A stretch of DNA of 51,375 nt, counting the filler, from Catajapyx aquilonaris (lineage: Eukaryota): the NCBI GenBank assembly GCA_000934665.2. It is 2 parts of 2 records of this genome, joined end to end, with 100 filler letters (N's around TTAATTAATTAA, not from the genome) between each part and the next. Parts side by side here need not be neighbours in the genome. Positions count along the whole stretch, not along the records: positions 1 to 25,633 come from KZ539332.1; 1 more part is not named here. One strand, written 5' to 3'. A model generated the notes under the pieces. That model was not told the origin of the DNA. It saw only the letters and a list, made by a program, of their open reading frames with translations, and ran no database searches. Positions 1 to 51,375 of this stretch are shown piece after piece. Each line of letters opens with the position of its first letter. Position 1 is the stretch's first letter. The translations under genes were made by a program, and so were the position numbers.

Positions 1-415
1 CACACACACACAGGAATCTACTGGGGGGTCGGTTCAGGTTGGCAGCCTTCGGAACCAACCCAAACCGTCCTTTCCTCAGAGGGCGTTTGCAGACTAGGAT
101 TCGGGTGGCTGGCTGCGGTAGATTCCTGTCGGGGTGCGCCAGTGTAAAATTCTGGTCTGTGGGAGCCTTTTATATTAAACTACCATATCGTAGAGTGTCA
201 GGAGGCTGCTTCAACCCATTACCCTGGGAATTACCTTTCAGTTCGAAGAAGAACTGATTGCACCCTCGGAATAATGTTGTTGTTTTTTTCGCCAGATATT
301 TAGAGCCCATTCTTTCATTCAAGTGCAGTGTCCCTTTAAAGTTGTGTACGTAGGACACTTAGTAAAAGGAAAATCCTATTGATAACAAAAGGTACTGTTG
401 CTTTTTCGCTATTAA

Positions 416-669
416 CCCTTAACTACGTAGGTGGAGCCTGAGAGGCTCCAACCACTATTTAAACGCATCTAACTTTTTAATTAAATGTTTTTCCCCCTGT
501 CCTTCCGTGACTGTCACAAAAACCTTCCTAAGCATGAAAAGAAGAAGAAAAATTTAGTCTCCATTCTTTGGCTGAAAAAAATTCGTAATGAGGAACAGGT
601 CCCACCTTGGGGCCACTCAGGCTCCACCTACGTAGTTAAAGGTGTTTCGGCTACCTACGTAGTTAAGGG
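416..669. mobile_element. piggyBac-type MITE (TTAA target, CCC...GGG termini) with a duplicated right end
   Basis: TTAA|CCCTTAACTACGTAGGTGGAGCCTGAG at 412 is inverted relative to CTCAGGCTCCACCTACGTAGTTAAAGG (~616-642). A second copy CCTACGTAGTTAAGGG|TGAA ends at 669. Confidence 0.6.
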
Positions 670-891
670 TGAACGGCAGCATATTGAGCTGCAAATAGTG
701 TCAAGTCTGCAAGCAATGTGTGTGTTTTTCACATTACATGGCTCCTATGCCTGTTGGAGAGGATGGAGCCTGACTTGCATGAAATGCTGATTCAGACCTC
801 ACCATAGCATTGGTTTTGTTGATTGATTGAGGGGAGCCAAAGCAACTAATGCGATCTGGGTGAGAGGGTAGAGGAAGTGGAGAGAACTTAC

Positions 892-1038
892 CACTTGAAA
901 ACCAGCCTCTGTCCAGCCTGGGGATTGGGACCTGAGAGGTGGAAGGCTGTGAATTTAGCCACTTCACCACCGTGCCACCCTCACCATAGTATTTGACGAG
1001 CATTATGTCTGAACCTGTTGCTTGCCAGTAAGGCTCCA
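892..1038 (-). CDS. Candidate isolated internal coding exon of an unidentified gene
   Basis: 147-nt open phase-1/phase-1 segment bounded by ctacag and G|gtaagt, encoding EPYWQATGSDIMLVKYYGEGGTVVKWLNSQPSTSQVPIPRLDRGWFSS. No family recognised and partner exons not identified. Confidence 0.3.
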
Positions 1039-1776
1039 CTGTAGTTATTTAAAGTAGGCATGTTTAACATATTGCAAGTCAGGTTAGTGAGGAGTTCCTT
1101 TCAGTTAAAAAAGCAAGGTTTAATTTTCCACAAAATTGAATGTCCGGTAGTGAAGAAGTAGTGTTACACTTGCACGATTTAATATAATTTTATCTAGACT
1201 GGCTGCGCCTGTCATCGTCATGAGAGAAAAACCATACTGCGTACCCAATTGTTGATCTTAAATGTACCGTTTTGCATAGATATACATTGTATTAAGAACA
1301 CTATCATTAAGTAGGCCATCTTGTCATTCCCCTCGACATACCTGTGAGAATAAACCTCTCATTTCATACTTTGAACTGTGCCTTGTTTTGTAGTCTATGA
1401 CCCATTCTGTCAGGCATGAGCTGAGATGTCAAAGTGTTTCACAACTCCTGCCTGATTCAAAGGTTGTATTATTGCTAGTGAAGAAAAAGACAACTGTTGG
1501 AGTAGATACTGAGAGCTCCCTGTAATTCCACATTTCAGTAGCAGGGTGCTAATCTGCATACCTAATGTCACACCAGAAAACTTTACATTTTCGTGGCCTT
1601 AGTTTTTTCCGCTTCGATAACAAAAACCAAACCTGCAACTGCTCGATAATTTTTACTTTTGATGGTTCCTACCAGCCCAGGCCAATAGAAAAAGCTGTGC
1701 TGTTATCTCTTCCCGCATTGGTGCTAGTATTTCTGCAATGGAATCACACTGTGGAACTTGCTGCCTGTCGTCCAAC

Positions 1777-2082
1777 ATGGAGCCCGGAGGTAGACTGGTT
1801 TTCACAAGGCTGGAAAAGAATACTTTGATGGCCTTAGTCCAGTCCGGCAATGACATTATCAAATTGAAGAAAACGGATGCAGTCACCCTAGGTGAGAATA
1901 AGAAGGCGTGGGAGGTGCAGGCTGCAGACTACATCAACCAGCTGAATGTGCGGCCATGCACAGCAGCCCAGATGAAGACGCTGTGGAAAAAGATTCCTGA
2001 TTATTTCAGAAGGTCCAATACACCACCTGCTATAAGCAGAGTAGATATGGAGGGGTCTTTGGGGGAGAGGGGGGGGGGGGGG
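1777..2082 (+). mobile_element. Myb/SANT-like DNA-binding domain ORF (MSANTD3 / PIF-Harbinger ORF1 type), running into an N gap
   Basis: FTRLEKNTLMALV...IIKLKKTDAVTLGENKKAWEVQAADY...RPCTAAQMKTLWKKI fits the Myb_DNA-bind_5 pattern (F..E...L..LV...KKTD....K..AW.....R...Q.K..W). It could be a Harbinger remnant or a domesticated gene. Confidence 0.6.
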
Positions 2083-2391
2083 NNNNNNNNNNNNNNNNNN
2101 NNNNNNNNNNNNNNNNNNNNNNNNNNNNNNNNNNNNNNNNNNNNNNNNNNNNNNNNNNNNNNNNNNNNNNNNNNNNNNNNNNNNNNNNNNNNNNNNNNNN
2201 NNNNNNNNNNNNNNNNNNNNNNNNNNNNNNNNNNNNNNNNNNNNNNNNNNNNNNNNNNNNNNNNNNNNNNNNNNNNNNNNNNNNNNNNNNNNNNNNNNNN
2301 NNNNNNNNNNNNNNNNNNNNNNNNNNNNNNNNNNNNNNNNNNNNNNNNNNNNNNNNNNNNNNNNNNNNNNNNNNNNNNNNNNNNNNNNNNN
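2083..2391. other. Assembly gap (309 N) flanked by poly-G
   Basis: Run of N in the sequence. Confidence 0.99.
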
Positions 2392-2698
2392 GGGGGTCAA
2401 AAAGTGGCCAAAAATCGGTGACGTGGTGTATGGACGACCCCTTACGGGTGACCTAAGGGACATGGAAATAGCTATGAATTCTCGTGGATAAAATCATATT
2501 GCATAGTGTATTTACATTACAAGTGGTGATCAATCTCCATATTCTGAATTAGGTATACATTACATAGTAAAAGTAACTGGTTGCGATCAGAAGTCACTTT
2601 AAATCTTTTTTAAAAACCTGCAGCACTTCTACTGCCATTCCAGGGAAGAGATAGAGATGCAAGTAGTAGTGACAGTGACATCCAGAATATTAATGAGT

Positions 2699-2804
2699 AG
2701 GGGTGGAATTTTCGTCCCACTGATAATTACTGCTAACTTTAGCAGTACCATTGCCAACACTGCTAAGTTAGCAGTAACTATCAGTGAGACGAAAATTCCA
2801 CCCT
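2699..2804. mobile_element. Short palindromic MITE, copy 1
   Basis: GGGTGGAATTTTCGTCCCACTGATAATTACTGCTAACT is inverted to AGTTAGCAGTAACTATCAGTGAGACGAAAATTCCACCC. A second copy lies at 24835-24944. Confidence 0.7.
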
Positions 2805-3422
2805 TGTTTTCCCATTTTTCCACATGCTGTTATTAGAGAATAGCCTATACATCGCATCACAGAAAATGAAATAATCGTATGCTATGTGATAGCTTTCATC
2901 ACATTATTTACTATGTATTGAATTTGGAAAATAAATAAATATAATGCGGAATTTGTTTAAATTAAATTATCCGCGCCTTTGGGAAAAAACAAAATCATAT
3001 TTCAAAGGAGACTGGGTTCTTCTCACCCACAATCCTTTCCTCAACTCATCCTTCTATGCTGGACTTGTGAGCTCTGTAAAGGAGAGGAAGAGGGGTACGA
3101 AGGCTCCCAGATGTATGGGACCTGAGTGAGGAGGGATGGGGTGGAAGGGGCAGACCCTGGTAATGAAAAAAAAAAAAACATTAAAAAACTCCAAGATGGA
3201 CATTTGCCTATTCTTAGATTCAAGGATTCAATTGTTGCAATCGAGTTAGACACTTCTTTCTGTACGGCTGGTAGACGAAAATCAGGAAATTAAGCCTTTC
3301 TGTGCATGTCTGTTCTCTCGACCCTTCTGCTGGGAAATGAGAAAATTTTACGTACTCGCCAACATGAACTTGGACTTAGGGAGACTGAAAGTGCATTGAT
3401 ATCCCATCGTAAGGCCCTGCCT

Positions 3423-3568
3423 GCACTTCGAGTTATGGAGAACTAGTCTTCGAGTTATAGAAATTCGAGTTAGGGAAGTTTATTTCCTATTATTTTACAT
3501 TGTGACCAACCAAGCTCATCATTTTCTTCGACTTATAGAGAACTTCGACTTATAGAAGTTTTACTGTG
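3423..3568. mobile_element. Tigger/pogo-type MITE end fragment
   Basis: Repeated TTCGA(G/C)TTATAGA motifs ending in TTTTACTGT, typical of pogo-type subterminal repeats. The other end was not found. Confidence 0.4.
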
Positions 3569-4558
3569 TATTCAAAAGTACAAGAGTTTTTACCACCATG
3601 ATGTATACAAGTAAATGTAGTGGGGCTGATTTTTAATGCAGCAGTAGGCATAGAGATTAAGTACTATAATTAGCACAATGTCATTGGCACCCAGAAAGTG
3701 AAGCATGTCTCTCATCTCCTCAAGCTACTGAAAGAACAACTTGTATCAGCTCAATGAATTCATGAAAATATTGTGTATAATACCACTCCATGGAAGAAAG
3801 CTTTAATGATGAAGTCTTACACTGGACTATCCCTACTCCCAAATGTATGACATGCATATTTTATATTGAGCAGTCATGTCACATAGACAGAATTAGAAAG
3901 TTCTTCTATTAGCATGTGCAACACTTACTCATTCCAAAGCGATAATATGAGTTGATGGTGCAAGACAATAGTAAAGAAAGTGAATCTGCACCTACACTGT
4001 GAAAGTTGAGTGAAGATGCACAGATGCATGCCATTTAACTCAACCCATTCAACACTAGCTACAGTAGTTGTAATAGTGGTAGTAGTAATAACAGCAACAG
4101 TAACCAATTAGCGCTTCTTTGTGCTGTACATGCAGTAACACTGACCTGAAGTTCATGTAAACATAACTGTACACTTGGTCACACTGGAAGAGCCAAGCAC
4201 GAAGAACTGTGGTGGGTGTGCATGCATAAGGGAAGCCACAGATGTACGTTATGATATCTTGAAGATGAAAGTGACCCAGTTCTTACCTCAAGTGTCAATT
4301 TGTGCCCTTCTTCTGCCATCACCATCCCTCTCGGCTAACTTTCTACCTTGCACCTTAATCTCTCCATACAAACAGAAAGGTAAGGTGGGACATAAAAAGT
4401 TTTGAAAAGGGACCTGAATGAATCCCACCTGACGTAGTGTGCCAGTTGGTCCTAAGGTGTGGGGAAAGTGCTACCTTGTCGCGCTTGACCGACGCACCTA
4501 CCTTCTACTTAAAGCCTGCTCACAAGGTGTCTGAAGATACTTGGCGCACAGGCAGGAC

Positions 4559-5690
4559 ATGCTAATGCAGGCCATCATGAAGACAGTGGTGAGTTTTGAG
4601 ATAACTGAATACATACTCTATAACTAATAATCCATGTTATATATCAGATACTGTACATTATACAAAATTTTAATATTTCATAGTACAGAGGTGTTCATTA
4701 GACATCAATATACTTAAGCCATCACATAAAGCTTCCACTTGTTGTTGTGACATGATTAGCAACCACTTCCAAGATAAAACTGATTTTAACTTGTGACAGA
4801 CAGCAGCAGGCCTCCTTCAATCCACTGGCCATGGTGACAATCAGCAGAAACTTTCATGTTAAATAGACTAAATTCCAGAAGTTCAGTGCATACAAGTAGA
4901 TGTTTTATATTTTTGCATTGCACAAGTTTAGAGGGTGGAAACTTTGGCAAGGCAATACCACCAACAATTATGTCAGGAAGAGATGGATTTTCTCCAGCAT
5001 CCAGTTTAAGAAAGGAAACAATCAGGACCACATTCATGGTGTAACTGTTGCTTGTCTTTTAGATTGGTTGCTGGAGAAAACAATCCATCCCTCATCCCAT
5101 TGCTGGGCATATTGCTTTGGCTAAGGCACCATACAGTACAATAACTATCCTTATGTTAATTATTGAACAGCAGAAGTTTCTCTTTTTGTCTTGGAAATCA
5201 GGCTTTACCTTGTACAATGCTAATAGAATGTCAAACTCTGACTGTTTATCACTTCCTGACATAGTAATGCACATTATGATGCCAATGTAACACCTTTACA
5301 GTTACTTCTTGTTCTTGGCTTCTCCATGTTTGCCTTCACAACTGGAGGTCATACTCCAATACTTCTTGATTCTGATGATTTGATTCCTGCAGAAACAGGT
5401 ATGTTCTGGTGATGAACTCAGCATCGCAATTTTGATAACAATTTTACAAACCAATAGTGCATATGTAATGAGAAAAGAACTAGTAATCTTGCGAAGTTCT
5501 CCTCAATATTCACAAGCACACTACACTACAAGTGATACAAATGCCTTCTAATCCCATGTTTGGAATAGGTTACCACCATGGCGGAGGACGGGTACACATC
5601 AAAGTGTGGCGAGGCCCCACCAAAGATAAATTTGCACCCTTTGGGTACTGGGTGAAGCATCCTGAAGATGACCACCATCATGGATATTGA
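4559..5690 (+). CDS. Small secreted His/Gly-rich protein (~82 aa), 3 exons
   Basis: Exons 4559-4588 (MLMQAIMKTV|gtgagt), 5302-5398 (tttacag|LLLVLGFSMFAFTTGGHTPILLDSDDLIPAET-G|gtatgt) and 5569-5690 (aatag|GYHHGGGRVHIKVWRGPTKDKFAPFGYWVKHPEDDHHHGY*). All junctions are GT-AG with consistent phases. The N-terminus reads as a signal peptide. AATAAA lies near 5845. Confidence 0.75.
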
Positions 5691-5873
5691 TCAGCAGTGC
5701 AGTAGTGGTGTTGTATTCATCATGATGGGTCCCATGATGAAATTCCATCCTCCTGTGCTCCATGATATTTTGATAACCCACCAGCTTGTCTTTGTTGTTA
5801 TTCTGACGAAATGGCATCTTGTTACTTGTTAATGTCACAAAAATAATAAATCAGTTCTCGAGTATGTGACTGG

Positions 5874-8013
5874 TTAAGTACTCCTTGCTAGGATTCCCTT
5901 GACTACTGTGTCGAATGCTCTGTTAAAACAATTACACTAATTAAATCGTGCTCCTGTTTAATACAACATGTGACTTACGTGGATGTGATAGTCTCACTAG
6001 GTACATAGAATGGATTGCACATCATGTCAGTGTAGGCACTATGGAGCTTTCTAAACATCTGTAATAAATTGTTACATTAGAGCACAATATCTTCCAGTGG
6101 TCATTATCAACTTACCGTGCGAACTTCATTGTCACGAAGTGATGTGTTAGAACTTTCAACCACGATGATAAATTTTACCTTGGTATTGGTCATATATCCA
6201 AATCTGAATGTTGTCAAGAATCACTTCTGAGTTCTGATACATGTGTTATTACATGTCATGACAAAAGGATACACTTTATATTCCTCAGTGGAATAGAGTG
6301 GACCTAAGTACAGTTCTTTGAGATCTCCTGCTGCTGACTTGACCACTGGGGCAACCTTTTCCTCAACTACATCTAATGAAGTATGGACTGTATAATGAAA
6401 CTGAAGCTCCAAGTTTTTGTTCAAACACTGAATGTACAATGGCGAATTCTGTAAAAATATATGGGAAATTACACAATTAGTATGTTAACGTAATGTAACT
6501 GGCTCATCCCATGTCAGAGAGAACCAAGTGCAAAAATTAAGACACATTTGGTCTACTTTGACTCACAAAGTCCAAAATGTTATCCAAGACTTTAGTACTA
6601 GTTTACAATGGCATGGGACAGACCAATTTATAACAGGAATAATTACATTTGCCAAAATTACGAGGCTACTGACTGAAATGCGAATATTTTCATGTTTAAA
6701 AAATCCCAAAACATAATGAAACCTCTCCCCGTGTAGGACACACAAGTCCGAATCCCTAATGGCAGAAGCTTATTAAAACAGAAGCCTTGCCTTCACCATT
6801 GCAACATTGCATGGATCCCTTTTCTAATCCCACCACCCCTATTCCAACCACATCTATGGCAGATATTGACGGGCAAGTCACTTGGGAAGCCATGGTACAC
6901 TTCAAAAGAAATCTGCACTAGTTAGACTGGACTTCCATATCAATTTAAGGTAAAAGTCCGACGGGACTTGCGTAAATCCAAAGTCCATCAAACATTAAAC
7001 CTTAGCAACTTACCCCTTCCCAGAGATCGAGAAACTTTACTGTTGCATATCCAAAAAGAACTACTGTATGACTACAGGGGCCATACCATAACCATTTACA
7101 CTTTTACTTTTTTGCCCCAAATACAAGGCCCTTACAGGTCAGCAGATAGGCACTCATTATCCTGGGCTGAACACACTGGCACCACAGCACAGGTGTGGCA
7201 GCCTCTCCAGCCCCTCCTGAAACCACGTTTTGGAGCTGCAGTGTACCCACTCCAGGAAAACTGCTTGCATTTCAACAATGTCCTTGAAATGGTGTCCAAA
7301 CATGGGTTTTATCATGGCAATGACAGCTGTTCTTTCCCGGCTTGCATGGATCGGCGTGTTTCCTTGGCGGCTTTTTCTGGATGGCATGCTGCAAGCTGCA
7401 GAGGGTCGCCACATATTTGGAGCTGTTGATGGTAGTTACCAGTTCCAGCCAATAGGTCAGGATTATGCCCTTTGTGTCCCAAAAATGACAAAATCCCTTC
7501 GCTGACCCCATGTTGAGGAATTGTTGAACAAGCAGTTGTCCAGGAGTGGGTGCACCACACCTCCAAAACAAGGTTCCTGGAGGGCCTGGAGAGGCTACCA
7601 CACCCGTGACTCCTGTGCATTCGGCTCCAGGTGGATTCTATTGATAATGTGTGCCCATCTGCTGACCTGTACGGCCCCTGTATTTGTGGCAAAAAAATTG
7701 TGAATCAATATGGTATGGTCCTCGTATAATGAACCTTTCTGCTCCTGCCATCTTTCAAGAAAATGTTACGAAATGGTCTATCAAGTTGCTTATGCTTAAT
7801 GATACCTACTGCATTAATTGAACTTACATTTGCATACAACCATATTTTAACAATACAGCACCATAAGGAAGCAAGTTTTGTCATTTCTGCATTAAGGAGA
7901 GCAAACAATACAAACATACACAATTTCAAGATAGCGTCAAACTGGTGATTATTGATTCACAAACTGGTGAATATATTTACCTCTTTTCCTATGACAGCAA
8001 CGCAAACAGCCAT
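5874..8013 (-). CDS. TRAPPC2L: Trafficking protein particle complex subunit 2-like (sedlin family), 140 aa, 5 exons
   Basis: Exons 8013-7981 ([11 protein letters not shown]), 6448-6273 (NSPLYIQ...[12 protein letters not shown]...[15 protein letters not shown]), 6203-6116 ([29 protein letters not shown]), 6058-5979 ([18 protein letters not shown]...) and 5919-5874 ([14 protein letters not shown]). Junctions are GT-AG, total 423 nt, and the protein closely matches human TRAPPC2L. Confidence 0.95.
7075..7724. mobile_element. Non-autonomous mariner derivative built from two inverted transposase 3' ends, in TRAPPC2L intron 1
   Basis: TA|CAGGGGCCATACCATA ... TATGGTATGGTCCTCG|TA with TA TSD. The ~200-bp inverted arms translate to mariner C-terminal-like peptides ([21 protein letters not shown] and [20 protein letters not shown]). 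Confidence 0.75.
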
Positions 8014-9232
8014 GTTTTCTCTTCACGGTTATGATTTCAGAGTTTCCAGTCACAAGTATTAGAATAACCAAATTGAAATTAATTACTATTTTAGTATTAA
8101 AGGCTCTATATGTTACTAATATTTAAACACATATAGTAAAAACGTATTGTTAACATCCTTAAGGTTGCCAGATTGAACAATTTTGTGCTCGTCAATATGG
8201 GCGCGGCCATATTTAGTCCAAGTATCCATTCAGGTTTTTAAAAAAAATCCAATGACGAGCTCTTGATGACGCTTGTAATAATTATTGTTGCGACTCGATC
8301 AAGGTGCTCAATTATTCCCAGGTGGGGTCGAAGATAGCAGCTGATATAGGCTACAATATAATTGGACACCTCTGTCGGAGTAAAAAGCTACACAGAAATG
8401 ACAACTTCGGGGGAAATGCTTGATGAACACGACCATGTAGGCCTATTTATTCTATCCAGGAGTTAAGAAAACTGACGGTGTTACCCATTAAAATTATATA
8501 ATTATATCATCACCAGCAAGTACTAAAACTAGGTCATCAAATACCGGTACGACTGTATTTAAATGTATGGTTTATTGAACATCATGGAAGAAGAAGAAAT
8601 TCTCGTATACAATAAATTGCTACGAAATAACTTATGAAATAGGAATTCCTGCACATTTCACACATATCCATCGCCCGTATATACCGTTTGCAGTTCGAGA
8701 GAATAACCGATAAATTCGCACTATTTTCGACAGTAGTGTATTTCTGGTTTGCAGTTCAATGCAGAATGGAAGTATTTCGCGAATGCACGACTAGCACGAG
8801 ACTGGTGATTTGAAATGAATGAATGAATGCTGGTGACTGGATGGAATCATTGATAAGTGAATAGGAAATAAGCGGAAAACAATGGCAAATGAAAACTCGC
8901 AGATCTCAGATTTGACTTAAAACTCAATCCGGAAAGTAATTAATTGCAAATTGTGGAGAACTGTGAGAATGGCAAGTGAATTGAACAAAAAGGGGGAGTG
9001 ATAAATGCAATTGCTAATTATCATTATACCTTTTCTAAGTGTCACCAAGATCAATCTTATTCGGCATATCATACAACATCCGCAGTTGATCTCAAATTAT
9101 GAGGTGTCTGACCTCATGTACTACGTATATCAACAAGATGAGTCACAGTGGATAGCATTGTGCCATGAGGCATCCCACTGGCCATGGTTGCATGCAAACA
9201 TATTTATAAGCGACAGACAGTCGCCTACCGGC
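8014..9232. promoter_or_regulatory. Putative bidirectional promoter region between TRAPPC2L and GALNS
   Basis: About 1.2 kb separates the two divergent start codons (8013 on -, 9233 on +). Transcription start sites were not determined. Confidence 0.5.
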
Positions 9233-12200
9233 ATGGAAGGACACATCATGTCGATGTGGGCTCTAGCATTATGTGTTACGATGTATGCTGAAGGTACCGA
9301 GCAGCGACCTAACTTCATCATCATGCTGATGGACGACGCAAGTATTTATTACTTATTCTCACCCACCCCAGCATGTCACAAATTCAAGGTCAGGATGTAA
9401 ACTAATATAAAGTTGACACATTATTTTACGTACGGTACGGTATATCCTGCATATCCAACCATGTTCCTCTGTATACGTCACTGCCAGTCCGTGGAGGCCG
9501 TCTATTATTTTATGTAAAATGCCTATTGTTGTGCCATCAGGATGTAGGTGTAACAGGGATGCCGGTTCATTCGTAAGGTCACACCAGTAGTGAATCACGA
9601 CAAATGTGAACCTTAACACTTTTTTATTCACTACAAATATGCTTTAGAAGACTATAATCACGTATGACATATCTTCAAGAATAAATCTGCACAAATCGTG
9701 CTTTGAAAAAAAAAACACACACACACGCACCCACACACACTTTGGTATATTCAAACTGACACTACACTTTCAATGGGTCTTGTTACTGGACAAGGGCCTG
9801 GTGTAGCACACTTTAGGTGAGCTGTCCCTGTTATGGCAGCCCAACCGTTCCCGCTCACCACGGAGGGCCTGGCGCCACAAAACAAACTGGTAAAGTCCAT
9901 TACTTCCAATGTCCTTCCTTTTCCTCTCCAAAAGCTCCAACGCAAGGGTGGGCTTCGGCTTTGATGCATACCATTTTCCAATCGTGTTCCGATGGATGTC
10001 GTTGTCCCAACAGTGCCACCTTCTTGGAACACCAGCTCCGTCCAGCAGTTCATTCCATGGCGCCTGCCGTTTTTTCTTCAGTTTTGAAATCTTGTAGTCG
10101 ATTTGGCTGATGAGGTAACTAATCCGGTTGATAGAGCTGGTGACAGCTTTTTCCATGCTCCATATACAAGAATGACCCGTCTTCCGGTCCGAATAGTACC
10201 TGCGCATCGTGTTGAGAGGATGGTGCAGAGGGACTATCGTCTCCATATGGAAGGACAAATTGCCTGTAACCTGGGGAGATAACGGGCATTGATCAGCAGC
10301 CTGGAGTTGCCATGACATTCGGTGTTGCCAACGGTATGCTCCAGTGCTATAACTGTTTCCGCTAGACGCTGAACGATCAGTATTGGCACCGGGGCATAAC
10401 ATGACAAATTGGCAGAAAAATGGTTCCTTACGCGAGTTAGGCCGTTTCCCTGCGAATTTAATTGCAGTGGTTTGGAAAAGAGATTTTTTTGTCTGAATTA
10501 TGATGTTGCTTCCTTATTCTGCAGTAGATATATCTAATGCATTCTAAAGGCCACCCGCACATTACGGACACACTTATCGAAATATTGCTCGCTTTCATTT
10601 CCTGGCAGAATCATTGATCCATTATATAAGCCACTCATATAGTCATATTGCATTTTCCGCTCCATATAACGCTGTACCGGTTGATTTTTCCTATAGCGCC
10701 AGAGTATCAGAATCCATCCTCATAAACCACACAATCATGCACCTGAATAGTTAGCCCATTTTCTCATTTGCAAATTTTAACGCCTGCTGTAATTTTGCCC
10801 CGTCTCCCACTGTAATTAGCTATGTAGCCAATCTAGGGTCCAGGTTTCTAGCGATAAAACATAATATGAAAATTATTATCTCCAAGCAGATGGGCTGGGG
10901 CGACTTAGGATCAAATGGCGAACCCCACAAAGAAACGCCGCATTTGGACCAAATGGCCAGAGAAGGAATGGTCTTTACAGATTTCTACACCTCGAGTCCT
11001 CTCTGCTCTCCGTGTAAGTTCCTAAACTTTAATTGCATTATTGTTAATAACTCATCAGTCCTTATATTCATGTAGCTCGAGCCTCACTTCTGACTGGTCG
11101 ACTCCCCATTCGCAACGGATTTTACACCACAAATGACATGATGTATGCCAAGTTTGGTGTTCTCCTCATAAAGTGCAGTTTTTTTTTCCTTACTCGCCCA
11201 ACTAATAAGGTCGCATGCTTACAAGGGAAGTGCAATTGTTGTAAATGGAGTTTCTGATTGAAACTTTGCACAATAATATAGGCAGGTAAGTTATTAAACA
11301 AAATGCAAACCGTTTTGGCGAATGCCTACAAAGTCAAAAGGTACGACCTCTCGAACTCACAAGGGACACTTTCCAAGGTCACACCGATTTTCTTGAAATT
11401 CGGTACAATGGTAGCCCACTCCAAGGGATGAAAAACGCACCTAAAGTGACTTGGTCAAAATGACCCGGTGACCCCTTTTTGGGGGGCAGAGGTCAACTCG
11501 TAATGCCGAAAACTCACCGATTTTCTTGAAATTCGGTGCATTGGTAGCCCCCAAAAAGGGGTCACCGGGTCATTTTGAGCAGGTCAGTTTAGGTGCGTTT
11601 TTCATCCCTTGAGGTGGGCTACCAATGTACCGAATTTCAAGAAAATCGGTGAGACCTTGGAAAGTGTGTCTTGTGAGTTCAAGAGGTCATAACCTTGTAG
11701 GCATGCGCCAAAACGGTTTGCATTTTGTTTCATAACTTACCTTCCTATACGTATTAATATGCAAAGTTTCATTCAGCAACTCCATTTACATCCCTTGTGA
11801 ACTCCTCCATCTGTGCATCATCCATTTTTCTTCTCGTTGTAGCTTATACTCCACAAAATATCATGGGAGGCATTGCAGAGACGGAAGTTCTGTTCCCGGA
11901 ATTGCTCATGACATCTGGGTACCGGAACAAGCTAGTTGGAAAGTGGTATTATGCTTTAACACTCAATATTTCTGAAAAATGTAAACAGACGCATATAGTG
12001 AACACATATTAGCGCAAATTAGACATAGCTTGAAGGTAGGTATATTGTAACTTAACAAAAGACACAGGATGTCATGAGCACTTTGGATTTGACCTCCGAG
12101 TCATCTGAGGTCGGAAAAATAACAAAATGAGGCCAAAATGGGTGCATATTGACCGTACAGCATCAAGGAGTCGAGATATCAATTTTAATGATGTTCAAAA

Positions 12201-15200
12201 GTATTTGTTGCGGGTGGCATCAGATTTGGCCTCCCACGTCATCTGAGGTCACAGCCAAGTGGTTACCAGCTGGGTGCTTTACTACTCGGGCAACGACTGG
12301 TAACTTTAAAAAGTGACTTACGCACCTTTGAGGTTTTACTGTATGTAACTTGCAGCAACCCTGCTGGTCACATCTACAACAGCCAGTGATATGAAGAAAA
12401 TTCCTAATGGTTGCATTTAGGATATCTCGATTAGGATCATGTGTCCAACAGGGTGATGTGTCAGGATAACTATTTTATTACCACTCATTTAAACCAAACT
12501 CACTTGTCAAAATAGGGGGGAAACCAAAAACAGTGTATGTGCCATTGGCATTTTTTTTTCGTGTAACAGAAAGCAAGACACATTGAAGGGGCACAGCTTA
12601 CTCTAATATTATATAAGGCAGGAGTTTTCCGATTGGCATCTTGCTTCTGTACTTTTCCTTAAAATTGCCTTGACAAGCATAAAGGGGGCAAGGAATAGAA
12701 GCAGGATGTCAAATAGGGAAATGCCTATGTTAGTGAAAAAATGCAGAAATCAGGGGCATTTCTCTGTTCTTCTTTTATAGGCATTTGGGTCACCAAGAGC
12801 AGTTTCTGCCCCTTCGTCACGGATTCCACGAGTGGTTTGGATCACCCAACTGCCACTTCGGACCATACGATGACGTATCCACACCTAACATTCCTGTATT
12901 TAGGAATTCCGAAATGGAAGGAAGGTAGCAGAATGAAGTACTAACGATACTGGTCAGTACTTAACAACTGTTCGTTTTAACTGCTTGTAGGTACTACGAA
13001 GATTACCAGATATTCCATAATGGCACATCTGATCTAACATACCTATACACTCTCGAAGCTGAGAAGTTCCTCTACGACATGGCCAGGAAGCAGCAACCAT
13101 TCCTCCTGTACTGGGCGCCCGATTCAACCCATGCTCCTGTTTACGCTTCCACAACCGGGACCAGTCTTCGAGGTGCGAGTGATATTATATTCGTCAAAAT
13201 CCAGTCACATAAAATGTTTCTTTCTAGGAATTTACGGCGATGCTGTGCAAGAACTGGACGAAGCAGTTGGGTTTTTATTGAGTGTGGTGCGCAAATCGGG
13301 CCTCCAAAACAATACGTTCGTATTTTTCACTTCGGATAATGGAGCTGCACTTGTCAGCAAGTATAATGGTGAGCTATATACTGTGTGTGTTATATGGAAC
13401 TGGCGATTACATTATTTAGCACAAGTTCTTGTGGGGTAAGAGTTGTTGACGTACTAACAACGCAGTGTTTTCGTATTGCGAACCCACTGAAACTTGATTG
13501 CAGAGAGTGTATTGGGCTAAGAGCTGGTTGTAACAGGTCAGATGCATTATATGGTGATAATCTATGGCCCGGTTGTATGAACGTAAATGAGGGAAAAGCT
13601 CCGATTTTGTGTAGGTGGATATGTGGAAAATGTATAGAAATGAAAAAAGGAAAATTGTTAGAATGACATGACAAAATTGTCGACATTGACTTTTGGGCCA
13701 TAATATCGTTACTCTATCAATCTCACAACTATTGCATTTATTTTATTAAATTGTCGGAATTCAATTACATTTCCCATGTCCCTACGTGTCACAGGCCATG
13801 TTGTTAACCATAGTGATTGTTGATGCAGGTGGAAGTTAGTTGCTGGGATAAACAATGAGTGACATCCTTTCCCTGAAAAAATACAACAATCATCTGATCA
13901 TAGACCTTACTATGCATCCACCTCCTGTGGTAATTTTTAAATTGAAAAAAATACGGATTTGTGCAATACCAGAATAGATAGCATAGGACAAAACTCAGTT
14001 TTACTTTTTCCTCTGACACTATTAGGAACAATATCCACTAACAATATTGTGGTGGTTCAGAAACCCCCCCCCCCTACAAAATATTTTTTTTACCTGACAC
14101 TTTAGAAGTCTACACAGTGGCTGGATTGCAAAAGAGCTGACCAATAGTCAAATTTTGACCTTGTTTCAATGAAAAGAAATTGAGTACCTACCTCGTATTA
14201 TTGTCCCCCTGGAGCAAAGAATGTGCATTGTATAAATAAGCATCATAATGATTTTGGTCAATTACCCACAAATGGTGGGTTTCCAATTGAAATGTCTGCA
14301 TCAGAGCAAAGGTGCTGCTCTGTAGGTCATTGCCTCCATAGCAGTACTCGTATCTTGACTCAAATATTGCCCTATGGACACTGGAGAAGTGTTTGGGCTA
14401 CATTTACTCCCACTGGCAACATTTTGGAACCACAATTCCAAAGCCCACTATCTGCATTTCCTTTCCAGTCTACTTGACATGTTATCACATTTCAGATAAG
14501 CCCTAAATGAAAATGCTTGGGTTTTGGAATTGTGGAGCTGATTTTGTCACGTCAGATGACATCACAATAGCATCCAATTCTAACCTTCCGCAGTTGTACA
14601 AAGACGCTGTGTAAAATAGGCAACAATATATTTCAAAATATGGTAGCATAATTAATATTCTGCAATACATACAAGCTAGGATGCTTGTATGTATTGCAGA
14701 ATATTAATTATGCTACCATATTTTGAAATATATTGTTGCCTATTTTACACAGTGTCTTTCACCCATCTTTCCCCACATAAACCCAATTTTTGACCCCTTT
14801 TCCGCTGTTTAAAACTGCTCATGGAACAATCTGGGAAAAGATATGAGTGTTTCAATGAATGTTGCAGGTGGAAGTAATGGACCATTCCTGTGTGGGAAAC
14901 AGACAACATTTGAAGGGGGCATGAGGGCCCCGGGTATTGCTTATTGGCCAGGGCACATTCCAGCAGGTCGGGTGTCCCATCAGGTGGCCACACAGATGGA
15001 CTTGTTCAGTACCCTGTTGGACTTGGCTGGGATCAAGCCACCTGCTCATTTTATTGATGGAATGAGTCTGAAAGAAGCCATGTTTGATAGCAAACAAGTG
15101 GACAGGTGAGACAGGTGCACTTCAGGCTACCTTTAGTTTAATTACACATTCTTGCAGGCCAGTGTTTTACTACCGTGGCAATGAACTGATGGCAGTACGA

Positions 15201-16092
15201 TTTGGGCCTTATAAAATGCACCTGTGGACATGGTCTACACCCGGATATGAACTAGAAATTGTGAGTTTTTTTACTCTTCTGGAGTGACTAATAAATATTC
15301 AGTACAGCATACACCATATTAAAAGTAATACATGTACAATGAATCATGTGAATAACTTGGATCAACCTCATGTTCTGTATTTGCCACTTATCACATAACT
15401 CACATAGCTCTACATGAATGAGTTAAGTGCACCAACTTACACACAGAATGCTACTTTCAGGGAATCAATTATTGCCCAGGAGCTTTTGTTCCCAATGTCA
15501 CAACAAGTACTCAAGTTGACCACACTGACAACCCAGTTTTGTTCCATCTTGGGAAAGATCCAGGTGAGAGATATCCTATTCGTTCTACTTCACAGGAGTA
15601 CCAATTGGCAGTGACAAAGTTGAAAGCCATTGTTGCTGACCACAAAGCTAAATTGATACCAGGAAAACCTGTACTCAACTGGTGTGATGATAGCAAGATG
15701 GTAAGTTTACGGCAGTATTAACATGTACTATCAGAACGGAAATAGTCCGGATACTTGGGAGGTAGGCTGACCATTGACAAGTGTCTGGACCATTTCCGTG
15801 CTGAAGTACCTTTGTACAGTGCCGGACATTAATTCCATCGTAGTGCTAGCGACATTTTCAGATGCGGCTTAAGTGCACAGCAGTTCACACGGTTTGCATT
15901 CCATCAATTTGCTTTGCACGTGGCACGTCTACCGCATCGGAAAATGTCGCTAGCAGTACGATGGAATTAATGTCCAGCACTGTACTCATAGAAATGTACT
16001 TTCAGCACTGGAGTCCTCCTGGATGCCAAAAGCTTGGGAAATGTTTGAAAGCTCCACCATCAAAGCCATATTTATGCCCATGGCCTCATTAG
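9233..16092 (+). CDS. GALNS: N-acetylgalactosamine-6-sulfatase, 11 exons
   Basis: Exons 9233-9337 (signal peptide + [12 protein letters not shown] donor), 10890-11013, 11076-~11156 (donor uncertain), 11843-11945, 12781-12924, 12991-13172, 13228-13368, 14868-15105, 15158-15260, 15461-15700 and 16006-16092. Motifs include MGWGDLG, the formylglycine motif [46 protein letters not shown] and the C-terminal [13 protein letters not shown]...CPWPH, all matching GALNS. Confidence 0.95.
11221..11797. mobile_element. Foldback-type MITE with ~260-bp inverted arms, in GALNS intron 3
   Basis: TGTAAATGGAG...GGTAAGTTAT...AAAATGCAAACCGTTTTGGCG...CCGATTTTCTTGAAATTCGG is mirrored by CCGAATTTCAAGAAAATCGG...CGCCAAAACGGTTTGCATTTT...CTCCATTTACATCCCTTGT. 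Confidence 0.8.
14607..14752. repeat. Perfect 70-bp inverted repeat with a 6-nt spacer, in GALNS intron 7
   Basis: 14607-14676 is the exact reverse complement of 14683-14752, with loop TAGGAT. It extends to 14600-14759 with one G.T pair. Confidence 0.95.
15726..15808. mobile_element. ~85-bp palindromic mini-MITE
   Basis: TACTATCAGAACGGAAATAGTCCGGATACTTG...CAAGTGTCTGGACCATTTCCGTGCTGAAGTA. A related copy lies at 23033-23115. Confidence 0.6.
15817..15982. mobile_element. Tc1/mariner-type MITE (TA TSD, CAGTG termini)
   Basis: TA|CAGTGCCGGACATTAATTCCATCGTAGTGCTAGCGACATTTTC ... GAAAATGTCGCTAGCAGTACGATGGAATTAATGTCCAGCACTG|TA. Confidence 0.8.
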
Positions 16093-18406
16093 GTAGAAAC
16101 TTGCAGATAGATTTTATTGATGAAATTAATGGATGGCGACTTCTGGACTGCTTAAGATCTATTTGAATGGACTTGCATACTGAAATATAACCTCTCCTTG
16201 CTCTCCATTACTACTTCACAGTATGACTTGAAAATAATATTCTATTATTAACACTTAATATAAATTCAATAAGAGCTGGAGATTTACTAGAAAACTGCCT
16301 GAGTCAATTATGGATAATGTCACCTGTAGATTTTTAAGTGCATTATTCAAAAATCCAAACAGTGCAGACTACTTAGGGTTGAGGTGTTCTGACTCCTGAG
16401 GAATCCAATTCTGCAAAACATTCACTACACTTTCAAAGGATAACACACATAATGAACAAGACTGAAGAGAAACATTGAGTATAATAGTACACTTTAATTC
16501 CAGATAACCAATTTCACATGCCTTTATGGCATGACTTCCATTACATAAATGCATAATTTCCCATTAAAACTCCGGAATTGTGCACAAGACCTGGATATAA
16601 GCTGCGATTGAGAAATATAACACACTGACTTCGTCTTCTCCACTTTGGCAATTTTCTACAGGAACAAAATGACACAATCCCAGCTACAACGACTGTACTT
16701 TTTTGACTAGATGGAAACAATCCTCACTGATCATGTCTGTCAAGCCTTTCTCTTGATGTCTTACAAAATACATGGAATTGAAATAAAGTAGTTCATCTCA
16801 ACACACCAGATGGAGAAGGAGTAGTAACTTAAATAGTACCTGCAGCAGATAAATCACTGGGAAGACTAAATATCAGCAGGATGTTTGCAGCAAAAGCACG
16901 AAATACAGAATCACAGAAGTTAACAATACGACAAATATAAGGGTTGACTGGAAAGATTTTCCTCTGCCAGTTTGTCCACTCCTAATATGAAATCAACAGT
17001 ACATCCTACACTGGAGTTTTGGCTGCAAATAGCCGTAGAGCTCAAACTGAACTAGCAAGTAACCTTAAGAAATAAACATCTGTTCTAGACACACAATTTC
17101 TTGTGGTACTTACGGTATTATCTTGATCACATTCTATACGCCAATAATGCGCTTGCAGAGAGACAGAGTTGTCACATAATGCATTATTTTGATAATTGTA
17201 TCATATTCATGACAACTCCGCATCTTTGTGAGGGAATTATTGCTCCAGTTTGGGCTGGGGTAGACATAAGATGTTGGGTTAGGAAGCTGCAAATACCTTG
17301 ACCTGTTTGACTAGAATTAAGGCTAGAATTGACTGAATATCTGACTGAGAGCTAACATAAGATTGTCTCTTGTCATTTTTAACCTGAGCCTAAGCACCAA
17401 TGATTTACCATTGCAATGGGGTCACCAGTACAAAAGCAAGCCAGAACACAAGCATCTGCAAAAAACAGTGACGCCATTTACTTAGGTGATCATGATGACT
17501 GATAACAATTTTTTCAAAACAGGAAAGTTAAATATCACAACAAAATGCTGAGGATTTTGGCAGTTCATATACCTGACTCTTATAGAAGGATCCTACCAAG
17601 AAAGGCAAGGAACTGTGTGTGCTAGGACACCTATTTTGCTGATATTTTGGTGCAAAATATGAATAATGTGAACCAGAAAACTTAAGCCAAAATTGCAAAT
17701 GAGATATGGTTAATTGAGATGATGATGATCTGGGTAAAGCAATTCACCCCTGAGGGGTAGACTGCACATAGTAACATAGGACTTGATTATTATTTTATTT
17801 GTTAAAATTCTTGCTGAAATGGGGAAGGGGAATGGTCCCAAGGTTTTCGTCCATTTATGACCCTCTTAAAGCCAGATCTTTTCTCTTGGCCCTGGGCAGA
17901 TAAGAGTGGAATTCTGCCTGGACATGTCAGTACGAAACAGGGAAAAGACCCAGCCATGCAAGGGTGATGGGCATAAGTGCTAGACCATGTTCCCTTTAAT
18001 CAATTAAGATATATGGCACATTGCATGAATCTGTGAACTGACATGCTCTCCTCCAGTTCATTTCTCCAGCTTCCTTATTGCTGATTCACACATTGCATTT
18101 TATTCCCAGTGCCCACAACCTGCCAGCCAGGTCACCATACAAGCTCATGTTGCTTCCACCCCCACAATTGAGAAAAAAATTGCCCAAAGAGAAGCTTGTT
18201 GGTCCACAGACCCACACAATGTGCCGCAAGGTCAAACATTGTCAATTGCCATTTTTTCAATTTTCAAATGGTGCATCTACGGATTGGACATGTGATTTTA
18301 ATACATATTTTTATAGTGAAGGTAGGTGAAGCTCTGTATGTCATGTATGACACATTGTTCATGAACAATTGCAATTGATGAGGTTTCCTATGAAAATGGC
18401 CCATTG

Positions 18407-19154
18407 CACAGTATGTCCAAACGCGGAAATGCTTGGACAAAAATGGCTTTCATTCCGCGCGGATTTGTCACGAAGGTCAGGATATTCCTGTGATTTTCAA
18501 GATGAAAAGTAGTGAATTTCACAAGTTTCTCTTCGAATGACACACCAAACGAATGACTAGACTCCCCTGTTATAGATTCACTTAGTTTTAATTGCACATA
18601 ATTGCAACTTTTGTCAGGGGAGCATGACAAATGCTGCATCCTTTTTGGAAAAAATGTGGCATTATGTGGTATTGAAACGAAGTGAGTCTATAACTAGGGA
18701 GTCTAGTCTTTCGTTTAATGTGCGATTCGAAGTGAAATATTGTGAAATCCGTTACTTTTCGTCTTTGAAATCAAATCAATGACGTGACAAATACGCGTGA
18801 TGGAGGCCTCAACAAAGGAGTACCTGGCACAGATATTTCAAGGTCACATTCAAAGGGTAAGTATTACTTAGCCAGAGGTATTTTATGCACAACTTAAAAT
18901 GCGGATGAGACTGAATTTGGAAATGCCATTTCTTCCATGACCATTCGAAGCCGACTGAATAGACACAAAAAGGTGGCAGACGAACACTCCACTTGAGTAC
19001 CACCCTGGCAAAAAATGCATCTCAATTGAACCTACCGTGGGGTTTTTATTATTGTTCAGATATTAATTTCTTACATTAGGGCAGATTTGACACGACTCTG
19101 CCAACTTGGTTTTACCATTTTTGTCCTATTGTTCTCGTGTTTGGACACACTGTG
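18407..19154. mobile_element. Non-autonomous Transib/RAG-like DNA transposon with RSS-like ends and 5-bp TSD
   Basis: TSD CATTG at 18402-18406 and 19155-19159. Left end: CACAGTA-TGTCCAAACGCGGAAATGCTTGG-ACAAAAATG. Right end (reverse complement): CACAGTG-TGTCCAAACACGAGAACAATAGG-ACAAAAATG. CAC termini plus a 5-bp TSD are diagnostic of the Transib/RAG superfamily. No transposase ORF is present. Confidence 0.85.
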
Positions 19155-19549
19155 CATTGTAAAGAGTACCATGCTGTTGGACAAGCATTTCATTAACAGT
19201 CCGTTTTAGTCAGATTGGATGCCATTCACAATAAAAATAGAAATAATCATGTGTCCTAATCCCATCCTGCAGGCCGTTGCAACCCTAAAAAGTGGCAAAT
19301 TCTCAAGACACCAATCCCTACGCTTAAGTTGGTTATGCCTCTTTCGCTATTATAGCTTTCTTCTTTAATTCACACTATTACATACCTATTGCACCAAAAA
19401 ATATTAGTTCCATAAGCAAAATAAGTGTTCTAATTCTCCCCTATCCCACTTGGCCCTTGAGGTTTAAAAGGTTTTATTTAGCTTAGAAAAACTCACACAA
19501 CTTTCCAGTCAACCCTTTTACAAGTCAGTTGAATATGGTTCACCTGCAT

Positions 19550-24621
<5,072 letters not shown>

Positions 24622-24834
24622 CTATTTTAAAAAAGAGAGTATTTAGTAGGTTCAAATTTGTTATTAGAGCGACGGAAAAAAAAAAATCATTCCAGCTTGT
24701 TTCTAAAACACTGACACAAGCACTGCAATAACTGTCATAACACTACGCTATAACAAGTGTAATTATGAATGTATATAGTGTAACATTTTCTGACAAAATG
24801 CAATTTTCATCGCTGAAAAGGCATATTTCCTTGA

Positions 24835-24944
24835 GGGGTGAAATTTTCGTCCCACTGCTAGTTACTGCTAACTTAGCAGTACCAATGCATTACACTGGTA
24901 CTGCTAAGTTAGCAGTAACTAGTAGTGAGATGAAAATTCCACCC
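24835..24944. mobile_element. Short palindromic MITE, copy 2 (family of 2699-2804)
   Basis: GGGGTGAAATTTTCGTCCCACTGCTAGTTACTGCTAACTTAGCAGTACCA...TGGTACTGCTAAGTTAGCAGTAACTAGTAGTGAGATGAAAATTCCACCC. Confidence 0.7.
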
Positions 24945-25529
24945 AATTTTTTAATTTGGTGGTATTTTTTTCTATGCATCACTAAATCAAATCTTACATT
25001 GTTGAAGGTTTTGCTGGTCCCTTGATGATTTAAGGTGCTAAGTTACACTGAATTTTCGGACAGAGGGTACTGACAAACTTAATTAACAATGAAGATAATG
25101 GATTTGGCTGACCCCTAGTCTCAGGATGCTTCAAACCCAGCTGAATTGGTTATTTGCATTTCTCTTGAATGTACTCATCCCATTAAATGACCAAAAGAAC
25201 ATGGGCAGAAGTCACACTGTTCACTTAGGAAAGCCAATTGCATGCACTTATTACTGCAACGACGTGACGAGCCCTCAAACTCTTAAAGTTCATTGGGGAC
25301 CCAGCATGAGGGGGAGGATTTTCGTCCATCTCCTATAGCTACTGGCACTCTACCACTGCAGGGTGTTCCTGAATTTGGCTGCCAAAATGATACGAATGGT
25401 AGGGGATGCATATGGAAGAAGCATGGCATAGGTCCAAAAGACCCACGACGGGACAAAGCGACATTGACGATGAGTACGGTATAGAACGGATTTCTAGGTT
25501 TTTACCCCATTTTTATTTTGTAGGCCTCC

Positions 25530-25633
25530 TCGGGTCAGACGGAGGATACTTATGTGGATAGAGTTTTGATGGGTTCTCTCCATGTTCGCGTGGGTTTTCT
25601 CGGGGTTCTCCTGTTTCCTCCCGCAATCAAAAT
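25530..25633 (+). mobile_element. V-domain SINE fragment truncated by the contig end
   Basis: TGGGTTCTCTCCATGTTCGCGTGGGTTTTCTCGGGGTTCTCCTGTTTCCTCCCGCAATCAAAA matches the copy at 22500-22728. Confidence 0.65.
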
Positions 25634-25733
25634 NNNNNNNNNNNNNNNNNNNNNNNNNNNNNNNNNNNNNNNNNNNNTTAATTAATTAANNNNNNNNNNN
25701 NNNNNNNNNNNNNNNNNNNNNNNNNNNNNNNNN
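25634..25733. other. Artificial contig-joining linker (44 N + TTAATTAATTAA + 44 N)
   Basis: Exactly 100 nt and symmetric. The central 12-mer gives stop codons in all six frames. Confidence 0.9.
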
Positions 25734-27687
25734 TGTCGCGCGACAAATATGCCGCACTGCAAGAACTGGCCAGCCAGAATTTGTCGCGCGTTGAATATGA
25801 CGCAGCCAATAGGGAGTCGTGGTGTCGGTCACGTGACTGCGTGTCTTTTGTTTCCCAGACTTGTCGCTAGTCGTCAGTCGTGTCGCAGCTCTTTTTGTGT
25901 TTGCACACGCGGCAAACCGAGGCGATGCGACAAATATGCCGCAACGCGCGCTGTTTGCCGCGCGATTTTTTTTTTGTGAAATGGCCTTTAGTTTTCCCTA
26001 GTTATTATTCACACAGAGGAATTGGGGGAATGTAAATTGTGAGTGAAAGGAAGTTTAGAAAAAATCCAATGAAAATAAAATAATGGTGGAAAGCATGATA
26101 TGAAGATATATTGCTGCACGAGAGGTTGGCAGAGAAGTGGGCATAAGCTGCTGGACTAGGTTAATCATCTCACTTGTTGCTAGGCTCTCAGGTAGCTCTA
26201 CGGCAGCAAATCTGCCTTTCTCCATCATTCTTTCCAACATTATTTTGTCCTGTTGGGTTTGGCTCCTCTTATTCCTTCCACTCATTACAACTCTCCCAGG
26301 GCGAGAGTATCCATTATTTTCCTTCTGTCGCAGCATCATCCCAACTGTGTGTGTTATTAATTCCAACTGTGGCAGCAGTATTATCATGGAAAAATCCACA
26401 TTCAAGGAAAACGAAAAGCTTGGCTTGTAGCTACATCGATGTTGAACACTTTTTTGGCTTTTCAAGGCGGGAATAGGGAATGGGTAAATAGTCTCTCTAA
26501 GATAATGCACTGTGTGAATGAAGCAAGTATAACTTCATTCTAATATTTTGTTAAGCAAGGGATATACTGTATCTAGACGTGACGGCCTCAAAATGCCTCA
26601 CTATCCCAGTTTGACACATATTATGGTTATCTACCAGTTTGCCTTATTCAGACGAATAATGACCAGAATGTTCAGTTCTATTAGGTTAGCACAAATTAAA
26701 TGACAGTAAAAGCAAAACCCATAAGTAACAGCGATATGGAACGTCTCCTAATCAAGTCACCGTGACGCGATTAGTAACTCAAATAGACACCTTTCAAATC
26801 GCCGTGATTAATCGGCTTTTCTTTTCCTGTCTTTTAATTTATACCGAGCGGGTGGCACTGAACATTCTGAGCCGCATTATTCGCACGAATACGACATAAT
26901 GATCCATAACCATGCGTCAAACTGGGCCAGCCGTTATTACACATGCCTTATCATTTGGGCAAATCACTGCTTATCAAATAGATATTTAGATACCGCGGCA
27001 GTAATTTTTACCACAAAATGAAAGAGGCCTTTTCTACTCAGTATGATATCCCGATAGTATCAAATGTTGCTGACACCCTGTATAAGTGTACCATCAAGCA
27101 TGGGCAAAAAACTATACACTGCGAAAACATGGTCGCCCTTCAAGTATCCGTTCTGATGTTACCGAGTCATCTAGCAGGTCCTGTATACCAAACAACAGCA
27201 TGTTCTCCGATAATATCGTGTAGCTGCAGTCCTTGAGCTTGAAAGTACCAACTCAAGCCTAAAGCTGATTGGAAAAGCTGTAATATTATCGTACTGGAGC
27301 ACACATTCGTTGAGTAGGCATTACAGTACAGTAAAAGCAATACTCTAGCCCGGGTCAGCGAAGAGCTTTTCCATTCCTGAAATTAGGACGAGGAGCTGTT
27401 TATCTCTTTGCTCAAAGTTTTCGCCATCCTATTGTACGTATTCAGTCCTGTTCGATTTTCGCACAACAATAGAGCTTATTTGTGCTACAGCTCCGACAAC
27501 AGGGCTGACCGCCAGAGGCAGACTCTCATGAGATGGGATAGCAGCCAACTAACTACTGAGTTACAAGCCAGAGGGTTTATCACTAGACTTACCTATCACT
27601 AGGTCCTTGTTATGAACAGATGTTACCTCCTCGACAGAAACATAACGCGTGTTATTCATCAAGTATAAACTACAGAGAACATTTTAA

Positions 27688-28589
27688 CCCTTTGATGACG
27701 GAGTTTTTTTTCCCCCTTTTTCGGAAATTTTATGACCTCGCCGATTTTCTTCAAATTCGGTGCATTGGTAGCCCACACCAAGGGATAAAAAACGCACCTG
27801 AAAAGGCACCTGATAAAAATGACCTCGTGACCAAATTTTGAAGGGGGGTCAAATCATAAAATTTCGACCTCGCCGATTTTCTTGAAATTCGGTGCATTGG
27901 TAGCCCACCCCAAGGGATGAAAAACGCACCTATAGTTACTTGATCAAAATGACCTCGTGACCCAATTCTGATGAGGGCAGAGGTCAAATTCCAACCTCAC
28001 CGATTTTCTTGAAATTCGGGGGTTATACACACTTGCATTTTTTGCGTACACGTACTACCCGCCTTAGTAAATCACAAGGGAGACTTTGCAAGTGCCAGTC
28101 ACAAATTTTCTTGAAATTCGGCGCATTTACATAGGCTCCCTCCAATATGGGTCACAGGGTCATGTCGAGCAGGGAACTATAGGTGGGTTTGTCATCCCTT
28201 GGTGTGGGCTACTAATGCACCGAATTTGAAGATAATCGGCGAGGTCGGAATTTTATTATTTGACCTCTGCCCCACTCAAAATTGGGTCACAGGATCACTT
28301 TTATCAGGTCACTATAGGTGCGTTTTTCATCCCTTGGGGTGGGCTACCAATGCACCGAATTTCAAGAAAATCGGTGAGGTCGAAATTTGACCTCTGCCCC
28401 CCTCCAATATGGGTCACAGGGTCATTTCGAGCAGGGAACTATATGTGCATTTGTCATACCTTGGTGTGGGCTACCAATAGACCGAATTTGAAGAAAATCG
28501 GTGAGGTTGAAATTTTTTGCGTTGAAAAATGACCCAAGTTGGCAGGGCAAATCGCCGGACATCATATGATGGACGTAGGCAGCAAAGGG
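27688..28589. mobile_element. piggyBac-type non-autonomous element with internal inverted arrays of ~125-bp repeats
   Basis: TTAA|CCCTTTGATGAC ... GGCAGCAAAGGG|TTAA. Internal tandem units contain CCGATTTTCTTGAAATTCGGTGCATTGGTAGCCC in forward orientation in the left half and reversed in the right half. Confidence 0.8.
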
Positions 28590-31406
28590 TTAATGTAGAG
28601 TGGATATGTACAAAAATCATTGCCTATCTGCTTCAGACAGCACACAGTATAATGAAGAACTGCTGTCACAATTTCCAGCTCATTTGCCCCATGGTAAAGT
28701 GCGTCATACATGACCCTTTACTGCGAAGCAGAATTAGAGCTGACTGTAAGTGATTACGCGTACGACAAAAATATCTATAGATGCTATACATTTTGCGTGG
28801 TATAGGAAACCGGCAGAAGTAGGTTAAATCTGTACTATACGACTGGACAACTGTTCGTATCTAATGACAGCAGCGCTCTAATAGGACCTCCTCTTATAAT
28901 TCGACTCCAATACCTTAGAAAGCTGTATTTTGCCCTTAAGAGCACCTCATTAGTTATATAAACCATCTATACCGCACTCTATAGATTCCACACATATATA
29001 ACATATAAGCCGGTCTGAAAGTGTCACTGCAATCGACATGATGCCAGGTGAACTTATTTCATATATAGGGCTGTAAGGCTACATGAAAGGTTCTTTTCAT
29101 TTCAGAAGGTAAGCCTGGGTCGAGCTGTGCTACAGTACTAATACCGCACGAGGAAGCGGTTTAATGTTTCTACCAAGAGTATATCAAAAGCGCTGTAAAA
29201 GTAGATCATGCAATCCGGAGCTCAGAATCACATGGAGCGTGCCTTGTATATCTAGAATGCAAAGAGCATACCTTGACGTAGAGGGGGGTCCGCCAATGAA
29301 TCCTAATCCTCTCTTTGGCAGCACTCTGTGGGAGGTCAACCGCGAGCTGTGATCTCTTCTTCTTCATCCATCCTGATCTCTCTGGCCGCACACAGCGCTG
29401 CTTAGTTTACTCGGAAGAAAAGAGTTTCCAACACAGCAGAACTCACAACTGTAGATTTTCCCAACTATACCCCTTTCTAAGAGGGCAAATCTCTTGGAGG
29501 ATTATGGCCTCGTGGGAAACTGGCCAACTAGGACTACAATTAGTGGTTTTGACCAACCATACAAAATAGAGAACATTCCAAAAGCCTTCGTCAATAAAAT
29601 TTATCGATTTACATTTGTTTTTGCAGAAATGATGAGTGTGGCAGAAAATTAACTCATAGCATGTGTATATGTTGTAAAAATCATGATCCATAATAGTCGC
29701 CCAGAAAATGTTCAGGTTGGCTCGATTGCAAAACCATCAGCGCCTCTCTAGCTTCATTAGATCACGACCTGATTGGTTAATGGGAGGGGAAATATATTGA
29801 CTGATACTCGCTTCTACGGCGTCCAGGATTTTTAGAGCGAACTTTCCTGCGGTAGAGTATTTCCAATTGCATTGCGCCTGCTTCTGGTGAGCAGTTTTTT
29901 TGGATTAAGCTCCTTTATTTTTAATTAGTTACTTTGGAACGGATACTTTTGGGGGCTGTCATAATGTTAGCTTATAACCTTAGGTAGAATGGGTGCATCT
30001 GTGGAATTAAATAAGTACCTTTGCCTTACATACCATGTCCCATGTGCTTCATTATTTAGCTCACATCCACATTGGTAGAATATATTCCCCTGACACTCTC
30101 CTCAGATGCTCTAACACCTCAGCGTTTTGACATAGGCCTATCTCTGCATGTATCCACTTGTATACATACACCATTGAAAAGCTCACTTATCGAGCTTTCC
30201 GATGGTGTACGTAACATTGCAAGTGTACCTAACTCACTGCGAACTTGCAGGTGAGGCGACTGGATGTGAACGCCAGAAATTTTTATCGATATAGATGTGA
30301 GATAAATTATGAAACACACGGTAGGTACCAAAGGTAGTACTGTACTAATTTATATTTTATGTAACTAACCCACATACGGTGGTATAGACGTTATTTATTG
30401 CATTAAAATACATTTTTCCCCACAGCTGCTGCTGTAACACATTGATGATATTTTATTGATTTGGTTTATTACTGTTGTTGACTGATTGTATTCAATGTTC
30501 CCCCGTGCATAATTGTAAAGTATGTCAGTGCTAGTGCCCTGCTTTTTAGCGATACGTGCGGGTTTATTTTTACCCTGTCTTCTGCTGCAATTTAACCTCA
30601 TCATTCCAGAGTGAGATTTGCGCTGGATTTTTAAGCGCGATGCAATACAATACAATAGTAACTGCTAACATTACTGTAAATCGAATGAATAAATCTTACA
30701 AGCCAACTAGTACCTGCATTGCACACTACATTATAGAGTAGCCTATATCCAACAACTATCACATACCACAGACGACCAATTTATAAAATTTCACAAGTAG
30801 TGCATAAAGGGAGGGCTCGAATATAATTGTACGTAATGCAATCGCAGAAGAGTTTTAATATAATCAAACACAACAGCCACCCATGCAAGTGGGATAATTG
30901 CATAAAATATAATTATGTGCCATATATGTACCAAAATATATGGTTACATACCGGTATTTATTCACTCATTGGACCTAACATTAGCTGTCACTGGGTTATA
31001 TTCACTAAACCACTGTTTATTAAGCAGCTATTTTGGGTTACTTTTATGAAATATAACTTAAATACATTAGATCCTGTCATATTAGGTTGAGTATAAGCAT
31101 TCTTTCACACTTGAATTGGAATGAATGTTATTGTGGCACTTACTTTCCAATGCAAGAGATCTATTTTAATCAATTTAACGGTCGATCCCATTAATAATAA
31201 TTGCAGGTTAGAAAAATAATGCCGCTGTGCTTTTTAAAAATATGCCTATTACTATACTACTATTAGCAGCTAATATTTTTGTTTACAACTGCAGGAAACT
31301 TTTCAAAAGTAACTGCTGAATTAACTTATATTCAGTTAAGTTGGAACAATCACTTATTAAAACTTAACATTAACATGTGGTATACAAGGTATAGGCTGAC
31401 AGAGAG

Positions 31407-31556
31407 GGAGGCAGTAACGCTCGCGCCTAAGCAAGGGTAGATAATGTCCCGGGTTCGATCCCAAGACCGGGTTTAGCCTTTTCATCTCTTTCGTTTCGGA
31501 GTTCAAGAGTCTCTCTGGCTGGGATTTCTGCTAGACTAACCACCCGGGGACCGAGC
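31407..31556 (+). mobile_element. Degenerate tRNA-derived SINE fragment (family of 32242-32575)
   Basis: GTAACGCTCGCGCCTA...GTCCCGGGTTCGATCCCAA...AGACTAACCACC is shared with the full copy. Confidence 0.6.
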
Positions 31557-31838
31557 TAACTAAAAGATTCCATTGCATGTAACATTATTACAAACTGGCA
31601 TTACTTTAATGTCAAGTCAGATCTGATGCTCATTTTGCTCATTAATCTATGTCCTAAAACTTTCGTACGAGCTAGAATTTCCAACCCCGGGTTACTGACA
31701 ACCAAACTATAACTCTTTTTACTCCCCTGAATTTTGAAATTATTTGCCTTTTCTAATTCTGCTTGGCCTAAAGTGTTGTGCAAACATCACCTCGGCTGCT
31801 AATTTTCAAGTTAGCAGGGTCAAAATACAAGCGGAAAG

Positions 31839-32105
31839 GCGATTTTCCGAAGCCACAACACTAGCAGCAGGTCACGGGTCACGGGTCGCAGGTCTGCGCT
31901 CCCCCGTCCCCTGTCGCCGCAACTGTAGCCCGCTCTCGGGTGGCGCGAACGAAAAGAATATCACCTCACACGCTTTGAAATCAATTTTATGTAGCAATAA
32001 ATTCATGAATCAAGTCTAATCAATCATTTACATATCACTGATATCTGTCGCGGCGACCCGCGACCAGTACCCGGCTGCTATACTGTTGTGGCTTCGGAAT
32101 ATCGC
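31839..32105. mobile_element. MITE with ~50-bp TIRs
   Basis: GCGATTTTCCGAAGCCACAACACTAGCAGCAGG ... CCGGCTGCTATACTGTTGTGGCTTCGGAATATCGC. Confidence 0.7.
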
Positions 32106-32241
32106 ACAACACTATAGGGTATAATATGCCAAGCAGAATTCGAAAGGGCAAAGATTTTCAAAATTCAGGGGAATAAAAAGAGTTAGTTTGGATGTGAGGT
32201 GTGGGGAACTGCAACTAGCGGGTTTAGAGCATTGCACATCT

Positions 32242-32575
32242 AGGGGAGGCGAAGTGGCGCAACGGTAACGTTCGCGCCTACGGATGTTAAGGTCCCGGGT
32301 TCGATCCCAACCCGGGGAAACCCCCTTCATCTCGTGCAGAGTAAAGTGTCGTCTCGGGTGGAATATCCACAGACTAATCCACCCAGGGGAGCTCACAAAA
32401 CGACCACATGCGGACAAGGCACTGCACTTGCACATCTCCTCCTGTCATCCCTTCCTGCCCGTGGGCCCGGGCGCTATATAAATAGGATCCAATTGTATTC
32501 TGACGATTAATAAAGGTCCGGCAAGACCCCAATAGGGGTACGCCTATACAAAAACGAACAAACAAACAAACGAAC
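32242..32575 (+). mobile_element. Full-length tRNA-derived SINE with (AAAC)n tail and 15-bp TSD
   Basis: A box TGGCGCAACGG, B box GGTTCGATCCC, anticodon-loop-like CTACGGA (tRNA-Arg ACG-like) and tail AAACGAACAAACAAACAAACGAAC. The exact TSD GAGCATTGCACATCT lies at 32227-32241 and 32576-32590. Confidence 0.9.
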
Positions 32576-35500
32576 GAGCATTGCACATCTGCAATTTTCC
32601 AGATTTCAAATGACCAAAGTGTAAAATAAGTTTTATAGTACTAGCCTATATCGTAATATGCTAACGCATTCACATGCCTTATGATATATACAGTATGAAT
32701 GGTGCAACAGTTCCAAAGAATTTTAATCGGCGTGGAGTTTATGTATGGTGGTAGCTCTAAAAAAAAGTGGCCAGCTTTATCTGTTGAGGACATTGTCACA
32801 AATAATTTGACGACCAAACGGTACTTACCTCTGGATGGCTGTAATAGTGTATTATCTAAGGCCTTTGATTTGGAAAGTATCTCCGAGTATATGTTTTAGT
32901 CGTTCTGATGAGCGATTGGTGGACCTCGTTAACAACAATCATGGAAACAGCTTCTAACAGAGTACGAAACATAGATGACGTTGTTATTGAAAGTAGGAAA
33001 ACACTCAAGCGGTTATTTTCCTATAATCATGCTGCGATCGAGTTTATTGTAGAGTAGAAAGAGCATGAGTAAAAATTTAGTAAATAATTTATCTACTTGC
33101 AAAAATCTATGTCGAAAAATGATAGACTACTTGGCTTTTTCGGCAAAGACTTTTGGAGCACTTTGATACACAAACTGAATAAAACTGCACAACATCTCAG
33201 TGCTTCATTTCCATAGAATAGTCATGGATAACCTCATCAATTTTAAAATAATTATTGGCGGAATATTTTCAGGCTGCATATTCAAAAAAGACACTTATTG
33301 AATTTTATTATAGTGAAACAAAATTGATTTGAATATTACTAACGAGGGGACTAGAGTGCACAGTTAAAAGGAGTGCACACATGTGAGGCATATTTTCAGG
33401 TATTAAAATATGAATTAATATATTATCTAGTTTTATTACAACTCAAAGACAATGTTTGTGACCAGTGATTTCGCACCCACGGAGACAGTTCATTGTGTAG
33501 AAATAACTGGCAAGACAGTATAGGCTGCACGTATGATAATAATGTACTGCTGTACTTTGTTATCACTGAACACACGGTACAAGGGTTGCGTTAAATGAAA
33601 TGTATACTTCTATATTTAGAGGATTACAATGGTAATTAACATACGTTGGGTTCTATGGCGAGAAAAAAGCTATATCACATCTCACAGGTCAAAATCTACA
33701 CTAAATAGACTTTACAGGAGGTTTCTAAAACGAACATTATTCATGCTGTCAAGAGTGTCAAAACCTTGAACAAATAATTTTTTTTCAATCATCCGACTTC
33801 TACCCTCTTTCCCGCAATCAATAAGAGGCCATTTTGGGTCAATATTGCCCTTTGGACAACTCTCACCAACCTGCTCTGTACACGCTGTCCTTGGCTCAAA
33901 CTTGGCAGTCCATTTCAGTGAAAGTTTTATGTACAATATTCACAAAATTCGCGACCGTTCCCAGCACAGCATTTGCACCTGTTAACTTTACAACCAAAGT
34001 TTGTACCATCGGTTTCACTCTATAGAAATGAAAAGAGAACGAGATCAAAAAAGCAAGAGAAAAAAACCCCATCCGATTCCCTTTTTGTTTAAATAAAACT
34101 TCCTCGCCGTGAAATAACACGGAACAAATTCAAAAAGTTTGGCAACTAAAAGCAACTCTGCCCGATAAAGAAACGGAATCACTTCCCCGGTCAATTCATG
34201 GCCTAGTAAGCATTCTCGTAACTTCGACTTACGACTTGCATTACGACTGTTCCGTTCCCCTTTTCAATACTACTGTGCAGGGCGAAAGGAAAGTGTGTTT
34301 ATGCCTGTCTCGTAGCAGCTGGGTAGGGTAGGGGTTAGGGTTGGGCATCAGGCCACATTTTGCAACTTTATACAGTCGTGCAAACGGAAACCAGAAGGAC
34401 TTACGAAAAAATATATGTAACGTTCAGGTACTGTGCCTACAGCTTCCCAAGAACTTGGATTTGGGTCACTTTTTGATGGCAAAAAATAACTCCAGCGCCA
34501 CAAATCTTTGATTTCAACTTTTTCACCGTACAGCTTCCCCCCCGGGGGTGAGTGCGATCAAAGGAATGTGGGAAAACCCTCGGAGTGACACTGCTTTTGA
34601 ACTGCCTGTACGATCCCTGACATGACGGATTATGCAGCCTCGCTTTCCCTCACATCATCATCCTTCCTCCAAATCGCTTGTGAAATGCTGTCGATGTGCG
34701 ATTTATTGCCACCAGTCGAATATATCGTGTGGCCAGGAGGCCAAACCACAGAAAATATTTCATTTTGAAATTTACCATCGCGCGGTAATCCCACTGCGGT
34801 GCTTTTTAACGCAACGCATCGAAATTCGCTCGGTGTCAAAGTGAGCCCTAGTCGTTATGTGGTTATAGATCTGGGCTGGCTCGAAATCTACTTGTCAATT
34901 CAAATTTCATGTGCCTGCATGTCTCGGTGAATAATCGAAACGTACGGGTAATTACGGGTGAAGTTTCTTCCCATGCAATCAGTTTGTATTAATTTAAATG
35001 CATTTTATTGGTCGAAAAAACGAGCCCAAATGCTCTAGGCATTTCCAAATTTTATGTAGCACAAACTTGAGGGCTATGCTGGAGGTAGACTAAATTGATA
35101 GTGAGGTTTTAAAAGCAGGTCTTTCGCCTTCATACCGCAGACTCATGCCTACTGCTCGACATCTAAAGTGCTCTACATCTCCGGCTGAAGCTCTAACGAC
35201 AAGCTGTATAGCGACAAGTTTCACCCTATTTTAGTACTACCTATCGATGGAGACTGGCCTTTTGTAAACCGTAATCGAATAAAATGAGTGAGCCTTGGAG
35301 TCTACGTTGGGTATAAAAATAATTTTATGTTCGGAGTATTCGTGAGGTCGGGAAGATTGTGCGTTTTAGTGCGCCAAACCAGGCGCACGATCACCCCTCA
35401 AGACCCGTAACGGCTATGACGTACTTCATCATCTCTAGGGATGAGCTCCACCCAGGAAACACCGCCAGAGGGTTTATGATATACTCGGCAAGCCAGGTCC

Positions 35501-38500
35501 CAGCATGCACCTCTCCAGGCAGCGTTGCCATTTACAGGCGAGGTTGTCGCACATCCAACAAATTGACCTGAACTTTTCCCTACGATATTTAAACTCGTGT
35601 TATTTCCGACCGCCCAGTGTTTAAAACTCAGTTTATCCCGCTAGCCCTTCTAGAGCCGCATGATGAATCAGGCACCGACACAAGAATTTCGTTACTCCCA
35701 CAGTGGGCACATTCCACAACACTCCAATCGGCTGATTTCATGCCAGCAAAACACATATTGCATGTCTGCATCGGAAAGAGCTTTCGTGTAGCTTATTTTT
35801 CTGAAGTGATGTTGCCGGGAGTCCGCACGCAATCCGCAGTTTTCTAATCAAAGGGTAAGAGAAATCGGCACTAGTCTGAATCCGTCTTGATTTGATGCAC
35901 AGCACAATATTTTTGACATTCTCCCTGCGGAAACAGGCCTGCACACTTCTCTTGGGGGTCGTATTTTTCTCGATGCCTTGCCACATACCTTTTCCAATAC
36001 CGGATTCCCAAAAAGTTGCCCGACCATAAATTCGAGTCTCTACGGAGGCCTATATTTTATAGAAAAACATGTTATCTACCCCCTTTTTACCAAGTTGGAC
36101 GTCATCTACACAGATTTCACTAAACAGGAAGACGAATGGATGTGAAATGGTGTTGGCACAGTACCTATTCCAAAATCATATCAATACAAAAATATATCAC
36201 ATGCAAACTTAAATAAATCTGGCGGTTAATTCTATTCCATCAGTAAGTTCTATGATCACTTTTATACTCTCCAACTCTTATCTTTCTTTGATGGTCCTAG
36301 ACGTCTTTTTTATATGCTCATGGACTATCACTGAAACGAAACTATGAATTTGAGATCAAGGAGAAAGTGGAGATTTGAAAATCATGTTTCTTTGTTGGTA
36401 GAGATGGTTCACCAGGGAATCGTGACCAATTGGACCCAGGCCTTGGTATTGATCATGCATCCAGCGATGTTGGGCTCCATCGCTTTCCTCTCAGGAAGTT
36501 CCCCCTCCCCATGTACATAAAAAGGTCACACCCTTTTTGCAAGTGCTCATTCCGTCACAGCGGGACACAAACACGCCGATAAGAAAAGGAGTACCACTTC
36601 TTTTTTTTTAGCCCGGTAAGTGACAGTAACGCACAGTTATAGACACTCTAGTTCCGGAGTCCCTTCTTCTAGAACGGAAAACTGTCGCGAACACTTGGTG
36701 GAGCCCCTTTTCTGGAACGTTATATACTTGATGCGGTCCTTGAAATTGAGGGAGAGAGAGAAAAAAAATACAGCCACCACTTTCTTTATCCCGGCGGTCC
36801 GTTCCGGAACACTCCGGACAAACAAACTTTCCAACTTTTTGCCCTTTCAAAAGAAACCCGTTTTCATCATTTTCCGTCTTTTCGAACCCCACCCCCTTTC
36901 CTGCTCCATTTTTTTTAGTTTTTTTTACGGATATACACAAGGTCAAATGAGCATAACAGTAGGCTATAACATATTTTTTTGTCCCGCACACGCTGGATTG
37001 ACACTGATTACAAATGTTTAATATGCGCGACGTTTATCACCAATTGTCACTCTTATGGGACTCGACATTGTGATGGACATTGTCCACCGTACATGTATAA
37101 ACATCCAACCCTGCCTAATTATTTTTTCCGTTACGAGATATGGCGTAATACGCTTTTAGCAACACTTTTTCACATTTTGCAGCTTTTTTTTTTTCAATGG
37201 ACGCAATTTTGCTCCGTAGTCTAGTTCTTCAGTAGACCCATCTTCTCACTGCCACTTCTGCCACCACCACCACCACCATCACGACAACCACCAAGGGGGG
37301 AAAAATGGGTCAGTACTTTACCATTTCCGTTCTTCGGGTGATGCTTCTCGTGTGCAGATATCCTCATGCCGTGCTTTTTCTCAGAAAGGGTCAGGTTGCT
37401 ACCTCTTGAGCGCAATCAGTAGTAGGAGGGCGAGCAGAAGACCTGATGGTTGAGAGATACATCCTTTGCCTAAATAAAAGTGAAATATTATCAATATTTA
37501 AATGATACCTTAGACTACCAACTGCTACCACATCAGTCTGACTCACGTGTTTGACTATACCAGTAGCATGCAATGTGTTCCAACTGAAGGATTTGTTTCG
37601 GTTAGCAATTTTTGGCTTCAATCAATTTATTTTTAAGCGGTTTTATGGGTAATATTAGGTAGTGTACAGTGATACTTAAGAGGCTGTTAATGACAATTAA
37701 TTTCCTTGGCTTACGACTTAATGAGTGAACCAGTTTGTCCCCTAAGTACTTAAGTTAATGGCGAAAGCAATTTTTGCAGGCTGATTTTCCAAGTGCTTTT
37801 CAAAAATACGTAGATTATATTCCTTCTAATATTAACAGCTAATCGTTTTGATGACTCCTGAAAGTTACTACTTCATTATAAACAGTTCAATGCGATAATG
37901 TCGCTAGCTGAAATGGGAACAGCAATTGGAACACACTGTACACAGATCCCACGCACGTAATAGCATTTCCGCATGACTTCTCAATGGTTTGCACACATCA
38001 CTTACGCTCCTGACGGCGCTTTATAATGCTCATTTCTGGTCGCTGGTTTCAGATTTTATGTTTGCCCTTTCCTTTTTACCACTATACTATTACATCCCCT
38101 TGCTCTATTAAAACACGTTTGCAAATGCCCACAAATCACTACATGTAGGAAAACTACTTGATCTCTCGCAAATCATAGTTTTTAACCTATATTTTAGCAC
38201 AGTAGGAACTTCCAACAAGCGTCGGTCTGACTCCTGTTCATCCCATATCATTTTCCAATGACGAGAATCACGGACAATTCCCACAAGTGTGGGCGAAAAC
38301 ATGAGCGCGAGTCCGCTTTAGAAGGCGACTAGTCCTCCTGGGGGCTTTTTGTTGGGGATTAAAATTCAATAATGCCTTTCTCGAGCATAATAATTTATGC
38401 GCCATCCCATTGAGTTATCGAGCCCATAACGCTAACAGCAAGCGGGCTAGACTGCATCTCTCCAAGAACTAAATTGCACTCGCTGCAACGTTACCTTGTG

Positions 38501-39232
38501 GGGAGAGGGCACCCCCTCCTGCAACCCTCCACCACAATTTTTTTTGGCCGGAAAATGAATTTTGCATCCGACGCGGGAATGACATGAATTCTATTTAATA
38601 GCTTCCAGGTGACGCATACATTCTAAAAGAGACGCTGATGAAAAGATATATCTGATGCTTGACGTGTTTTGGAGTGCCGGTCTATTCAAGGGTGGAAATT
38701 TGCAGTAGGCGTATTTCAAGGGGTCTTGTTCACAGGTGTGTTGGTTCAAAAGCCTTCGAATTTCCTGTTATTTCAGTCGCGAAAGGAAAGGAAGGAGGTT
38801 GCCAGGTGGGGAAGAAGTAGTAAATTGAAGGAATTCTCTTCAGGGAACGGACCTGTATCTAATCTCTTTTGCGCCATTCCTCAAGAGTCTGGCGGCACAG
38901 TTCCCTCTTTAGCGCCTGACGCACTCTGATGATTATAAAAGGGATTGCATTTCTTGCTGTGATACGGCACTACCAAATACTACAGGGCTTTTGTTGCCGC
39001 CAGTTCAAATGTGAAAGAGGTCTCGCACATAGGCACGCTCCATACAAATTACATATAGCTTTTCAGATAGCAAGACGAAACGTGCTATGGGAATATTGTC
39101 AACTGTATGTTGAGCAAACAACTGTTGTTAACAGTACTTGCATCAGTTGAATGATCCCTGTACATATTAAAGACGAACATTTTTCCATATGTGACGAATT
39201 TGCACTAACTTTTTAAGAAATTTTAATTTTAC

Positions 39233-39492
39233 AATGAAGACCTCGGGGGAAGAACGATCAAGGTCCACCTCAGGTGAAACTGAGCTATTCCAATTTTAAA
39301 TTTCGAAGAACCATAAATTTACATTGTAAATCCCACTATCGGGGCCTTCCATTGTGACCTATATGATCATTACTCCACAACCACGACCAAACCATCGTAT
39401 TCTACACTAGTGAAAGTATCTTCTGAGATAATTATGTAACTCATTTTTGACAAAAAGTGGACCTTGATCGTTCTTCCCCCGAGGTCTTCAAT
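39233..39492. mobile_element. MITE with ~36-bp TIRs, copy 1
   Basis: TGAAGACCTCGGGGGAAGAACGATCAAGGTCCAC ... GTGGACCTTGATCGTTCTTCCCCCGAGGTCTTCA. A reversed copy lies at 47573-47829. Confidence 0.8.
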
Positions 39493-39609
39493 TATTATCC
39501 CTACCAAAAGTCTTCTTGAACTTAGAACGATGGGTACCAAGTGGAATTTAAGATGCGCATCACACTTGCCCGGTGTTCCGCGAGTCTTAATTTCCACTGT
39601 CGCCGCGGG

Positions 39610-42600
39610 TTACAAAATCGCGGCTTTTAATACCAACTGAGTTTGAGTTGCTAATGAATTTGAAAAATGGCAGCAACAGGCCACGGTTGTGTCAACATCG
39701 GATATAGTGTATAGGCGGCGCGGCGTTAAATGTGCAACGAGATCCCTGCGGATCCCAGAATACCGATGTAAAGGCAGGAGCATAACCAGGGGCAGTAATG
39801 CACAGAATTGATTTACTGAGTAATGCACACCGTCCCGCAGGTCTGGGTAAGTAAATCTGCATACATAACGTAATGTGTTGAAGACTCTTGACAACCTCCA
39901 AAAAGCCAGGATGCTGGGGGTATGGTGTGGAGTGGGAGGGCAGGAATGAATATTTCCAGAGATAGTTTCCTGGTGCAAGTCTAAGTGGAGGAATTAGGTA
40001 GGTTAGCCCCTGTGGAAGGGTAGGGTGGGAACTGGGTGGGAAGCAAATGCTGCGCTGTATATTTACGTGGTGGTTGCAGACTCACCTCTCGGGGGAGTCG
40101 CCGGAGACTCCTTGGATCCGAGCACGGAGGCGGATCGGGGTTTTTCTTCATCGAGCGCCACTTCGCTGAGCCGCTGGAAACGGCTGAAGATGCTGGCCAC
40201 GCACTTCAGACGGAGCTTACCCTCCTTGAAGCTGCTGCCGTCCGTGTCTAGCTCCAGGCCCAGGCGTGAGATTTGGCGCAGGTCACGGCCCGCCTCCACC
40301 GGGTACTTGTTCAAGTACTGGCGGGGCACCTGATGGGAGGTCAAATCACATTGTCATTCATAGAATTTGGTGGCAGACTGGTCAACCCTAAAAGGCAGGG
40401 TTGACTCACCGCTTTATTTTAAGCAAGGGGGTAATCACTTCGGTACTCCGGTGTACACCTGCGAGTGGTACTCCCTGGTACTCCTCAGGTACCTCACTCT
40501 TTATTACTCCTTGGTACTCCTTGAATTTGGTACTCCAGTGTACACTTTTCAGTCGAGTGATTACCCCCTTGATTTTAAGACTACCGAGAAGAGACGAAGT
40601 CGTAATGTCATATGCAAGACACAACTGGGCGTCTTTCGGCGCGTCATCTCGTTTAGGTTAGGTTGGTGGTATTAAAATAAAGCATAAATTAGTTTTTAAC
40701 ATTTTAATTTACTATCTACAACATAGTCCACTTGCACGCAAATTTTTAAAATTCAAAAGAGGCACACTGCAGTAGTGTGCAGCGTGCAGCAAGAAAAACC
40801 CGGTAGCTGGTAGTGAATTTTGCTGCAAGGCTTTGATACGGATGACTATGAGCCCTAACTTGTGAGGTAGTACAATAGAAACAATAATCTCATTAATACC
40901 AGTAACGCTTGTCAATGCGGTACTTTGAAGATTAGAGCATCGCCCTCCTCTCTATTGAAACTTCTCTCGAGTCTGGCTCTCTCTACTGACATCTGAAATG
41001 CGGGTTTCATAGGCATCGCTTGTGTGCCGCTGAATTGCTGCAAATTAACACTTATAAGCATGGCCAAATTAGAGCTTTCTGAGATAAGGGGGTGGGGAGG
41101 GCTATATAGCCTGTCACTATTACCCCCACTCGAGGAAAGTTCCTGTCATTTTGCCAAAAGCGGTATTCCTAGATGAAATAATAAGTTAGGCAGATCGTAT
41201 CTCCAGGATGGAGCTTGATTTCCAGCTGGATTATGAAATACGAGGGAACCTATCGTTTAAATCCGAGGCATTGATTTCCTGGCTTATCATAACGAAGACT
41301 TTCCACTCTCATTACGGCCATAATTCCTCGTTCTATCTTCGCAATATATTCAGAGATACGGATGATAATAAGTCCCTGATTGCACTCCGTCTTTTCTAAC
41401 ATCGCCAACTTCAAGTGCTAAATCTTCGACTCTGCACATCTTTAACTGCATGAAAAAGAACGTTTATTAACTATTTTAAGACTCTACGAGTGTACAGTTT
41501 TATTCACACGTACGAAACTAAGTGAAAGAAAAAAAGGTACAAAAAAGCAGGAGAGTTTTTTGAAAAGAAAGAGAGGGCTCTGGCACAAGTTTCATTAATC
41601 AGTCCTGACATTAGCGCCAAATGAGACTATTCCCTCCCTCATGGCGTCTTCTTGTGCCAATTTGCAAGGAACTTCCAACTGTGCGCCGCAGATTAGGCTA
41701 ATTAAGCATTATGGCAAAGGACCTCGAAACATTAGGTCAGGTCTTTTCCACCAACTTTCTTGCGATGAGTTTATTGTTTACCCGGGGTCCCATTTTCATT
41801 CTCTCGTCGTTATTCCTGTAGGATCGAGCCGCAGAAGGTCACAAAATCCTGGTCTTGAATCGGAATAATTGCAGAAGATTTTCCTCTCTTTCCCTCTCTG
41901 ACTCTTTCAGAATCCACTTCAGACGATTTTGAGCTTTTTCGTGGGCATTGGGGTGAAAATGAAGGAAGTCATCAGCCACTTGCAGGCCTTCATAATATTA
42001 AAATGGTGCCTCTGACGGTAAAAGGATCAGAGGCTCCAGGAAATTAATAATTTGCTTAAAGAGTCCTGTGAAAATAATATCTCTCGCTGGAGGCGTTTGA
42101 GTGCAAACATTAACCCCACCGTGTTCATTATTACCGCCACGTGTTTGCTGCCCTACACTCCTACTGATAAAAAATTGTATGCAAATGCATGCATGCATAA
42201 AACCGAATGAGACGTTCGTTTTATTTGGTGACTTGATCAAATTCCACAGCAACCCCGTACCAGCTCATTGCAAAGTCCAGCAGCGCTCTTCCATATGAAA
42301 ACCACGATATCTGACGCTTTAGTAGTGACCTACATACCGCGAAAGGCGGGGACACTTTGCGGGGTCAAACCATCCAGCCAAGAAGCCCATAAATCCCCAA
42401 CCCCAATCATCTTCCATCTTAAACTCCACCTTTCTCTTGATCTCCTCTTTCTATCTCTCCTTCTCTCTCTCTGTCTCCTGGACTTTCTAGTACACACACT
42501 CCCAAGGCATGACCGATGTATGAGCCAGTGCCCCTTTTCGGAACCTTATCAAAGTTCGCCGAGACATTAAATTATTCCTCAAGTCTGGGGAGTCACGGAG

Positions 42601-45600
42601 CCCGCTCTCGCAAACTATTCTAACCAGGAACCGATGCCAACTTGCTTCCTCTGCCAGCGGACCAGACCGCAACTTTTACACCCTTTTTTTCCCAAAATGG
42701 CCGTGTCTTGTTAGTTCATTATAGCATGGGACTTCCACAAACCCTTCAGTTACTCTTGGCCTCAACCTTTCCCGAAGGTCACAAACTCGGGCTGAAATTC
42801 GGCTTCCCGCTTCTCAACCACGGCACTGCTCTGTGCCCAACTTGGGAAACGTATTGACTTAGTTAAATTTGCAGAATGCCTGCATAGAGACAGTATATGT
42901 ACCGTTGGCTTATATATTTGATAAACTGTTGGATCTGTGGTGTATGCGACCGTGTATCCATAGGGGACAACTTTTTATCGTTAAAATTAGCATGAAAAAT
43001 TCGATAGATAGGCCAACAATTTCTGGGGCAGGTCGTTGGCCTACTTAGTACTTTGGATGTCGTTAATTACGCGATTGCATCACTGGATGGCCTGGTGTGT
43101 ATCAGATTATGTATATGCAGAACATCTTATCTGCCTTGATTGCAAATGACACTTCTTCCCTGGGTCAAAGTTCACGAGGCATTTACACCATTCTCAAGAG
43201 AGTGGCTAGACTGCGACCCCTTTGTGTGACCATGGGTCAAAAGCTCGTAGCTCGTCGCGTTATCTCTCTGTAATTATGGAGCTCAAAATGGCCTGCCAAG
43301 AACTACAGCCAGCGCGCAATGCAACGAATTGCATAGCAAATAGCTTCGATCGCTCTAAGATTAAAGGCCTGTTAAAAACTTTTTATACAGTACTTGCATT
43401 TTGAAATATCTTGTGTAAGTCTTGCCAATTCATCGCTCTAGGTCACTTTTTTTTCTAATAGGATGAGTTAGAGCTTCTGACGACTGTCACTTTTTGGAAC
43501 ACTAAGGGATGTCATCCCTAATTCGCATGTTAAGGATTATTGAGTCTTTAAATCCATTCTTCCTGACAAGGAATCTTAACGCCCCCCGGTAATGCGAATT
43601 TAAAATATTCATTGCACACGCGAACTAACGCTTTGAACAGCTCTTCTGTTGAGTCGTACTTCGATCCGAGACAATCAATAAAGCCTCGATCAAATTAGTA
43701 TTACAACAGTTCTGTTTGGTTTGAAGCAATGTTTGCTTTTATTTCCATGTTGACACAGAGACCGACATACTGTGTGCTGTCCGAAACATACAAACAAGAT
43801 ATAAATAGGTAAATGAATTAATTACACCTGTGAAATAAGTTAATTGCGCCAAATCGCAAATTACTGGCCTCCAAAATTACTCCTGGATTACGCGTGTATC
43901 AGAAATGATCACTTTCAAATGTATTGTTGCGCTGTTACGCAGTGATGCACAAGAGTGCAGCAAGGTTATTCTAACATGTTCAGGGGAAAATCCTTCCCCC
44001 TAGAAAGACATTATTCAAACTTCCATCACGTCTTCGCGGTCGTGCGCACCCGCATATTGTTCCCTTCCGGAATCAAAGGCAAAGACTACTGATGGGGAAC
44101 TGGTCAAATATTAGCTCGGGCCAACTTTAGCTAATCGTTATGAAGGCTCGTCCCAGAATCATTCCGGGGAACCTGGCAGCAAGAGGACGAAAGGATGGCT
44201 GGTAATGGATAAGCTGGCAGTTTATGAATACTGATTTCCTCTCTCCGGCAATACAAACAAGTGTGGGAACAAGGCCCTGGCCCCTTTTCCCTACTTGTGT
44301 CATTATGACTAAGCACTTAGTTGAAATTGCATTTGTGACACCCTGCTGGAGGTGTACATCTTCCGCTCCTTTTTAAATATTTGTGCAAGCAATTTAAAGG
44401 TTTGTACATTGCTCTCTCAATATAGGGTAAGGTGCGCTTGCACAGAGTAAATGGCACAAATGTTAATTTAATTAAGCCCGAGTTTCACTGTATCAAATTA
44501 TGAGTAAAACCTCTGTCAATAGAGAAATGTGGCAACCTTGTCTGGCAGTGGTACGTGCTGGGCTCTGGCGAGAATGCAGCAGAAGTGGTTGTGGGATGGC
44601 TCAATGGCTCAGTTACTAAGTCTTTGCTGGGTATGGGCCAGACTAGTGTTATAAAAAGCAGAAACTTTTGTCCGTCAATAAACCAGGTTTTTCTTGTAGT
44701 TTTGAAAGAAAAAAAATTGTGGAAAAAATGGAATTACACTGGACACGACTGATCTTCTTCAGAAACTTTCTTTTATGTCCATTGTCAAGTTATTATTGAC
44801 TTCTGCTTAAATAGCTCCAGATCTTATTATCAACCACCAAAAATCTAGGAAATGAGCCTGTCACTGTCGGTCATGCCTGCTATTCTGAGAATTCCCGGAG
44901 GACATAGGTATAGTATCTGCAAGGACTCAATAATTGCACCAGCAGATTTCTGCAGGGATTCCCTTAGTAATTAGGTCAGACACAGAGTAGTAGTCAGGGA
45001 AACATTTCAGTAATTTTTTGAGGACTTGGACACAGTTGGAGACACACTTCAGAATACATAACCTATGAATTTGTTCCGTAGCAAAATAAATTTTACCGGT
45101 ATGCATTTTCCAATAAAATGTTACATATAAAATCAAAGTAATGAGTAAATTTTTTTCATTGGATAAAAACAGTAAAAATGCATCATCCTGTTTTTCGTGG
45201 CCACTGCAAGCAGACAGTGCTGCGCCTGATAGAATTTGATAGGAGTCTGTTGCCTGATGTCTGATGAAAGCCCGGCATTTGATTGATGGATGATTTCATT
45301 ATTGGAGTGACTTTGTGTATTCTGTTTCTGTAATAAATTGGAACGGAGGGGTGTAGGGCCTTAAAGTTTGGCAAGCCCTAAATTCCTTACAGAGTATAGA
45401 AGAAATACTGGCAATTACGTTTTACCACTCTTATTTTGCTCCAGTTAAAATGAGGCATAAGAGAAAGTGGTATATACAATTTTTTTTGTTTTTATTGCCC
45501 GTGTACTGTATCATCAGTTCAAAAAGAATTGTCCCAGTCATCCTGATGTGCGTGCTGCCCGCTCGACACACACCATGTAACTTACATGGTGTGTGTCGAG

Positions 45601-48600
45601 CGGCCAGCCCACACGTCAGGATGACTGGGACAGTTCTTTTTGCACTGTTGATACAAGCAATACTGTTCTACCTAGTACAGTATTTTCCTAACTGGCAAGG
45701 TTGCGACTCTTGGCCTATCTAATCGGCCCTAACTTTGTGGCTAGTGGAGGGCAGACGACTTGTTCATCTAGTGAGTTTTAATTTAGCGTCCGAATAAACA
45801 AAAAAGCATAGCGTCTTAGAAAAAACACACGGTTTTTTTCAGACAGGCTGAAGAGCAAAAGGGCATTGACTCGACATGTGCCGTGTAAGACGCACAATTT
45901 GATGCGCAATTCAATTTGGTAGAATACAGGGTTGTATCGGCGAAGCAAAACTTGACTATCGCGCTCTTCTTCACTGTTCCTCCGCCATTCAACTTGGGAG
46001 CCCAGATTTCCTTCTCCTTTTGTCTCCAAATACTGGATTTCTTCCTCTCGGTAAACTTCTTCGCGATTCTGAGCTCCAAAGACAAAGAGTTCTAGCCTCC
46101 AATAGAAATGGGGAGTAAGGAGAGAAAAGGAAAGACTGGTGGAGAGAGACGACCAGAGGAAAAAAGAAGTCGACATTGGGACGGAGGGATATAAGAAGTG
46201 GAACCTGTGTTAAAACCGCTAAAAACCTCAAGACGTAAAGACTTTTCCTCTGCCTTCTAACGATACAGGACTCTTCTTGATCCTTTTTCTAGCCTGAGCC
46301 TCCGACTCGATGATGGCTATTCCAAATGATTCCTCCAGATCTTCCGAACGAAAAGATGAAACTGCCCCCCTTTACTGCTCTATCTTTCAGCATTTCCGGA
46401 AGAAATTTTTCACTCATGAAGCAATCGAACAGACAGGAAGAACAAGGCTGGATTGCGAGGGATTTTTCTTTCCCCTCAACACGAAACAAAGGGTAGTGGC
46501 AGTTGAAAGCCGGCTCTTTTCCAACCATTTCCTTTTTTCTCCAAGTAAAAGTTGCTCGCAGATGTCACATAGCTTGGACAAGAATCGTTGCTCTTCTCCA
46601 AATGACAGTCCGGCCGTACTTGAAAACACAACTTCGCCGGAAACAGAAATATTCTCTGGGCACGAAAATAGGGCAGCATGAATTTCAAGTTGCCATGATT
46701 TAAAGGCTTACGTATACAACTGGATATTTCTCAACTGAAGACGTGAAATATTACGTTAAATCGGTTTTATGAAAGAGAAGCCGAAAGATATTTCAAAAAA
46801 GCATGTACTTTTTTCACTTGTTACAAGCAAGCGAATGTAATAATTAGACCTGAATTAGAATAGGAACTGTATGATTCATAGCTTTATTCTCACATCCACA
46901 CCTTTAAAAATTATAAAAAAGTCAAATATATTTTACTTCAGATCATAATTATGATCCATACCTATAGGCACCAAAGCAAAAGAGATAGAGAAAAATAAAT
47001 TGTTCTTTATATATCGCAGGTCTATTTAAACAGATACCAATGAAGTCGCTCTATTCAAAACACAAAGAAGCATTAAAATTCCTTATGGTATTAAAATGGT
47101 CGTATTTCGAAAGTTCTATTCAAAGGGCTGCACTGCAATGAAATCCTCATCATTTTACCAAGAAGAGGCATTAAAAATTCTTCAGCTGGCGAACACAGTA
47201 GTTTCAACTCGCCAAAAAACATCGTTGTCTGAGACGCATCGTACTTATGTAAGCGGATTACACTAGTACCAACTTCTACGCAATATTATGAACACAATTA
47301 AATTTTTTTTACAAAAGCTCACAGTCTCGTGTATTTGTGAAAAATTATAACATTGGGCTAAAAATCAAACTCAGCAAAAAAAAAAATGTATAGCATGACT
47401 AGATACTGTAACTGTATGGGAAAAATTATATTTTTCTGACATTGTATCAGTAGTAACATATAGTTACGATGGATATTAATGTCTCTAAATTATAAAATGT
47501 TACGGATATCATTATTATTGCTCGCAGGCACATTATTTTACTGCGGTACTGCAAGTGATCTTAAGACCAACAATTGAAGATCTCGGGGGAAGAACGATCA
47601 AGGTCTACTTTTTGTCAAAAATGAGTTACATATCTCAGAAGATACTTTCACGAGCCTAGAATACCGTGGTTTGGTCGTGGTTGTGGAGTAATGATCATAG
47701 TCCACTATGGAAGGCCAGAAAGTACAATAAAAGTACAATAGAACCTTATGGGCCTTCGAAATTTGAAATTTTAATATCTCCGTTTCACCTGAGGTGTACC
47801 TTGATCGTTCTTCCCCCGAGGTCTTCAATTATGTCCCACCCAACTCGTTAGATTAAAAAGGGAGAAATAATATAATTAACATTTTATTACAATCATGTTG
47901 AGCCTGGGTTGAGAGCTTATTATTGAGCAATTAAAGGTATTATAAAAAAAACTCGCAAATGTTTGATTCGGAAATTTGACAATTTCTGACCTTTACAAAC
48001 TAAAGATGACGAAGGTGTCTTAAAAACAGTTATTCTTAATACACGTATAATATTAATACTTTTAATAAACTACAATTATTGTAATCAAACCGAAAATGTA
48101 CCCCTTCTCTTACACGAACATTATTCCGAAATCAGTTCAATAAACTCCAAACCGGGCTGATGGTTATAAGCGATCCACAGGCAAACTGTTATGCAACAAA
48201 CACACAATGCAGCTCTTTTCATGTACATGTTTGAAACAGCTATTCAGTTTGTTAAAGTCCCCACATCACGAGGATCCATCAACTAGCAAAAGCTGCACAC
48301 ACGCACTCACAAAGAAGCGTTATATTCTTACTAAAAACAAGCTGTTTACGCCCAGACACAATGGGTGCTACTCGCTCGAACATGTACACGTGTCCTTTCC
48401 ACAATAAATAATTCCATATTTGCCAGCTCATGAACAAGCTGTCCACATTATAGACACACAGCACACGGTTGCGCATTCGGGCTCAAAAGCCCGAGCTTTC
48501 ACGTTTGATGTTGCTCCAGTGAAACAGTGGCCGGTTGATCTTTAACGAAAGCCCACCTTTGAATGCAAATATATACCTGTGTCCTATAGGGCTGAATATG

Positions 48601-49366
48601 AAAAGCAGGCCGGGTGACATTATGGGTAAGAGTTTTCGCACCAGGAGACGAGAGCGTTCACAGAGAGTTTGCAACCTTAATACATGTACATAAGCTTGGA
48701 AAATGATATGCTATACTTCTGACGTCACCTGCCAGGTTGGACCCTTTTCGAACGTTGCGGCAGCTTTGTTAGCCTCGCTTCACATCTGGGTGAATTTACT
48801 GAGAGTTCTAGTTTCAAAAAATATGATCCTCACTGGTTTAAGGGCACCAGCATGGCCACCCAATTAGCTTACAGTGTACCTTGACATGGCGTCCATTCGA
48901 CCAGCATCGCCAACTCCTCTGCTAATATATTTGGGCCTTAAAGCGGCATATACCGTCTGGCGGCTTCACAGCTGACCTGGCAAGCTCTACTTGGATCTTC
49001 AACTAATGCGATCACACGGCATATTAATTTCTACATAAGTACCCGCGGGCAGTGGGCTGGACATCACCGTAATCTCCACTGTACCCATAAACAACTGGCT
49101 CTTCACAACCAAGATGGCCACCCAAACCTAAGAGTGCATTCACCCCTTTGAGGGGACTGGCACCAAGGTACGGCAGACATCCTTGGATTGTTCCAGAGGT
49201 TACAACCTTAAATAGGTGTATCTGGGACTTACCGGGGAATCGTGCAACAGCCAAGTCAGATTAGCAGCCGGGATGGATCCTGGAAAGGTGCAGTTGGCCC
49301 GCACCCGTTCGCCAACTTCGTATTTGGTCCTCTCCACTTGGATGATGGGCCGGTCATCGGGGAATT
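39610..49366 (-). CDS. Beaten path (Beat) family immunoglobulin-domain protein, 3' part (second Ig domain and C-terminus); upstream exons are not in the window
   Basis: Exon 49366-49233 (FPDDRPIIQVERTKYEVGERVRANCTFPGSIPAANLTWLLHDSP|gtaagt) splices in phase 0 to 40329-40086 (VPRQYL...SRLGLELD...FKEGKLRLKCVASIF...EEKPRSASVLGSKESP..|gtgagt). A probable terminal exon is 39842-39610, with the hydrophobic stretch FCALLPLVMLLPL (less certain). The pattern NCT..S.PAANLTW / LGL / G.LRLKC.A.I is typical of the Beat second Ig domain. Confidence 0.8.
40424..40571. mobile_element. Short palindromic MITE with internal GGTACTCC repeats
   Basis: CAAGGGGGTAATCACT ... AGTGATTACCCCCTTG, with several GTACTCC units inside. 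Confidence 0.6.
45507..45655. repeat. Near-perfect ~150-bp palindrome (hairpin MITE) in the Beat intron
   Basis: TGTATCATCAGTTCAAAAAGAATTGTCCCAGTCATCCTGA...CGCTCGACACACACCATGTAA-C-TTACATGGTGTGTGTCGAGCG...TCAGGATGACTGGGACAGTTCTTTTTGCACTGTTGATACA. Confidence 0.85.
47573..47829. mobile_element. MITE copy 2 (family of 39233-39492), opposite orientation
   Basis: Same TIR (TCGGGGGAAGAACGATCAAGGT). The internal sequence is the reverse complement of copy 1. Confidence 0.8.
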
Positions 49367-51375
49367 CTGAATGGGAGAGAGAAGTGTGGGGTTGAGTGCC
49401 GCGAAAGGCATACTGGGCCCCGATTCAAAGTAGGCTAATGATGACCCACAGCCACTTTGTGCAGCAATGCCCGCATTCGGCGCTCACGCCGAGATGCTGC
49501 TCAAACGACTTCCAACTGGTACAAGTGCTGCGAAAGGCTCACATCGACAGTTAGTGTACCGTACTCAAAGGGTAAACTCTCACAACCTAGCCAGGCACTC
49601 ATTTCTCCATCCAAGTCTAAACAATGCGCACTGTGCCCTTTTCTGCCTTCAATTGCAAGGCCCATGTATAAAAGGCTGGCCTGAATGCCGTAAATGTGTG
49701 AAACCCGACTGAATCTGCATTTTACAAAGGCTCTGGTGTAAAGCGGTTTGCCAACCCGGCTCATTCAGAATGTGTCGCAAATGTTAATCGGCTGCAATTT
49801 CGTATATGTTATTGAAACAAACATATTGTCGCTTTACGTGATCTGGCAGCAAATTAATCTTTTGACATTTTAACATATAGAGATTTCTAGCGCTCTATGC
49901 GTAGAAGCAGTAATTAAAATAATGAAGCAACAGAACTGCGTGGGATATGTTTTACGTGGCCTCAAACATACAGTTGTAATTGACCATAAAAATAAATAAC
50001 TCTCTACCGTATTGTTTGTATTGCGGCACAATATCGAATTTCCTACTAAACTCTGAAAGGTACTGTGAGCCTAACTATATGTGTTAATTTTTCCGCTGTA
50101 GTTAAATAACCCTTAATTAGGGAGGACAGGTGGGTAAAATCGAATAAATATCCTCTATATTGTTTGTAATTTGCACATTTTGTTTAAAACTCCATGTGAC
50201 CTAGTTTGAACACACCCACAATTATTTTTTTACTTTGATTTTTATGTCTATAGTGCATACTTGTACTACAGAGCTTTACCTCTCTTTCAGTAGCCAGATA
50301 GCGTATATTACGTTGGCTCCTACCAAATCAAAAAACCAATATTGCAATTTTTCTCTGCTAATATAATGTGATCTACTTCACTTCCTAAAAGGATAATATG
50401 CCATTTCTGTTATAATGTTCAAATTCCAATTTATGAAATATATTCCATAACCCAAACTTAAGGATTGCAACTAACTGCTAAAAATGCAGATTAATAATCA
50501 ACGCAGCCAATCGTAATATTTCTACTAGGCTACATTACTGCTAATAGTTTGGGGGGAAATAGCAACATGATTTGACAAGAAGCGAATGAAATATAACCAT
50601 CAACATCATCCTGCAAGTTTGCCCGGGCTATTTGAACATCAACGACTGTGCATATTGCATGTCGGCACACAAGTCTCAAAAGTAGAGCATTTGTCACGTA
50701 AAATTGTTGACACATCACATCAGTTTGATTACTCTTATAAGGGGCCATAATTGTCTCCAAATGGTACACTAATTTAGTGAGTCGCATTGCACTGCATTAC
50801 ACAGTATTTGTTCAGTGCAGGCCCAGCCAGACACTGCATGGAAACGAAAAGTGGCATAGGGTAAACCATACAGTGATGGCCAGTTTAGTGTATTGGTCTC
50901 AGTAATACATGAATATCCTCACCTTTTATTTCCACGTAGATGTTTCTAAAATAGTTTTCTAATAACTGAGGTTGTCCCCGTTCCCACTGCATCAAATTCA
51001 CACAAATTTGTCAGAATGTGTATATACATTTAATATAAAGTACTACCTAAAAGACAGTAATGGCCACCCATCCAGATAGTAATGGCCAGGTGTCAAGATA
51101 GTCATGGCCATGGCAGCAAAACAATAGGCTATCTACAGTAGGGACCAAAGTAGGGACCCCATCGGTATTAGGAAGGTAGGCCTAACTGATGTGAGATAAA
51201 GCCACTCAAAAGCCTGTACAGGTTGTGAGGAAATATCACCAGTTATTTTACGTCCCATGCAAGAATATGCTTTGGCCGGTATCATCAGTGAATCAAGTAT
51301 TGTCCCGCCATGCGGGTTACAGTCTGGCCAGGATAACTTTGACCTCGCTCGTTAACCATCGACTACGCTTTCCTA

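Follow-up and report, generated by a model that had tools for sequence, protein, structure and literature searches.

The window (the whole stretch of DNA analysed, 51,375 nucleotides from Catajapyx aquilonaris, filler included) contains a gene-less element of 748 bases (18407-19154). Two genes, one sulfatase-like and one IMPDH/GMP-reductase-like, flank it with their 3′ ends converging on it, and both were recognised by Pfam searches on the ORFs of the window. The element is bordered by two identical copies of CATTG, which lie outside of its span (18402-18406 and 19155-19159, neither assigned to a strand) and give the target context cCATTGt. The initial annotation described a perfect duplication of the target site (TSD) of 5 bp at this place, and we could read it directly on both sides. 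At this one copy, 5 bp is the only length that fits the flanks; the alternatives of 2, 3 and 4 bp fail.

Each end of the element is formed by a 40-bp terminal inverted repeat (TIR). The left TIR (18407-18446, plus strand) consists of the heptamer CACAGTA (18407-18413), a spacer of 23 bp (18414-18436), the nonamer-like ACAAAAATG (18437-18445) and a final G. The right TIR (19115-19154, minus strand) has the same composition, with the heptamer CACAGTG (19154-19148), a spacer of 23 bp (19147-19125), ACAAAAATG (19124-19116) and again G. Both arrangements had been proposed before and are correct to the base.

The interior of the element contains an imperfect palindrome of 340 bp (18458-18797, no strand assigned), whose arms (18458-18615 and 18648-18797) are separated by a loop of 32 nt. 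The arms were found by an inverted-repeat search and local alignment. When folded as DNA, the palindrome reaches −100.9 kcal/mol with a z-score of −14.9, and none of 100 shuffled sequences folded as well. We considered the palindrome as a separate nested element, but no duplication is visible at its borders and none of the 15 joints listed between matching contigs skips exactly 18458-18797. It is repeated as strongly as the ends of the element (contig depth of 1255-3668 against 35 in the flanks in run X1, see below) and is therefore part of the family unit. The remaining right part of the interior (18798-19114, no strand assigned) is non-coding and includes the least-repeated bin (18792-18837), with a depth of 408 compared to 794-4199 in the other bins of the element (X1).

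The longest ORF over the element encodes 99 aa and matches no Pfam family at E ≤ 0.01. We scanned 19 ORFs of at least 32 aa at E ≤ 1, and three of them had sub-threshold matches and nothing better. A Tc1-type HTH match is located at 18898-18993 (E 0.058, sub-threshold). In the whole window, none of the 139 ORFs of at least 75 aa matches a RAG1- or Transib-type family or an Ig/TCR-type family in Pfam, and Rfam at the gathering threshold returned 0 matches. An exon-like stretch with the pattern ATG...GG/GTAAGT (18801-18863) was considered as the leftover first exon of a transposase but is unsupported, as it falls in the least-repeated bin and has no Pfam match. Its peptide has 19 aa, which is too short for significance in large protein searches.

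Similarity between the two ends

The inverted-repeat search paired both ends over 45 nt with 80 % complementarity, and the ungapped identity of the two 40-nt ends is 32/40. All eight mismatches fall at position 7 or within positions 17-28. The earlier observation of a divergent distal spacer, combined with conservation close to the heptamer and in the nonamer, is correct. Past position 40 the likeness between the ends breaks off sharply. Behind the heptamer, the two ends carry the same 9 bp, TGTCCAAAC. Each end reads CACAGTRTGTCCAAAC, where position 4 is A and positions 13-15 are AAA. Two spacer places of the right end, 19127 and 19129, carry A and G in most other copies, as at the left end. 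This gives a common inner block of 15 nt, CTTGGACAAAAATGG, and an identity of 34/40 between the ends.

There are 67,081 pairs of CAC and GTG at a distance of 100-6000 bp in the window, of which 71 are flanked by the same 5 bp on both sides. A match at 29 or more of the remaining 37 TIR positions has a probability of 3e-11, which gives an expectation of about 2e-9 such pairs per window. A scan of the whole window for a 5-bp TSD, CAC/GTG tips and a TIR identity of at least 28/40 returned the pair of the element as the single match. For the 16-nt tip we counted two occurrences in the window, where 0.05 are expected.

Copies of the element in sequencing contigs

Other copies were sought in contigs from four public runs of two studies, where X1-X3 come from one sample and X5 from the second study. 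Contigs matching the stretch at 80-100 % likeness were recovered from all four (261 in X1, 240 in X2, 242 in X3 and 17 in X5). In X1, they divide into 33 contigs with a likeness of at least 99 %, 61 with 95-99 %, 93 with 90-95 % and 74 below 90 %. The summed contig depth over 18424-19159, which is not a copy number, is 51-59 times that of the flank in X1-X3 and 6 times in X5. The flank bins are even in depth, around 35 in X1. The depth rises on the left within the bin 18378-18423 and on the right falls from 1920 to 43 past 19159 (X1), and both steps coincide with the heptamers.

The contigs of other copies leave the element at the same places. On the left, eight to nine contigs continue into mutually unlike sequence before 18405 (agreement of about 0.5), and on the right five contigs from X2 continue into unlike sequence behind 19156. 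In X5 the same holds for single contigs behind 19159 and behind 19161 and for two contigs before 18401. On the left side the contigs still match through TG (18405-18406) before the flanks become unrelated, and on the right side they match through CA (19155-19156) or through the entire CATTG and then diverge. The TG before CAC and the CA after GTG are thus common to other copies, which points to a CA.TG target. The family is multi-copy, with its other copies known from short assembled contigs, several of which continue into unrelated flanks, and with the likeness ending at the heptamers. As for the copy in the window, its left junction is bridged without difference by records of X1-X3 covering 18102-18443 and its right junction by records of X1-X3 and one record of X5, all covering 19097-19459.

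The copy in the window differs from the family majority at no fewer than 27 of 748 positions and the insertion is therefore not fresh. Among the 40 variant places listed out of 171, three belong to the TIRs (80 bases) and 37 to the interior (668 bases), with no clear difference between the two. A group of four contigs suggests a variant in which two additional bases, CA, lie beside the heptamer (place 19126), and based on this variant the spacer length of the family may not be strictly fixed.

We also searched metagenome and viral contigs for the 16-nt tip pattern. The pattern matched at least 116 metagenome loci, but the inner block was present in none of the matches listed, and their best identity to either 40-nt end was 30/40, with 16 of these positions fixed by the pattern itself. 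All were judged to be chance matches, including the following two pairs of loci. L001 and L002 have 21 nt in common, CATTG among them, but represent one locus seen in two assemblies: their flanks match and an inverted partner is missing. L036 and L062 share 21 nt and also the 8 nt upstream, again without an inverted partner. In viral contigs the pattern matched 10 loci, with 0 true copies. Blastn of the whole element against the 126 listed metagenome and viral loci resulted in just four matches of 20-32 nt.

Comparison with Transib families and other transposons

According to the description by Kapitonov & Jurka 2005, a 5-bp TSD is the hallmark of the Transib superfamily and the 38-bp Transib TIR consists of a heptamer, 23 bp and an A-rich nonamer (CACAATG-23-AAAAAAATC). 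The same paper reports RSS23-like TIRs for 'most Transib families' and a 12/23 arrangement for a few, gives the targets cCASTGg and cCAWTGc for some families, and in its Fig. S4 shows the TSD CATTG recurring in copies of TransibN2_AG, TransibN1_DP and hopper. Symmetric TIRs in most Transib families are described also in later papers. The element analysed here displays a 5-bp TSD (one copy, both sides) and TIRs composed of a CAC heptamer, 23 bp and an A-rich block. Its contigs document many copies in different contexts with likeness ending at the TIR tips, and its target is palindromic, of the CAWTG/CASTG type (cCATTGt here, TG/CA in other copies).

The inner blocks can be compared position by position. 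In the alignments of Kapitonov & Jurka 2005 (Fig. S4), CCAAAA stands at TIR positions 31-36 in TransibN1_DP, TransibN1_DM and Transib-N1_SP, and TGG at 28-30 in the first two. In the element, positions 28-30 read TGG and positions 31-36 read ACAAAA, which is the register of TransibN1_DP and TransibN1_DM, and its ACAAAA is in register with the CCAAAA of Transib-N1_SP as well. An [A/C]CAAAA block at 31-36, 23 bp from the heptamer, is thus common to the element and published non-autonomous Transib families. Hopper has ACAAAAAT at 30-37. The heptamer CACAGTG is found also in TransibN3_AG and Transib-N1_SP in the same figure. Behind the heptamer, TransibN1_DP has the motif GTCCRAAC and a similar motif is present in the element (GTCCGAAC at 8-15 in TransibN1_DP, GTCCAAAC at 9-16 in the element). 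Beyond these motifs the element is unrelated in sequence to the published families, and its end has 18/40 ungapped identities to that of TransibN1_DP, counted by eye. The element further differs in its heptamer (CACAGTR, not CACTATG), in the host lineage and in the 340-bp internal palindrome of its family. The 5-bp TSD and the CAC...GTG tips are shared by the element, TransibN1_DP, TransibN1_DM and hopper from Drosophila, TransibN1-N3_AG from Anopheles and Transib-N1_SP from sea urchin. The published non-autonomous families are, like the element, gene-less, 0.4-2 kb long and present in many copies.

HzTransib from Helicoverpa zea, the biochemically characterised active Transib described by Carmona et al. 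2016, also has 5-bp TSDs and a heptamer whose CAC is essential. It is autonomous, whereas the element is gene-less, and the likeness of its TIRs to the RSS nonamer was reported as 'little or none', in contrast to ACAAAAATG at 23 bp in the element. By analogy with HzTransib and RAG, we infer the same nick-hairpin cut-and-paste mechanism for the element. Both ends would be bound by a RAG1-core-like DDE enzyme, a Transib transposase whose gene lies elsewhere, with the CAC of the heptamer setting the cut site and the A-rich inner block at its fixed distance serving as a second contact. The enzyme would nick and then hairpin the flanking DNA, and the excised element would be reinserted with a 5-bp stagger.

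The initial annotation left the class as Transib/RAG-like, and a non-autonomous derivative of a RAG-like (RAGL) transposon of the RAG1L-RAG2L, ProtoRAG type is indeed the closest competitor of Transib. In the published descriptions RAGL TIRs share with the element the 5-bp TSD, the tips starting with CAC and a stretch of conserved sequence right after the heptamer, and non-autonomous RAGL elements occur in pearl oyster and deuterostomes. In PflRAGL-A the heptamer is accompanied by a conserved TR2 of 9 bp, a spacer and a nonamer-like block rich in AT. In the element the 9 bp behind the heptamer are likewise the same at both ends, and the CAAAC they contain is found also in RAGL TR2 motifs. However, the element does not fit the TIR consensus of protostome RAGL, CACTWMCAAACKTYKBB, in which AAA occupies positions 8-10, since it has A at position 4 and AAA at 13-15. 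Neither the A-rich TR2 at positions 8-10 nor the ProtoRAG spacers of 27 and 31 bp are seen in it. The spacers of PflRAGL-A differ by 10 bp between the ends, while both of ours have 23 bp, and the TIRs of RAGL-B are described without the A-rich nonamer present here. The literature mentions just 'a small number' of non-autonomous RAGL pairs, in contrast to the roughly 50-fold contig depth of this family, and the register of the inner block fits the published Transib-N families. We therefore regard a RAGL origin as improbable: the Transib part of the earlier classification stands and the RAG-like part is not supported.

Elements of the CACTA/EnSpm-Chapaev type have TSDs of 2-4 bp and CACTA/CACTG-type tips. 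The element also begins with CAC, its palindrome is highly repeated in itself and the sub-threshold Tc1-type match lies inside the element, so we considered an origin from CACTA/EnSpm, Chapaev or a similar superfamily whose tips are of the CAC type, or a composite with the inner palindrome as the mobile unit and incidental outer ends. The flanks, which fit a 5-bp duplication alone, and the tips, which read CACAGT and not CACTA/CACTG, argue against the former. As for the latter, the depth step and the loose contig ends are at the outer heptamers and not at the palindrome, which is also not skipped as a unit in the joints mentioned above. Both are very unlikely. Finally, the window holds a single copy, as might be seen if a chance inverted repeat met a chance 5-bp direct repeat or if the assembly had produced an artefact. 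The expectation of about 2e-9 pairs per window, the hundreds of similar contigs, whose depth changes abruptly at the ends, and the junctions bridged without difference by contigs of two studies make this hardly credible. We conclude, with a probability of roughly 0.85, that the element belongs to the Transib superfamily as a non-autonomous member, and that CATTG between convergent host genes was the target of its insertion.

Resemblance to V(D)J signals and its meaning

We evaluated the RSS likeness of the ends by counting the matches to the consensus and to the critical positions, which are heptamer 1-3 and nonamer 5-6 according to Kapitonov & Jurka 2005. Compared to the vertebrate 23-RSS, CACAGTG-23-ACAAAAACC, the heptamer matches at 7/7 positions on the right end and 6/7 on the left, including the critical positions 1-3, and the 23-bp spacer is alike. 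The nonamer matches ACAAAAACC at 7/9 positions including the critical positions 5-6, and this count and the exact spacing agree with those given before. Unlike in the vertebrate pairing, both ends are of the 23-type, without a 12-type partner, and they bound a mobile repeat, while vertebrate RSSs flank V, D or J segments. Beyond the RSS parts, the two ends also have the first 9 bases of the spacer and 6 bases around the nonamer in common. A genuine V(D)J signal was rejected, as both spacers have 23 bp and the neighbours are the sulfatase-like and IMPDH/GMP-reductase-like genes, with no Ig/TCR-type Pfam family among the 139 ORFs.

The ends are RSS-like because Transib ends normally look so, and the combination of RSS-like 23/23 ends with a 5-bp TSD is best read as an ordinary Transib. 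An earlier suggestion was that the element would bear on the origin of the 12/23 rule. This is not supported, since RSS23-like symmetric ends are already the usual Transib state in Kapitonov & Jurka 2005 and later papers, and one more Transib with 23/23 symmetry thus tells us nothing new about this question. The resemblance to the 23-RSS is the textbook property behind the Transib-RAG1 link of 2005 and gives no fresh hint on the 12/23 rule.

It seems unlikely that there is an autonomous Transib partner whose N-terminal nonamer-binding-like domain reads ACAAAAATG and measures 23 bp at both ends, maybe with a TR2-like contact to TGTCCAAAC as well. If so, it would be a natural enzyme with both modes of DNA reading on symmetric ends, and thus a tractable model of the state before the 12/23 asymmetry. 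Nonamer-binding-like regions and symmetric ends of Transibs are already in print.

The significance of the element beyond annotation is little. The repeat catalogue of this genome gains one non-autonomous Transib family, which has a target of the CAWTG type and an internal palindrome and may already be named, and the element indicates that a Transib transposase was active in this lineage.

Paired ends and target site duplication

The 748-bp element (18407-19154) is flanked on both sides by CATTG, at 18402-18406 and 19155-19159. Direct reading of the window sequence bore out all coordinates of the initial annotation, including the perfect target site duplication (TSD) of 5 bp. The left end (18407-18445, plus strand) consists of CACAGTA, 23 bases and ACAAAAATG, and the right end (19154-19116, minus strand) of CACAGTG, 23 bases and ACAAAAATG, as had been described. 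In the repeat search of the window, the two ends came out as an inverted repeat of 45 nt with 80% complementarity. Aligned without gaps, the two 40-bp TIRs are identical at 32 positions; apart from position 7, the mismatches are confined to positions 17-28, and the identity breaks off sharply past position 40.

Identical 5-bp flanks were found in 71 CAC...GTG pairs of the window, and the scan of the whole window for the combined TSD, CAC/GTG and TIR architecture gave the end pair of the element as its sole match. The probability that at least 29 of the 37 remaining TIR positions match by chance is 3e-11, with about 2e-9 cases expected in the window. The end-and-TSD feature is real.

A repeat family in public sequencing runs

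Contigs of four public runs were aligned to 18102-19459 with a likeness of at least 80%. X1, X2 and X3 represent one sample, and X5 is a small run from a second study; they yielded 261, 240, 242 and 17 aligned contigs, respectively. The depth of the flanks is flat (approximately 35, 28, 22 and 6), and the mean summed depth over 18424-19159 exceeds that of the flank by a factor of 51-59 in X1-X3 and of 6 in X5. The rise lies in the bin containing the left heptamer and the drop right after 19159. This shows that the element belongs to a repeat family, with summed contig depth not equal to copy number.

In X1-X3, 8-9 contigs match inward of 18405 and their outward parts are mutually unlike (agreement ~0.5). 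Five contigs of X2 match up to 19156 and continue into mutually unlike sequence, and X5 contigs diverge before 18401, behind 19159 and behind 19161. As contigs run into unlike flanks, the copies are situated in different places and form a multi-copy family with similarity ending at the heptamers. The copies are mostly preceded by TG and followed by CA, which indicates a palindromic CA.TG target. The right junction of the element is bridged without difference by contigs of both studies and the left one by those of X1-X3; no empty-site joint was present among the contig joints listed for the four runs over 18102-19459. The element departs from the majority letter at no fewer than 27 of the variant places listed, and the insertion is therefore not a fresh one.

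The other copies mostly carry the left-end letter at 19127 and 19129, hence the ends of the family agree at 34 of 40 positions and share the inner block CTTGGACAAAAATGG. Four X2 contigs of other copies extend past this block, from 19126 outward, and their 30-letter consensus contains two extra bases (CA repeat) beside the heptamer. From these contigs, with a median loose length of 14 letters, some copies may weakly be suspected of a 25-bp spacer.

Interior and genomic setting of the element

The longest open frame over the element has 99 aa, and no Pfam family was found in its frames at E<=0.01; three of the 19 frames of at least 32 aa scanned at E<=1 had matches, all sub-threshold. The element is without coding capacity. 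In a 32-aa frame at 18898-18993 (plus strand), the Tc1/Tc3 transposase HTH (PF01498) is matched below threshold, with E 0.058 and 14.1 bits where the cut-off is 31.5; this match may represent a decayed Tc1-like gene scrap carried by the family, or noise. The stretch 18801-18863 (plus strand) is exon-like: an ATG (purine at -3, G at +4) is followed by an open frame of 19 codons and then GG/GTAAGT. Its bin is the one with the lowest depth in the element (X1 depth 408 versus 794-4199 elsewhere), and we found no support for it being coding. The left-central part is an imperfect palindrome of 340 bp (18458-18615 and 18648-18797, arms of ~158 and 150 nt, 32-nt loop) with tips CGCGGATTTGTCACG and CGTGACAAATACGCG; folded as DNA, it reaches -100.9 kcal/mol (z -14.9). 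Several aligned contigs display internal deletions.

The element sits between the convergent 3′ ends of a sulfatase-like gene (exons 10755-15718, plus strand, PF00884 and PF14707) and an IMPDH/GMP-reductase-like gene (exons 19553-24460, minus strand, PF00478), with its end 391 bp past the end of the last coding frame of the latter. Elsewhere, the window contains a Sedlin_N exon (6224-6484, minus strand, Pfam) and a mariner-type transposase fragment (7275-7637, minus strand, PF01359 Transposase_1, E 5e-9); long frames overlap on the two strands between 6926 and 7704, pointing to a decayed copy of mariner. A frame with a weak DUF5976 match (E 9e-5, under cut-off) crosses a tandem repeat at 28138-28515 (127-bp unit, 2.9 copies, 81% matches). 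Runs of N occupy 2083-2391, 25634-25677 and 25690-25733, and the long all-X "ORFs" are artefacts of the first.

Relationship to Transib and RAG-like transposons

The element is most likely a non-autonomous Transib. According to Kapitonov & Jurka (2005), 5-bp TSDs mark the Transib superfamily, the 38-bp consensus end starts with CACAATG and runs through a variable spacer of 23 bp to AAAAAAATC, the TIRs are RSS23-like in "most Transib families" and 12/23 in a few, and some families prefer cCASTGg or cCAWTGc as targets. In their Fig. S4, TIR positions 31-36 read CCAAAA in TransibN1_DP, TransibN1_DM and the sea-urchin Transib-N1_SP, and the element has ACAAAA there; TGG at 28-30 is common to the first two and the element. 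TransibN1_DP carries GTCCGAAC directly behind the heptamer and the element GTCCAAAC, one base further in, while hopper has ACAAAAAT at 30-37. The right heptamer CACAGTG is that of N3_AG and N1_SP, and the TSD CATTG recurs in TransibN2_AG, TransibN1_DP and hopper copies. All the features that define a non-autonomous Transib and can be tested, namely every one but the autonomous partner, are found in the element.

The initial annotation spoke of a Transib/RAG-like element; the Transib class stands, and the RAG-like part is not supported. A derivative of a RAG1L-RAG2L (RAGL) transposon, which we consider unlikely, would have the same 5-bp TSD and CAC tips, but the element does not follow the protostome RAGL TIR consensus CACTWMCAAACKTYKBB, with AAA at 8-10. 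Moreover, the literature describes RAGL-B ends without a nonamer, ProtoRAG spacers of 27/31, PflRAGL-A spacers differing by 10 bp in length and only few non-autonomous RAGL pairs. Still less probable is that the element stems from another superfamily, or that the palindrome by itself is the mobile unit. No clear duplication is visible flanking 18458-18797; the palindrome is repeated to the same extent as the TIRs and is therefore part of the family unit, though it may once have been a separate foldback element. A chance arrangement of the whole is, given the end statistics, hardly credible.

What a symmetric 23/23 signal was suggested to mean for the emergence of the 12/23 rule was overstated. 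Kapitonov & Jurka had described symmetric RSS23-like ends of Transib elements by 2005, later papers have restated this, and NBD-like regions of Transib transposases are also published, so the element adds nothing new on this point. The literature comparison was aimed at the kind of element rather than the family itself, and the family may already have been named.

For the non-autonomous Transib, the TSD, ends, multi-copy state and target observed here can be joined to an enzyme and chemistry modelled on published work on HzTransib and RAG. A Transib transposase encoded elsewhere would bind both 40-bp ends. The CAC of each heptamer would determine where cleavage occurs, and the A-rich inner block, at a constant distance of 23 bp, would provide a second contact. 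Cutting would proceed by nick and hairpin, and integration would take place at CAWTG-like sites with a 5-bp stagger.
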